Below, one piece after another: positions 1 to 48,031 of a stretch of 48,031 nucleotides of DNA (positions within the stretch are counted from its first letter, which is position 1; the number at the start of each line of letters is the position of its first letter). Source of the DNA: Chitinophagaceae bacterium (GTDB lineage Bacteria > Bacteroidota > Bacteroidia > Chitinophagales > Chitinophagaceae); NCBI GenBank assembly GCA_036275415.1, contig DASUDW010000142.1, positions 1 through 48,031 on the forward strand, written 5' to 3'. Below the pieces are notes generated by a model, which saw only the letters and a list, made by a program, of their open reading frames with translations, had not been told where the DNA came from and made no database searches. The position numbers and the translations under genes are program-made.

Positions 1-792
1 ATGGAACAGGTAAAAAATGACACCACTTTTTATAAGGCCTTTAAAAACCTGCGGGTGCTGGGTTTTACTTCCTGGAATGATATCCGTATCCGGGATAAAA
101 AAGGTAATATAAAAGCGGCACTGCTCAGCAAAACCAGGCAGCTCCGTAACAATGGCTGCCGGTCTATGGAAGTTTTGTCTGAGAAAACCACCGGCGATTT
201 TTATGAAAGTGATGGCGGTTACAATTATTACACGGCCGATCTGTATGCAGGCTTGTTTTTTACATCCGGATCAGTATGCGGGGAAAACAATGTAGTAAAA
301 GGGACAGATTTCCGACCCCGGTCTAAATCTGGCCTGGCCAAACACAAAGAACAATTGAAAATGCTTTTTTTCAACCCGGGTAAAAAAATACCCGGTATTC
401 CCTTTATCGGTGATAAGATCAACATCTTCGATCCGGAAAAAGCGGCCTTGTACGATTTCCTCCTTGACTATGGCGATTATGAAGGGCAGTCCTGTTATGT
501 TTTTACGATTAGATCAAAAAAAGAACTGAACAGCAGCGAAAAAAATGATATTGTGATTGACAGCATGGTCACTTTCTTTCATACCAAAACGCTGGAGGTA
601 ATGGCCCGGCGGTATGATATGAGTTATGATGCCGGCGTTTACGACTTTGATGTGCACATGGAAGTGGAGATGACAAAATTCGGCGAATACCTGGTGCCCA
701 AACTGCTCCGCTATATCGGCAACTGGGATGTGGTAATGAAGAAAAGGGAAAGAGGTATGTTCACCGCCACTTTATTTGATTTTACAAAATAG
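1..792 (+). CDS. Hypothetical protein, probably 5'-truncated by the window edge; resembles the C-terminal part of Bacteroidota exported proteins with a carboxypeptidase-regulatory-like domain
   Basis: 263-aa ORF open from base 1; beta-rich composition; no catalytic motif recognised; family resemblance is a weak impression. Confidence 0.5.
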   Translation: MEQVKNDTTFYKAFKNLRVLGFTSWNDIRIRDKKGNIKAALLSKTRQLRNNGCRSMEVLSEKTTGDFYESDGGYNYYTADLYAGLFFTSGSVCGENNVVKGTDFRPRSKSGLAKHKEQLKMLFFNPGKKIPGIPFIGDKINIFDPEKAALYDFLLDYGDYEGQSCYVFTIRSKKELNSSEKNDIVIDSMVTFFHTKTLEVMARRYDMSYDAGVYDFDVHMEVEMTKFGEYLVPKLLRYIGNWDVVMKKRERGMFTATLFDFTK

Positions 793-794
793 TA

Positions 795-1853
795 CTAACG
801 GTTACCAATGGTCTCTGTATACTTTCTCCATTTTTCAATTACACCGGCCAAATCTTGCGGCAACGGCGATTCGAAAAAGAGGTCCTTACCGGTGGAAGGA
901 TGAACAAAGCCCAGTGTTTTGGCGTGTAATGCCTGCCGGGGGCACAACTGGAAACAGTTTTCTACAAATTGTTTGTATTTGCTGTACACCGTTCCTTTTA
1001 CAATTTTATCGCCCCCATAAAAATCATCGTTGAATAGAGGATGCCCGAGATATTTCATGTGCACCCGTATCTGGTGCGTCCTGCCGGTTTCCAGTATACA
1101 TTCCACCAGGGTTACATAGCCGAACCGTTCTATCACCCTGTAATGGGTGATGGCTTCCTTGCCATGGTCTCCTTCCGGGTAGGCTTCGAATAATTTACGG
1201 AACCGCAGGTGCCGGCCCACATGGGCAATAATGGTGCCTTCTTCTTTTTCCAGGTCGCCCCACACCAGCGCCACATATTTCCGGTTGATCGTATGGTCAA
1301 AGAATTGTTTGGCCAGGTGGCGCATGGCTTTGTCTGTTTTGGCCAGTATCAGCAATCCACTGGTGTTTTTATCAATGCGGTGAACCAAACCAAACCTTGG
1401 TAACACTTCTTCAGAAATCGATGGATTTTTTTGTTGCAGGTAATACGCCACTCCGTTCAGCAGGGTGCCGGAATAATTGCCGCTGCCCGGATGTACCACC
1501 ATACCGGCCGGTTTATTGATCAGCAGCAGGTCTTCATCTTCAAAAGCGATATTCAGGTCGATCTTTTCAGGCACCACATCGGTTTCTTCCGGGCTCATGT
1601 CGGAATAGATAATTATGCTGTCTCCCGGTTTTACTTTATAATTAGGCCGTACTGCTTTTCCGTTAACCAGCACCATATCATGATTAATGGCCTGTTGCAA
1701 TTTGTTACGGGTTGCCCCTTCAATACGGTTGGCCAGAAATTTGTCAATGCGCAAAGGCTCCTGTCCTTTATCGATAGTGATACTGAACCTTTCATAAAGT
1801 TCATCGCTGCTGTCCTGTACTTCCGGGGTGATATTTTCCAGTTCGTCCTGCAT
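795..1853 (-). CDS. rluD: RluA-family 23S rRNA pseudouridine synthase (RluD-like)
   Basis: S4-like N-terminus (RIDKFLA), NKPAGMVVHP, catalytic HRIDKNTSG, ETGRTHQIRVH, QALHA; start taken at MQDEL (1853) rather than the ORF-track start, which overlaps lipB. Confidence 0.92.
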   Translation of the reverse strand: MQDELENITPEVQDSSDELYERFSITIDKGQEPLRIDKFLANRIEGATRNKLQQAINHDMVLVNGKAVRPNYKVKPGDSIIIYSDMSPEETDVVPEKIDLNIAFEDEDLLLINKPAGMVVHPGSGNYSGTLLNGVAYYLQQKNPSISEEVLPRFGLVHRIDKNTSGLLILAKTDKAMRHLAKQFFDHTINRKYVALVWGDLEKEEGTIIAHVGRHLRFRKLFEAYPEGDHGKEAITHYRVIERFGYVTLVECILETGRTHQIRVHMKYLGHPLFNDDFYGGDKIVKGTVYSKYKQFVENCFQLCPRQALHAKTLGFVHPSTGKDLFFESPLPQDLAGVIEKWRKYTETIGNR

Positions 1854-1886
1854 AGCCGGCAAAGGTAATGGATGGTTTTTTGTTGG

Positions 1887-1894
1887 TAACTTTG
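1887..1894 (+). promoter_or_regulatory. Bacteroidota housekeeping sigma -7 element for lipB
   Basis: TAACTTTG matches TAnnTTTG, 8 nt before the ATG at 1903. Confidence 0.6.
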
Positions 1895-1902
1895 CCCTTT
1901 CC

Positions 1903-2628
1903 ATGCAAAAACAAACTGTCATATTCAGGGACCTGGGCCGGATGGATTACCAGGCTGCCTGGGATTACCAGGAGCAACTGCTAAAAGAAAATGTGCAGTT
2001 GAAAACTGAGGCCAGGATAAAGGGCACTGACCCTTTACAGGTACCTACGGCCCATTATCTCTTATTTGTAGAACATCCTGCCGTGTACACATTAGGTAAA
2101 AGCGGCCATAAAGAAAATGTACTGCTGGATGATGAAGGGTTGAAGCAACGCAATATCCAGTTCTTCAACACCAACAGGGGTGGCGATATCACTTTTCACG
2201 GGCCGGACCAGATAGTGGGATACCCGATACTGGATTTGGAAAAATTTTATACCGATATCGGCCGCTACCTGCGCAACCTGGAAGAAATGATCATGATGAC
2301 ATTGTCGGAATACGGAATTAAAGGTGACCGTTCAAAAGGGGAGACCGGCGTATGGATCGATCCCGACAAGCCGGGAAGGGAAAGAAAGATCTGTGCGATG
2401 GGTGTGCGGTGCAGCCGCTGGGTTACCATGCATGGTTTTGCCCTGAATGTAAATACAGACCTGTCTTATTTTAACCATATCATTCCTTGCGGTATTACCA
2501 ATAAACAGGTTACCTCACTGGAAAAGGAACTGGGAACAAAAGTACCGGTGGAGGAAGTACAACAAAAGATCCGCAATAATTTTGAAAAGGTATTTGGGGT
2601 GTCACTGGTGTCAGAAGTCCTTCTCTAA
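1903..2628 (+). CDS. lipB: Lipoyl(octanoyl) transferase LipB
   Basis: VEHPAVYTLG, RGGDITFHGPDQ, RKICAMG, HGFALNV, IIPCGI motifs; start at MQKQ. Confidence 0.95.
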   Translation: MQKQTVIFRDLGRMDYQAAWDYQEQLLKENVQLKTEARIKGTDPLQVPTAHYLLFVEHPAVYTLGKSGHKENVLLDDEGLKQRNIQFFNTNRGGDITFHGPDQIVGYPILDLEKFYTDIGRYLRNLEEMIMMTLSEYGIKGDRSKGETGVWIDPDKPGRERKICAMGVRCSRWVTMHGFALNVNTDLSYFNHIIPCGITNKQVTSLEKELGTKVPVEEVQQKIRNNFEKVFGVSLVSEVLL

Positions 2629-3435
2629 ATAGAACTTGTGTTTTTCCAGCAATTTACCGTCTTCGAATAATTCAAATCTGAACCATCCGGCATGGTAAAA
2701 ATTTGTTTTGTCGAGTTTGAAGTTCTTCTCTTTGATTTCTTTTAATTCAAAAAGAAAACCGCCATTGTCCTCATAAAACCGGATCGAATATTTTTTCGGC
2801 TTTTCATCTTCCGGCAGGCTTATCCGCACATATCCGTCACGTTGGGTGTACACATACAGGGAAGGAACAAATGCAGTGGGTTTGTTTTTTACCGTTACCG
2901 GATTAGGTGTGGCGATGGAATCATTGCCCGGAAAGCCGTCAATCTTTACTACAAAGGGTTTAGCTTTTGCAATGGAGTCGGGTAAGTTTAGTGAATCTGC
3001 TTTTAACCGTTGGTTGATCTTCACACCTGTAATTGTTTTGCCGGTGGTATCACTCGGTATCACCGGTTGGTTAACGGGTAGTGTAAGTCTTGTTGTGTCT
3101 TTAAAGGGTTTTTTAGCTTTGCTGAACATATACATCCCTTTGTCCTGTTGTATGTACAGCCGGTAAAACATATGGTCATTGGGGGCTTTCATATCTGCAT
3201 AGCCATTTTGTTCTGCAGCGGGATCGGGTACGGTAAGAATAGTCTTGTAACCTGTAAGGCTGTCAAAAGACCGCTGGATACCGATCTGTTTTACATCTTT
3301 CAGGGTATTGACCCATCCGATGATGATACGGTTGTTGCCCACATCTTTTACCGTAAATTTCGGCAGGGTGTCTTGTGCAGCAAGAAAATTGCCGGAGAAG
3401 ATGAGTAACAAGAATACAACGAATTGTTTTTTCAT
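2611..3435 (-). CDS. Exported hypothetical protein
   Basis: Signal peptide MKKQFVVFLLLIFSGNFLAA followed by Q; two globular regions joined by a Pro/Thr-rich linker; TATCTTTG promoter on the minus strand at 3482-3489. Confidence 0.75.
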   Translation of the reverse strand: MKKQFVVFLLLIFSGNFLAAQDTLPKFTVKDVGNNRIIIGWVNTLKDVKQIGIQRSFDSLTGYKTILTVPDPAAEQNGYADMKAPNDHMFYRLYIQQDKGMYMFSKAKKPFKDTTRLTLPVNQPVIPSDTTGKTITGVKINQRLKADSLNLPDSIAKAKPFVVKIDGFPGNDSIATPNPVTVKNKPTAFVPSLYVYTQRDGYVRISLPEDEKPKKYSIRFYEDNGGFLFELKEIKEKNFKLDKTNFYHAGWFRFELFEDGKLLEKHKFYLEKDF

Positions 3436-3508
3436 ATCAGTACAAACGGTATGCAACAATTTTTGCTGGATGCACAAGCAACAAAGATAGGATGGCTGTA
3501 TACAAAAA

Positions 3509-4396
3509 TTAAAATATTAACGTTCCCTTACTGAGCGAATCGTTGCCCTGCAAACCGCCGCTGTGAATAACCAGTATTTTACTTCCCGCGGGAAAGTAAT
3601 TCTCACTGATCAGGTCATGGACGGCATAAAATAGTTTACCGGTATAAACAAAATCTGATGGGATGCCGGTTTGTTCATAAAAATGATTCATGAACGAAAT
3701 TAATTCAGGAGTGTATTTGGCGTATCCGCCAAAATGATAGTTATGTATCAGCACTGGTTGTTTCCCGGAAATGTTAATTGCAGTAATGGCTTCGGCAAGG
3801 GTTACATTATTTTTTAAAACACTGACAGCAATGACAGCTGCCTTTACCGGAAACTCAAGCAACCCGGCTGTCATAGTGCCGGTACCGGCCGCACAGCAAA
3901 TATGTGTGTAAGTGTTGGCCTGGCAATACTCCAGCATAGTGGCAGCGCCGGCAGCACCTGTTTTACCATAGCCGCCTTCGTCAATCAAGAACATATCGTC
4001 GGTTGCCTGCAGGGCCGCGGGCAGTTCTTTATCCCGATAGGCTTCACGGCTGATAAAATATAATTGCATGCCCAATGCCCTTGCCTGCAAAAGGGTGTTG
4101 GATAATTGGGGCGCTTCCTCTCCCCGGATAATTCCGATACTGTTAAACTGGTAAAGGTTTGCAGCGGCAGCTGTTGCAAGGATATGGTTGGACCAGGCAC
4201 CGCCGAAAGTGACCAGTGTTTTCTTTTGCTGTTGTTTTGCTTCTTCCAGGTAATAACGGAGTTTGAACCATTTATTTCCCGAAACCAACGGATGGATCTT
4301 GTCGGCCCTTAGTACATCCAATGCTGCATTCTTTTCTTTCAATAAAGGGAATGAAAGCTGGTCTATGGTGATATTATTGATAGCGGTTGGCTGCAT
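3509..4396 (-). CDS. PLP-dependent ACC deaminase / D-cysteine desulfhydrase family protein
   Basis: SGNKWFKL (PLP Lys), TFGGAWSNH, GTGTM, DFVYTGK, IHSGGLQG. Confidence 0.9.
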   Translation of the reverse strand: MQPTAINNITIDQLSFPLLKEKNAALDVLRADKIHPLVSGNKWFKLRYYLEEAKQQQKKTLVTFGGAWSNHILATAAAANLYQFNSIGIIRGEEAPQLSNTLLQARALGMQLYFISREAYRDKELPAALQATDDMFLIDEGGYGKTGAAGAATMLEYCQANTYTHICCAAGTGTMTAGLLEFPVKAAVIAVSVLKNNVTLAEAITAINISGKQPVLIHNYHFGGYAKYTPELISFMNHFYEQTGIPSDFVYTGKLFYAVHDLISENYFPAGSKILVIHSGGLQGNDSLSKGTLIF

Positions 4397-4451
4397 AAAA
4401 ACAGTAAGGTGCCTGCAATACGAAATTACTTTAATTTCGCACCGCACTTAA

Positions 4452-5357
4452 ATGAACCGCATGAAACCAACCCTGGTAATATTGGCTGCCGGTATGGCTT
4501 CCCGCTATGGAAGTATGAAACAGGTAGAAGGCTTCGGGCCTTCCGGCGAAACCATAATGGACTACTCCATCTTTGATGCCATCCGGGCTGGATTTGGCAA
4601 GGTGGTCTTTATCATTCGCAAAGAGTTTGCAGAAAACTTCCAGGCCATCTTTGAACCTAAACTGAAAGGCAGGATCCAAACGGAGTATGTGTTCCAGGAA
4701 TTATCATCTTTCACGGATGGCTATCAGTTCCCTGCTGAAAGGACTAAACCCTGGGGTACAGCCCATGCAGTGCTTTGTGCAAAAGATGCAGTAAAGGAAC
4801 CATTTGCTGTAATCAATGCGGATGATTTTTATGGCCATAATGCTTTCAGCAATGCAGCAGCTTTTTTAAAGGTGGGCTGTACACCGGAGAATTATGCCAT
4901 TGTGGGTTATGATCTATTAAAGACACTTTCTGAACATGGTACAGTAAACAGGGGTGTATGCAGCCTGGATCACCTGGGCAACCTGGCTTCTGTGACAGAA
5001 CGCATCAATATTGCCAAAAAAGGCGATGCTATTGTTTGTGAAGATGGCCTGGAGCCCAAAGAATTGCCGCTCCATACAAGGGTGTCCATGAACTTCTGGT
5101 GCTTTGATCCCTCTTACTTTAACTATACCCAAGCTTTATTCGCTTCCTTCTTACAGCAATACGGACAGGAATTAAAGTCAGAATTCTTTATTCCCCTGGT
5201 AGCTGATAAATTCATTTCGGAAGGGGGTAGTATTGAGATCATACCTACCACTTCATCCTGGTTCGGTGTTACGTATAAAGAAGATGCACCATTTGTAAAA
5301 GAAAGCCTGCACCAGCTGATCAAAAACGGGGAATACCCCCAAAGCCTTTGGGACTAA
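4452..5357 (+). CDS. Sugar-phosphate nucleotidyltransferase family protein
   Basis: LAAGMASRYGSMKQ, KPWGTAHAV, VINADDFYG; true start may be 4461. Confidence 0.88.
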   Translation: MNRMKPTLVILAAGMASRYGSMKQVEGFGPSGETIMDYSIFDAIRAGFGKVVFIIRKEFAENFQAIFEPKLKGRIQTEYVFQELSSFTDGYQFPAERTKPWGTAHAVLCAKDAVKEPFAVINADDFYGHNAFSNAAAFLKVGCTPENYAIVGYDLLKTLSEHGTVNRGVCSLDHLGNLASVTERINIAKKGDAIVCEDGLEPKELPLHTRVSMNFWCFDPSYFNYTQALFASFLQQYGQELKSEFFIPLVADKFISEGGSIEIIPTTSSWFGVTYKEDAPFVKESLHQLIKNGEYPQSLWD

Positions 5358-5376
5358 CCAGAGCCCATGAATAAAT

Positions 5377-5408
5377 AAAAAAGCTATCAGTAAAGGCTGA
5401 TAGCTTTT
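5377..5408. terminator. Bidirectional intrinsic terminator between convergent genes
   Basis: AAAAGCTATCAG-taaagg-CTGATAGCTTTT hairpin with A and T tracts on both sides. Confidence 0.8.
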
Positions 5409-5430
5409 GCTTTTATAGGGAATGCGATGA

Positions 5431-6540
5431 TTAATCTCCTTTCACCATGAACACATAGTCCTGAATCTTCTTTACCTGGTCTTTTTTGTCCATGCCCCTG
5501 ACAGATGACTTACCGGTAATTTTCAATGACTGGTAAGCCGTATCTTTTTTCAGTTCTTCAATGGCGTTATAGATATATTTTGACTGAACGGCAAATGCCA
5601 CTCCTTCGGCTTCCATTTCTTTGGTGCTGATAATACCGATTACTTCTCCGTCATGATTGAAAACAGGTCCGCCGCTGTTACCGGGGTTGGCGGCAATGCC
5701 GAGCTGGCAACTCAATGTATCTCCGTTGAAACCGGTTTTGGCACTCAGGTAACCTTCGCTGTATACAATTTCATTGCGGGGGAAACCCAGTGTATAAATA
5801 GGCTCTGCCACATCGGTAGATGATTTGCGGATACCATAAGGCAGGCTGCCCATCGATTTAAATGCGTCATCATCAATCTTCAATATGGCAATATCCTTAT
5901 CGGCAAAAACCTTTGCTACCACGGCCTTGTACTGATCACCTTTATTATTGATAACAACAATGTTTTTAGAGTTCCGTACAATGTGGGCATTGGTTACCAG
6001 GTATCCTTTTCCGTCTATCAGGAAGCCGGAGCCGCCGGCCTTGAACGATGGGGCGGGAGCAGGGGCGGTATTGATCTTGGTCCGGAGGTTATTTACTTCC
6101 TTACCCTGGTTGTCCTGTACTTTTTTAATATCCTGTATATCCCGGCTCAGTTCTGTGAGCTTTGCATTATCTGCTTTGGGTGAAAAAGTATTTACCAGTG
6201 CTGTGATGGCAAGTGTAGTAACACCGGCAAACACGGCCGCAATGGCAGCTACCCGGCGGTACCTTTTCCACAGGTAAACCACCTTGGCCTTGCCCTGCAG
6301 TTTCATAGAATCGATCTTACCCTGTTCAGTAAGGTCGGTATGAATATCATTCAGCGAACTGCGGAATGATTTGCGTTCGCCATAGTGGTTCATTTGCTGA
6401 AGGAATAGAGTATGCTCCACCACCAGCAGGTCGATCTCAGCATTCGTTTTCCGCAGGTTTTCAAACTGCAGCCTTTCATCCGGTTTCATTTCTCCCCGGA
6501 TATATCGCTCAACCGCATCTAAAATTTTAATATCATCCAT
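5431..6540 (-). CDS. Membrane-anchored trypsin-like (S1C) serine protease with N-terminal anti-sigma-like domain
   Basis: Triad motifs TNAH, DIAILKI, GNSGGP; TM segment VAAIAAVFAGVTTLAITALV; coiled coil; no PDZ domain; N-terminal ERYIRGEMKPDERLQFE helix; start overlaps the sigma stop codon. Confidence 0.88.
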   Translation of the reverse strand: MDDIKILDAVERYIRGEMKPDERLQFENLRKTNAEIDLLVVEHTLFLQQMNHYGERKSFRSSLNDIHTDLTEQGKIDSMKLQGKAKVVYLWKRYRRVAAIAAVFAGVTTLAITALVNTFSPKADNAKLTELSRDIQDIKKVQDNQGKEVNNLRTKINTAPAPAPSFKAGGSGFLIDGKGYLVTNAHIVRNSKNIVVINNKGDQYKAVVAKVFADKDIAILKIDDDAFKSMGSLPYGIRKSSTDVAEPIYTLGFPRNEIVYSEGYLSAKTGFNGDTLSCQLGIAANPGNSGGPVFNHDGEVIGIISTKEMEAEGVAFAVQSKYIYNAIEELKKDTAYQSLKITGKSSVRGMDKKDQVKKIQDYVFMVKGD

Positions 6541-7108
6541 CACTGTTCCCGTTTTTATAATCTGTAAAAAATATCTTTTTAAGCCTTGTCAGGCACTTGT
6601 ATTTCTGGTTTTTGGCATTATCGGCATTAGTATATCCAAACCTGGCTGCTATGGTCTGCATTGTTTGCTTTTGCAGGTAATACGCTTCCAGCAGGCTTTT
6701 ACAAGGCTCGCCCAGGTTGTTGATGGCTTTTTCCATCAATTCAAACTCGGCATTTCGCTGCTCATGGGCTTCAAGGTCTTCTTCCACCGCCACTACCTGT
6801 TCCATGCTGTCGCCGGGGTCGGAGTACCGGTTTTGCTGCTGTAACCTTTTTAACCAAAGCCTTCTGCAAACCGAATAGAGAAAGGTTTTAAGCTGACAAT
6901 TCAGTTCAAAAGAACCCGATCTCACCTTTTCATAAAGAACTATCATCGCTTCCTGGAATATATCCCTGGCATCATCTGCGGAGCCGTTGTTGTTGATTAT
7001 CAGGGACTGAATCATGTTATAGTTCTCCCGGTAAATTGTTTCAACGGCCTTTTTATCGCTGGCGGCTAATCCTGTCAGTAGGGCTTTTTCGTCTGTCTGA
7101 GGTTTCAC
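6533..7108 (-). CDS. ECF-type sigma-70 factor
   Basis: 191 aa; region 2 (DARDIFQEAMIVLY, FLYSVCRRLWLK) and region 4 HTH (CKSLLEAYY, MQTIAARFGY, AKNQKYKCL); GTG start. Confidence 0.93.
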   Translation of the reverse strand: MKPQTDEKALLTGLAASDKKAVETIYRENYNMIQSLIINNNGSADDARDIFQEAMIVLYEKVRSGSFELNCQLKTFLYSVCRRLWLKRLQQQNRYSDPGDSMEQVVAVEEDLEAHEQRNAEFELMEKAINNLGEPCKSLLEAYYLQKQTMQTIAARFGYTNADNAKNQKYKCLTRLKKIFFTDYKNGNSDG

Positions 7109-7116
7109 AATCCTTT

Positions 7117-7147
7117 GTTTAATACAGGATTCTGCAAAAAGTAACCC
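7117..7147 (-). promoter_or_regulatory. Putative ECF-dependent promoter for the sigma-protease operon
   Basis: Minus strand reads GGGTTAC-TTTTTGCAGAATCCT(15 nt)-GTATTAAAC, ending 8 nt before the GTG; twin copy at 7220-7249. Confidence 0.65.
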
Positions 7148-7219
7148 TGTGGCACCGCAAAATATTAAATAATAAGGCGGTTAGGGGGTAAAAGGGCAGA
7201 AAAAAAATTTTTTAAATCC

Positions 7220-7249
7220 GGGTTACCTTTTTTCGAAACGGGTATAAAC
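7220..7249 (+). promoter_or_regulatory. Putative ECF-dependent promoter for the small lipoprotein gene
   Basis: GGGTTAC-CTTTTTTCGAAACGG(15 nt)-GTATAAAC; same boxes and spacing as the minus-strand copy. Confidence 0.65.
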
Positions 7250-7290
7250 AGCGAAATATTTCAACAAATCATTCTAAAAAGCACAACAAA

Positions 7291-7491
7291 ATGAAGAAGT
7301 TTTTTGCAATTGCATTCATCGCTGCTGCTACCCTGGTAGCTTGTAACAACTCTGGCGAAAAGAAAGAAGAAACTAAAGACACTACAGTAGCTCCGGCTCC
7401 TGCTGACACTACAGCTGCACCGGCTCCTGCTGATACTACAGCTGCTCCGGCTCCTGCTGACACTACAGCTGCTCCGGCTCCTGCTAAGTAA
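7291..7491 (+). CDS. Small Ala/Pro/Thr-rich lipoprotein
   Basis: MKKFF start, hydrophobic core and lipobox LVAC; A-rich region before the ATG; own terminator. Confidence 0.85.
   Translation: MKKFFAIAFIAAATLVACNNSGEKKEETKDTTVAPAPADTTAAPAPADTTAAPAPADTTAAPAPAK
7378..7485 (+). repeat. 4 x 27-bp coding tandem repeat (DTT[V/A]APAPA)
   Basis: GAYACTACAG(TA/CT)GCWCCGGCTCCTGCT four times in tandem. Confidence 0.95.
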
Positions 7492-7512
7492 TTTCAAGCG
7501 GCAAGCAATCGT

Positions 7513-7548
7513 CGAAGGCCTTTCCTACAGGAAGGGCCTTCGTATTTT
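7513..7548 (+). terminator. Intrinsic terminator after the lipoprotein gene
   Basis: CGAAGGCCTTTCC-taca-GGAAGGGCCTTCG followed by TATTTT. Confidence 0.8.
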
Positions 7549-7593
7549 AAGTAACTGGTTTAAAATACATTAGCCATTTCGGCTTATAAAGGT

Positions 7594-7601
7594 TACCTTT
7601 G
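7594..7601 (+). promoter_or_regulatory. -7 promoter element for the DEAD-box helicase
   Basis: TACCTTTG. Confidence 0.6.
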
Positions 7602-7686
7602 CATCCCGGTCATCTCCATCTGAAAGGCTCAGCTGGGCCAACCGGTTAAATTAATTACCGGGTTTTATCAATTAAATTTTTATTAA

Positions 7687-9351
7687 GTGAACACATTTGA
7701 ATCCCTGGGATTAGAGCAGGGTTTGTTGAACTCTATCCAGGCATTGGGTTTTACCCAGCCCACACCCATCCAGGAAAAAGCTATACCTGTTTTGTTGCAG
7801 GGCACCAAAGACTTTGTGGGCCTTGCTCAAACCGGAACGGGTAAAACTGCTGCCTTCGGCCTGCCTTTGCTCCAGCTTATTAATAAGGAAAACCGTTTTC
7901 CGCAGGCACTTATCATTTGCCCTACCCGTGAACTATGCCTGCAGATCACGGCAGACCTGGAGAAATTCAAGTCAAAAAAAGACCATATCGGCGTCACCGC
8001 AGTTTATGGCGGAGCATCTATCGGTGACCAGATCCGGAGTCTGAAAAAGGGCACACATATCGTTGTGGCCACCCCTGGCAGGCTGATAGACCTGATCGAA
8101 AGAAAGGCCATCAACCTTGAAGGCATTTATTATGTGGTACTGGATGAAGCAGATGAAATGCTCAATATGGGGTTCAAGGATGATATTGAGTTTATACTGA
8201 AAAATACCCCCAACCGCCAAAGCACCTGGCTTTTCAGCGCCACCATGCCGCCGGAAATCAGGCAGGTAAGCAAACGGTACATGGACAATCCGTTTGAGGT
8301 TACCATCGGTAAAGTGAATTCGGGCAATGCCAATATTGACCACCAGTATTACCTTACCCAGCATGCGAACCGGTACGAAACCCTGAAAAGGATCATTGAC
8401 TTCAACCCCGGTATTTACGGTATCATTTTTACCCGTACCAAGGCAGATGCACAGGAAATAACCGAATCACTGATCCGTGAAGGCTATGATATTGAAGCGT
8501 TGCATGGCGATTTGACGCAGGCACAACGGGATAAAGTGATGGCCCGTTTCCGGGAAAAAAGTATTCAGTTATTAATTGCTACGGATGTGGCAGCAAGGGG
8601 AATAGATGTACAGGGCATCACCCATGTCATTAATTACGAACTGCCGGATGATACCGAAGTGTATACCCACCGCAGCGGAAGAACGGGAAGGGCAGGCCGC
8701 AGTGGCATATCTATCTCAATTGTAACGCCAAAGGAAATTTACCGATTACGGCAAATTGAAAAACTGGTAAAGACACAGTTTCATAAAATGGATATACCCA
8801 GCGGTAAGGATGTATGCCGCAAACAGTTTTTCCATTTCATTGATAAAATGCTGCAGGCGGATATCAGTCACGGCGAATACGAAACATACCTGCCGGTGCT
8901 GAAAGAGAAGTTTGAACATGTGGAAAAGGAAGAAATATTACAGAAAGTAGCGGCATTGGAGTTTGACCGGTTCCTGAAGTATTATGAAAACGCTGCCGAT
9001 CTCAATATGCGGGAAGAAAGAAAGGGAGAACGCCGGGGTGAAAGAACGGAAGGAAGAAGTACAAGGGATACAAAAGGAAGAAGTTTTGCCGGTGGCGGTA
9101 ATTACCAACGGTTGTTCGTCAACCTGGGGACCAAAGATGGTTTTTACAAAGCCAGTTTCCTGCAGTTCATCCTTGATATGAGCGACCTGCGAAAAGATGT
9201 GCTGGGCAGGATTGATATGAAAGAAATGAATAGCTGGGTGGAAGTAGACGCATCAGCAGCTAAGAAAATGATCAAGGCGATTGACGGGAAAAATTACCGG
9301 GGCCGTAAGATCCGTATGAATGATGCGGAGACGGGAGGTAAACGAAAATAA
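7687..9351 (+). CDS. DEAD-box RNA helicase with C-terminal DbpA-type RNA-binding domain
   Basis: Q motif, AQTGTGKT, PTREL, TPGR, DEAD, SAT, ARGID, HRSGRTGRAG; GTG start. Confidence 0.95.
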   Translation: MNTFESLGLEQGLLNSIQALGFTQPTPIQEKAIPVLLQGTKDFVGLAQTGTGKTAAFGLPLLQLINKENRFPQALIICPTRELCLQITADLEKFKSKKDHIGVTAVYGGASIGDQIRSLKKGTHIVVATPGRLIDLIERKAINLEGIYYVVLDEADEMLNMGFKDDIEFILKNTPNRQSTWLFSATMPPEIRQVSKRYMDNPFEVTIGKVNSGNANIDHQYYLTQHANRYETLKRIIDFNPGIYGIIFTRTKADAQEITESLIREGYDIEALHGDLTQAQRDKVMARFREKSIQLLIATDVAARGIDVQGITHVINYELPDDTEVYTHRSGRTGRAGRSGISISIVTPKEIYRLRQIEKLVKTQFHKMDIPSGKDVCRKQFFHFIDKMLQADISHGEYETYLPVLKEKFEHVEKEEILQKVAALEFDRFLKYYENAADLNMREERKGERRGERTEGRSTRDTKGRSFAGGGNYQRLFVNLGTKDGFYKASFLQFILDMSDLRKDVLGRIDMKEMNSWVEVDASAAKKMIKAIDGKNYRGRKIRMNDAETGGKRK

Positions 9352-9388
9352 TTTTTATTATCCTGTTGGAAGTACGGAACCCAAAAAC

Positions 9389-9396
9389 TACATTTG
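9389..9396 (+). promoter_or_regulatory. -7 promoter element of the aromatic amino-acid operon
   Basis: TACATTTG, with TTG at 9366-9368 as possible -33; 4 nt upstream of the leader ATG. Confidence 0.65.
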
Positions 9397-9400
9397 TTTC

Positions 9401-9490
9401 ATGACATTGACAAAGGCATACTGGAGCTATTATTTTTATTACTTCTTTTTTGGAAAGAGGCCGGGAATGCTTTTGTTGAAATTAAAGTGA
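9401..9490 (+). CDS. Attenuator leader peptide (29 aa) MTLTKAYWSYYFYYFFFGKRPGMLLLKLK
   Basis: Translated by hand, below the ORF-track size cut-off; 10 of 11 consecutive codons are aromatic; lies directly upstream of a terminator and pheA. Confidence 0.9.
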   Translation: MTLTKAYWSYYFYYFFFGKRPGMLLLKLK

Positions 9491-9515
9491 ACAACTAAAA
9501 AACGCAACATAAAGG

Positions 9516-9548
9516 AAGTCCCGGCCAGAACAGGCCGGGATTTTTTTT
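9516..9548 (+). terminator. Attenuator (conditional) terminator
   Basis: TCCCGGCC-agaaca-GGCCGGGA plus T8; the 5' arm can pair alternatively with GGCCGGGA at 9459-9466. Confidence 0.9.
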
Positions 9549-9567
9549 GATTTGAAAATCTGAACTG

Positions 9568-10464
9568 ATGACGGATAAGAAAGCAAATAAACCAGGGGCT
9601 GGCAAAACAAGCGGAGATGCAAGTTCCCTTTTCCGGGGAGGCGGAATTGCTATTCAGGGTTACGAAGGCAGTTTTCACCAGGTTGCAGCGCAGCACTTCT
9701 TTGGTAAAAAAGTGCAGGTGATCTGCTGCGATACTTTTAAAGAAGTAGTAAAAACAGCATCCCATAAAAATGAAAGTGACGGCGGCGTAATGGCCATAGA
9801 AAATTCCATAGCAGGCAGCATATTGCCCAATTACAACCTGCTGCATAAAAGTAACCTCTGTATTGTTGGTGAAGTGTATTTGCAGATACGGCAGAACCTG
9901 CTCGTAAACCCCGGTGTGCAACTTAAAGATATCCGGGAAGTTCATTCACATACAATGGCCTTGCAGCAGTGTTATGAATACCTGGATAAGTATAAATGGA
10001 AGCTGGTAGAAACAGATGATACCGCATTAAGTGCCAAGCATATCCACCAGCACAAAAGCAAACATATTGCGGCTATTGCCAGCAAACTGGCAGCTGAGTT
10101 GTATCAGTTGGATGTGATGGCCCCCAATATTCATACGATGAAGAACAACTATACCCGGTTCTTATTGTTGCAGCGGCATGACAGGGCCTTGCCGGTGGAA
10201 GGAGCCGATAAGGCATCGGTTAGTTTTCATACTGACCATAGCAGGGGAAGCCTTGCAAAAGTGCTGACAAAAATTGCAGAGGGTGGAATAAACCTGAGCA
10301 AACTGCAAAGTTTCCCGATACCCGGCTCTGATTTTAAATATGCTTTTCATGCAGACCTGGAATTTGATTCCACTGAACATTTTAACAAAGTGGTTGAAAC
10401 AATTAAACCGTTAACGGAAACAATCAAAATTTACGGAGTATATAAAAGAGGGCTATGGAAATAA
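9568..10464 (+). CDS. pheA: Prephenate dehydratase with ACT domain
   Basis: IAIQGYEGSFH, AIENSIAG, SHTMALQQC, NYTRF, LSKLQSFP. Confidence 0.93.
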   Translation: MTDKKANKPGAGKTSGDASSLFRGGGIAIQGYEGSFHQVAAQHFFGKKVQVICCDTFKEVVKTASHKNESDGGVMAIENSIAGSILPNYNLLHKSNLCIVGEVYLQIRQNLLVNPGVQLKDIREVHSHTMALQQCYEYLDKYKWKLVETDDTALSAKHIHQHKSKHIAAIASKLAAELYQLDVMAPNIHTMKNNYTRFLLLQRHDRALPVEGADKASVSFHTDHSRGSLAKVLTKIAEGGINLSKLQSFPIPGSDFKYAFHADLEFDSTEHFNKVVETIKPLTETIKIYGVYKRGLWK

Positions 10465-11624
10465 AAACCAGTAATAGATTGAATGGAATCGGCGAATATT
10501 ACTTCTCTCAAAAACTTCGGGAGATCGATGAGTTGAATAAGGCCGGTAAAAATATCATTAACCTGGGCATCGGCAGTCCTGATATGTCGCCTCACCCGGA
10601 GGTGATTAAAGTGCTGCAGGAGGAATCAATTAAACCTAATGTTCATGCTTATCAATCGTACAAAGGTTCACCGGTGCTGCGAAAAGCCATGAGTAACTGG
10701 TATAAACAATGGTACGAAGCGGAACTTGATCCGGACACAGAGATATTACCGCTGATGGGAAGTAAAGAAGGAATCATGCATATCTGTATGACCTATTTAA
10801 ATAAAGGCGATTGGGTACTTGTGCCTAATCCCGGTTATCCTACTTATAGCAGTACAGTTAAACTGGCGGGAGGTAAATGTGTTGAATATAAATTATCAGT
10901 AAAAAATAATTATGAACCTGATTTTGATAAGCTGAATAAAAAGAATTTGCAGAAGGTTAAACTAATGTTTGTCAACTACCCGCAAATGCCCACCGGGCAG
11001 TTGCCTTCTGCAGCGTTGTTTAAAAAGTTGGTGGCTTTTGCTAAGGAAAACAAGATTTTGATTATACATGACAACCCATACAGTTTTATTCTTAATGACA
11101 ACCCATTGAGTTTTTTAAGCATTGACGGGGCAAAGGATTGTGTGATAGAATTAAACTCATTAAGCAAAAGCCATAATATGGCCGGCTGGCGGATTGGTAT
11201 GTTATGCGGGGCTAAACAACGAGTCGAAGAAGTGCTTCGTTTTAAGAGTAATATGGACAGCGGTATGTTTTTACCGGTACAGCTGGCAGCGGCCCGTGCT
11301 TTATCGCTGGGTAAAGAATGGCACGAAGCAATAAATTTGGTTTACCGGCAAAGAAGGGAAAAAGTGCTGGAACTATTGGACCTGCTGGGATGTACCTATG
11401 CAAAAGAACAAGCCGGTATGTTTGTGTGGGCCCGCATCCCTTCTGCTTATGCCAATGGTTATCAGCTTAGCGATGAACTGATGTTGAATGCAGGAGTGTT
11501 TATTACACCCGGCGGTATCTTCGGCAGTGCCGGTGAAAAATATATACGGATAAGTTTATGTAATAAAGAAGAAAAACTGGGAGAAGCAAAACAAAGAATA
11601 ATTATTTCATGGAAAAAAAAGTAA
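10455..11624 (+). CDS. Class I/II PLP aminotransferase (probably aromatic or prephenate aminotransferase by context)
   Basis: NLGIGSPD, GSKEGI, PNPGYP, DNPY, SLSKSHNMAGWRIG. Confidence 0.88.
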   Translation: MEIKTSNRLNGIGEYYFSQKLREIDELNKAGKNIINLGIGSPDMSPHPEVIKVLQEESIKPNVHAYQSYKGSPVLRKAMSNWYKQWYEAELDPDTEILPLMGSKEGIMHICMTYLNKGDWVLVPNPGYPTYSSTVKLAGGKCVEYKLSVKNNYEPDFDKLNKKNLQKVKLMFVNYPQMPTGQLPSAALFKKLVAFAKENKILIIHDNPYSFILNDNPLSFLSIDGAKDCVIELNSLSKSHNMAGWRIGMLCGAKQRVEEVLRFKSNMDSGMFLPVQLAAARALSLGKEWHEAINLVYRQRREKVLELLDLLGCTYAKEQAGMFVWARIPSAYANGYQLSDELMLNAGVFITPGGIFGSAGEKYIRISLCNKEEKLGEAKQRIIISWKKK

Positions 11625-12457
11625 TTACAATACTTGGCACCGGCCTTATCGGCGGTTCACTTGCCCTTCAGCTGCATGAGAAGAAACTTTCTTCCCGGTT
11701 AATCGGCGTGGATGAAAATAAAGAGCATGCAAAGATGGCCCTTGAACTGGAACTGGTGGATGAAATTTTACCGTTGGAGGAAGCCATTCGTCAATCAGCC
11801 GTAATCATCCTCGCCATCCCGGTTGATGCATTGGTTACATTGTTACCGGCGGTGCTGGATAAAATTGACAGGCAAATTGTAATTGACCTCGGCTCCACAA
11901 AATCACAATTGATTGAAGTTGTAAAGGATCACCCTAACAGGGGAAGGTATGTTGCCACACACCCGATGTGGGGTACCGAATACAGCGGACCCAAAGCGGC
12001 CGTAAGGGGAGCCTATGAAAATAAGGCAGTGATCATCTGCAATGCCGCAGATACGGATGCGGATGCGCTGGAATGGGTAAAGCACATGTATAAAAAGATC
12101 GGGATGCACCTGCTGGATATGGATGCCGCGGCGCATGACCTGCATGCAGCTTATGTCAGCCATATTTCACATATTACTTCTTTTGCCCTGGCCAATACCG
12201 TTCTGGAAAAGGAAAAAGAAGAGAATGCCATTTTTGAAATGGCCAGCGCCGGTTTTGAAAGCACCGTTCGGCTGGCAAAAAGCAGCCCCGCTATGTGGGT
12301 GCCCATCTTTTTGCAGAACAGGGAAAATATAGTGGATGTGCTGGATGAGCATATTGCGCAGCTGAAAAAATTCAGGGAGCTGATCGTACAGGAAAATAAA
12401 GAAGGATTGAGACAGGTTATCACAGAAGCCAATAAAATTAAAAGCATCATCCGGTAA
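11609..12457 (+). CDS. tyrA: Prephenate dehydrogenase
   Basis: GTGLIGGS Rossmann motif, DLGSTK, HPMWGTE, HDLHAAYVSH, RLAKSSPAMW. Confidence 0.93.
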   Translation: MEKKVITILGTGLIGGSLALQLHEKKLSSRLIGVDENKEHAKMALELELVDEILPLEEAIRQSAVIILAIPVDALVTLLPAVLDKIDRQIVIDLGSTKSQLIEVVKDHPNRGRYVATHPMWGTEYSGPKAAVRGAYENKAVIICNAADTDADALEWVKHMYKKIGMHLLDMDAAAHDLHAAYVSHISHITSFALANTVLEKEKEENAIFEMASAGFESTVRLAKSSPAMWVPIFLQNRENIVDVLDEHIAQLKKFRELIVQENKEGLRQVITEANKIKSIIR

Positions 12458-12458
12458 T

Positions 12459-12989
12459 ATGCGTACCAAAAGGGATAAACTGCTCTGTGTGGCTGCGCTC
12501 ATCACTTTCATCATCGGAAGTATCAATGCGGCCGAGTATTTTTTGGCAGGCAAAGATTATTTATACAAGAAAACAGCGATAGTGGAAAAAGTAACCCATG
12601 CACTGCACGAAAACAGAAAAGGCATTTTATATGAAGAAACAACCATCTGGCTTCAGCAGGTAAAAGGCAAGTTTTATGTCTATGACAAGGCCGATGACGG
12701 CGGTCATGTAGAAGTAGAAAAAGGCGATACCGTTACCGTTTATGCACGTAAATTGTTGCAGCCTTTGTATAATTATGATTACAGGAGCAATCTCTTTTAT
12801 GTGGAGGGCAACGGAAGAATGATCTATAACAACCTGGCGCAGTGGAAAGCCCCTGCATTTACATACATGTGTATTTCCCTCGGTTGTTCCCTTTTCCTGC
12901 TGATCATGTACCTCGACCAGGTAAAGAATGTCTCCATCAGCAACTGGTGGCAGCAACGGATGACAAACAAAAAAAAGAATGAAGGCTAA
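12459..12989 (+). CDS. Hypothetical two-TM membrane protein
   Basis: Hydrophobic segments at both ends with a beta-rich loop between; starts 1 nt after the tyrA stop. Confidence 0.7.
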   Translation: MRTKRDKLLCVAALITFIIGSINAAEYFLAGKDYLYKKTAIVEKVTHALHENRKGILYEETTIWLQQVKGKFYVYDKADDGGHVEVEKGDTVTVYARKLLQPLYNYDYRSNLFYVEGNGRMIYNNLAQWKAPAFTYMCISLGCSLFLLIMYLDQVKNVSISNWWQQRMTNKKKNEG

Positions 12990-13007
12990 AGAGTTAAATT
13001 TGTAACA

Positions 13008-14096
13008 ATGAATGTAACAGAACAAATCGCTCCGAAAGAAATTCTTTCTGTGTGGCATAAACGTCCGCTTATCATCAGCGGCCCCTGCAGTGCAGAAACC
13101 GAAGAACAGGTATTGGCCACCGCAAAACGACTGGCCGCTACCGGTAAAATAGACATGCTTCGTGCCGGCATCTGGAAACCCCGTACCAAGCCTGGTATGT
13201 TTGAAGGAGTTGGGGCCAAAGGGTTGCCCTGGCTGCAGCAGGCCAAAAAGCTGACCGGTTTGCCCACTACGGTGGAAGTAGCTACGGCCAAACAGGTACA
13301 GGATGCACTGACCTTTGATGTAGATGTACTATGGATCGGGGCCCGTACAACGGTCAATCCCTTCAGTGTGCAGGAAGTGGCAGATGCCCTTCGCGGAGTG
13401 GATGTGCCGGTAATGATCAAGAACCCGATCAATCCCGACCTGGAATTATGGAGCGGTGCAGTAGAAAGGGTAGCAAGGGCAGGAGTAAAACAAATTGGCC
13501 TGATCCACCGTGGCTTTAGCTCCTACGGCAATACCGAATACAGAAATGCACCTATGTGGCACCTGGCCATTGATATGAAACTGAAACATCCCGACCTGCC
13601 GCTGATAAATGATCCATCACATATTTGCGGCCGCAGGGATATTTTACTCGATGTAATGCAGAAAGCCATCGACCTAGATTATGACGGCCTGATGATTGAA
13701 AGTCATATAGACCCGGACAATGCCTGGAGCGATGCCAAACAACAGGTAACGCCTGAACGGCTTGCTGAACTGCTTGACCAGATCATCTGGAGAAAAGAAG
13801 ATGTAAACTCGGAAGAATACCATGCGGCGCTGGAAGCGTTGCGCCAGAAGATAAACCACCTGGATGATGAAATGATGCAGATACTAAGCCAGCGGATGAA
13901 AATTGCAGAACAAATTGGCCGGTATAAGAAGGATAATAACATTACCATTTTGCAGACCAGCCGGTGGAATGAGATCATTGAAAGGGCCAGCGTCAAAGGA
14001 GAGAAACTGGGATTGAGCAAAGAGTTCATCACGAAATACCTTGATGCGGTGCACATGGAAAGTATCAATCACCAGAAAAAAGTACTGGATAGTTAG
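13008..14096 (+). CDS. Bifunctional DAHP synthase (type I-beta-like) with C-terminal chorismate mutase
   Basis: SGPCSAE, RAGIWKPRT, WIGART, KNP, DPSHICG; C-terminal LRQKINHLD...RMKIAEQIGRYKK (AroQ-type). Confidence 0.92.
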   Translation: MNVTEQIAPKEILSVWHKRPLIISGPCSAETEEQVLATAKRLAATGKIDMLRAGIWKPRTKPGMFEGVGAKGLPWLQQAKKLTGLPTTVEVATAKQVQDALTFDVDVLWIGARTTVNPFSVQEVADALRGVDVPVMIKNPINPDLELWSGAVERVARAGVKQIGLIHRGFSSYGNTEYRNAPMWHLAIDMKLKHPDLPLINDPSHICGRRDILLDVMQKAIDLDYDGLMIESHIDPDNAWSDAKQQVTPERLAELLDQIIWRKEDVNSEEYHAALEALRQKINHLDDEMMQILSQRMKIAEQIGRYKKDNNITILQTSRWNEIIERASVKGEKLGLSKEFITKYLDAVHMESINHQKKVLDS

Positions 14097-14097
14097 G

Positions 14098-14134
14098 TAA
14101 CCCCGTCAGCGGTTAAAAACCCTGACGGTGGTTA
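14098..14134. repeat. REP-like intergenic palindrome
   Basis: TAACC-CCGTCAG-CGGTTAAAAACC-CTGACGG-T-GGTTA imperfect hairpin with no T tract, inside the operon. Confidence 0.55.
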
Positions 14135-14166
14135 AAGACACCTTCGGTGGTTAATAATGAAAGAAG

Positions 14167-15186
14167 ATGAAACACCTTAATATAAAATTTTCATCGGGCT
14201 CAACGGATTTGTTCTTCGCTTCAGGTATCAGCCATTTGAAAAAAATTACTGATCCTAAAGCAACGGTGCTGATCACTGATGAGAATGTGTACAGTGCCCA
14301 CCCCAAACGCTTCAAAGGCTGGAACACCATTGTGCTGAAACCCGGTGAAGCTTTTAAGGTGCAGTCAACAGTTGATGCAATCATTGAACAGCTTATCGCC
14401 ATGGAAGCCGACCGTAAAACAACACTGGTGGGGGTTGGCGGCGGTGTTATAACCGATATCACCGGTTATGTGGCATCGGTGTATATGCGTGGGCTCCGGT
14501 TTGGGTTTGTGCCTACATCTGTATTGGCATTAGTGGATGCTTCCGTTGGCGGCAAGAACGGTATCGATGTGGGAGTGTATAAAAATTTAGTCGGCATCAT
14601 CCGTCAGCCTTCCTTCATCCTGCACGACATGGTTTTTCTCAACAGCCTGCCGCAAGCAGAATGGGAAAATGGTTTTGCTGAGATCATCAAACATGCCTGT
14701 ATAAAAGATGCGGCATTGTTTGCCGAACTGGAGAATAAAGACCTGAAACATTTTCAGAAACATCAAAAATCAATATGTGAGTTGATTCAGCGTAACACAC
14801 TCCTAAAAATTAAAGTGGTCCAAAAAGATGAATTTGAAAAAAGGGAAAGGCGGTTACTGAATTTTGGACATACGCTGGGCCATGCACTGGAGACACAGTA
14901 TGAACTGCTGCACGGGCAGGCCATTTCCATCGGCATGACCTATGCCTGTCATTTATCCGAACAGCTTTGCGGCTTTACACAAACACAGCGGGTAGTTGAT
15001 CTGCTGGCAACATACAACCTGCCCACCTATGCCCGGTTCGACAAACAGAAAGTTTTCAATGTGCTGAAAATGGATAAAAAGCGGGAACGAAAAGAAATGA
15101 ATTATGTACTGCTGGAAAAGATTGGAAAAGGAGTGGTGAAGTCCATCACCTTACAACAATTGGAGCGGCTAATTGATAAATTATAA
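14167..15186 (+). CDS. aroB: 3-dehydroquinate synthase
   Basis: GGGVITD, DASVGGKNG, AEIIKH, LNFGHTLGHALE, LHGQAI, DKK. Confidence 0.95.
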   Translation: MKHLNIKFSSGSTDLFFASGISHLKKITDPKATVLITDENVYSAHPKRFKGWNTIVLKPGEAFKVQSTVDAIIEQLIAMEADRKTTLVGVGGGVITDITGYVASVYMRGLRFGFVPTSVLALVDASVGGKNGIDVGVYKNLVGIIRQPSFILHDMVFLNSLPQAEWENGFAEIIKHACIKDAALFAELENKDLKHFQKHQKSICELIQRNTLLKIKVVQKDEFEKRERRLLNFGHTLGHALETQYELLHGQAISIGMTYACHLSEQLCGFTQTQRVVDLLATYNLPTYARFDKQKVFNVLKMDKKRERKEMNYVLLEKIGKGVVKSITLQQLERLIDKL

Positions 15187-16521
15187 ATGAATCATTCAAA
15201 AAAGTATACGGTACGAATTGATCCTTTAGGGGAAAGGGCTTTACAAGGCGCCATCCAGGCGCCGGCTTCCAAAAGTTCTATGCAAAGGGCCTGTGCGGCT
15301 GCTTTATTGAGCAAAGGGGAAACAACAATTCTCAACCCCGGGCATAGTAATGATGATAAAGCGGCCCTGACTATCATAAAAGCTTTAGGAGCAGAAGTGG
15401 CAATGGATGGTAATAAGGTATATGTTAAAAGCGAAGGATGGCCATTCACCACTAACTCATCTCCACTTACAATTGATTGCGGCGAAAGTGGCTTGAGTAT
15501 CAGAATGTTTACCCTGCTGGCAGCCTTAAGCGATAAAGAAATCACCCTTACCGGATCGGGCAGCCTGCTCACAAGGCCCATGGATTTTTTTGATGAAATA
15601 TTGCCCCAACTCGGAGTGAACGTAAAAAGCAACCAGGGGAAATTACCCATTACCATACAAGGTCCCTTGCAGCCAAAAAATATTGAAATAGACGGCTCCC
15701 TTAGTTCACAATTTTTGACAGGCCTGCTGATGGCGTATGCGGCCGCCGGGGCCAAAGGGGTATCCATCAACGTAAAAAACCTTACAAGCAAACCCTATAT
15801 CGATTTAACGCTGGATGTAATGCAGCAGTTTGGATTAACGATACCGGAAAACAGGAACTATGAAGAGTTTATATTCCCTATCGGGCCGGCTCATATTTCT
15901 GAACCTATCACTCGTAACTATACAGTTGAAGGTGACTGGAGCGGCGGTGCATTCCTCCTGGTAGCCGGTGCTGTTGCTGGTCCCATAACAGTAAGAGGAC
16001 TCGATCTTACATCCACCCAGGCAGATAAAGCCATCGTTGATGCAATGATGGCGGCCAATGCGGCTATTGCAATGGATGCAAAAGGGATTACTGTTCATCC
16101 CGCTGATATGAGTGGTTTTTATTTCGATGCTACTGATTGCCCGGATTTGTTTCCGCCATTGGTGGCGCTGGCAGCTTATTGCAAGGGTATAACAACAATT
16201 AAAGGTGTATCCAGGTTAACCCATAAAGAAAGTAACAGGGCACTGGCCTTACAGGATGAATTTGATAAGATGGGAGTTTTTATTGAACTGAAAGAGGATA
16301 ACATGATAGTGCATGGCATATGTAAAGTGAAAGGGGCTGATGTGCATTCGCACCATGACCATCGCATTGCCATGGCTTGTGCCGTGGCCGCACTGAAAGC
16401 AGACAGTGAAACGGTTATTGAAGAAGCGGATGCAGTAAAAAAATCCTATCCTGATTTTTATACGGATTTGAAAAAGCTGGGGGCTGATGTATCTTTACCA
16501 ATCACACACTTCAACTTTTAA
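15187..16521 (+). CDS. aroA: EPSP synthase
   Basis: ASKSSMQR, CGESGLSIR, RPM, SSQFLTG, KESNR, HHDHRIAM, KSYPDF. Confidence 0.95.
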   Translation: MNHSKKYTVRIDPLGERALQGAIQAPASKSSMQRACAAALLSKGETTILNPGHSNDDKAALTIIKALGAEVAMDGNKVYVKSEGWPFTTNSSPLTIDCGESGLSIRMFTLLAALSDKEITLTGSGSLLTRPMDFFDEILPQLGVNVKSNQGKLPITIQGPLQPKNIEIDGSLSSQFLTGLLMAYAAAGAKGVSINVKNLTSKPYIDLTLDVMQQFGLTIPENRNYEEFIFPIGPAHISEPITRNYTVEGDWSGGAFLLVAGAVAGPITVRGLDLTSTQADKAIVDAMMAANAAIAMDAKGITVHPADMSGFYFDATDCPDLFPPLVALAAYCKGITTIKGVSRLTHKESNRALALQDEFDKMGVFIELKEDNMIVHGICKVKGADVHSHHDHRIAMACAVAALKADSETVIEEADAVKKSYPDFYTDLKKLGADVSLPITHFNF

Positions 16522-16524
16522 GCT

Positions 16525-17517
16525 TTGAACACATTCGGCCGCCTCTTCCGCATTTCCATCTTTGGTGAATCACATGGTGAGTGTGTGGGTATTACTATTG
16601 ACGGATGTCCGGCCGGTTTATCACTGTCACCGGAAGACTTGTTGCCGGATCTTGAACGAAGAAAAGGCGGTCAGGGTAAAGGCACTACTCCGAGAAAAGA
16701 AGAGGATTATCCCATTTTTAAAAGCGGGGTCTTTAATGGTAAAACCACCGGCTTTCCCATTACTATCTTATTTGAAAATAAAAATACCCGCAGCGAAGAT
16801 TATGAGAAGCAACGGAGTATTCCCCGCCCGGGGCATGCGGACTGGGTGGCACATCAAAAATTCGGCGGCAACGAAGATTACCGGGGCGGAGGGCATTTCA
16901 GTGCCAGGCTGACGGCCGGGTTGGTTGCTGCCGGGGCGATTGCTAAAAAATTAATGAACGATCTGTTAATCAGATCTGAAGTAATAGAAATCGGTGGTGA
17001 AAAAGATTTGGAAAAGGGCCTGCAAAAAGCCATCAATGCTAAAGACTCTGTTGGCGGCATCGTTGAATGCCGTGTCAGCGGATTGCCTGTTGGTTTGGGA
17101 GAACCTTATTTCGATTCACTGGAATCGGCACTGGCCCACATCATATTTGCCATCCCTGCTGTAAGGGGTATTGAATTCGGGACCGGGTTTGCGGCAGCCA
17201 AAATGTTCGGCAGTGAACATAATGATGCCATCGAAAACAGTGAAGGAAAGACAAAGACCAATCATGCCGGTGGCGTAGTTGGCGGCATCAGCAACGGCAA
17301 TGAACTGGTATTCAGGATAGCCATCAAGCCCACTTCCTCTACTCCGAAAGAGCAAAACAGCCTCAACTGGGATACGGGAAAAACAGAAGACTTTTCCATC
17401 AAAGGACGGCATGATCTGTGTGTCGCCCTCAGGGCGCCGGTCATTGTGGAGGCGGTCACTGCCATTGTACTGGCAGATTTTATGTTACTGGAACAAAAAA
17501 TTAAACGGGTGCTATAA
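16525..17517 (+). CDS. aroC: Chorismate synthase
   Basis: FGESHG, RPGHAD, RGGGHFSAR, KPTSS, GRHD; TTG start. Confidence 0.96.
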   Translation: MNTFGRLFRISIFGESHGECVGITIDGCPAGLSLSPEDLLPDLERRKGGQGKGTTPRKEEDYPIFKSGVFNGKTTGFPITILFENKNTRSEDYEKQRSIPRPGHADWVAHQKFGGNEDYRGGGHFSARLTAGLVAAGAIAKKLMNDLLIRSEVIEIGGEKDLEKGLQKAINAKDSVGGIVECRVSGLPVGLGEPYFDSLESALAHIIFAIPAVRGIEFGTGFAAAKMFGSEHNDAIENSEGKTKTNHAGGVVGGISNGNELVFRIAIKPTSSTPKEQNSLNWDTGKTEDFSIKGRHDLCVALRAPVIVEAVTAIVLADFMLLEQKIKRVL

Positions 17518-17816
17518 TGCCTATCATTTATCATATCGCATTTAAAGAAGCATGGGAAGAAGCCCTGCAAAAGGGTTATTATGATCATCCTTCACTGAAA
17601 GAAGAAGGATTTATCCATTGCTCCCAGGAAAACCAGGTGGCCGGTGTGCTGGAAAGATATTTTCCCGGCAAAACCGGTTTGGTAAAACTGGTAATCGACA
17701 CGGATAAACTGACCAGCAAATATGTGTTTGACTGGTCGCCTTCCACACAGGATACTTTTCCGCACATTTACGGCCCTGTTAACCTGGATGCTGTTACAGA
17801 GGTGAAATCGTTATAA
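17517..17816 (+). CDS. DUF952 family protein
   Basis: IYHI...W, SLKEEGFIHCS...Q, FPHIYGP; TAATG coupling to aroC. Confidence 0.85.
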   Translation: MPIIYHIAFKEAWEEALQKGYYDHPSLKEEGFIHCSQENQVAGVLERYFPGKTGLVKLVIDTDKLTSKYVFDWSPSTQDTFPHIYGPVNLDAVTEVKSL

Positions 17817-18539
17817 GCGTTTCTGCAACTTTTTGAATGGGATGTCGAGCAGTTCATATGGTTTGCTGTCTGCAAAGGAGTAATGCCACCATTCATCTTT
17901 GTATGCTTTGAAGCCATATTTCTCCATCACCGTTTTCAGTAATATCCTGTTCTGCAAAACATCTTCCGGCAGATTGCTGAAATCATGGTGGGCGGTATCC
18001 GAGAAATTATCAAAGCCGGTGCCCATGTTCAATTCTTCCCGGGAAGCCAGTTGTATGATGGTCAGGTCTACTGTAGTGCCCCTGTTATGTCCGCTCCCTT
18101 TTGCCGGGTTGGCCACATAGCGTTCATCCTTCACCAGTTCCCAGAATTTTACCGTTACGGCATAGGGCCGGTAGGCATCAAAGATCTTTAGTCCCAGCCC
18201 TTTTTCTTTCAATTCCTCCTGCACCGCTTGCAGTGCAGTGGCAGCCTTCACCCGTAGAAAAGTCTTGCGGGTTTTTGGGGGATACATAGCCCTGTTCATG
18301 AAATTGTTCTTTGTGGCATATCGAAGGTCATACACCACCCCGGGAATCCTGCTTTTCAGTTCCACCATTTTTTTATCCGGGTCATCGGAAACCTGGTGCC
18401 GGTAATCTGTATACGAACTCGTAACCGGTGGCCGGGTATCAGCAGCCGGCTGGGCAACAGCGGTACCAGCCGCTGCTAACAAAAAAAAGAGGGCAGGGGC
18501 CTTACTTATCCTGAAACGATTGCTTATATTGGTAATCAT
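17811..18539 (-). CDS. M15 family D-Ala-D-Ala dipeptidase (VanX/DdpX-like) with signal peptide
   Basis: YDLRYATKNNF, FDAYRP, SGHNRGTTVD, MGTGFD, EWWHYS. Confidence 0.9.
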   Translation of the reverse strand: MITNISNRFRISKAPALFFLLAAAGTAVAQPAADTRPPVTSSYTDYRHQVSDDPDKKMVELKSRIPGVVYDLRYATKNNFMNRAMYPPKTRKTFLRVKAATALQAVQEELKEKGLGLKIFDAYRPYAVTVKFWELVKDERYVANPAKGSGHNRGTTVDLTIIQLASREELNMGTGFDNFSDTAHHDFSNLPEDVLQNRILLKTVMEKYGFKAYKDEWWHYSFADSKPYELLDIPFKKLQKRL

Positions 18540-18597
18540 ATCCGCTGTTTGAAAAGTAAGATACTATAAAACAGCGGATGCCTATACCATCCACTTT

Positions 18598-20292
18598 ATG
18601 CGCCGCCGTATCATTTATCATATCAGTTTTACCGGAATTTTCTTGTGCTGCTTTTTTATCATAGCCTGCCAGGATACTACCCCCAAAGGCGAAACCATCG
18701 CTGCCACCCCGGAAGAGATGCAGCAGAAAGCCGCCGGATTGATAAAGGATTTCATCAGCAAGGCCACAGCAGATTCCGGAAAAACAATTGATTCTTTTGT
18801 ATTGCTGAAACAGGGCCCCCTTTGCAAGCAGGTATACGACACCGTTAATTTTATACCCCGCTGGAGCAGGGAAGAAAAATGGCTGCCTGCCGGTGATTCG
18901 GTCTATGCCTTTATAGAAGGTGCTAAACGCTATGGCCTTTTCCCCGAAGATTATCACTACGGCAGCCTTAAAGAGATAAGGGGAAGGTTTTTTGCCGACA
19001 GCCTTTCCCGCGGCGACAGGAAAGATGCCCTGTGGTGGGCAAGGGCAGATGTATTGCTGACCGATGCCTTTTTCCAGCTCATCAGGGATATTAAGCTCGG
19101 GCGCCTGCCCAATGACAGCGTCACGCTGCGAAAAGATTCCGTCTTGTCAGATGCCTTTTACAAAGATCAATGGACACAACTGCAGCAAACCCATTCCATC
19201 ACTGCTCTTGCCAATGCACTGGAGCCGGTCCATAAAGGATATCAACTGCTGAAGGCTGCCATCCCCGTTTTTTTGAACAGTGCGGAAAACAAGGAATATA
19301 CCCTGGTGCCAGCTCCCGGTAAAGATCCAACCCTCTTTAAAAAGGCTTTGCAGCAAAGATTATTTGAAGGCGGCTATATCGCTTTCGACAGTGTAGCGGC
19401 AGATTCGGTGCAACTGGCAGAGGCAGTTAAAAAATTCCAGAAGGCAAAAGGTATCACGGTAGACGGTAAGGCCGGCGAGGGCACTGTCAGGATGCTGAAC
19501 ATCAACGACCGGGAACGATTCGTTCGCATAGCTATCAGTATGGACAAGTTCAAATTACTGCCGGAACAAATGCCTGTAAAATATGTTTGGGTAAATGCGG
19601 CGGCCAACAATATGCAGTTGGTGGACGGGGGAGAGGTGAAAATTGCTTCCCGGGTCATTACCGGAAAACCAAAGACCCGCACACCTATGCTTACCAGTGC
19701 CATTAATGCCCTGATCACCTACCCGCAATGGGTGCCGCCACCGAGCATTGTGCAAAAAGAGATATTGCCGGCCGTAAAGAAGAATCCGGGTTACCTCGGC
19801 CGCAAAGGGTTCAGCCTGCTGGATAAAGACGGTAATGAAGTGGATCCCTACACGGTGGACTGGACCAAATATTCAAAAACAGTTCCCTATCGCATTGTGC
19901 AGGGCAGCGGCGATGCCAATGCCCTTGGCATCATGAAATTTGTGTTTGACAATAAGTATTCCGTTTACCTGCATGATACCAATCAGCGGTATCTTTTTGG
20001 CAATGCCATGCGGTCGCTCAGCCATGGTTGTGTGAGGGTGCAGGAATGGCAACCACTGGCTTACTGGCTGCTGCGCAATGACAGTGTGGGCGGCGGGGGA
20101 AGGTCCACCCGGGTAGATTCGGTGAAAATATGGCTGGCCAATAAGCAAAAACGGACTATTCCGCTGCGCAACAAGGTGCCGGTATTCATCCGCTACATTA
20201 CCTGCGATGTGCTGGACGGAAAGCTGGTTTTTTTTGATGATGTGTACGGTGACGACAAATACCTGAGGGAGAAATACTTTGCCGGTAAATGA
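18598..20292 (+). CDS. L,D-transpeptidase (YcbB/LdtD-like lipoprotein with peptidoglycan-binding domain)
   Basis: Lipobox IIAC; AVKKFQKAKGITVDG (PG-binding); NALGIMKF, YLHDT, SHGCVRV. Confidence 0.9.
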   Translation: MRRRIIYHISFTGIFLCCFFIIACQDTTPKGETIAATPEEMQQKAAGLIKDFISKATADSGKTIDSFVLLKQGPLCKQVYDTVNFIPRWSREEKWLPAGDSVYAFIEGAKRYGLFPEDYHYGSLKEIRGRFFADSLSRGDRKDALWWARADVLLTDAFFQLIRDIKLGRLPNDSVTLRKDSVLSDAFYKDQWTQLQQTHSITALANALEPVHKGYQLLKAAIPVFLNSAENKEYTLVPAPGKDPTLFKKALQQRLFEGGYIAFDSVAADSVQLAEAVKKFQKAKGITVDGKAGEGTVRMLNINDRERFVRIAISMDKFKLLPEQMPVKYVWVNAAANNMQLVDGGEVKIASRVITGKPKTRTPMLTSAINALITYPQWVPPPSIVQKEILPAVKKNPGYLGRKGFSLLDKDGNEVDPYTVDWTKYSKTVPYRIVQGSGDANALGIMKFVFDNKYSVYLHDTNQRYLFGNAMRSLSHGCVRVQEWQPLAYWLLRNDSVGGGGRSTRVDSVKIWLANKQKRTIPLRNKVPVFIRYITCDVLDGKLVFFDDVYGDDKYLREKYFAGK

Positions 20293-20436
20293 GTTTTTTG
20301 ACCGCCCCTTTTTGCGGTCCTGCTGCCGGGCCAAAACAACCCCTTCCAAAACGGTGAATATTAAGTAAATAATTTATTTTCGGATATTGAACTTAGCCGT
20401 TATTTTTGTCGAGATTTAAAACCAAACTATCTCTTT

Positions 20437-21837
20437 ATGAAGAAGATATTATCTGCATTGTTTGCACTGTACCTGCTTGTGCCGGCCAGTTACGGGCAAA
20501 ACGATGAAATCAGGCCACAGGCTCTGGGCCTCAGTTTCTTTATGAACGACTTTGTTACGCCTTCCCGTATCCGCACCACTTCATTGAACCAGGTTATCAG
20601 GGATAAAAGTTTTGCAAGAATGAGGGATATGTCTCCCGGTCTTGCTGTAAATTATTTCCGCGGTGTAGCAAAACATGTTGACATTGCTGCTTCATTGGGC
20701 GGTTCTTTTGTTCGCTACCCCATGCCCAACAGAAGTTTTTCTATCAATAATTTACTGCTGGAAGCCAATGCGTCTTTGAACCTGAAAATGACTACGGAAA
20801 AATATTGGGTACAGCCTTACCTTTCACTGGGTGTGGGTGGTCACAAATACCGTTCTTATTATGGTGCCTTCCTCCCGCTGGGTGTGGGCGCAAAAGTAAA
20901 CCTGTTTGATGAGGCACACGTCTTCATCACTTCTACCTACAGGGTGCCTGTTACTACCGAAACAGCCAATTATCATCTTCAGCATAGTATTGGTTTTGCC
21001 GGCCGTTTGGGTAAGAAAAAAGAAGCTGCACCCGTAGTGCTCGACAGGGATAAGGATGGTGTACCTGATGCAGCTGATGCCTGCCCCGATGATCCGGGAC
21101 CTGCTGCCCTGCAGGGTTGCCCCGACAGGGATGGAGATGGTATTCCTGACAAGGATGATAAGTGTCCTGATGTAAAAGGACTGGCTAAATACCAGGGTTG
21201 CCCCATCCCCGATACCGATAAAGATGGTATCAACGATGAAGAAGATAAATGTCCTACGGTTCCCGGTTTGGCCCGTTACCAGGGTTGTCCGATACCCGAT
21301 ACTGATAAAGATGGTATCAACGACGAAGAAGATAAATGTCCTACTGTTCCCGGCGTGGCCCGCTACCAGGGTTGCCCGATCCCCGATACCGATGGCGATG
21401 GTGTAAATGATGAAGAAGACAAGTGTGTAACCATCCCCGGACCGAAAGAGAACTTTGGTTGCCCCATCATCCCCGAAGAAGTGAAGAAGCGGGTTGATTT
21501 TGCCGCCAAGAATATCCTCTTCGTTACCGGAAGCTATAAGCTGCAGTCCAAATCTTACAAAGGATTGAATGATGTGGCCAAGATCATGACAGAAAATCCG
21601 GGTATGACACTCGATATCGCCGGTCATACAGACAATGTGGGCGCCGATGATAAGAACATGACGCTGAGCCAGAACAGGGCCAACGCCGTTAAGGCTTACC
21701 TGGTGAGCAAGGGAGTGGCCGAAAGCCGCATTACCGCTACCGGTTATGGTGAAACCATGCCGATTGCTACCAATGCCACTGCCGCCGGCCGTCAGCAGAA
21801 CCGCCGTTCTGAACTGAAGCTGAGCTATTATAAATAA
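20437..21837 (+). CDS. OmpA family protein with thrombospondin type-3-like repeats
   Basis: Signal peptide, beta-barrel N-domain, DxDxDG...DKCP repeats, GHTDNVG, LSQNRA, NRR; TATTTTTG promoter at 20401-20408. Confidence 0.93.
   Translation: MKKILSALFALYLLVPASYGQNDEIRPQALGLSFFMNDFVTPSRIRTTSLNQVIRDKSFARMRDMSPGLAVNYFRGVAKHVDIAASLGGSFVRYPMPNRSFSINNLLLEANASLNLKMTTEKYWVQPYLSLGVGGHKYRSYYGAFLPLGVGAKVNLFDEAHVFITSTYRVPVTTETANYHLQHSIGFAGRLGKKKEAAPVVLDRDKDGVPDAADACPDDPGPAALQGCPDRDGDGIPDKDDKCPDVKGLAKYQGCPIPDTDKDGINDEEDKCPTVPGLARYQGCPIPDTDKDGINDEEDKCPTVPGVARYQGCPIPDTDGDGVNDEEDKCVTIPGPKENFGCPIIPEEVKKRVDFAAKNILFVTGSYKLQSKSYKGLNDVAKIMTENPGMTLDIAGHTDNVGADDKNMTLSQNRANAVKAYLVSKGVAESRITATGYGETMPIATNATAAGRQQNRRSELKLSYYK
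21190..21450 (+). repeat. About 3 x 87-bp coding repeats (TSP3-like, 29 aa)
   Basis: TACCAGGGTTG units start at 21190, 21277 and 21364. Confidence 0.9.
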
Positions 21838-21860
21838 TAAGTACTATTCTTTTAAATAGT

Positions 21861-21893
21861 AAAATGTCCCGGTAATGCCGGGACATTTTTTTT
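21861..21893 (+). terminator. Intrinsic terminator after ompA
   Basis: AAAATGTCCCGG-taatg-CCGGGACATTTT plus T tract. Confidence 0.88.
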
Positions 21894-22097
21894 ATATAAG
21901 CATATCTGAAATTAATACTTTGTTTAAGAAGTTAATTTTTCAATTATTTATAGCTAAACAAATTATAAGCACATGCGATAATTATGGTTAAAGCTATTGA
22001 TAATGAGAAATTTCATTAATGCTACAACTTATCAACACAATATTGAACCAGGATCATATTTATTAGTTCTCAGGTTCTTTTTTCCAAATAATTGACC

Positions 22098-22105
22098 TAC
22101 CTTTG
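22098..22105 (+). promoter_or_regulatory. -7 promoter element for fusA
   Basis: TACCTTTG followed by CGCCGC, downstream of an AT-rich tract. Confidence 0.65.
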
Positions 22106-22380
22106 CGCCGCCATTAAGAAAAGCTACAGGTGGAAATGATAAGTTGATAGGGTGGTTTTCTTCAAGTGGCAGTCTATGAGAGTCTGAACTACCATATACT
22201 CCCCCTCCGCCACCACTGGCGGAAACCTGACCGGGGATTACAGGCCGGCCGGCCTGGCAACCAGGCATTAGCAACAATAAATAAAGTATCCGCCAAAGGC
22301 GGTAAAAGAAGATAACCGGGGCAAAAAACCCGACAGCATAAATAAATCTTAACTCTAAATCTTAAAATTAATAAGCAGTC

Positions 22381-24525
22381 ATGGCAGACTTAAAATTTCA
22401 AAGAAACTTTGGTATTGCAGCGCATATCGATGCTGGAAAGACCACAACGACGGAGCGTATCCTCCGCTACACCGGTATGATCCACCGAATTGGTGAGGTG
22501 CATGATGGCGCCGCTACCACCGACTGGATGGAGCAGGAAAAAGAAAGAGGTATTACCATTACTTCAGCTGCCGTTAGCTGTAAATGGAATTTCCCTACTG
22601 AAAAAGGAAAAGCTACTGCTGATACCAAACCCTATTCCTTTAATATAATCGATACTCCCGGCCACGTAGATTTTACCGTGGAGGTAGAACGTTCCATGCG
22701 GGTACTGGATGGACTGATTGCCCTGTTCTCTGCCGTAGATGGTGTGGAGCCCCAGTCAGAAACCGTTTGGCGCCAGGCTAACCGCTATGGTGTACCCCGT
22801 ATCGGTTTCGTCAATAAAATGGACCGTGCCGGTGCCGACTTCCTGAATGTAGTAAAGCAGGTAAAAGAAATGCTGGGTTCCAAAGCGGTGCCCCTGCAGT
22901 TGCCTATTGGCGCTGAGGATGATTTCAAAGGCGTGGTGGACCTGATCAAAATGAAAGGGATCATCTGGCATATGGAAACAGAAGGAATGACTTTCGATGA
23001 AATAGATATTCCGGCTGATATGGTGGAAGAAGCCAAAGAGTGGAGGGCCAACCTCGTGGAAGCCGTGGCAGAATACGATGACCACCTGATGGAGAAATTC
23101 TTCGAAAATCCGGACAGCATCAGCGAAGCGGAAATCCATGAAGCCATCCGTAAGGCTACCATCGACCTGAGCATTGTGCCCATGATGTGCGGTTCTTCTT
23201 TTAAGAATAAAGGCGTACAAACTGCCCTGGATGGTGTGTGCCGCTACCTGCCCAGCCCGATAGATATTCCTGATACTAAAGGAACTCATCCGGATACCGG
23301 CGAAGAACTGGTACGCAAGGCAGATCCGAAAGAACCCTTTGCGGCCCTGGCCTTCAAGATCATGACTGACCCCTTTGTAGGTCGTCTGGCCTTCTTCCGC
23401 TGCTATAGCGGTCACCTTGATGCGGGTTCTTATGTACTGAACGTACGTAGCGGTAAGAAAGAAAGGATCAGCCGTATCATGAAGATGTTTGCCAACAAAC
23501 AAAACCCGATCGATTTCATCGAAGCAGGTGATATCGGTGCGGCTGTAGGTTTCAAAGAAATCAAAACCGGTGATACGCTGTGTGATGAGAACCACCCGAT
23601 CACTTTGGAAAATATGTTTATCCCCGAGCCGGTGATCTCTGTGGCGGTAGAGCCAAAGACACAGGCCGACGTAGATAAAATGGGTATGGCTATTGCCAAA
23701 CTCGTGGAAGAAGATCCTACACTGCGTGTAAGGACCGATGAGGAAACCGGGCAGACCATCCTTTCCGGTATGGGTGAATTGCACCTTGAGATCATCGTAG
23801 ATCGTATGAAGCGGGAGTTTAAGGTAGAAGTGAACCAGGGCGCACCGCAGGTGGCTTATAAAGAAGCTTTCCAGGCTACAGTAGAGCACAGGGAAACGCT
23901 GAAAAAGCAGACAGGTGGCCGTGGTAAATTCGCCGATATCGTATTCAATCTCGGACCAGTAGATGCTGAATGGCAGACTGAGAACCCGGATAAGAACTAC
24001 CAGTTCGTAAACGACCTGTTTGGTGGTTCTATCCCAAGGGAATTCGTTCCGGCTATCCAGAAAGGTTTTGAGCAGGCCATGACAACAGGTGTATTAGCCA
24101 GCTATCCGGTTGCCAACATGAAGATCCGTGTATTTGACGGAAGCTTCCATGCTGTGGACTCTGACTCTATGTCTTTTGAATTGTGCGCCAAGCAAGGTTT
24201 CCGTGAAGCAGCCCGTAAAGCCAAGCCGGTATTGCTGGAGCCAATCATGAGAGTAGAGGTGGTAACCCCTGACCAATATATGGGTGACGTAACAGGTGAC
24301 TTGAACCGTCGTCGTGGTATGATGGAAGGAATGGACAGCCGAGCCGGTGCACAGGTAATCAAGGCCAAAGTACCGCTGAGCGAAATGTTTGGTTATGTAA
24401 CCCAGCTTCGCTCACTGAGTTCCGGCCGTGCCTCTTCTACCATGGAATTCTCTCATTACTCTCCTGCCCCTAACAATATTGCAGAAGAAGTAATTGCAAA
24501 AGTGAAAGGTAAGGTGAGTGCTTAA
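22381..24525 (+). CDS. fusA: Elongation factor G
   Basis: [44 protein letters not shown]. Confidence 0.98.
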
Positions 24526-24549
24526 CCGCCTCATCTGATCATAAAGAGC

Positions 24550-24583
24550 AACCCCGTTCCGCTAAGCCGGAACGGGGTTTTTT
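24550..24583 (+). terminator. Intrinsic terminator after fusA
   Basis: AACCCCGTTCCG-ctaagc-CGGAACGGGGTT plus TTTT. Confidence 0.9.
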
Positions 24584-24734
24584 GATAGATGAAATATTAA
24601 TCAGGGTCAAGCTTATTCGGAGGTCATGGCATCATAATTGCAAACGTATAGGCAGTTCCCCGTTTTTAAGATTCCAGGATTGGTCCCATGAAATGAAAAA
24701 CATTTTTGCTTGAGTGTCCCGGGCAAAGGATCCG

Positions 24735-25619
24735 TTAACGGGTCCTTTCCTGTTTCAGTGGGTCTTTAAAGATATACCAGGCCCCGGTAGCCGACACCAC
24801 CAGTGTGATGAGATAGAACAACAGGCTGATAATAACGGCCGTTTCCCCGGATAGTCCGAAATAGGCAGCGCCTTCCAGGAAGACCACTTCCCGTATGCCA
24901 AGGCCGCCAATGGTAAGCGGTAATACCGATACAACGGAAGAGACCAGGAAAATAAAGAGGCAGGCCAACTGGTTTTCTTTGACTCCCAGCGACAGCATAA
25001 TGAAATAGATACAAACCAGCTGAACGGCCTGTACCAGTAATCCCAGCAGCAGGGTTGACCCAAAGCCCGGTATAAAATCCCTGAACCAGCGAAGGACGCT
25101 GAAATAAAAACCGCCCAGGGCGGCAAGGGCAGCGGCAGTCAGCAGCAGACTGTATGGCGGAGCCAGCAGGAAGAAGCTACAGGCAGCAAGCAATAAGCCC
25201 AGCCCCAGCAAACCACTGAAGCGGTCGAGCAAAACGGCAGCAGTCGTTTTTTTATATGAGAGGGCATATCTTTTTGTCAGCACAATGACCTTATAGGCAT
25301 CCCCGCTCACCGAGCCGGGAAGGAAGAGGTTGTAAAACATACCGATGAGGTATAAGCGAATATTTTGTCCTTCACTGAGGCTGATGCCAATATTCCTGAA
25401 ATAGATATTCAACCTTACGGCTGAAATGAGTTTTGACAACACAAATACCAACAGGGCCACCAGCAACAGGAACCAGTCGGACCTGCCCAGTACCTCCTTT
25501 GTTTTGGCCACATCAATCTTACCGGATACATACCAGAGGCAGGCCGCCATTACTGCTATTTTGAGCAGCAGCTTCAGGAATTTTACCCCTCGGGGAGGTG
25601 GCTTTGCCGGTTGGTCCAT
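24735..25619 (-). CDS. Lysylphosphatidylglycerol synthase TM / flippase-like (UPF0104) membrane protein
   Basis: FYNLFLPGSVSGDAYK, LDRFSG, LPLTIGGLGIRE; many TM helices; start at MDQP. Confidence 0.85.
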   Translation of the reverse strand: MDQPAKPPPRGVKFLKLLLKIAVMAACLWYVSGKIDVAKTKEVLGRSDWFLLLVALLVFVLSKLISAVRLNIYFRNIGISLSEGQNIRLYLIGMFYNLFLPGSVSGDAYKVIVLTKRYALSYKKTTAAVLLDRFSGLLGLGLLLAACSFFLLAPPYSLLLTAAALAALGGFYFSVLRWFRDFIPGFGSTLLLGLLVQAVQLVCIYFIMLSLGVKENQLACLFIFLVSSVVSVLPLTIGGLGIREVVFLEGAAYFGLSGETAVIISLLFYLITLVVSATGAWYIFKDPLKQERTR

Positions 25620-25653
25620 AATGCAGTAAATTGTTGCAAGTAAACCCAATTTG

Positions 25654-27825
25654 ATGATAAAAAGAATTAAATACCTGTTGCTGTTTATGCTTGGGCCCTT
25701 GTTCGTACAGGCACAGCTTACCCGTCTTGCCGCAGGTATGAAGATCACCGGCAATACCAAAGTTTACAGCAAGGTGTACCGCTTCAGCGGCATGGGGGAT
25801 AGCACCCGGCCGGTACTATTGATTGAGGGCAATGATATCACTGTTGACTTTAACAAAGCCGTGCTGCAGGGCAATGATCAGCCGGAGAAACCGGATGCTT
25901 TTTTGGGTATCTGCTTACTTATCCGTAACAGCCGCAACGTAACAATAAAGAACCTTTCTGCCAGAGGATACAAAGTGGCCCTGATGGCCCTGAACTGTAC
26001 AATGTTGGTGATTGAAAACTGCGACTTCAGTTACAACTACCGTCAGCGGCTCAACAGTACCCAGGAGAAGGAAGATGTGTCTGACTGGATGAGCTACCAT
26101 CACAATGAGAACAATGAGTGGCTTCGCTACGGCGCCGGTCTATACCTGCGCAGTTGCAACAATGCCATTGTAAGAAATTGCAAGGTAACCGGAGGGCAAA
26201 ATGCCCTGATGATGACGGAGTGCAATGATGGGCAGGTGGTCAACAATGATTTTTCTTTTAATTCCGGTATCGGTATTGGTATGTACAAAAGCAGCCGCAA
26301 CCGGGTGATGTATAACCGGGTGATCTTTAATGTGAGGGGTTACAGTCATGGAGTGTACAACAGGGGGCAGGACAGCGCAGGCATGCTGGTATATGAGCAA
26401 AGCAGCAGCAATATTTTTTACAAGAATAATGTAACGCATGGCGGTGATGGTTTTTTCCTCTGGGCCGGGCAAACCACTATGGATACGGGAGAAGGCGGAT
26501 GTAATGATAACCTGCTGGTTGAAAATGATTTTTCCTATGCGCCCACCAATGGGGTAGAAGTTACCTTCAGCCGCAATAAGATCATCGGGAACCGGATAGC
26601 CGAATGCGATCACGGCATATGGGGCGGGTATAGTTTTTCCACCCTTGTCCTTGAAAATAAATTCCGGGACAACCGCATTGCCATTGCCATTGAGCACGGG
26701 CAGGATAATGATATTTGGTACAACAATTTTTCAAAGGACAAGGAAGCGATCAAACTATGGGCAAGAAAAGAACAACCGGCCAACTGGGTGTATGCGCAAA
26801 AAAAAGATACCCGCAGCAGGGATTACCGGATTGCAGGCAACAGTTTCAATCATGTGCCCCTTGCATTGAACCTGTCACGAACTTCCGGCCTGTCGATCTT
26901 TGGAAATACCTATTCGGGCAGCGGTAAGGCATTAAGAAATGATTCAACCGTTACAGGTATTGACTCTACGGAAAAGTCACTGGTTGATTTTGCCGCCTGG
27001 AAGATCGACACCCTTACTAACGGTGCCGCTAACCCTTTTAAAGAAAGTAGCCGGTATGCCGGACGTAATAATATCCGCATCACAGAATGGGGGCCCTATG
27101 ATTTCCGATATCCGCTTATCTGGCATACCAACCCAACGGATACAGCCGCACTCATGCAATTTGAACTGCAGGGCCCGGCGGGCAACTGGAAGATCAGGAG
27201 CTACCGGGGCGTTAAAAATTTATCTGCTACCAGGGGCAAATTTCCGGCAGTACTCTCTGCCGAAAAAGTAAAAGGGGAGCGAACGGATATATTCATCGAA
27301 CTGGAGTATACAGGAGTGCCTTACACCAATATTTTTGGAAAAAAGATAGCAGGGCGCATTCCTTCGCTTTTTCATTTCCGTAAATTCTTTCAGCCGGTTG
27401 ACTGGGAAGTATTATTCTACCCCCTGGATACGGCAAGCCATAACCCGATTAGAACAGGAACCCTGTTTTCATTGTATGAAAAGAAAGCCCCTTTTAAATC
27501 AGAGAAGAATAATAAACTCGACTATGCCTGGTGGGGTGGTATCAAAGAAGGGGGCATCCAGCATTCACAATTCATAACTGTGGCGAACGGCCAATTTACC
27601 ATTCCCAAAGGGAAATATGAATTGGCTGTTACCTGGGATGATGCCGTGAGGGTTTACCTGGATGAAAAGCTGGTGATAGATGAATGGAACCCTTCCCAAT
27701 ACCAGTTTGACGAATCGCCAAACCGAAAGGTCATTTTGGATCTTGAAGGGTTCCATCGGTTAAGAGTTGAACATCTTGAACTGGGTGGATTTGCCACACT
27801 GAGTTTCCAAATCAGGCCGGTATAA
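25654..27825 (+). CDS. Exported right-handed beta-helix (pectin lyase/NosD-like) protein with C-terminal PA14-like domain
   Basis: Signal peptide; repeated NNxFSxN and GIxxxxSxxN turns; C-terminal WDDAVRVYLDEKLVIDEW...HRLRVEH. Confidence 0.8.
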   Translation: MIKRIKYLLLFMLGPLFVQAQLTRLAAGMKITGNTKVYSKVYRFSGMGDSTRPVLLIEGNDITVDFNKAVLQGNDQPEKPDAFLGICLLIRNSRNVTIKNLSARGYKVALMALNCTMLVIENCDFSYNYRQRLNSTQEKEDVSDWMSYHHNENNEWLRYGAGLYLRSCNNAIVRNCKVTGGQNALMMTECNDGQVVNNDFSFNSGIGIGMYKSSRNRVMYNRVIFNVRGYSHGVYNRGQDSAGMLVYEQSSSNIFYKNNVTHGGDGFFLWAGQTTMDTGEGGCNDNLLVENDFSYAPTNGVEVTFSRNKIIGNRIAECDHGIWGGYSFSTLVLENKFRDNRIAIAIEHGQDNDIWYNNFSKDKEAIKLWARKEQPANWVYAQKKDTRSRDYRIAGNSFNHVPLALNLSRTSGLSIFGNTYSGSGKALRNDSTVTGIDSTEKSLVDFAAWKIDTLTNGAANPFKESSRYAGRNNIRITEWGPYDFRYPLIWHTNPTDTAALMQFELQGPAGNWKIRSYRGVKNLSATRGKFPAVLSAEKVKGERTDIFIELEYTGVPYTNIFGKKIAGRIPSLFHFRKFFQPVDWEVLFYPLDTASHNPIRTGTLFSLYEKKAPFKSEKNNKLDYAWWGGIKEGGIQHSQFITVANGQFTIPKGKYELAVTWDDAVRVYLDEKLVIDEWNPSQYQFDESPNRKVILDLEGFHRLRVEHLELGGFATLSFQIRPV

Positions 27826-28561
27826 TGGTAGTTGCCATAGCGCCAATCATAATTGCCTGCATTATTACAAATAAGTGATACGGTCGTGTGATCGTATAAA
27901 CCCGGTTGGCAAAACTCCATTTGTCCGGTGAAATGATAGTTCGCAGCAGCGAAGAAATAACAGCGCCGGCTTTCACCAGTTCTTCGGCAATGGACCAATC
28001 GGCAGCCTTCTTCATCATAACTTCATAGTTCTCATACGCTGCAGCTGACGGTTCGTTCAACGGCAAGGATTCTGCCATTACCACCGGGGCATTCATACTT
28101 TTTTCCAGTTGCCTGATCTCTTCGTCACTATACATATTCCAGAGCAGGTCGCTGATGATCATTTCTTCCCGGTTCATGAGGCGCAAAGCTGCCGCAGTAA
28201 GCTCAAAGAAAGCCTGCTGAATTTCTGCGGCCATTTTTTTGCGCAATGACCAGGTATTCACCTGTTTCAATTTATATTGCTGCTGATCTATTTTTTTTAT
28301 CATTTCCCTGGTGCTGTTATTGTTCTTTTCCAGTTCAAGGGCAATGTAGGGTGCCACAGGCACTACTGCTTCCAGTATCCGGCTTGACTGATCGAGGTAC
28401 CGGGCCAGTGCTTCATTGCTCTGGTTGATTACCTCGAGGCATTGGGGGATACTTCCGGGTCCTGCTGCTTCAGCTGCCTGTACCCTGAGCCCGGCATCCA
28501 GCAAGCGGCTGCGCAGGCGGTTGTGGGCTTTGTCGTAAATGTTGTAACGTTCGCTTCTCAT
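27812..28561 (-). CDS. Hemerythrin-like helical protein, apparently degenerate
   Basis: RYNIYDKAHNRLR N-terminus and MNREE...LWNMYSDEEI...E pattern; few His residues. Confidence 0.55.
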   Translation of the reverse strand: MRSERYNIYDKAHNRLRSRLLDAGLRVQAAEAAGPGSIPQCLEVINQSNEALARYLDQSSRILEAVVPVAPYIALELEKNNNSTREMIKKIDQQQYKLKQVNTWSLRKKMAAEIQQAFFELTAAALRLMNREEMIISDLLWNMYSDEEIRQLEKSMNAPVVMAESLPLNEPSAAAYENYEVMMKKAADWSIAEELVKAGAVISSLLRTIISPDKWSFANRVYTITRPYHLFVIMQAIMIGAMATTIIPA

Positions 28562-28930
28562 CTTCTTCCCGATTTAATGGTTACTGTATCTGACGCAAAG
28601 CTCAGGGCTTTGTTACTGACAAATCATCACATAACTGTGTGAATAACAGGTGTTAGTGATAATAATGTTAAGGCCGTTGCCAGTGGTAGTAATGGTGTGC
28701 CGGGCGGTGACCGGCCTGTATAAACGGATAAAAGGGCTTCCGGGCAGTTAACAGCGTCCCCAAATAAGGCTTATTTTGAAGCGGGAAACGGTAACCAAAG
28801 GAGCTTTTTTCCTGCTACGGAAAGCCATTTGAAAATCAGCCATATAGGACGGTAATTATCATAGGCAGGTTTTTTACCAACATCCTTTAAAATTCTTTCC
28901 CAAGTATTTGGAAGCTATAGCTGTCAGCCA

Positions 28931-28938
28931 TACCTTTG
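28931..28938 (+). promoter_or_regulatory. -7 promoter element of the S10 operon
   Basis: TACCTTTG followed by CACTCCC, 30 nt before the rpsJ ATG. Confidence 0.7.
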
Positions 28939-28968
28939 CACTCCCAAAAGAAAAATGGGGTTTCACAC

Positions 28969-29274
28969 ATGTCGCAGCGAATCAGAATAAAATTGCAGTC
29001 TTACGATCACAACCTGGTAGATAAATCTGCCGAAAAGATCGTAAAAACCGTACGCAGTACCGGTGCCGTGGTAACAGGTCCTATTCCCCTGCCTACCCGC
29101 CGTAAAATTTTCACTGTATTGCGTTCACCCCACGTAAACAAGAAGAGCCGTGAGCAGTTCCAGCTGGCTACGCATAAGCGTTTGCTGGATATCTACACCT
29201 CTTCCAGCCGTACCGTGGATGCATTGAGCAAACTTGATTTGCCCAGTGGTGTGGAAGTAGAGATCAAGGCGTAA
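28969..29274 (+). CDS. rpsJ: 30S ribosomal protein S10
   Basis: [31 protein letters not shown]. Confidence 0.98.
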
Positions 29275-29461
29275 CAGCTGTGATCACTTAATTTAGTTCT
29301 TATAATATATAGTAATTGCTATCTCTCAAAAATATCCTGGTTAGCCCGGGATGATAGAAAAGAGCTCTGGCGCATTAACATAAAACAAGCCATTCAGGGT
29401 TTGTTTACTGCCGGTACTTCCCCATAAAGGAAAAGGTCGGCGGCAAACGGGGATTGAAACC

Positions 29462-29479
29462 TCCCGATTTTTATCGGGA
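29462..29479. repeat. TCCCGAT-N4-ATCGGGA dispersed palindrome
   Basis: TCCCGAT-tttt-ATCGGGA; relatives at 35452, 36386 and 44603. Confidence 0.75.
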
Positions 29480-29527
29480 TGTACAAGGTTGTCCCAATAA
29501 TCCTGCAGGCTACAAACTGTACAAACC

Positions 29528-30145
29528 ATGAAAGGTATTATTGGAAAAAAGATTGGGATGACCAGCATCTTCGATCCCGAAGGCAAGCAGACCGCCTGTA
29601 CGATCATTGAAGCCGGTCCTTGCGTAGTTACCCAGGTAAAGACCAAAGAGTCTGACGGGTATAATGCACTCCAGCTCTCTTTCGGCGACAAGAAAGAAAA
29701 ACAAGCTACCAAAGCCGAAAAGAACCACTTCGCTAAAGCTCAGACAGCTCCCAAAAAATTCTCAAAGGAATTCCGCGACTTCGCTATCGAAAAAAATATT
29801 GGTGAAACCATTACTGTCGACATTTTCGCAGAAGGTGAAAAAGTTGAAATAGTAGGCACTACAAAAGGTAAAGGTTTCCAGGGTGTGGTAAAGCGCCACG
29901 GATTTAGTGGTGTGGGCCAGCAGTCTCACGGTCAGCATGACCGCCAGAGAGCCCCCGGTTCACTCGGTAACTCATCTGATGCCAGCCGTGTAATGAAAGG
30001 TATGCGTATGGCCGGCCGCATGGGTAATGACCGTGTGAAACTGAAAGGCCTGAAGGTGATGAAAATTTTCCCTGACAAAAATTATATCCTGGTTAGCGGC
30101 TCTGTTCCGGGTCATAACGGTTCAATTGTTTTAATCCAGAAGTAA
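29528..30145 (+). CDS. rplC: 50S ribosomal protein L3
   Basis: [25 protein letters not shown]. Confidence 0.98.
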
Positions 30146-30194
30146 TTGATGTCATCCTGCGCTTGACGAAGGATGGCTACTAAAACGAATAAAA

Positions 30195-30830
30195 ATGCAA
30201 ATCGAAGTTTTAAATAGTAAAGGAAAGGCAACAGGCCGGACAGTGGAACTGCCCGAAGAGATCTTCGGTGCCGAACCTAACAACCATGTAATGTACCTGG
30301 CCGTAAAACAATACCTGGCTGCCCAGCGTCAGGGTACTCACAAAGTGAAGACCCGTGCTGAAGTAAAAGGTGCCAGCCGCAAACTGCACCGCCAAAAAGG
30401 TACCGGTGGAAGCCGTAAGGGTAATATCCGTAACCCCTTGTACAAGGGTGGTGGTACCATCTTCGGCCCCAAGCCCCATGGTTATGATATCAAACTGAAC
30501 CGTAAAGTGAAGGACCTGGCCAAGATCTCTGCGCTTTCTTACAAAGCCAAAGACAACGCCATTGTGGTGGTAGAAGATATCAATATGGATGCCCCGAAGA
30601 CAAAGACGTTTGTGGATATGCTCGGTAACCTGAAAGTAGCAGACAAGAAAGTAATGTTTGTACAACCGGAATACAATGATAATGTGGAACTGTCTCTGCG
30701 CAATGTGCCCTCTGTACTGGGTGTTTTGCTCAGCGATATCAACACCTATGATATTGTAAACTCAGAGGTACTGGTATTAACAGAAAGCGCCGCCAGGATC
30801 TTTTCTGAAGAAGAAAAAGCGGAAGCATAA
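30195..30830 (+). CDS. rplD: 50S ribosomal protein L4
   Basis: RQGTHKVKTRAEV, RQKGTG, GGGTIFGPKP. Confidence 0.98.
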   Translation: MQIEVLNSKGKATGRTVELPEEIFGAEPNNHVMYLAVKQYLAAQRQGTHKVKTRAEVKGASRKLHRQKGTGGSRKGNIRNPLYKGGGTIFGPKPHGYDIKLNRKVKDLAKISALSYKAKDNAIVVVEDINMDAPKTKTFVDMLGNLKVADKKVMFVQPEYNDNVELSLRNVPSVLGVLLSDINTYDIVNSEVLVLTESAARIFSEEEKAEA

Positions 30831-30943
30831 TTAACCCTTCGGCAAGTCCGGGCTAATAAAAGAGCTATTAAAGAACATAATTAAATAGAAAGAAATGAGG
30901 TCGTAAGATCCCATTGCGTCAAAAAGAAATAAAAAATATTGCA

Positions 30944-31243
30944 ATGAAACTTTCTGAAGTATTGATAAAACCCATTTTGACAGAAAAAGCAAATGCACAG
31001 CAGGAAAAACTGCGCCGCTATGCTTTCAAAGTGGCTAAAAAGGCTAATAAACTGGAGATCAAAAAAGCCGTTGAAAGCTTTTATGGTGTAACCGTAACAG
31101 ACGTTAACACCAGTGTGGTTCCCGGTAAGAACAAGAGCCGTTTTACAAAGTCTGGTGTTATCTCCGGCCGCAAGCCGAGTTACAAAAAGGCTTTTGTAAC
31201 CGTAGCTGAAGGTGAAAATATTGACCTGTATTCAAACATTTAA
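30944..31243 (+). CDS. rplW: 50S ribosomal protein L23
   Basis: PILTEKA, ANKLEIKKAVE, YKKAFV. Confidence 0.97.
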   Translation: MKLSEVLIKPILTEKANAQQEKLRRYAFKVAKKANKLEIKKAVESFYGVTVTDVNTSVVPGKNKSRFTKSGVISGRKPSYKKAFVTVAEGENIDLYSNI

Positions 31244-31313
31244 CCTTTAAGCAGAATGGCAATCAACCGCCGCGAAGTGTTGGAATCAGAACAAAAAAAT
31301 CAGTAACAAGAAA

Positions 31314-32150
31314 ATGGCACTAAGAAAATTTAAACCCATGACCGCAGGTACCCGCTGGAGAATCGGGAATGCCTACGCTGAGGTTACCACGAATGTACCG
31401 GAAAAGAGCCTGGTAGAGGCTAAGCCGAGAACCGGCGGACGTAACTCTTCCGGTCACCTGTCAATGCGCTACAGGGGTGGCGGACACAAGAAGAAATACC
31501 GTATCATCGACTTCAAGAGAAATAAAGCCGGTGTTGCTACCGTAGAATCCATTCAGTACGATCCTAACCGTACCGCTTTCATCGCCTTATTGAATTATGC
31601 AGATGGTGAAAAGCGTTATATCCTGGCTCCCCAGGGTTTGCAGGTGGGGGCAAAAGTAGAAGCCGGTAAGGATGTAGCTCCCGAAGTGGGAAATGCCCTG
31701 CCGATGAAGTATATGCCGCTCGGTACCAATGTACACAACATAGAAATGCAGCCCGGACAGGGTGGCAAATTGGCCCGCAGTGCAGGTTCTTCTGCCCAGC
31801 TGACCAACAAAGAAGAAAAATATGCCATACTGAAAATGCCTTCCGGTGAGTTGAGGAAAGTATTGATCGATTGTTATGCTACCGTAGGTGTAGTAAGCAA
31901 CAGCGATCATAGTTTGCAGAGTATGGGTAAGGCCGGCCGCAACAGGTGGAAGGGTATTAAACCAAGAAACCGCGGTGTGGCAATGAACCCGGTAGATCAC
32001 CCGATGGGTGGTGGTGAAGGTAAAGCTTCAGGTGGTCAGCCTCGCAGCAGGAATGGTCAGTACTCAAGGGGCTTGAAAACAAGAACAAAAGGAAAAGGAA
32101 GTGATAAACTGATCATTCAGCGCAAGAACGGAAGCAAGCTGGCTAAGTAA
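31314..32150 (+). CDS. rplB: 50S ribosomal protein L2
   Basis: [32 protein letters not shown]. Confidence 0.98.
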
Positions 32151-32182
32151 TCAAACTAATTAACAACACAACGACATAAATT

Positions 32183-32452
32183 ATGGCTCGTTCGATTAAA
32201 AAAGGTCCTTATGTAGCATCTCACCTCGAAAAAAAGGTGATGTCTATGAATGAAGGAAAAAACAAGAAAGGGGTTATCAAAACCTGGAGCCGCCGCTCTA
32301 CTATTACTCCTGATTTTGTGGGTCACACTTTTGCGGTACACAATGGCAACAAGTTCATCCCTGTTTATGTAACAGAATTCATGGTTGGTCACAAACTCGG
32401 AGAGTTTGCCCCTACCCGTCAGTTCAAAGGACACTCTAAAAAAGAAGGTTAA
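32183..32452 (+). CDS. rpsS: 30S ribosomal protein S19
   Basis: [25 protein letters not shown]. Confidence 0.98.
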
Positions 32453-32469
32453 TAAAGAAATTAATAAAA

Positions 32470-32817
32470 ATGGAAGCAGTAGCTAAACTGAGAAATTATC
32501 CGACATCGCCCCGTAAGATGCGGTTGCTTGCTGACCTGATCCGTGGTCAGAAGGTAGAGAAAGTGCTGGCCGAACTGGAGCATAACCCCAAGCACCCGGC
32601 AGTTCCCCTGCGTAAACTGGTGCTGAGTGCTATCAGCAACTGGAAGCAGAAAAACGAAAATGGCGATGAAAGCCAGCTGGTGATCAAGACCATCTTTGTT
32701 GACGGTGCCAGAACGTTGAAGCGTATGCGCCCGGCTCCCCAGGGTCGTGGTTACAGGGTGCGCAAACGCAGCAACCATGTAACAGTGATTGTGGATACAA
32801 AAGAAAATAAAAACTAA
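32470..32817 (+). CDS. rplV: 50S ribosomal protein L22
   Basis: SPRKMRLLADLIRG, LKRMRPAPQGR. Confidence 0.98.
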   Translation: MEAVAKLRNYPTSPRKMRLLADLIRGQKVEKVLAELEHNPKHPAVPLRKLVLSAISNWKQKNENGDESQLVIKTIFVDGARTLKRMRPAPQGRGYRVRKRSNHVTVIVDTKENKN

Positions 32818-32838
32818 ACGAATTAATAAACCAATAAC

Positions 32839-33612
32839 ATGGGTCAAAAAGCAAATCCGATTGGTAACCGCTTAGGTATCATCCGTGGATGGGAATCTAA
32901 CTGGTATGGCAGCAAAAAAGATTTTGCAGGCAAACTGATCGAGGATAATAAAATCAGAACATACCTGAATGCCCGTATCAATAAGGGTGGTATTTCAAAG
33001 ATCGTTATTGAAAGAACACTGGGTAAACTGATCGTTACCATCCACACTTCCAAGCCCGGTATCATTATCGGTAAAGGCGGTGGCGAGGTAGACCGTATCA
33101 AGGAAGAGCTGAAGAAACTGACCGGCAAGGAAGATGTACAAATCAACATCCTGGAGATACGCCGTCCTGAACTGGATGCCATGATCGTAGCCGATACCAT
33201 TGCCCGCCAGATCGAAAACCGTATCAACTACAAAAGGGCCATTAAGATGTCCATTGCCTCAGCATTGCGCATGGGTGCAGAAGGTATCAAGGTGAAAGTG
33301 TCCGGTCGTTTGGGCGGTGCAGAAATTGCCCGCAGCGAAGAGATCAAACAAGGCCGTGTGCCCCTGCATACCTTCCGTATGGATATTGATTATGCCAATG
33401 TATTTGCGCTGACAGTATATGGTAAGATCGGTATCAAAGTATGGATCTGTAAAGGTGAAGTATTGACCAAGAGAGACCTGAACCCCAATTTCGTAGGCGG
33501 TAAGAGTGATGTGAGCGACAGAAGGGAAAGAAGGGATGAAGGCGGCGGTGGTCGTCGTGATGACAGAAGAGGAGACAGAAGAGGCGGTGGAAGAGGCGAA
33601 AGGAGAAACTAA
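32839..33612 (+). CDS. rpsC: 30S ribosomal protein S3
   Basis: [26 protein letters not shown]; Arg/Gly-rich tail. Confidence 0.98.
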
Positions 33613-33720
33613 TTGATAGCAGTCACGGGTTTTGAATCCGGTCTGCAAGAATAAAAAGATAAATAACCATTTTAGGCAAAGAGCTTAATACTCGAAGCCA
33701 GAAGCTAAAAGCTTTTTCAA

Positions 33721-34143
33721 ATGTTACAACCGAAAAGAACGAAGCACAGGAAAATGCAGAAGGGCCGCATGAAAGGCGATGCCAAAAGAGGAACAACGAT
33801 TTCCTTCGGCTCATATGCTTTAAAGGCGCTGGACAGTCATTGGATCACTGATCGCCAGATTGAAGCTGCCCGTCAGGCCCTTACCCGTGAAATGAAAAGG
33901 GAAGGTAATGTGTGGATCCGCATTTTCCCTGATAAGCCGATTACCCGTAAGCCGCTGGAAGTGAGGATGGGTAAGGGTAAAGGTAACCTCGAGTTTTGGG
34001 CTGCTGTGGTAAAGCCGGGCCGTATCTTATTTGAAGTGGATGGGGTGAGTGAGCAGGTTGCCCGTGCATCACTGGCACTGGCTGCCGGAAAACTGCCAAT
34101 CAAAACCAAGTTCATTATGCGCCGTGACCTGGTTACAGCGTAA
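33721..34143 (+). CDS. rplP: 50S ribosomal protein L16
   Basis: [20 protein letters not shown]. Confidence 0.98.
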
Positions 34144-34163
34144 AAAATAAAAATCGTAAAGCG

Positions 34164-34373
34164 ATGTCAAAGAAAGCAGATTTTGTAAAAAGCATTCATG
34201 GGATGAACGAGCAGGACCTCAGGGCCCGCCTCGCCGAAGACAAACAGCGTTTAAAGAAGCTGGAGTTCGCCCATGCCATATCTCCGCTGGAGAACCCGAT
34301 GACCATCCGTGGCCTGCGCCGGGATATTGCCCGCCTGAAAACGGAATTGAAGTTAAAGCAACAGCAAGCATAA
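34164..34373 (+). CDS. rpmC: 50S ribosomal protein L29
   Basis: LENP...RRDIARLKT; operon position. Confidence 0.95.
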
Positions 34374-34386
34374 TAAACTTGAAAAA

Positions 34387-34644
34387 ATGGAAGCAAGAAA
34401 TTTAAGAAAGACCAGGATCGGTGTAGTAACCAGCAACAAGATGACTAAAACCATCACCGTTGCGGTAGAAAGAAAGGTGAAGCACCCGATCTATGGAAAG
34501 TTTGTAAAGAAAACTACCAAGTTCCATGCTCATGATGAAAAGAATGAGTGCAGCATCGGCGATGTGGTAAAAATCATGGAAACCCGTCCGCTCAGCAAAA
34601 CCAAGCGCTGGAGACTGGTGGAAGTAGTCGAGAAAGTTAAGTAA
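34387..34644 (+). CDS. rpsQ: 30S ribosomal protein S17
   Basis: [21 protein letters not shown]. Confidence 0.98.
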
Positions 34645-34719
34645 TTGAATATTGATAATTGAATAGGGTCTTTTTGGAAATATTCAATTGTCAATCTAAA
34701 AATATTAAATAGACAAAAG

Positions 34720-35088
34720 ATGATTCAGCAAGAAAGCCGTTTAAATGTAGCGGACAACAGTGGTGCCAAAGAGGTGCTTTGTATCCGTGTACTCGGCAAC
34801 AGCGGTCAGCGTTATGCCAGGATTGGCGATAAGATTGTAGTAACTGTAAAGGATGCGTTGCCCCAGGGCGGTATCAAGAAAGGTACAGTAGCCAAAGCGG
34901 TTATCGTTCGTACTACGAATAAACTTCGTCGTAAGGATGGATCATATATCCGTTTTGATGACAACGCAGTGGTAATCCTCAACCAGGCTGATGAGCCCCG
35001 TGGTACCCGTATTTTCGGCCCTGTGGCCAGGGAACTGCGTGACAAGGGTTATATGAAGATTATATCACTGGCACCGGAAGTATTATAA
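34720..35088 (+). CDS. rplN: 50S ribosomal protein L14
   Basis: [27 protein letters not shown]. Confidence 0.98.
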
Positions 35089-35127
35089 TTGATTAAACGG
35101 GTTAACACCCATTAATGACAGATAAAC

Positions 35128-35460
35128 ATGAAAGCAAGATTCAAACCCAAGTTTAACATTCGCAAAGGTGACAACGTTGTGGTGATCGCCGGCGATGATA
35201 AAGACCTTTCGAAGCCCCGCACCGTAAAGCAGGTGCTGGTGGATGAAGCAAAAGTGATCGTGGAAGGGGTGAATATCATCACCAAGCATACCAAACCGTC
35301 TGCACAAAACACCAAGGGTGGCATTGTGAAAAAAGAAGCCCCCATTCATATCAGCAATGTGATGCTTTGGGATCCTGCCCAGAAAGCCGCCGCAAGGGTT
35401 ACCCGGGTAAGGAAAGAAGGTAAAACGGAGAGAGTTTTTAAAACCAAAAAATCCCGATAA
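35128..35460 (+). CDS. rplX: 50S ribosomal protein L24
   Basis: KGDNVVVIAG, VEGVN, EAPIHISNV; stop codon lies inside a palindrome. Confidence 0.97.
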   Translation: MKARFKPKFNIRKGDNVVVIAGDDKDLSKPRTVKQVLVDEAKVIVEGVNIITKHTKPSAQNTKGGIVKKEAPIHISNVMLWDPAQKAAARVTRVRKEGKTERVFKTKKSR

Positions 35461-35486
35461 GCATCGGGACAGAGAGGTAAAAAATA

Positions 35487-36062
35487 ATGAGTACTAAAAC
35501 GTATATCCCAAGACTGGCAGCCAAGTACAAAAATGATGTTGTACCTGCCCTGGTAAAGAAGTTCGGTTATGATACCGTAATGCAGGCCCCCAAGCTGGAG
35601 AAGATATGCCTGAACCGTGGCGTTAACGGAGCTGTATCTGACAAGAAACTGGTGGACATTGCTGTAGAAGAACTGACAACGATCACCGGTCAGAAAGCTG
35701 TAACTACAATGTCGAAGAAGGATATCTCCAACTTCAAGCTGCGTAAGAACATGCCAATCGGTGCAAGGGTTACGCTTCGCGGTGACAAGATGTTTGAATT
35801 TCTTGACCGCCTGATTTCAGTGGCGCTGCCCCGTGTTCGTGACTTCAAGGGTGTAAATGAAAAGGCGTTTGACGGCCGCGGTAACTATACGCTGGGTGTA
35901 ACCGAACAGATCATCTTCCCGGAGATAGACATTGATAAAGTGAACAAGATCACCGGTATGGATATCACTTTTGTGACCACTGCCAATACAGATGAAGAGG
36001 CCTATGAGTTGCTGAAGGAACTCGGAATGCCTTTCAGGAATGCAAAAAATAATTCTAACTAA
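35487..36062 (+). CDS. rplE: 50S ribosomal protein L5
   Basis: ITGQK, NFKLR, LPRVRDF, FDGRGNY. Confidence 0.98.
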
Positions 36063-36080
36063 AAAAGAAATAAACAAACT

Positions 36081-36350
36081 ATGGCTAAAACATCGGTAAA
36101 GGCCAGGCAGCTGAAAAGGGAAAAAATGGTTGCCCAGTACGCAGCTAAAAGAGAAGAGCTGAAAAAAGCCGGCGATCTGAAAGCACTGGATGAACTGCCG
36201 AAGAATTCTTCTAAAGTTCGTTTAAAGAATCGCTGCCAGTTGACAGGTCGTCCTAAAGGCTATGTACGTTACTTTGGAATTTCCAGGGTGGCATTGCGTG
36301 ATATGGCTTTGAACGGCAAAATTCCCGGTTTGAAAAAAGCAAGCTGGTAA
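36081..36350 (+). CDS. rpsN: 30S ribosomal protein S14 (89-aa, zinc-free type)
   Basis: NRCQLTGRP...ISR...IPGLKKASW; only one Cys. Confidence 0.97.
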
Positions 36351-36424
36351 TCAATCAATTTATTAAAACTAAACTTTTCCAATTATCCCGATAAAATATA
36401 CCGGGACGTAGGAGGGCAAAAAAT

Positions 36425-36823
36425 ATGGTAACAGATCCTATAGCAGATTTCCTGACCCGCATCCGTAACGCACAAATGGCCGGTCACCGTGTAGTTGATA
36501 TCCCCGCTTCTAACCTGAAGAAGCGTATGACGGAGATTTTGTACAACCAGGGTTATATCCTGAAGTATAAATTTGAAGACAACAATAAGCAAGGCATCAT
36601 TAAGATCGCTTTGAAGTATGACCCGGCTACCAAACAGCCTGCCATTCAGAGCATGGAACGTATCAGCCGTCCCGGTTTGCGCCAGTATGCAAAACCGGCC
36701 GAGTTCCGCAGGGTAAAGAGCGGTTTGGGAATCGCCATCATCTCTACTTCTAAAGGGGTGATGACCGATAAAGAAGCAAAGGCCCAGAATGTAGGCGGAG
36801 AAGTACTTTGCTACGTATATTAA
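36425..36823 (+). CDS. rpsH: 30S ribosomal protein S8
   Basis: DPIADFLTRIRNA, SRPGLR, STSKG, GGE. Confidence 0.98.
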   Translation: MVTDPIADFLTRIRNAQMAGHRVVDIPASNLKKRMTEILYNQGYILKYKFEDNNKQGIIKIALKYDPATKQPAIQSMERISRPGLRQYAKPAEFRRVKSGLGIAIISTSKGVMTDKEAKAQNVGGEVLCYVY

Positions 36824-36905
36824 TCAATTAACGTTACTGATACATTAAGCTGAAACTATACTAAGCTGACCGGTCAGTAAATGATAACAAAATAAAAAAT
36901 AGATT

Positions 36906-37460
36906 ATGTCTCGTATAGGAAAAAAACCGGTTGTTGCTCCCAGTGGTGTGACAATTTCAGTCGGAAAGGATAATGTGGTTACAGTTAAAGGCCCGAAAGG
37001 TGAATTGAAGCAGGCCATCGACCGTGATATAGCTGTTGAAATTAAGGATGGACAGATCACATTTGCCCGTCCAACAGATCAGATCCGTCACCGAGCCATG
37101 CATGGCCTTTACCGTTCTCTCATTTCAAATATGGTAAAAGGTGTTACTGATGGTTTTGAAAGAAAACTGGAACTCATCGGTGTAGGTTTCAAAGCAGCCA
37201 ACACGGGTAATGTACTGGATCTCTCTTTGGGTTACTCTCACAACATCATTTTTGAAATACCCAAAGAACTGAAAGTGGCTACCGAGCAATTAAAAGGTCA
37301 GAACCCGATCATTACCCTGGAGGGTATCGACAAGCAATTGATTGGACAGGTAGCTGCCAAATTACGCAGCCTCCGGAAGCCTGAGCCGTACAAAGGAAAA
37401 GGTGTTCGCTATGTAGGTGAAGTAGTACGTAAGAAAGCTGGTAAAGCAGCTGGTAAATAA
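36906..37460 (+). CDS. rplF: 50S ribosomal protein L6
   Basis: MSRIGK, GPKG, PEPYKGKG. Confidence 0.98.
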   Translation: MSRIGKKPVVAPSGVTISVGKDNVVTVKGPKGELKQAIDRDIAVEIKDGQITFARPTDQIRHRAMHGLYRSLISNMVKGVTDGFERKLELIGVGFKAANTGNVLDLSLGYSHNIIFEIPKELKVATEQLKGQNPIITLEGIDKQLIGQVAAKLRSLRKPEPYKGKGVRYVGEVVRKKAGKAAGK

Positions 37461-37588
37461 GGCCGTTGTTTCTCATAAAGGGAAGAAAAGGCACAGATCT
37501 TAAAAAGAGTAAAATAATCAATTAAGTTTCTGGCAGAATCAGAAACGATAAAACGCTCCGCCGGTTGGTGGAATGGGGGTTAAAAAAT

Positions 37589-37948
37589 ATGAATCCGAAA
37601 GTAAAATCACAGAGAAGACAAAATATCCGTTACAGGATCCGCAGAAAGATCAGCGGTGATGCTGCCAAGCCCCGCCTGTCTGTATTCAGGAGTAACAGTG
37701 ATATTTACGCCCAGTTGATCGATGATACAAAAGGGCTCACACTGGCCGCTGCTTCTTCAAGGGACAAGGATATTGCAGCACAAAAGCTCACCAAATCTGA
37801 AAAAAGCAAGCTGGTGGGTGCAGCCATTGCCCGTAAGGCCACAGAACTGGGAATCCAGGATGTAACCTTTGACCGTGGTGGTTATCTCTATCATGGCCGG
37901 GTGAAGTCTGTAGCAGATGGTGCAAGGGAAGGTGGTTTGAAATTCTAA
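37589..37948 (+). CDS. rplR: 50S ribosomal protein L18
   Basis: [29 protein letters not shown]. Confidence 0.97.
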
Positions 37949-37981
37949 TTATTACTATCAAACTTTTAATTACAAGTATAA

Positions 37982-38500
37982 ATGTCAAAGCTTAACGTAA
38001 ACAGGGTAAAAGCCGGTGACCTGGAACTGAAAGACAAAGTGGTTGCCATCAACCGTGTGGTAAAAACTACCAAAGGAGGCCGTGCCTTCAGTTTCTCTGC
38101 ACTGGTAGTGGTGGGTAATGAAAATGGTGTAGTAGGTCATGGTTTAGGCAAAGCCAAAGAAGTACAGGAAGCCATCACCAAGGGAATAGAGGATGCCAAG
38201 AAGAACCTCATTAAAGTTCCGGTGATGAAAGGGACCATTCCCCATGATCAGTGGGCCAAAGAAGGAGCTGCCAAGGTACTTATCAAGCCAGCTGCACATG
38301 GTACCGGTGTAATTGCCGGAGGTTCTATGCGTGCTGTGCTGGAAGCGGCGGGTGTAACCGATGTGTTGGCCAAATCACTGGGTTCTGCCAATCCGCACAA
38401 CGTGGTAAAAGCCACTTTCAAGGCATTGGCCATGCTGCGTGAGCCGGTTTCAGTTGCCAAAACCCGTACACTTGGTCTGAAGAAAGTATTTAATGGTTGA
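37982..38500 (+). CDS. rpsE: 30S ribosomal protein S5
   Basis: [26 protein letters not shown]. Confidence 0.98.
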
Positions 38501-38587
38501 TACTGGTTACTGGCTACTTTTTTCCGGTAAGGAAAATTGTAATCAATTCATTTAACCAGTAACAAGAAACTAGTAACAAGCAACGAG
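38501..38587. repeat. Inverted degenerate heptamer arrays
   Basis: TACTGGT TACTGGC TACT ... AACCAGT AACAAGA AACTAGT AACAAGC AACGAG. Confidence 0.65.
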
Positions 38588-38589
38588 AT

Positions 38590-38772
38590 ATGAAAAAGAT
38601 AAAGATCACTTTAGTAAAGAGCCCGATTGACAGGCCTGAGCGTCAAAAGCTGACCGTACAGGCTTTAGGTCTTAATAAAACCAACTCTTCGAAAGAAGTG
38701 GAGGCTACTCCCCAGATCATGGGTATGCTCCGTAAGGTTACCCACCTGGTGAAGGTGGAAGAAGTGAAGTAA
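38590..38772 (+). CDS. rpmD: 50S ribosomal protein L30
   Basis: [24 protein letters not shown]. Confidence 0.97.
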
Positions 38773-38847
38773 TAACCGCTTCTGGTAAAAAAAAATCATA
38801 TGCGAGCCCCGACGCTTTTGGGGCGATGAGTAAAAAATAAAAGCAAC

Positions 38848-39297
38848 ATGAAATTACATGAATTAAGGCCAGCCAAAGGCGCAACACACAAAGAAAAACG
38901 TATTGGTCGTGGTGATGGATCCGGACATGGCGGAACATCTACCAAAGGAACAAAAGGTGCACAAAGCCGTGCCGGTTTTAAAAACAAGATGGCCCATGAA
39001 GGCGGCCAGATGCCGATTCAGCGCCGTATCCCCAAACGTGGTTTCAAAAACCCCCACCGTGTAGAATACAAAGTTTTCAATCTCGGACAGATCGAACAAC
39101 TGGCAGAGAAATACAATTTCTCCGAAGTATCACTCGAGAACCTTTATATCAACGGCCTGGTAAACCAGAAAGACAAGGTAAAGATCCTCGGTAACGGAGA
39201 AATCAAGGGCAAGTTTACTTTCCGTGTAAATGCTGTAAGTGATAAAGCCAAAACTGCGATTGAAGCAGCCGGCGGATCAGTCGAAATAGTGAAGTAA
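38848..39297 (+). CDS. rplO: 50S ribosomal protein L15
   Basis: RIGRG, EGGQMP, PKRGF, KILGNG. Confidence 0.98.
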   Translation: MKLHELRPAKGATHKEKRIGRGDGSGHGGTSTKGTKGAQSRAGFKNKMAHEGGQMPIQRRIPKRGFKNPHRVEYKVFNLGQIEQLAEKYNFSEVSLENLYINGLVNQKDKVKILGNGEIKGKFTFRVNAVSDKAKTAIEAAGGSVEIVK

Positions 39298-39314
39298 AAT
39301 CACTAATTTGCAGC

Positions 39315-39337
39315 GACGCATGAAACATGCGTCTTTT
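39315..39337 (+). terminator. Terminator-like hairpin between rplO and secY
   Basis: GACGCATG-aaa-CATGCGTC plus TTTT. Confidence 0.5.
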
Positions 39338-39372
39338 ATGTTTTAAGAGTACTTAAACTATTATTAATTCCC

Positions 39373-40707
39373 GTGAAGAAATTAATACAGACACTCAAAA
39401 ATATCTGGAGCATTGAAGAGCTGCGCGGCAAGATATTGTTCACCCTGATGATGATCGCCATTTACAGGGTGGGTACACATATTGTACTGCCGGGCATTGA
39501 CCCCAATGCACTTGAAGGCGGTAAGAACAGTACCGGTATCTTAGGATTGATCGATGCGTTCTCCGGTGGCGCCTTTAACCAGGCCTCCATTTTCGCATTG
39601 GGTATCATGCCTTATATCTCTGCGTCTATCTTCATGCAGCTGATGACCGTACTGGTCCCCCGTTTCCAGAAAATGCAGAAAGAAGGTGAAAGCGGCCGTA
39701 AAAAAATCAACCAGTATACCCGCTACCTTACAGTAGCAGTAACTATCCTGCAGGCTTCTGCCTATGTAACTTATCTGCGTGGTATGACGCAGGCTGGCGG
39801 CATTATGCCGGCCTATGCCAATTATTTCTGGCTCTCTACCGTAGTTATTCTTACAGCGGGCACCCTGTTTGTTATGTGGATGGGTGAAAAGATTACCGAC
39901 AAAGGTTTAGGTAACGGTACTTCACTGATCATTATGATCGGTATCCTGGCCCGTTTGCCACAATCATTCCTCCAGGAGTTGAGTGCCAAATCTGTTCGTA
40001 ACGGACAAATCCTGGTATTCATTGTTGAAATCGCCATCCTGATCGCAATAATTATGGGTTGTATCCTGCTGATACAGGGTGTAAGAAAAGTGCCCGTTAA
40101 CTATGCCAAGCAAATTGTAGGTAACCGCCAGTTTGGTGGTGCCAGGCAATTCCTGCCGCTGAAAGTAAACAGCGCCGGTGTAATGCCTATCATCTTTGCC
40201 CAGGCTATCATTTTTATACCAACCATTTTTGCCAACTTTAACCCTACGGGTGGCGGCAGTTTTCTGCGGGCATTGAATGACCACAGCAATGTTTGGTATA
40301 TGCTGATCTATTCTATTGTAGTAATAGGATTTACTTTCCTTTACACAGCTTTAATATTTAATCCCAAGCAGATTGCTGATAACCTGAAGCAAAATAATGG
40401 TTTCATTCCCGGCGTAAAACCCGGACAGCCTACGGCTGATTATATTGGAGCGATTATGGATAAGATCACCCTGCCCGGTGCCATTTTACTGGCCTTTGTA
40501 GGTATCCTGCCAGGTATTGCTCAGCGCTTTGGGGTTACACAGCAATTCTCAACCTTCTTCGGTGGGACCTCACTGCTGATCATGGTGGGTGTTATCCTTG
40601 ATACCTTGCAGCAGATTGAAACGCAATTGCTGATGCGCCAATACGATGGCCTGATGAAGAGCGGACGTATCCAGGGCAGACAAACTACTTCTGCCGTTCA
40701 GATGTAA
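39373..40707 (+). CDS. secY: Preprotein translocase subunit SecY
   Basis: SIFALGIMPYISASI, GLGNGTS, AGVMPIIFA, IPGVKPG, GGTSLLI; GTG start. Confidence 0.98.
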   Translation: MKKLIQTLKNIWSIEELRGKILFTLMMIAIYRVGTHIVLPGIDPNALEGGKNSTGILGLIDAFSGGAFNQASIFALGIMPYISASIFMQLMTVLVPRFQKMQKEGESGRKKINQYTRYLTVAVTILQASAYVTYLRGMTQAGGIMPAYANYFWLSTVVILTAGTLFVMWMGEKITDKGLGNGTSLIIMIGILARLPQSFLQELSAKSVRNGQILVFIVEIAILIAIIMGCILLIQGVRKVPVNYAKQIVGNRQFGGARQFLPLKVNSAGVMPIIFAQAIIFIPTIFANFNPTGGGSFLRALNDHSNVWYMLIYSIVVIGFTFLYTALIFNPKQIADNLKQNNGFIPGVKPGQPTADYIGAIMDKITLPGAILLAFVGILPGIAQRFGVTQQFSTFFGGTSLLIMVGVILDTLQQIETQLLMRQYDGLMKSGRIQGRQTTSAVQM

Positions 40708-40726
40708 TTATAAAACCAATAATAGC

Positions 40727-40763
40727 AGACCCGGTAAGCCAAACTTGCCGGGTCTTATTTTTT
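40727..40763 (+). terminator. Intrinsic terminator after secY
   Basis: AGACCCGGTAAG-ccaaa-CTTGCCGGGTCT followed by TA and a T tract. Confidence 0.75.
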
Positions 40764-40781
40764 AAAGATATTTGCAGGGTT

Positions 40782-41597
40782 ATGATGATCTGTAAAACAA
40801 ATGAGCAGGTAGAGCAGATGCGGCAAAGCGCCTTACTGGTGAGTAAGACGCTGACCGAAGTAGCCGGGATGCTGAAGCCGGGTATTACCACCATTTCCAT
40901 CGATAAAATGATCGGTGCATTCATCAGGGATCATCATGCCGTTCCCTCTTTTCTGAACTATCACGGTTATCCTTATAACTCCTGTATATCGGTAAACGAT
41001 GTAGTGGTACATGGTTTCCCCGGTCATAACGAACTGAAAGAAGGTGATATCATTTCTGTGGATGTTGGTGTGATATTGAACGGATGGCATGGTGACCACG
41101 CCTATACTTTTGCAATTGGTGACCCCGGTCCGGAGATAATGGAGCTCATCCGGGTGACAAAAGAATCGTTATATATAGGCATTGAAAAAGCTGTTGCAGG
41201 TAACAGGGTGGGGGATATCTCCTTTGCCATTCAGGAATATACAGAAAGAAAGCATGGCTATGGTGTAGTAAGGGAACTGGTTGGGCATGGCCTCGGTAAA
41301 AACCTGCATGAAGATCCGCAGGTGCCTAATTATGGAAAAAGGGGAACCGGTGCCAAATTGAAGGAAGGGCTGGTGCTGGCTATTGAGCCCATGATCAATA
41401 TGGGTACAAAAGATGTTTATACTGAATCAGATGGCTGGACGGTGAGAACCAAAGACGGAAAGCCATCCGTTCATTTTGAACACGATGTATGTGTTCGAAA
41501 AAACAAGGCGGATATTCTTTCCAGCTATACAACCATTGAGGAAGAAGAACGGAAAAATCCCTCTCTTTTTACGGCGGCAAAGCAGGCCGTTCTATAA
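40782..41597 (+). CDS. map: Methionine aminopeptidase type I
   Basis: CISVNDVVVHG, GDIISVD, GHGLG..LHEDP, AIEPMIN, HFEHDV. Confidence 0.96.
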   Translation: MMICKTNEQVEQMRQSALLVSKTLTEVAGMLKPGITTISIDKMIGAFIRDHHAVPSFLNYHGYPYNSCISVNDVVVHGFPGHNELKEGDIISVDVGVILNGWHGDHAYTFAIGDPGPEIMELIRVTKESLYIGIEKAVAGNRVGDISFAIQEYTERKHGYGVVRELVGHGLGKNLHEDPQVPNYGKRGTGAKLKEGLVLAIEPMINMGTKDVYTESDGWTVRTKDGKPSVHFEHDVCVRKNKADILSSYTTIEEEERKNPSLFTAAKQAVL

Positions 41598-42182
41598 TAC
41601 CCGGTATTTCATCTCCACCCGGTGGTCTTGCCAGATTTCCTGCGGACTGATATATGTATCATTCAGGCGAAAAACAATGCCTGCTTTTGCAAAGGCATCC
41701 CTTACCAGTTCGGAACAGATATAGCTTTTGTTTTTTTCCTTTTTCCCTATTCGGAAAAGTATCCTTGTCATGATGCGGATGATCTCCCAGTTATCATAAG
41801 GGCGGGTCAGTTCATCAAGGCCGAAGCTGATGGCTTTATTAAGTCTTGGTTTTTCCAGTTCAAAATTGAGTTTGCACAGAACTACCTGTCCTTTGTAAGG
41901 CCTCCGGGAGCCTTTATAATCTTTCAAATATTTGGATAACGGTATTAAACGGATGCCAATTCTTGGCTCTGCTTCCAGCACCATTACTCTTCCCAGCTCT
42001 TCATCTTTATAAATAATGGCTACATGGCTCCAGGCACTTTTGGTGAGCCGCTGAATGATGCCGGAAAACAAATAGCTGCCAGAACTGAAGAATATATCAC
42101 CGGTCTTTAATTGCTCCCTTATTTTTTCATAGGGTATTACGGGTAATGACTTTATCTGCTGCTTTGTAATTACATCTGCCAT
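41592..42182 (-). CDS. Permuted papain-like NlpC/P60 enzyme (YiiX/YebB, C92-like)
   Basis: LKTGDIFF, WSHVAI (His), PYD, YICSELV (Cys after His), SPQ. Confidence 0.8.
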   Translation of the reverse strand: MADVITKQQIKSLPVIPYEKIREQLKTGDIFFSSGSYLFSGIIQRLTKSAWSHVAIIYKDEELGRVMVLEAEPRIGIRLIPLSKYLKDYKGSRRPYKGQVVLCKLNFELEKPRLNKAISFGLDELTRPYDNWEIIRIMTRILFRIGKKEKNKSYICSELVRDAFAKAGIVFRLNDTYISPQEIWQDHRVEMKYRVL

Positions 42183-42230
42183 GTGCCGAACTTAGTGAAA
42201 ATTCGTATTTCTTTGTATAAATGACCCCCG

Positions 42231-43472
42231 TTGGCTAAGAAATTAATTGTTATTGGCGGCGGCGCCGCAGGTATTTTCTGTGCAGTAAATGCTGCCAGGT
42301 TAAATCCAGGACTGAAAGTTATTGTAATGGAAAAAACAGGCAAGCTGCTTTCAAAAGTAAAAGTAAGCGGCGGGGGAAGATGCAATGTTACCCATGCTTG
42401 CTTTGATATAGCAGAGATGAGTAAGCATTACCCCAGGGGAAGCAACTTTGTTAAAAAAGCCTTTTATACATTTTTTACTTCCGATACGATAAGCTGGTTT
42501 GAAGAAAGAGGGGTAAAGCTTAAGACTGAAGCTGACGGAAGGATGTTTCCGGTTAGCAACTCATCACAAACTATTATAGATTGTTTGCTGAAAGAAGCAG
42601 CAAGGTATGAAGTAGAAATATTGCTGAATACTGAAGTGAATGCAATCAGTCATCGGCATGAGTTATTTGAGCTGCACATTGCCGGCCGGGAACCGATATC
42701 TGCAGCATATTTATGCGTTGCGACAGGAGGCTATCCAAAATCAGCGATGTTTGAATGGTTGAAAAAAACAGGACATGCCATCGAAGAACCGGTTCCTTCC
42801 TTATTTACTTTTAATCTTCCCCGGCATCCGATCTGTGAACTGATGGGCATAAGTGTTGCAAATGTCAAAGTGAAAATATTGCATACAAAACTGGAAGAAA
42901 ATGGTCCGATACTCATTACTCACTGGGGGCTAAGCGGTCCTGTTATTTTACGGTTAAGTGCCTGGGGTGCCCGGCAATTAGCATCTTTGTCATATGATTT
43001 TACAATCGGTATTAACTGGTTGTATGAAAAGGATTATAATGATAGTTCGTTAAGGGAGCTATTTTCTTCTTTCAGGGAGTTTCATTCATCCAGAAAGATC
43101 GCTACTTACAATTTTGCTGAGCTGCCCAACCGGTTATGGCTTTTTCTGCTTTCCGTTTCTGGCGTTACATCAGATATGCGTTTTGGCGACCTGCCGAAAA
43201 AAGCAGAGAACCTGCTGATTAAAAACCTTGCAGACTATACAGTGCAGGTAAAAGGAAAAACAACTTTTAAGGAAGAGTTTGTAACAGCCGGGGGTATTGC
43301 ATTAGCTGAAATAGATCATCAGACCATGATGAGTAAAAAACTATCCGGATTGTTTTTTGCCGGTGAGGTGATGGATGTAGATGGCATTACCGGCGGGTTT
43401 AATTTTCAGCATGCCTGGACCAGCGGTTTTGTTGCTGCGAATGCCATAGCAAAAATGGCATCAGCAATTTAA
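42231..43472 (+). CDS. HI0933/BaiN-family flavoprotein (YhiN/RdsA-like)
   Basis: GGGAAG, KVKVSGGGRCNVT, GRMFP, THWGLSGP, VTAGG, GEVMDVDGITGGFNFQ; TTG start. Confidence 0.92.
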   Translation: MAKKLIVIGGGAAGIFCAVNAARLNPGLKVIVMEKTGKLLSKVKVSGGGRCNVTHACFDIAEMSKHYPRGSNFVKKAFYTFFTSDTISWFEERGVKLKTEADGRMFPVSNSSQTIIDCLLKEAARYEVEILLNTEVNAISHRHELFELHIAGREPISAAYLCVATGGYPKSAMFEWLKKTGHAIEEPVPSLFTFNLPRHPICELMGISVANVKVKILHTKLEENGPILITHWGLSGPVILRLSAWGARQLASLSYDFTIGINWLYEKDYNDSSLRELFSSFREFHSSRKIATYNFAELPNRLWLFLLSVSGVTSDMRFGDLPKKAENLLIKNLADYTVQVKGKTTFKEEFVTAGGIALAEIDHQTMMSKKLSGLFFAGEVMDVDGITGGFNFQHAWTSGFVAANAIAKMASAI

Positions 43473-44431
43473 ATTTTCTGCTCCTTCCATTGTACGCAGG
43501 CCCATGCAGTAATAGGTAGCAACAATAGTAAACCAGTAAACCACCAGCAGCCGGTGATAGCAATTATTATAGTTGTAACCAGCAACAGGTAAAGCGGGTA
43601 GGTTAACAATAAGATGGAGATTAAAACAGAGTCATAATGATCTGTATTTTTTGTTTTAGCCTTAGTAAAAGTTTTTACAGGCATAAACAAAGGCAGGTGG
43701 AAAAGCCATCCCGTAATGGCAGGTATGCTAAGGATTAATTTTTTTAACCAGTGGGTTTTTGTCCCAAATGTTTTTTTAATGCCTTCATGATCTGTTTTTG
43801 GGATCTCATATACCAGTTTCTCCAGTTCATTTTTAAGCCGGTTGTTAAAAGCAATGTTCCTTTGCCCGTCTGCTGCTTCTGCAATTATATCTGTTGCAAG
43901 AATAGGCTCCCCAAAATTCAGCTTAATGGTTTTACCAAACCGGGTGAAGGAGCTATAGTTAATACCCACCGGTAAAACCTTTAAGGGAATATTTTCATCC
44001 CAGGCTTTAATAGCCAGCCGGGCTGTTCCCTTTTTAAGGGGACGCAAATGCCATTCATTGATGCATTTGCCTTCACTGTAAATGGTGATGACCCCGTTTT
44101 TTTTAAACAAGGCGATGCAATCATCAAACGTTTTATAGTTTTCCGATAAATTCTCAACACCCTCACTTGTACGGTAAACCGGTAATATTTTCATTGCTTT
44201 CAGCCACCTGCTATAGGTTGTGTTTTTGAAAGCATCGCCTCTTGCCAATGACCATACAGGCTGCTCAAAAATGGTATTCAATAATACAGAGTCCAGGAAA
44301 GAATTGGGATGGTTGCTTGCCAATAACAAGGGTCCTTTTTCTTGTAAAAATCCGGGACGGTTAATGATAAGGTGGCGACACCAAATTGGAAGGGCAAGGC
44401 GGGAGAGGATCTTGAGAAAACGGTACAGCAA
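43469..44431 (-). CDS. PlsC-type acyltransferase with C-terminal TM helices
   Basis: NHPNSFLD (HX4D), PVYR, YSEG, KKGTAR; start codon uncertain. Confidence 0.85.
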   Translation of the reverse strand: MLYRFLKILSRLALPIWCRHLIINRPGFLQEKGPLLLASNHPNSFLDSVLLNTIFEQPVWSLARGDAFKNTTYSRWLKAMKILPVYRTSEGVENLSENYKTFDDCIALFKKNGVITIYSEGKCINEWHLRPLKKGTARLAIKAWDENIPLKVLPVGINYSSFTRFGKTIKLNFGEPILATDIIAEAADGQRNIAFNNRLKNELEKLVYEIPKTDHEGIKKTFGTKTHWLKKLILSIPAITGWLFHLPLFMPVKTFTKAKTKNTDHYDSVLISILLLTYPLYLLLVTTIIIAITGCWWFTGLLLLLPITAWACVQWKEQKI

Positions 44432-44585
44432 CAGGTATTTTTCGTGAATATAGCAATAATTACAGATGAGGAGCGAACGGGACCCTGAACGGAGCGTCGC
44501 AAGGGACGTAAAATCAAGGCGTTGGAGCAGGGCTCCTTATCTAAAAAAACAAGCAGTTTCAGGTCCTAAAACGGGAAGTATGACT

Positions 44586-44593
44586 TATCTTTG
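44586..44593 (+). promoter_or_regulatory. -7 promoter element for rpsA
   Basis: TATCTTTG followed by CCGCCCC. Confidence 0.65.
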
Positions 44594-44644
44594 CCGCCCC
44601 GATCCCGATAGCTATTGGGAATTAAACCCCGGGACTATTTTATC

Positions 44645-46561
44645 ATGTTTAATAACATTATTAAAAAACAACTAAACGCTGATGCACAGGAGTCTGCCGG
44701 CGCCGAACAGGCCGAGGCAACTACAGCGACAACAACTGCACCTGTGGAAGCAGTAGCTACTGCTCATGATGATTTTGACTGGAGTGTTGACAGGCGCAAT
44801 GTGATCTCTTATTCTGCTGAAGAAAGAGAAAAGTATCACCAGGTGTATGATAACACTTTTGTACAACTGAACGATGGCGAACTGATCAAAGGCCTTGTAG
44901 TAGGTTTGACCAAAACCGACGTGGTTCTGAACATTGGTTTCAAGAGTGATGGTTTGATTTCATTGAATGAATTCCGTGACATTCCTGCCCTGGCTGTTGG
45001 TGATGAAGTGGAAGTAATGGTAGTAGAGAAAGAAGACAGGGAAGGACACCTGAACCTGAGCCGCCGCCAGGCCCGCATTACCCGTGCATGGGAAAAAATT
45101 GTAGAAGTACACAAAACAGGCGAAGTGATCACCGGTACTGTTACTTCAAAAACAAAAGGTGGATTGATCGTAGATGTGTTTGGAATGGAAACATTCTTAC
45201 CGGGTTCACAAATTGATGTGAAGCCTGTAACCGATTACGATCAGTTTGTAGGAAAAACAATGGAGTTCAAAGTGGTGAAGATCAACGAAACGATTAAGAA
45301 CGCCGTTGTATCTCATAAAGCACTTATCGAAAGCGATATCGAAGCGCAGAGAGCAGAGATCATGAGCAAACTGGAGAAAGGCCAGGTGCTGGAAGGAACA
45401 GTGAAGAACATCACCGACTTTGGCGCCTTTATGGACCTCGGCGGTTTGGATGGTCTGCTCTATATTACAGATATTTCATGGGGCCGTATTTCTCATCCTT
45501 CTGAAGTACTTAAACTGGATCAGAAGATCAATGTGGTGGTACTTGATTTTGATGATGAGAAGAAGCGTATCAGCCTTGGCCTGAAGCAACTGACGCCGCA
45601 TCCATGGGATGTACTGGCAGAGAATATTGTAGAAGGCAATGTGGTAAAAGGAAAAGTGGTAAATATTGAAGACTACGGCGCTTTCCTGGAAATTCAGCCT
45701 GGTGTAGAAGGACTGGTGCATGTATCAGAAATTACCTGGGCCAATACCCCGATCAATGCCAAAGAATTCTTTAAACTGGGTGATGAGTATGAAGCTAAAG
45801 TGGTAACACTGGATAAGGCTAACCGCAAGATGAGCCTGTCTATCAAACAGCTTTCTCCTGATCCCTGGAATGATATTGAAGCCAAATTTGCTGAAGGCAG
45901 CAAGCACAGCGGATTAGTGAAGAACATTACCAATTACGGTGTGTTTGTGGAACTGGCCCCCGGCATCGGCGGTATGATCCACATCAGCGACCTGAGCTGG
46001 CTGAAGCGTTTCAATCACCCCAGTGAGTATACCAAAGTGGGAAGCCACATTGATGTGATCATCCTGGGTATTGATAAAGAAAACCGCAAGCTGCAACTCG
46101 GCCACAAGCAACTGGAAGAAGATCCCTGGAATACCCTGCAGGATACATTTGCCATCGGAACGGTACATGAGGGTACTGTAAGCCGCAGGGATGATAAAGG
46201 CGCTATTGTTCAATTACCTTATGGACTGGAAGGTTTTGCTCCTAACCGTCACCTGAGCAAAGAAGATGGCAAGAGCATTGCTGCAGATGAAACTGCCCAG
46301 TTTATGGTAATTGAGTTTGACCGCAATGAAAAGCGCATTGTTGTTTCTCATACCCGTATCTGGGAACAGGGACAGGTAGAAGCTGCCGAGGCTGCCAAGA
46401 AGGAAGCAAGGGCTGAAGCGGAACATACCCGCAAAGTAGTGAAGAGTGTGCAGAACAAAGTAGAGAAAGCAACCTTGGGTGACCTGGGAGTACTGGCAGA
46501 CCTGAAAAAGAAAATGGACAGTGAGGGTGAAGCTGCTGGTGAAAATACAAAAACTGAATAA
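44645..46561 (+). CDS. rpsA: 30S ribosomal protein S1
   Basis: Repeated S1 domains (FLPGSQID, FGAFMDLGG, ISLGLKQL, EGLVHVSE); start at MFNN. Confidence 0.97.
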   Translation: MFNNIIKKQLNADAQESAGAEQAEATTATTTAPVEAVATAHDDFDWSVDRRNVISYSAEEREKYHQVYDNTFVQLNDGELIKGLVVGLTKTDVVLNIGFKSDGLISLNEFRDIPALAVGDEVEVMVVEKEDREGHLNLSRRQARITRAWEKIVEVHKTGEVITGTVTSKTKGGLIVDVFGMETFLPGSQIDVKPVTDYDQFVGKTMEFKVVKINETIKNAVVSHKALIESDIEAQRAEIMSKLEKGQVLEGTVKNITDFGAFMDLGGLDGLLYITDISWGRISHPSEVLKLDQKINVVVLDFDDEKKRISLGLKQLTPHPWDVLAENIVEGNVVKGKVVNIEDYGAFLEIQPGVEGLVHVSEITWANTPINAKEFFKLGDEYEAKVVTLDKANRKMSLSIKQLSPDPWNDIEAKFAEGSKHSGLVKNITNYGVFVELAPGIGGMIHISDLSWLKRFNHPSEYTKVGSHIDVIILGIDKENRKLQLGHKQLEEDPWNTLQDTFAIGTVHEGTVSRRDDKGAIVQLPYGLEGFAPNRHLSKEDGKSIAADETAQFMVIEFDRNEKRIVVSHTRIWEQGQVEAAEAAKKEARAEAEHTRKVVKSVQNKVEKATLGDLGVLADLKKKMDSEGEAAGENTKTE

Positions 46562-46581
46562 TCTGAAAAGTTTGCAAAATC

Positions 46582-46613
46582 AAAACCCTCTTTTTAATTA
46601 AGAGGGTTTTTTT
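46582..46613 (+). terminator. Intrinsic terminator after rpsA
   Basis: AAAACCCTCTT...AAGAGGGTTTT plus TTT. Confidence 0.85.
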
Positions 46614-46661
46614 ATTGTTTTTACTTGCAATTTCTTATTTTGAAACTAGATTAATTATGTA

Positions 46662-47438
46662 ATGAATGTAATGTCTACTTTTAAAGACAGGTTAAGGAAT
46701 TTTCATCCGGTACGAAAAATTGTTTACTTCCTGGTAGGACTGGGCTCCTATCCGGGCCTGGCGATGGTCAATAAATTAAAGATATCCGGTACTGAACACA
46801 TAAAGAACTTGCCCAAAAGAAATGTATTATTTGTCAGTAACCACCAGACATATTTTGCCGATGTAATCACTTTCCTGCATATTTTTTGTGCCGTTAAATG
46901 GGGCAAATTGAACAGGCTGGGTATTCCCTATTATCTATTAAATCCTTTCACCAGGGTCAACTATGTAGCTGCGGAAGAAACTATGAAAGGAAGTTTTATC
47001 AGCCGGCTTTTTTTATTGGCCGGAGGCCTCACCGTAAAAAGAACCTGGAGAGAAGGCGGCAAAGAAGTTCGAAGGGGCCTCGATCCCTCTGATACAAGAA
47101 AAATAACAAGGGCTTTGGAAAATAACTGGGTAATTACTTTTCCGCAGGGAACTACCAAACCCTTTGCTCCCGGACGAAAAGGTACAGCACTAATCATAAA
47201 ACAAACAAGGCCAATTGTAATTCCCGTTGTGATAAGCGGATTCTGGCGGGCTTTTAATAAAAAGGGGCTGAAGTTTAAAAAGAAAGGTTCTTTATTGTCT
47301 GTTACATTCAAGGAGCCCTTACAAATTAACTACGAAGATTCTGCGGAAAACATAATGGCACAGGTAATGGATGCTATTGAGCAGAGTAAAAAACATATGA
47401 TGATGGGCAAGCACCATTGGCTGACCACGGATAAGTAG
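46662..47438 (+). CDS. Lysophospholipid acyltransferase family protein
   Basis: SNHQTYFAD (HX4D-like), FPQGT, RKGTA, IPVVI. Confidence 0.88.
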   Translation: MNVMSTFKDRLRNFHPVRKIVYFLVGLGSYPGLAMVNKLKISGTEHIKNLPKRNVLFVSNHQTYFADVITFLHIFCAVKWGKLNRLGIPYYLLNPFTRVNYVAAEETMKGSFISRLFLLAGGLTVKRTWREGGKEVRRGLDPSDTRKITRALENNWVITFPQGTTKPFAPGRKGTALIIKQTRPIVIPVVISGFWRAFNKKGLKFKKKGSLLSVTFKEPLQINYEDSAENIMAQVMDAIEQSKKHMMMGKHHWLTTDK

Positions 47439-47442
47439 TAGC

Positions 47443-47484
47443 TAGTCAGGAGTCAATGCTCAATTGTGAAATGTGAATAGTCAA
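47443..47484. repeat. Degenerate heptamer array (6 units) between convergent genes
   Basis: TAGTCAG GAGTCAA TGCTCAA TTGTGAA ATGTGAA TAGTCAA. Confidence 0.55.
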
Positions 47485-47490
47485 GGGTAA

Positions 47491-48012
47491 TTAGTCCTTT
47501 ACAAATAATGCCTTCAGTTCAGTAGCATCATCCGGCTTTAGTTTTCCTCCCAGTATCAATCTCAGTTGTCTTCTTCGAAGGGCGCCATCATATAATTTTT
47601 TTTCTTCCTCCGTTTCTGCAATTACAGGAGGCACAGGTCTTGGTTTTCGGTTGGGGTCCAGTGCAACAAAGGTGTAATAAGCTTCATTGCTTTTATACTT
47701 GTATTGCTGTATAAGGTCTTCACCCCATACTTTCAGGTGTACTTCCATTGAGGAGTTAAAGGCCCTGGTAATTTTAGCTTCTATATGTACCACATTTCCC
47801 AGTTTGATCGGGTTTTCAAAAGAAATATTATCCACCGATGCTGTAACGGCTGGCGCATTACAATGTTTTTGTGTGGCAAGGGCGGCAGCTATGTCCATCC
47901 AGTACATCAGCCTTCCGCCCATCAGGTTGCCGAAGATATTGGTATCATTAGGCAGCACCAATTCTGTCATAATGGTGAGACTGTCGGCGGCTTTACGTGG
48001 TTCCATACTCAT
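47491..48012 (-). CDS. Acyl-CoA thioesterase (hotdog fold, YciA-like)
   Basis: VLPNDTNIFGNLMGG, MD, VTASVD, SSMEV, TFVALD; TATCTTTG promoter on the minus strand at 48021-48028. Confidence 0.92.
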   Translation of the reverse strand: MSMEPRKAADSLTIMTELVLPNDTNIFGNLMGGRLMYWMDIAAALATQKHCNAPAVTASVDNISFENPIKLGNVVHIEAKITRAFNSSMEVHLKVWGEDLIQQYKYKSNEAYYTFVALDPNRKPRPVPPVIAETEEEKKLYDGALRRRQLRLILGGKLKPDDATELKALFVKD

Positions 48013-48031
48013 GATTTGCGCAAAGATAAGC

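Follow-up and report, generated by a model that had tools for sequence, protein, structure and literature searches.

A conserved Bacteroidota cassette linking an ECF sigma factor to a predicted anti-sigma/HtrA-type protease fusion and a divergent lipoprotein

A stretch of 48,031 nucleotides from a Chitinophagaceae bacterium (the window) holds an ECF sigma factor gene, an overlapping gene that encodes a predicted anti-sigma domain and an HtrA-type serine protease in one polypeptide, and a divergent gene for a small lipoprotein. This three-gene cassette is conserved in Bacteroidota. The best explanation, put forward here tentatively, is that the fusion protein is an anti-sigma factor that acts as its own site-1 protease, in a cassette with the ECF sigma factor and a lipoprotein that is likely to be O-glycosylated. 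The features of the locus are as follows, with fusion protein residues numbered from the GTG start.

5379..5408, both strands: terminator-like hairpin, bidirectional, common to the convergent nucleotidyltransferase gene
5431..6543, minus strand: predicted anti-sigma/protease fusion gene, 370 aa from GTG, 369 aa from the ATG at 6540
5437..5487, minus strand: C-terminal helix and strand (aa 353-369), pLDDT 93-94 in the AF2 model
5551..6039, minus strand: HtrA/DegS-type protease domain, no PDZ (aa 169-331), by profile, alignment and fold match
5674-5676, minus strand: catalytic S290, by alignment
5893-5895, minus strand: catalytic D217, by alignment
5983-5985, minus strand: catalytic H187, by alignment
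6067..6168, minus strand: predicted periplasmic coiled-coil stalk (aa 126-159), sequence poorly conserved, by heptad pattern and AF2
6193..6249, minus strand: single TM helix (aa 99-117), hydrophobic 19-mer and candidate site-2 (RseP) cut region
6325..6540, minus strand: predicted three-helix domain on the cytoplasmic side (aa 2-73), class I anti-sigma-like and lacking zinc ligands, by AF2, profile and fold comparison
6533..7108, minus strand: ECF sigma factor gene, 191 aa, GTG start, by ORF list and profile match
7119..7147, minus strand: predicted ECF promoter of the sigma operon, -35 GGGTTAC at 7141-7147, 15-nt spacer, -10 GTATTAA at 7119-7125
7220..7248, plus strand: predicted ECF promoter of the lipoprotein gene, -35 GGGTTAC at 7220-7226, 15-nt spacer, -10 GTATAAA at 7242-7248
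7291..7491, plus strand: lipoprotein gene, 66 aa, divergent from the sigma gene
7513..7542, plus strand: terminator-like hairpin 3' of the lipoprotein gene

The initial annotation had described a sigma gene overlapping the fusion gene by 8 nt, a divergent 66-aa lipoprotein gene and terminators closing both ends. The ORFs agree with this description, the overlap being 8 nt from the fusion ATG and 11 nt from the GTG, and terminator-like hairpins are found at both ends. A hairpin scan returned 7 terminator-like sites against 3.8+-1.7 in shuffled sequence, an excess that is modest by count alone; the two hairpins that flank the cassette have the longest stems of the scan (12-13 bp) and each lies directly 3' of a stop codon. 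The survey of gene neighbourhoods that the annotation had proposed showed that the linkage is conserved across loci. The sigma gene adjoins the fusion gene in all 20 same-genus loci long enough to show it, in 21 of 21 further loci and in 32 of 32 loci left out of the alignments (the fresh set), with no divergent lipoprotein visible at five of these 32, at one of the five because the contig ends. The fusion is kept as one ORF across nine families and the cassette is present in the cultured genera Chitinophaga, Pedobacter, Mucilaginibacter, Sphingobacterium and Hymenobacter.

The sigma factor scores 74.4 bits against a cut-off of 42.9 for TIGR02937 (sigma70-ECF), also matches Sigma70_r2 and, at 191 aa, has the compact sigma2 plus sigma4 composition of ECF (group 4) sigma factors. 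A bipartite motif resembling the autoregulatory promoter of that group lies 5' of its own gene, and the GTG start is 10 nt past the predicted -10 element, making the gene near-leaderless. At eight of eight loci, related sigmas have the same N-terminal partner with other outer domains, and in the partner of a sigma paralogue in the window's genome this outer domain is TPR-like. This suggests that the fused protease is dispensable for the sigma family. Within the accessible parts of the ECF classification literature no Bacteroidetes group description has the layout of the cassette, and the accessible text of the ECF group supplement (Casas-Pastor 2021; PMC7826278) has the word 'trypsin' once, for the +2 gene of ECF14, and GGTTAC never.

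An N-terminal helical domain, one TM helix, a coiled coil and an intact His/Asp/Ser trypsin-like domain without PDZ had also been proposed for the fusion protein, and all four were recovered, the first as a three-helix domain that is anti-sigma-like by profile-profile match and fold search. When compared by profile with the +1 partners of related sigmas, the N-terminal domain matched over 92 columns (E 1e-7, probability 94%); five of five of these partners match zf-HC2, two of them above cut-off. In a fold search of 48,161 chains with a model of the domain alone, anti-sigma factors made up three of the five chains at Z of at least 5 and seven of the top 50, namely RsiW (Z 5.8, rmsd 5.1 over 70), RslA (Z 5.7, rmsd 5.4 over 62), MucA (Z 5.3, rmsd 2.6 over 53), RskA, PupR, RseA and 7lq3. 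These matches are singly weak, as the anti-sigma chains have Z of 4-6, under the tool's bar for helical bundles, and the top row, 7xyb (Z 6.1), is unrelated. Foldseek found nothing for the domain at E<=0.001, and the window's own domain had no anti-sigma Pfam match above cut-off; zf-HC2 was matched by eight of 72 family members (best E 0.002). The HxxxCxxC zinc motif of ZAS proteins is absent from the domain, which has no Cys, and is found in the distant partners. A PDB sequence search with the N-terminal alignment had no anti-sigma factor in the best 60 of 134-137 rows, and its match to PPAR ligand-binding helices (E 2e-4) was set aside as a chance helical match. The comparisons point to a domain that is probably homologous to the zinc-finger anti-sigma domains beside related sigmas and RsiW/RslA/MucA-like in predicted fold. 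The fusion also resembles class I anti-sigma factors in its place at +1 of an ECF gene, its single TM helix and its predicted cytoplasmic N-terminus, and it is very probable that the two proteins form a true sigma/anti-sigma pair.

Within the TM helix A102-A103 are invariant and A106 is near-invariant. In 39 orthologues a mean of 3.4 K/R residues precede the helix and 1.0 follow it, and this excess argues for an N-in/C-out topology; O-glycosylation motifs were a weak test of fusion topology (0.71 vs 0.42 per 100 aa). The stalk is a helix from 126 to 159 in the AF2 model with a clean heptad pattern (a = L129, I136, Q143, V150, I157; d = L132, I139, Q146, L153). The domain beyond it matches Trypsin_2 over residues 171-304 (E 2e-23), and the Pfam scan of the fusion protein matched no PDZ, TPR or CHAT family; New_glue and S-antigen matches were dropped as below cut-off and of low complexity. 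All 39 of the 39 orthologues in the alignment have H187, D217 and S290, and in the fresh set His and Ser were found in 32 of 32 and Asp in 31 of 32. The protease domain is the best-conserved region (mean pairwise identity 53%) and the stalk (22%) and linker (15%) the least conserved, with no conserved cleavage motif visible in the alignment of either. A trypsin fold, the His-Asp-Ser triad, TNxH and GNSGG place the domain with the HtrA/DegS (S1C) type by motif, while scores are far below the DegS and DegP family cut-offs (67 bits vs 423 for TIGR02038, 87 vs 416 for TIGR02037). Its best fold matches are DegS-deltaPDZ and HtrA1 (Z 20-21, rmsd 2-3 A over ~165 residues). A reading of acid specificity from K308 was dropped because HtrA1 has Lys at the equivalent position.

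The structural alignments of the protease start at the second strand of DegS/DegP and the C-terminal helix-strand is confidently placed. This raises the idea that the latter is a circularly permuted replacement for the N-terminal helix and first strand of HtrA, for which it is a candidate. A profile-profile comparison of the tail with N-terminal segments of seven canonical trypsin-like ORFs gave E 0.75, no better than control windows, and the tail HMM matched only related permuted-type proteins (L025-L027).

A feature that is absent from the initial annotation is a bipartite motif, GGGTTAC-N15/16-GTAT(T/A)AA, that is directed towards the sigma gene as well as the lipoprotein gene and recurs at ~70 orthologous loci. 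GGTTAC precedes the sigma gene in 41 of 42 loci and the lipoprotein gene in 41 of 41; overall the motif lies before the sigma gene in 73 of 74 loci, and in 37 of 38 it lies 2-14 nt from the start codon. The second box stands at a spacer of 15 or 16 in 70 of 73 sigma-side and 59 of 65 lipoprotein-side sites, with no site at a spacer of 14 or 17. In the fresh set 31 of 32 sigma genes had the motif (background 0.3% per scanning window), a count obtained with the spacer widened to 15-16 after a strict 15-nt matrix had passed 23 of the 32 sites and these had been seen. A matrix trained without the window's genome gave only two high scores in a 3.3 Mb scan, 32.4 and 31.1, both at the cassette sites; the next score, 19.2, is at shuffle level, and the 24 sites of at least 13 bits compare with 10-16 in shuffles, and none was accepted beyond these two. 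When the whole genome was searched for a regulon with a loose regex, no spacer length was preferred. An unlinked lipoprotein paralogue in G102 carries the motif, as does each of three tandem lipoprotein copies in another genome (G296); a second D(S/T)-rich lipoprotein in the window's genome (C29) is without it. Since one motif points at both genes and accompanies the lipoprotein gene in its unlinked and tandem copies too, the lipoprotein is probably a direct target of the sigma factor, which supports the direct output envisaged in the initial annotation.

The lipoprotein has a lipobox Cys18, four 27-nt repeats (7378-7485), a C-terminal Lys and four D-T-T motifs (T31, T40, T49 and T58) of the kind O-glycosylated in Bacteroidota, D-S/T-(A/L/V/I/M/T) in a non-cytoplasmic protein (as given in part of PMC12871550). 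Its 41 homologues contain 178 such motifs against 31.6+-5.0 in shuffles (maximum 50), with at least one in 40 of 41, and O-glycosylation is on these grounds likely. A Lys lies within the last three residues in 37 of 41; an Lpp-like role for the lipoprotein is speculation, and a literature search gave no supporting paper among the matches listed. The family is widespread, and its members are tiny and have no Pfam family in common. As a short Bacteroidota lipoprotein it resembles the PG1828 family (NCBIfam NF050142), below whose cut-off of 50 it falls with 28.5 bits (E 2e-6, model positions 1-54 of 59). We take PG1828 to be linked to SigH/PG1827; no paper tying it to a neighbouring sigma was among the matches listed in our search. 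In contigs from three RNA libraries of one study (share 0.06) the lipoprotein gene and its leader are represented by identical stretches of 146-153 nt, candidate transcripts in data that cannot rank genes or indicate expression level. The sigma and protease genes had no close cover in the RNA contigs of one study, which proves nothing.

The proposed mechanism is that the cytoplasmic three-helix domain would hold the sigma factor at the membrane, while the protease heads, likely oligomerised by the coiled stalk, would be activated by an envelope signal, most likely the binding of a misfolded periplasmic polypeptide. Once active, the heads would cleave an adjacent subunit in its stalk or juxtamembrane segment. 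RseP would then cut the Ala-rich TM helix and free the sigma factor (the genome encodes an M50 site-2 protease), which would transcribe from two promoters in the genome, that of its own operon for feedback and reset and that of the lipoprotein, and the latter may add a glycan brush to the envelope. Self-cleavage as the trigger is proposed with some reserve. PDZ-less DegS is constitutively active and the fusion's off state therefore needs explaining. A more elaborate version, which we think improbable, is that of RseA and DegS in one polypeptide, with an intact, circularly permuted HtrA making its own signal-dependent site-1 cut, a minimal regulon and a densely O-glycosylated, Lys-tipped lipoprotein that is possibly an Lpp-like outer-membrane tether; unglycosylated or mislocalised lipoprotein may then be the signal, closing an envelope glycosylation feedback loop.

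The missing cleavage motif and the other HtrA-type proteases of the genome, which are possible site-1 enzymes, count against self-cleavage. They would fit a true sigma/anti-sigma pair with lipoprotein output in which the fused protease is a sensor or quality-control effector that binds or degrades other periplasmic proteins, with the site-1 cut left to another protease (Prc or an HtrA that has a PDZ) or replaced by a conformational signal down the stalk. The exchangeable outer domain of the sigma family agrees with such an arrangement, and a separate HtrA is known from ECF operons, as in ECF14 with its trypsin-like gene at +2 (in the accessible part of PMC7826278). It is nevertheless rather unlikely, as the fusion stays one ORF with an invariant triad across the nine families and keeps its active site close to its own stalk. 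Since HtrA-type enzymes accept a range of aliphatic cleavage sites, the missing motif is weak evidence. A largely constitutive system, in which the PDZ-less protease self-processes continually or the N-terminal fragment is a pro-sigma factor as in FecR, would make the sigma a private factor that is always on and serves an abundant housekeeping lipoprotein of the envelope, with feedback as the only tuning. This would be in keeping with the absence of a PDZ brake, the two-promoter regulon in the window's genome, the candidate lipoprotein transcripts and the constitutive self-processing described for other anti-sigmas (in part of PMC11506125). We consider it unlikely, since inducible ECFs typically have an autoregulatory promoter such as the one predicted before the sigma gene in 73 of 74 loci, and the contig data are silent on gene ranking and expression level.

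Another factor might also read the common motif, be it the primary sigma, a paralogous ECF or a repressor, so that the lipoprotein would be co-regulated with the sigma and not be its output. The genome encodes a related ECF, GGTTACCTTT partly resembles the primary-sigma TAnnTTTG box (as described in part of PMC9723704), and a box of that type with a GGT prefix lies before the neighbouring DEAD helicase (7591-7601). The primary-sigma reading was rejected because TAnnTTTG fits just nine of 73 sigma-side and none of 65 lipoprotein-side sites and only two of 652 genomic TAnnTTTGC boxes have a second box at that distance. As the motif is moreover bipartite, directional and non-palindromic with fixed spacing, and hugs the sigma start codon, regulation by another factor is very unlikely.

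In the sigmaE-RseA-DegS-RseP system of Escherichia coli and the AlgU-MucA-AlgW/MucD system of Pseudomonas aeruginosa the anti-sigma factor and the HtrA-family protease are separate. The cassette is like both in its class I-type anti-sigma domain (ASD), single TM helix, HtrA-family protease and autoregulated ECF promoter, as predicted here, but joins anti-sigma and HtrA-type protease in one polypeptide, has no PDZ sensor or RseB-like gene, and has a predicted regulon of two promoters as against dozens. In RsgI and FecR/FoxR the anti-sigma also supplies its own first cut before RseP, as is proposed here; there the cut is constitutive and non-enzymatic, whereas the fusion has a conserved catalytic triad (PMC11506125, in part). 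HtrAw of Brevibacillus sp. WF146, a membrane-anchored HtrA, undergoes substrate-induced intermolecular cleavage of its own membrane anchor but differs in its PDZ domain and in having neither an anti-sigma domain nor a part in signalling (PMC5359297, in part). By analogy, the closest precedent appears to be DdvA/DdvS of Myxococcus xanthus, an ECF sigma with a co-transcribed single-pass class I anti-sigma that has its own periplasmic protease domain, the arrangement predicted here (PMC11506125, in part). The concept is accordingly less new than the initial annotation supposed, in which no characterised system of exactly this layout was known. DdvA has a zinc ASD, a TPR-CHAT region (cysteine, caspase-like) of ~900 aa whose active site is incomplete, and a defence-island regulon (PMC11506125, in part); the fusion has a predicted ASD without zinc ligands, a compact serine protease of the HtrA type whose triad is complete, a coiled stalk and one small lipoprotein as its probable output. 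A description of the three-gene cassette itself was not found in literature searches, subscription journals being mostly outside their coverage.

For DdvA, the route that has been proposed is autoproteolysis in trans and then cleavage by RseP, which accepts truncated forms as substrates; self-cleavage has not been shown, and it could not be put to the test because the signal is not known and the active site is incomplete (PMC11506125, in part). The cassette may serve as a test case, being small and having a complete triad, a defined promoter pair, a one-gene read-out and representatives in cultured genera. Beyond this, it supplies a Bacteroidota ECF clade with a candidate promoter, offers a lead to the function of a widespread family of tiny lipoproteins and, if the model is true, would be a system in which an inhibitor cuts itself to switch on a one-gene output.

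All three open reading frames proposed by the initial annotation, for a sigma, a protease fusion and a lipoprotein, were found in the window sequence, as were the terminator-like hairpins at both ends of the cassette.

5431-6543, minus strand: predicted 370-aa anti-sigma/protease fusion
6533-7108, minus strand: ECF sigma
7119-7147 and 7220-7248, back to back between the divergent genes: copies of the motif GGGTTAC-N15-GTAT(T/A)AA
7291-7491, plus strand: 66-aa lipoprotein

The sigma passed the sigma70-ECF model, and the 8 nt overlap described for the sigma and protease genes holds when counted from the ATG at 6540, becoming 11 nt if the GTG at 6543 is the start. The trypsin-like domain had been described as lacking a PDZ, and the 370-aa protein indeed matched Trypsin_2 (residues 171-304, counted from the GTG) and no PDZ model; its scores against the DegS and DegP family models were far under the cut-offs. 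The lipoprotein matches the PG1828 family with a score under the cut-off. Close homologues carry the source label Chitinophagaceae.

The three-gene synteny was surveyed across neighbourhoods, and the same order was kept in the 20 same-genus loci long enough to judge; L022, a locus that stops short of the sigma, lies outside this set. Fusion orthologues more than 50% identical occur in 21 of 24 same-genus genomes (2 of them frameshifted), whereas G001, G011 and G023 gave none; a search of 16 further families within the order gave no full-length orthologue. Of 250 other genomes in the class, 37, spread over 9 families, yielded the full-length fusion in a profile search. Twenty of 25 previously unseen finds from this search and 12 full-length loci among the named records listed (genera among these matches include Chitinophaga, Pedobacter, Mucilaginibacter, Sphingobacterium and Hymenobacter) make up 32 fresh loci, a would-be 33rd, L108, being left out as its match was confined to the protease domain. 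The sigma adjoins the fusion gene in all 32, and a divergent lipoprotein gene is present in 27. When the sigma was used as a phylum-wide query, at least 42 of 300 other genomes gave matches, with no more than 11 candidates scored in each. The best 29 were inspected: the 21 strongest carry the trypsin fusion at position +1 without exception, and in the weaker 8, as beside the paralogue in the window's own genome (G000), the +1 partner joins a comparable helical N-terminal domain and TM helix to other outer domains. At L023 (G021) and L024 (G004) the fusion gene is frameshifted with sigma, lipoprotein and promoters intact, which may reflect assembly error or natural loss. Three or four lipoprotein genes stand in tandem beside the cassette at L094, L095, L102 and L066 (G296), most with their own promoter copy.

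The fusion was modelled with AF2 (pLDDT 82, pTM 0.54) from an alignment of 39 sequences that left out L009 as well as L022-L024, where the locus is broken or cut. In the model, helices at residues 2-16, 21-33 and 35-73 precede the TM helix; the stalk forms a helix at 126-159, after which come the protease and a high-confidence C-terminal helix-strand. The catalytic residues H187, D217 and S290 are invariant in the alignment, and in the fresh loci His and Ser are kept in 32/32 and Asp in 31/32. The modelled protease fold resembles HtrA1 and DegS without its PDZ (Z 20-21, rmsd 2-3 Å, about 165 residues). Because the fold alignments begin at about DegS residue 74 and DegP residue 83, past the first helix and strand of the family, while a helix-strand sits at the C-terminus, the model suggests that the protease is circularly permuted, in which case the stalk would enter at the usual position of loop LA. 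A direct profile test of the permutation was negative, and it is therefore something we infer. The 514-576 aa proteins of L025, L026 and L027 carry other N-terminal domains and end in the same trypsin domain and helix-strand tail, marking the candidate permuted protease as a wider module.

The N-terminal domain of the fusion aligns, at probability 94% and E 1e-7, with the partners that accompany related sigmas and carry HxxxCxxC; the fusion has lost the cysteines. When it was modelled alone (pLDDT 88) and searched against 48,161 chains, RsiW, RslA and MucA fell in the top four at low Z (4-6), with one unrelated chain ahead; anti-sigma chains formed 7 of the top 50 matches, also at low Z (4-6), and Foldseek ranked RslA first without significance. 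Sequence and model together point to a likely non-zinc class I anti-sigma domain (ASD). An ECF paralogue at G000:C364:8347-8835 (L002:1510-2797), 31% identical to the window sigma, is followed by a 254-aa protein whose N-terminal domain is of this kind, with weak matches to RseA_N and zf-HC2, and whose C-terminus is TPR-like; GGTTAC cores lie upstream of the paralogue, the matching second box being absent. Related sigmas of distant families (L056-L060) are paired with zinc-finger partners, and the element conserved upstream of them is another one, TTCAC...ATGTCATTAA-like.

The two motif copies together make up the top-ranking inverted repeat of the divergent intergenic region. In the first locus set the core lies upstream of the sigma in 41/42 cases and of the lipoprotein in 41/41. 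Across 74 loci, where the GGTTAC columns were fixed by the selection of sites, the second box follows a spacer of 15 or 16 nt, never 14 or 17, at 70/73 sigma-side and 59/65 lipoprotein-side sites, and the sole further conserved feature upstream is an A/T tract. Second box and sigma start codon are 2-14 nt apart in 37/38 loci. A strict matrix passed 23/32 sigma-side sites of the fresh loci; a pattern with a 15-16 nt spacer, set only after these sites had been seen, passed 31/32 sigma-side and 24/27 lipoprotein loci (background 0.3%). The primary-sigma box TAnnTTTG (PMC9723704) was rejected as a reading of the motif, fitting just 9/73 sigma-side and 0/65 lipoprotein-side sites. A box of that type with a GGT prefix and no second box lies at 7591-7601, upstream of a DEAD-box helicase gene. 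Just past the predicted -10 box of the lipoprotein, near the expected start site, is the palindrome GAAATATTTC (7253-7262), found in 24/65 loci and possibly an operator or start-site element.

Mature lipoprotein homologues are 36-94 aa long, vary in sequence and contain hardly any aromatic residues, Leu or Ile. Asp is followed by Ser/Thr at 195 of 225 positions, and D-S/T-(A/I/L/V/M/T) occurs 178 times against 31.6±5.0 in shuffled sequences. This matches the O-glycosylation motif of Bacteroidota, which as a rule is almost fully substituted (PMC12871550) and in P. gingivalis is biased to periplasm-facing proteins (PMC8729774). Because of this enrichment, taken with the known substitution and bias, the lipoprotein is likely a lipid-anchored glycan brush. 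Lys is among the last three residues in 37/41 homologues, a sequence feature recalling Braun's lipoprotein. The divergent lipoprotein of L052 is Glu-rich and without D-S/T motifs, and several distant families have fewer of them; an extended hydrophilic tail, and not just glycosylation, may be what is conserved. In the Atlas, only unnamed Bacteroidota lipoprotein clusters were found. Three RNA libraries, all of one study, have contigs with exact pieces of the gene, a presence that does not equate to transcription or level. A similar small D(S/T)-rich lipoprotein on G000:C29 (minus strand, start 3414) lacks the motif upstream, which counts against a link between motif and lipoprotein; another, on C202 (plus strand, start 102), lacks it in a mere 101 nt of upstream sequence.

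The initial annotation proposed an anti-sigma carrying its own protease as sensor or self-cleaving switch, with the lipoprotein as direct output. In the self-cleaving form, which is the favoured model, the ASD would keep the sigma bound until an envelope signal switched on the protease, which would cut the stalk of a neighbouring subunit; the site-2 protease RseP, for which G000 encodes an M50 candidate, would then cut the TM helix, which has an invariant Ala pair, and the released sigma would transcribe its own operon and the lipoprotein gene. For another HtrA, trans cleavage of the enzyme's own membrane anchor upon substrate binding is documented (PMC5359297). The main weakness of self-cleavage is that no conserved cut site was seen in the stalk, and we regard the model as a whole as tentative, at somewhat below an even chance. 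That the protease is instead a sensor or effector, the site-1 cut being made externally, is rather unlikely, and constitutive processing is unlikelier still; that another factor reads the motif is quite improbable.

A matrix trained without G000 found strong sites in its 3.3 Mb only at the two cassette copies, and an exact pattern gave 11 matches in five other genomes against 1 in the control. Nine of these belong to the cassette, among them those of the three tandem lipoprotein genes in G296, and the other two lie upstream of an unlinked lipoprotein paralogue and of a glycogen-binding-module protein. The latter, a 96-aa AMPK1_CBM protein at L062:1193-1483 (G102), has a perfect motif copy upstream and is a possible extra regulon member in that genome.

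The self-cleaving switch would work like sigmaE-RseA-DegS collapsed into two genes. The protease differs from DegS in having no PDZ and the predicted anti-sigma from zinc-binding anti-sigmas in having no zinc motif. DdvA, the Myxococcus xanthus anti-sigma with a caspase-like CHAT domain (PMC11506125), is the conceptual precedent, from which the fusion differs in lacking TPR-CHAT. Neither a group with a trypsin-fused anti-sigma nor the cassette promoter was found in the part of the ECF reclassification covered (PMC7826278), and literature searches on the cassette found no description of it. The cassette is a real, conserved and apparently uncharacterised variant, and it offers a directly testable switch.

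What the first reader, a model, noticed from the sequence alone, without database searches (positions are those of the whole stretch)
9389..9548. Unannotated ribosome-mediated attenuator reading Tyr, Phe and Trp together
Seen: a promoter box, then a 29-codon ORF (9401-9490) with the run Y-W-S-Y-Y-F-Y-Y-F-F-F (5 Tyr, 4 Phe, 1 Trp), then a terminator TCCCGGCC/GGCCGGGA+T8. Just after the control codons, GGCCGGGA (9459-9466) duplicates the terminator 3' arm and can pair with the 5' arm (9519-9526). The helix extends by CTTTTGTTG (9470-9478) pairing with CAACATAAAG (9505-9514). Inference: stalling on aromatic codons leaves this antiterminator free, and full translation disrupts it. Known: trpL and pheL each sense a single amino acid. 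Here one leader, probably translated leaderless, would integrate all three products over an ~8-kb operon, weighted to Tyr and Phe as the gene content predicts.
Basis: partly seen in the sequence, partly recalled or inferred. Interest (0 to 1): 0.8.

Follow-up and report, generated by a model that had tools for sequence, protein, structure and literature searches.

The report
Phe/Tyr leader-peptide attenuator before pheA
A tiny gene packed with phenylalanine and tyrosine codons, followed by a predicted either/or RNA stop signal, sits in front of this bacterium's aromatic amino-acid genes and likely turns them up when those two amino acids run short; this is a textbook kind of switch, already listed for the same gene in a Flavobacterium, and the claimed third (tryptophan) input is not conserved.

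Summary
The element is a conserved leader-peptide transcription attenuator in front of pheA in Chitinophagaceae. It is present at 127 of 130 close pheA loci. Antiterminator and terminator both show compensatory changes across 109 distinct leaders.

The three-amino-acid claim is weak. All 109 leaders carry 3-8 Phe and 2-6 Tyr codons. Only 24 have a Trp in the control region, never two, and only 1 of 19 in the genus. The genome has its own Trp-Trp-Trp leader before trpE. A second promoter box before aroF-CM suggests the attenuator chiefly governs pheA-aminotransferase-tyrA, not the whole 8 kb.

Leaderless translation is predicted from the promoter spacing. No RNA data could be laid on it.

It is not new in kind. 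Table S7 of PMC9723704 already lists a pheA leader-peptide attenuator with Phe, Tyr and one Trp in Flavobacterium psychrophilum. This scan found the same element before on another genome (e1-4080600). What stays open is an experimental test of Tyr sensing and of leaderless coupling.

The parts
7687..9351 (+). Upstream DEAD-box RNA helicase gene (not part of the switch; no terminator found between it and the promoter box)
   Evidence: Pfam DEAD, Helicase_C, DbpA; spacer folds at only -4.5 kcal/mol
9389..9396 (+). Bacteroidota -7 promoter element TACATTTG; predicted start site at 9401, the A of the leader AUG
   Evidence: Sequence; such a box lies 4-9 nt before the start codon in 104 of 109 leaders; 4-5 nt box-to-start spacing in F. 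johnsoniae (PMC6847099)
9401..9490 (+). Leader ORF, 29 codons, predicted leaderless
   Evidence: conserved at 127 of 130 close pheA loci
9407..9424 (+). Segment 1: 5' strand of the predicted protector (1:2) helix; includes the Trp8 codon 9422-9424, predicted to pair with 9461-9463
   Evidence: Minimum-energy fold; 75.6% of cells paired vs 49-58% for slid controls, but no excess of two-sided changes
9428..9451 (+). Core control codons Y10-F17 (4 Tyr, 4 Phe)
   Evidence: 738 of 763 core codons in 109 leaders are Phe or Tyr, 1 is Trp; modelled stall window
9459..9479 (+). Segment 2: 5' strand of the antiterminator (pairs with segment 3 or with segment 1)
   Evidence: Fold; covariation with segment 3: 93.5% paired, 9 of 16 pairs with two-sided changes, 0 of 500 shuffles
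9505..9526 (+). Segment 3: 3' strand of the antiterminator, including the terminator 5' arm 9519-9526
9519..9548 (+). Intrinsic terminator hairpin 9519-9540 with U8 tract 9541-9548
   Evidence: Fold -25.4 kcal/mol; 97% paired, 4 of 7 pairs with two-sided changes
9568..10464 (+). pheA, prephenate dehydratase (exact start codon uncertain)
   Evidence: PF00800 E 1e-57
10455..11624 (+). Class I/II aminotransferase
   Evidence: PF00155
11609..12457 (+). tyrA, prephenate dehydrogenase
   Evidence: NF006307 above cut-off
12459..12989 (+). 176-aa ORF of no known family, inserted in the operon
   Evidence: No Pfam or NCBIfam hit; unnamed Atlas clusters; in 3 of 71 relatives' loci
12995..13002 (+). Predicted internal -7 promoter TAAATTTG, 5 nt before the aroF-CM start
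   Evidence: consensus form in 19 of 56 relatives vs 0-1 for the five other genes
13008..14096 (+). DAHP synthase-chorismate mutase fusion (aroF-CM)
   Evidence: PF00793 + PF01817
14167..17517 (+). aroB (14167-15186), aroA (15187-16521), aroC (16525-17517)
   Evidence: TIGR01357, TIGR01356, NF003793/TIGR00033 above cut-off

Best explanation
A short Phe/Tyr-rich reading frame and three predicted competing RNA helices lie before pheA and likely form a classical ribosome-mediated transcription attenuator that would let transcription through when Phe-tRNA or Tyr-tRNA is scarce. Steps: (1) Transcription is predicted to start at the A of the leader AUG, 4 nt after the -7 box, so the leader would be translated leaderless (inferred). 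(2) With both amino acids plentiful, the ribosome would run past codon 17 onto segment 2. After it leaves, segment 2 would be held by segment 1, so 3:4 forms and RNA polymerase stops near 9545 (inferred; helices 2:3 and 3:4 have covariation support, 1:2 has folding support only). (3) A stall in the Y10-F16 run would mask segment 1 and leave segment 2 free, so 2:3 forms before the terminator is complete and transcription enters pheA-aminotransferase-tyrA (inferred). (4) The single Trp codon is likely a by-product of a G-rich patch needed for the 1:2 helix and gives at most a weak input; Trp supply is likely read by the separate WWW leader before trpE. (5) The shikimate genes likely also have their own promoter at 12995.
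For: Conservation: a leader at 127 of 130 close pheA loci, the 3 misses having under 240 nt of contig upstream. Every one of 109 distinct leaders has 3-8 Phe and 2-6 Tyr. In the core, 738 of 763 codons are Phe or Tyr, and all four Phe/Tyr codons occur there, which points to selection on the decoded amino acid. Antiterminator: 93.5% paired, 27 cells with two-sided changes against 4.8 in shuffles, slid controls 33-54% paired; median duplex -24.2 vs -10.7 kcal/mol shuffled, 109 of 109 better than at least 29 of 30 shuffles. Terminator: 97% paired. Geometry: modelled antiterminator probability peaks for A-site positions about -11 to -5 codons from the Pro codon and falls to 0 once the ribosome passes the run; this matches the Phe/Tyr block. 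Trp: 24 of 109 leaders, 1 of 19 in the genus. The Trp codon is the predicted partner of the segment-2 CC in 20 of 24 such leaders; 81 of 85 Trp-free leaders pair the same CC with codons 6-14. A Trp8 stall here gives 2-4% antiterminator at equilibrium against up to 77% for the core. A dedicated WWW leader with terminator precedes trpE. Gene order pheA-aminotransferase-tyrA-aroF/CM-aroB-aroA holds in 51 of 51 loci with 8 kb downstream.
Against: Nothing is shown at the RNA or protein level for this genome. At equilibrium the modelled antiterminator reaches only about 0.47 on average, so read-through depends on folding order, which was not simulated. If segment 1 may pair across the ribosome, stalls from about Y13/Y14 onward favour the terminator ('foot' mode). 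The 1:2 helix has no excess of two-sided changes (8 pairs vs 9.4 in shuffles), and 26 of 109 leaders were not clearly better than shuffles. In C. glutamicum a Phe-Tyr-Phe leader is reported not to respond to Tyr (review PMC11802643). The start codon was picked as the one nearest a promoter box, so the spacing count is partly circular. The loci are kin, and the shuffle counts are not probabilities.
Confidence: 0.72

Rival explanations
1. One reading: the leader reads Tyr, Phe and Trp together, and a stall at the single Trp codon would also open the operon, so Trp shortage boosts the common shikimate pathway.
For: Before the terminator's 3' arm is made, the antiterminator forms with the ribosome anywhere from codon 1 to about codon 16, Trp8 included. 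In 9 of 24 Trp-bearing leaders a Trp stall gives a modelled antiterminator probability of 0.4 or more. Trp recurs: 9 changes on the pheA tree, at least 3 forced by well-supported branches. It is commoner at the 5' edge (23) than Cys (2), and sits in or beside the run in 9 of 41 leaders listed from the more distant loci and in the F. psychrophilum leader. The cluster holds aroF/B/A/C. Single regulatory codons can work in other attenuators (recalled, not checked).
Against: 85 of 109 leaders lack a control-region Trp while the operon is the same: 10 Trp-bearing and 41 Trp-free loci share the order through aroA. trpA is found in 49 of the 50 genomes tested (23 of 24 Trp-bearing, 26 of 26 Trp-free), so the Trp codon does not track the trp pathway. 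Close relatives read Arg (CGG) or Phe at the place of Trp8. Trp is never tandem. A dedicated WWW leader exists. The aro genes have their own predicted promoter.
Confidence: 0.15
2. The switch is real but responds in practice to Phe only; the Tyr codons are tolerated U-rich filler or give little control.
For: The last codons before segment 2 are mostly Phe (91 of 97 at -4, 70 at -5, 79 at -6). The C. glutamicum aroR leader (Phe-Tyr-Phe) is said to respond to Phe but not Tyr (PMC11802643; the primary paper was not seen).
Against: Tyr is the majority residue at -7, -8 and -10 (80, 62 and 57 of 97), inside the modelled stall window. No leader has fewer than 2 Tyr. tyrA follows in the same unit. 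Another paper describes aroR as controlled by phenylalanine and tyrosine (PMC7356990).
Confidence: 0.1
3. The hairpin is only the terminator of the upstream helicase gene, or the peptide acts as a nascent arrest peptide or small membrane protein, with no tRNA sensing.
For: No terminator was found between the helicase stop and the promoter box. The helicase lies upstream in 41 of 71 loci. The C-terminal part (PG-ML-LL) looks conserved.
Against: The leader stays with pheA where no helicase was seen upstream (30 of 71, some on short contigs). The antiterminator covaries. Several leaders change frame or stop right after the run yet keep the segment-2 bases (for example L059, L071, L095, L125, L132, L136), so the RNA is conserved there, not the peptide tail.
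Confidence: 0.03

Closest known systems
[quoted passage not shown]
   Same: Same position (before pheA and an aminotransferase), same phylum, 27-codon leader with 3 Phe, 4 Tyr and 1 Trp, a long hairpin and a U-tailed terminator. The authors note the pheA 5' element is conserved in other Flavobacteriaceae genera and has no Rfam entry. A model built here finds full-length matches at 10 of 12 pheA loci from other families of the class, some with very similar peptides.
   Different: There the leader AUG lies about 20 nt after the mapped 5' end; here it is predicted leaderless. Those rows describe no antiterminator, covariation or amino-acid specificity. I did not align the F. psychrophilum sequence itself.
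E. coli pheL-pheA and trpL attenuators (Rfam Phe_leader RF01859, Trp_leader RF00513)
   Same: Leader ORF with a run of control codons; 1:2, 2:3 and 3:4 helices; intrinsic terminator before pheA.
   Different: Rfam Phe_leader scores 21.6 bits against a cut-off of 55; no family reaches its cut-off in the window. Mixed Phe/Tyr codons; no ribosome-binding leader predicted.
Corynebacterium glutamicum aroR leader before aroF (Neshat et al. 2014, seen only through review PMC11802643, and PMC7356990)
   Same: Mixed Phe and Tyr control codons before aromatic biosynthesis genes.
   Different: Three codons (Phe-Tyr-Phe) before a DAHP synthase, reported as Phe- but not Tyr-responsive. Here there are 8 core codons, half of them Tyr, before pheA-tyrA.
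Multivalent attenuators thrL (Thr/Ile) and ilvGMEDA (Leu/Ile/Val) (recalled)
   Same: One leader reads several amino acids of a branched pathway.
   Different: Different amino acids and no sequence relation tested; Rfam Thr_leader scores 25.1 bits against a cut-off of 55.
Putative attenuator before the Bacteroides thetaiotaomicron pheA-hisHb-aroA/aroQ-tyrA operon (PMC1173090 Table 7, passages seen)
   Same: Attenuation predicted for the same operon type in the same phylum.
   Different: A database prediction of terminator/antiterminator with no leader peptide in the passages seen. My model found no match at 30 top-scoring prephenate-dehydratase loci of the phylum sample (29 from other classes) and 2 of 20 further loci from other classes.

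Membership tests
Ribosome-mediated (leader-peptide) transcription attenuators of amino-acid operons | Short upstream ORF with a run of codons for the pathway's end products | tested here: met
   5 Tyr + 4 Phe before pheA-tyrA; conserved at 127 of 130 loci
Ribosome-mediated (leader-peptide) transcription attenuators of amino-acid operons | Intrinsic terminator between the leader and the first gene | tested here: met
   Hairpin 9519-9540 + U8; 97% paired with two-sided changes
Ribosome-mediated (leader-peptide) transcription attenuators of amino-acid operons | Antiterminator mutually exclusive with the terminator | tested here: met
   9 of 16 pairs with two-sided changes, 0 of 500 shuffles; shares 9519-9526 with the terminator
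Ribosome-mediated (leader-peptide) transcription attenuators of amino-acid operons | Control codons placed so that a stall frees the antiterminator and passage blocks it | tested here: met
   Constrained folding of 109 leaders: peak over the Phe/Tyr block, zero beyond it; modest amplitude, equilibrium model only
Ribosome-mediated (leader-peptide) transcription attenuators of amino-acid operons | Protector (1:2) helix | tested here: inconclusive
   Minimum-energy fold, and 83 of 109 better than shuffles; no excess covariation
Ribosome-mediated (leader-peptide) transcription attenuators of amino-acid operons | Leader is translated and termination responds to charged-tRNA supply | not testable with these tools
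   Needs Ribo-seq, 3'-end mapping and reporters
Rfam Phe_leader RF01859 (enterobacterial pheL) | Covariance-model score at or above the gathering cut-off | tested here: not met
   21.6 bits vs 55
Bacteroidota pheA leader as listed for F. psychrophilum | Phe/Tyr leader + terminator before pheA-aminotransferase, found by one model across families | tested here: met
   Model R1 hits 10 of 12 loci of other families in the class and 22 of 28 more distant loci of the family, and only this locus strongly in the own genome; the F. psychrophilum sequence itself was not scored
   24 of 109 leaders, 1 of 763 core codons, 1 of 19 in the genus; Trp8 stall gives 2-4% antiterminator in the equilibrium model

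The most novel reading that the evidence does not exclude
A leaderless, three-input aromatic attenuator. In this genome and in the Trp-bearing lineages, one leader starting at the first transcribed base reads Phe-, Tyr- and Trp-tRNA at once, with the Trp codon doing double duty as a structural latch and a sensor, switched on and off by single substitutions in evolution. It would be the first bacterial leader shown to gauge all three aromatic amino acids; I found no experimental demonstration of Tyr-responsive leader-peptide attenuation in nine searches.
Probability: 0.15. Interest if true: 0.55.

Novelty: new member of a known kind. Interest (0 to 1): 0.3.

Why it matters
It extends a known Bacteroidota pheA leader from one supplementary-table row to a family of over 100 distinct sequences, with covariation evidence for the antiterminator. 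It has no Rfam model, so it is a ready candidate for one. It is a clean system to test two points I did not find settled in the papers searched. One is whether Tyr codons in a leader really confer tyrosine control, since the nearest tested case (aroR) is reported as Phe-only. The other is whether attenuation works when the ribosome must load on a leaderless 5' end in a phylum without Shine-Dalgarno sequences. It does not reveal a new regulatory principle.

Tried and rejected
RNA evidence: no RNA holder was listed for window 9000-11000, so no reads were laid; this is no evidence either way. Rfam: no match at the gathering cut-off in the window, only sub-threshold hits around the leader, and none at E<=1 in the trpA and trpE loci, so the Bacteroid-trp family (RF01692, listed in PMC2864571) did not pick up the local WWW leader. 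The sigma-70 promoter hit at 9407-9436 was rejected: it lies inside the ORF and is at chance level. The longer in-frame ORF from 9320 (56 aa) was rejected as the leader start: it overlaps the helicase end, lies upstream of the promoter box, and is open in only some relatives. RNAalifold recovered only the terminator, so the alternative helices were tested by naming them. Test of Trp codon against trp pathway: uninformative, because trpA is in 49 of the 50 genomes tested (50 of the 109 leaders). trpC (PF00218) was not found in the own genome, which is in 398 contigs with trpE and trpA on separate contigs; I draw nothing from that. The careful tree did not finish; the quick tree was used, with 107 of 109 rows. 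Two comparative-genomics papers on attenuators (Lopatovskaya 2010, Vitreschak 2004) are not held; I recall that they predicted attenuators in Bacteroidetes, and they may already cover this element. The SI appendix section on 5' elements cited in PMC9723704 was not seen and may describe it further. PMC4833913 and PMC3082878 (passages) had nothing on Bacteroidota pheA. PMC2659441 (passages) lists Shewanella aroF as 'attenuator sensing tyr-tRNA' in a table, without a leader sequence in the passages seen.

Full report
Observation. The aromatic run is the densest among 28,443 short ORFs of the genome. The duplicate 8-mer is expected 0.0003 times by chance. Folding gives the antiterminator for 9455-9530 (-26.3 kcal/mol) and the terminator for 9500-9549 (-25.4), each better than all 200 shuffles. 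The whole ribosome-free leader folds into a further helix, 9407-9424 with 9461-9479, plus the terminator. No Rfam family reaches its cut-off.

Context. Downstream lie prephenate dehydratase, an aminotransferase, prephenate dehydrogenase, a 176-aa ORF of no known family, a DAHP synthase-chorismate mutase fusion, aroB, aroA and aroC. Upstream lies a DEAD-box helicase. Record titles of the nearest relatives name mostly Chitinophagaceae or unassigned Bacteroidota. The order through aroA holds in 51 of 51 related loci with 8 kb downstream; aroC was in view in 45 of them.

Conservation. I took the DNA upstream of pheA in 130 close loci; six loci from other families and three duplicate loci were set aside first. 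127 hold the leader, and the 3 misses have under 240 nt of contig upstream. These are the best-scoring pheA relatives, so the sample leans towards near kin. The 109 distinct leaders carry 3-8 Phe (mean 5.3) and 2-6 Tyr (mean 4.0). In the seven codons before the spacer, 738 of 763 are Phe or Tyr and one is Trp. A covariance model of these finds full-length matches at 22 of 28 further, mostly more distant loci of the family and 10 of 12 loci from other families of the class. It finds 2 of 5 from other families of the order, 2 of 20 from other classes, and 0 of 30 top-scoring prephenate-dehydratase loci of the phylum sample (E up to 1, rough). Some misses may be genes that are not first in their operon. 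In the own genome only this locus scores strongly.

Structure. On alignment A1 the antiterminator is paired in 93.5% of cells. Nine of 16 pairs show two-sided changes (27 cells against 4.8 in shuffles), and slid controls give 33-54% paired. The terminator is paired in 97% of cells. The 1:2 protector is weaker: 75.6% paired against 49-58% slid, with no excess of two-sided changes, and 83 of 109 leaders beat their shuffles. The rows are kin, so shuffle counts overstate.

Geometry. I masked a ribosome footprint at each codon and folded the transcript to the end of the hairpin. In this sequence the antiterminator reaches 27-77% for stalls at about Y10/Y11 to F15/F16, 1-4% at Y7 and W8, and 0 from F17 or G18 on. 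Across 109 leaders the mean peaks at 0.47 over the Phe/Tyr block and drops to 0 beyond it. Two results cut against a simple reading. Before the terminator's 3' arm exists, the antiterminator forms with the ribosome anywhere from codon 1 to about 16. And if segment 1 may pair across the ribosome, late stalls favour termination. The outcome therefore depends on folding order, which I did not simulate.

The Trp question. 25 of 109 leaders contain a Trp, 24 in the control region, none two, and 1 of 19 in the genus. Close relatives have Arg (CGG) or Phe at the place of Trp8. In folds of the leader alone, the Trp codon is the partner of the CC of segment 2 in 20 of 24 cases. 81 of 85 Trp-free leaders pair that CC with the same stretch, where Gly and Arg codons are common (59 and 37 at the 5' edge). 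The genome has a separate WWW leader with terminator before trpE and a His-rich leader before a hisG-like gene (named from its N-terminus by recall). Operon content does not differ between Trp-bearing and Trp-free loci, nor does trpA presence (49 of 50 tested). A minor Trp input is not excluded; I put it at 0.15.

Reach of control. A second -7 box, TAAATTTG at 12995-13002, lies 5 nt before aroF-CM. The consensus form is present before aroF-CM in 19 of 56 relatives and before the other five genes in 0-1. A variant ending in A adds 25 more, but that variant also occurs before aroC (23 of 38) and may not be a promoter. So the attenuator likely governs chiefly pheA-aminotransferase-tyrA, the Phe/Tyr branch, which fits its codons.

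Leaderless start. [quoted passage not shown] Here 4 nt separate the box from the AUG. The spacing is 4 nt in 56, 7 nt in 31, and 4-9 nt in 104 of 109 leaders (the start was chosen as nearest to a box). This is not special to the leader: 38 of 338 long ORFs with such a box in this genome also have 4 nt.

Prior knowledge. [quoted passage not shown] The main text says the element is conserved in other Flavobacteriaceae and absent from Rfam (passages). A putative attenuator before the B. thetaiotaomicron pheA operon is tabulated in PMC1173090 (passages). C. glutamicum aroR is a Phe-Tyr-Phe leader, reported as Phe- but not Tyr-responsive (review PMC11802643, passages). Multivalent leaders such as thrL and ilvGMEDA are textbook (recalled). 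Nine searches showed no paper on the Chitinophagaceae element and no experimental test of the Bacteroidota pheA leader; two key comparative papers are not held. An earlier report of this scan reached the same reading on another Chitinophagaceae genome (e1-4080600); I saw it after forming my view.

Verdict. A real, well-conserved Phe/Tyr leader-peptide attenuator, a new member of a known kind with a listed homologue. The three-amino-acid, 8-kb integration is not supported as the family's design. Interest 0.3.

Noticed in passing
L024, L175, L177, L178, L180, L185 (upstream of pheA): Two Phe/Tyr leader + terminator units in tandem before pheA in several more distant relatives (the model hits twice in L175, L178, L180, L185). 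This would square the response.
   Followed up: partly
own genome, all contigs: The distance from TAHHTTTG to the start of long ORFs peaks at 4 nt (38 of 338; 93 of 338 at 3-9 nt). This predicts more leaderless mRNAs than the 3.7% and 5.5% reported for B. thetaiotaomicron and F. psychrophilum. Motif-based only.
   Followed up: partly
G000:C345:1337 (+) and G000:C359:5683 (-): A Trp-Trp-Trp leader with terminator before trpE and a His-rich leader before a hisG-like gene, 6 and 7 nt after a -7 box. The trpE locus gave no Rfam hit.
   Followed up: partly
window 12995-13002: Conserved internal -7 promoter box 3-6 nt before aroF-CM (19 of 56 relatives), with a TAHHTTTA variant in 25 more.
   Followed up: partly
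window 12459-12989: 176-aa ORF with hydrophobic stretches near both ends and no family, inserted between tyrA and aroF-CM; found in only 3 of 71 related loci.
   Followed up: partly
window 17517-17816: DUF952 gene overlapping the aroC stop; my scan found no strong terminator between the attenuator and 17900.
   Followed up: no
109 leaders: Promoter-to-AUG spacing is bimodal, 4 nt (56) and 7 nt (31), one codon apart; unexplained.
   Followed up: no
L053, L057, L066, L067, L071, L088, L092, L093, L095, L098, L100: A helicase-like match lies inside the operon after tyrA instead of upstream of the leader.
   Followed up: no
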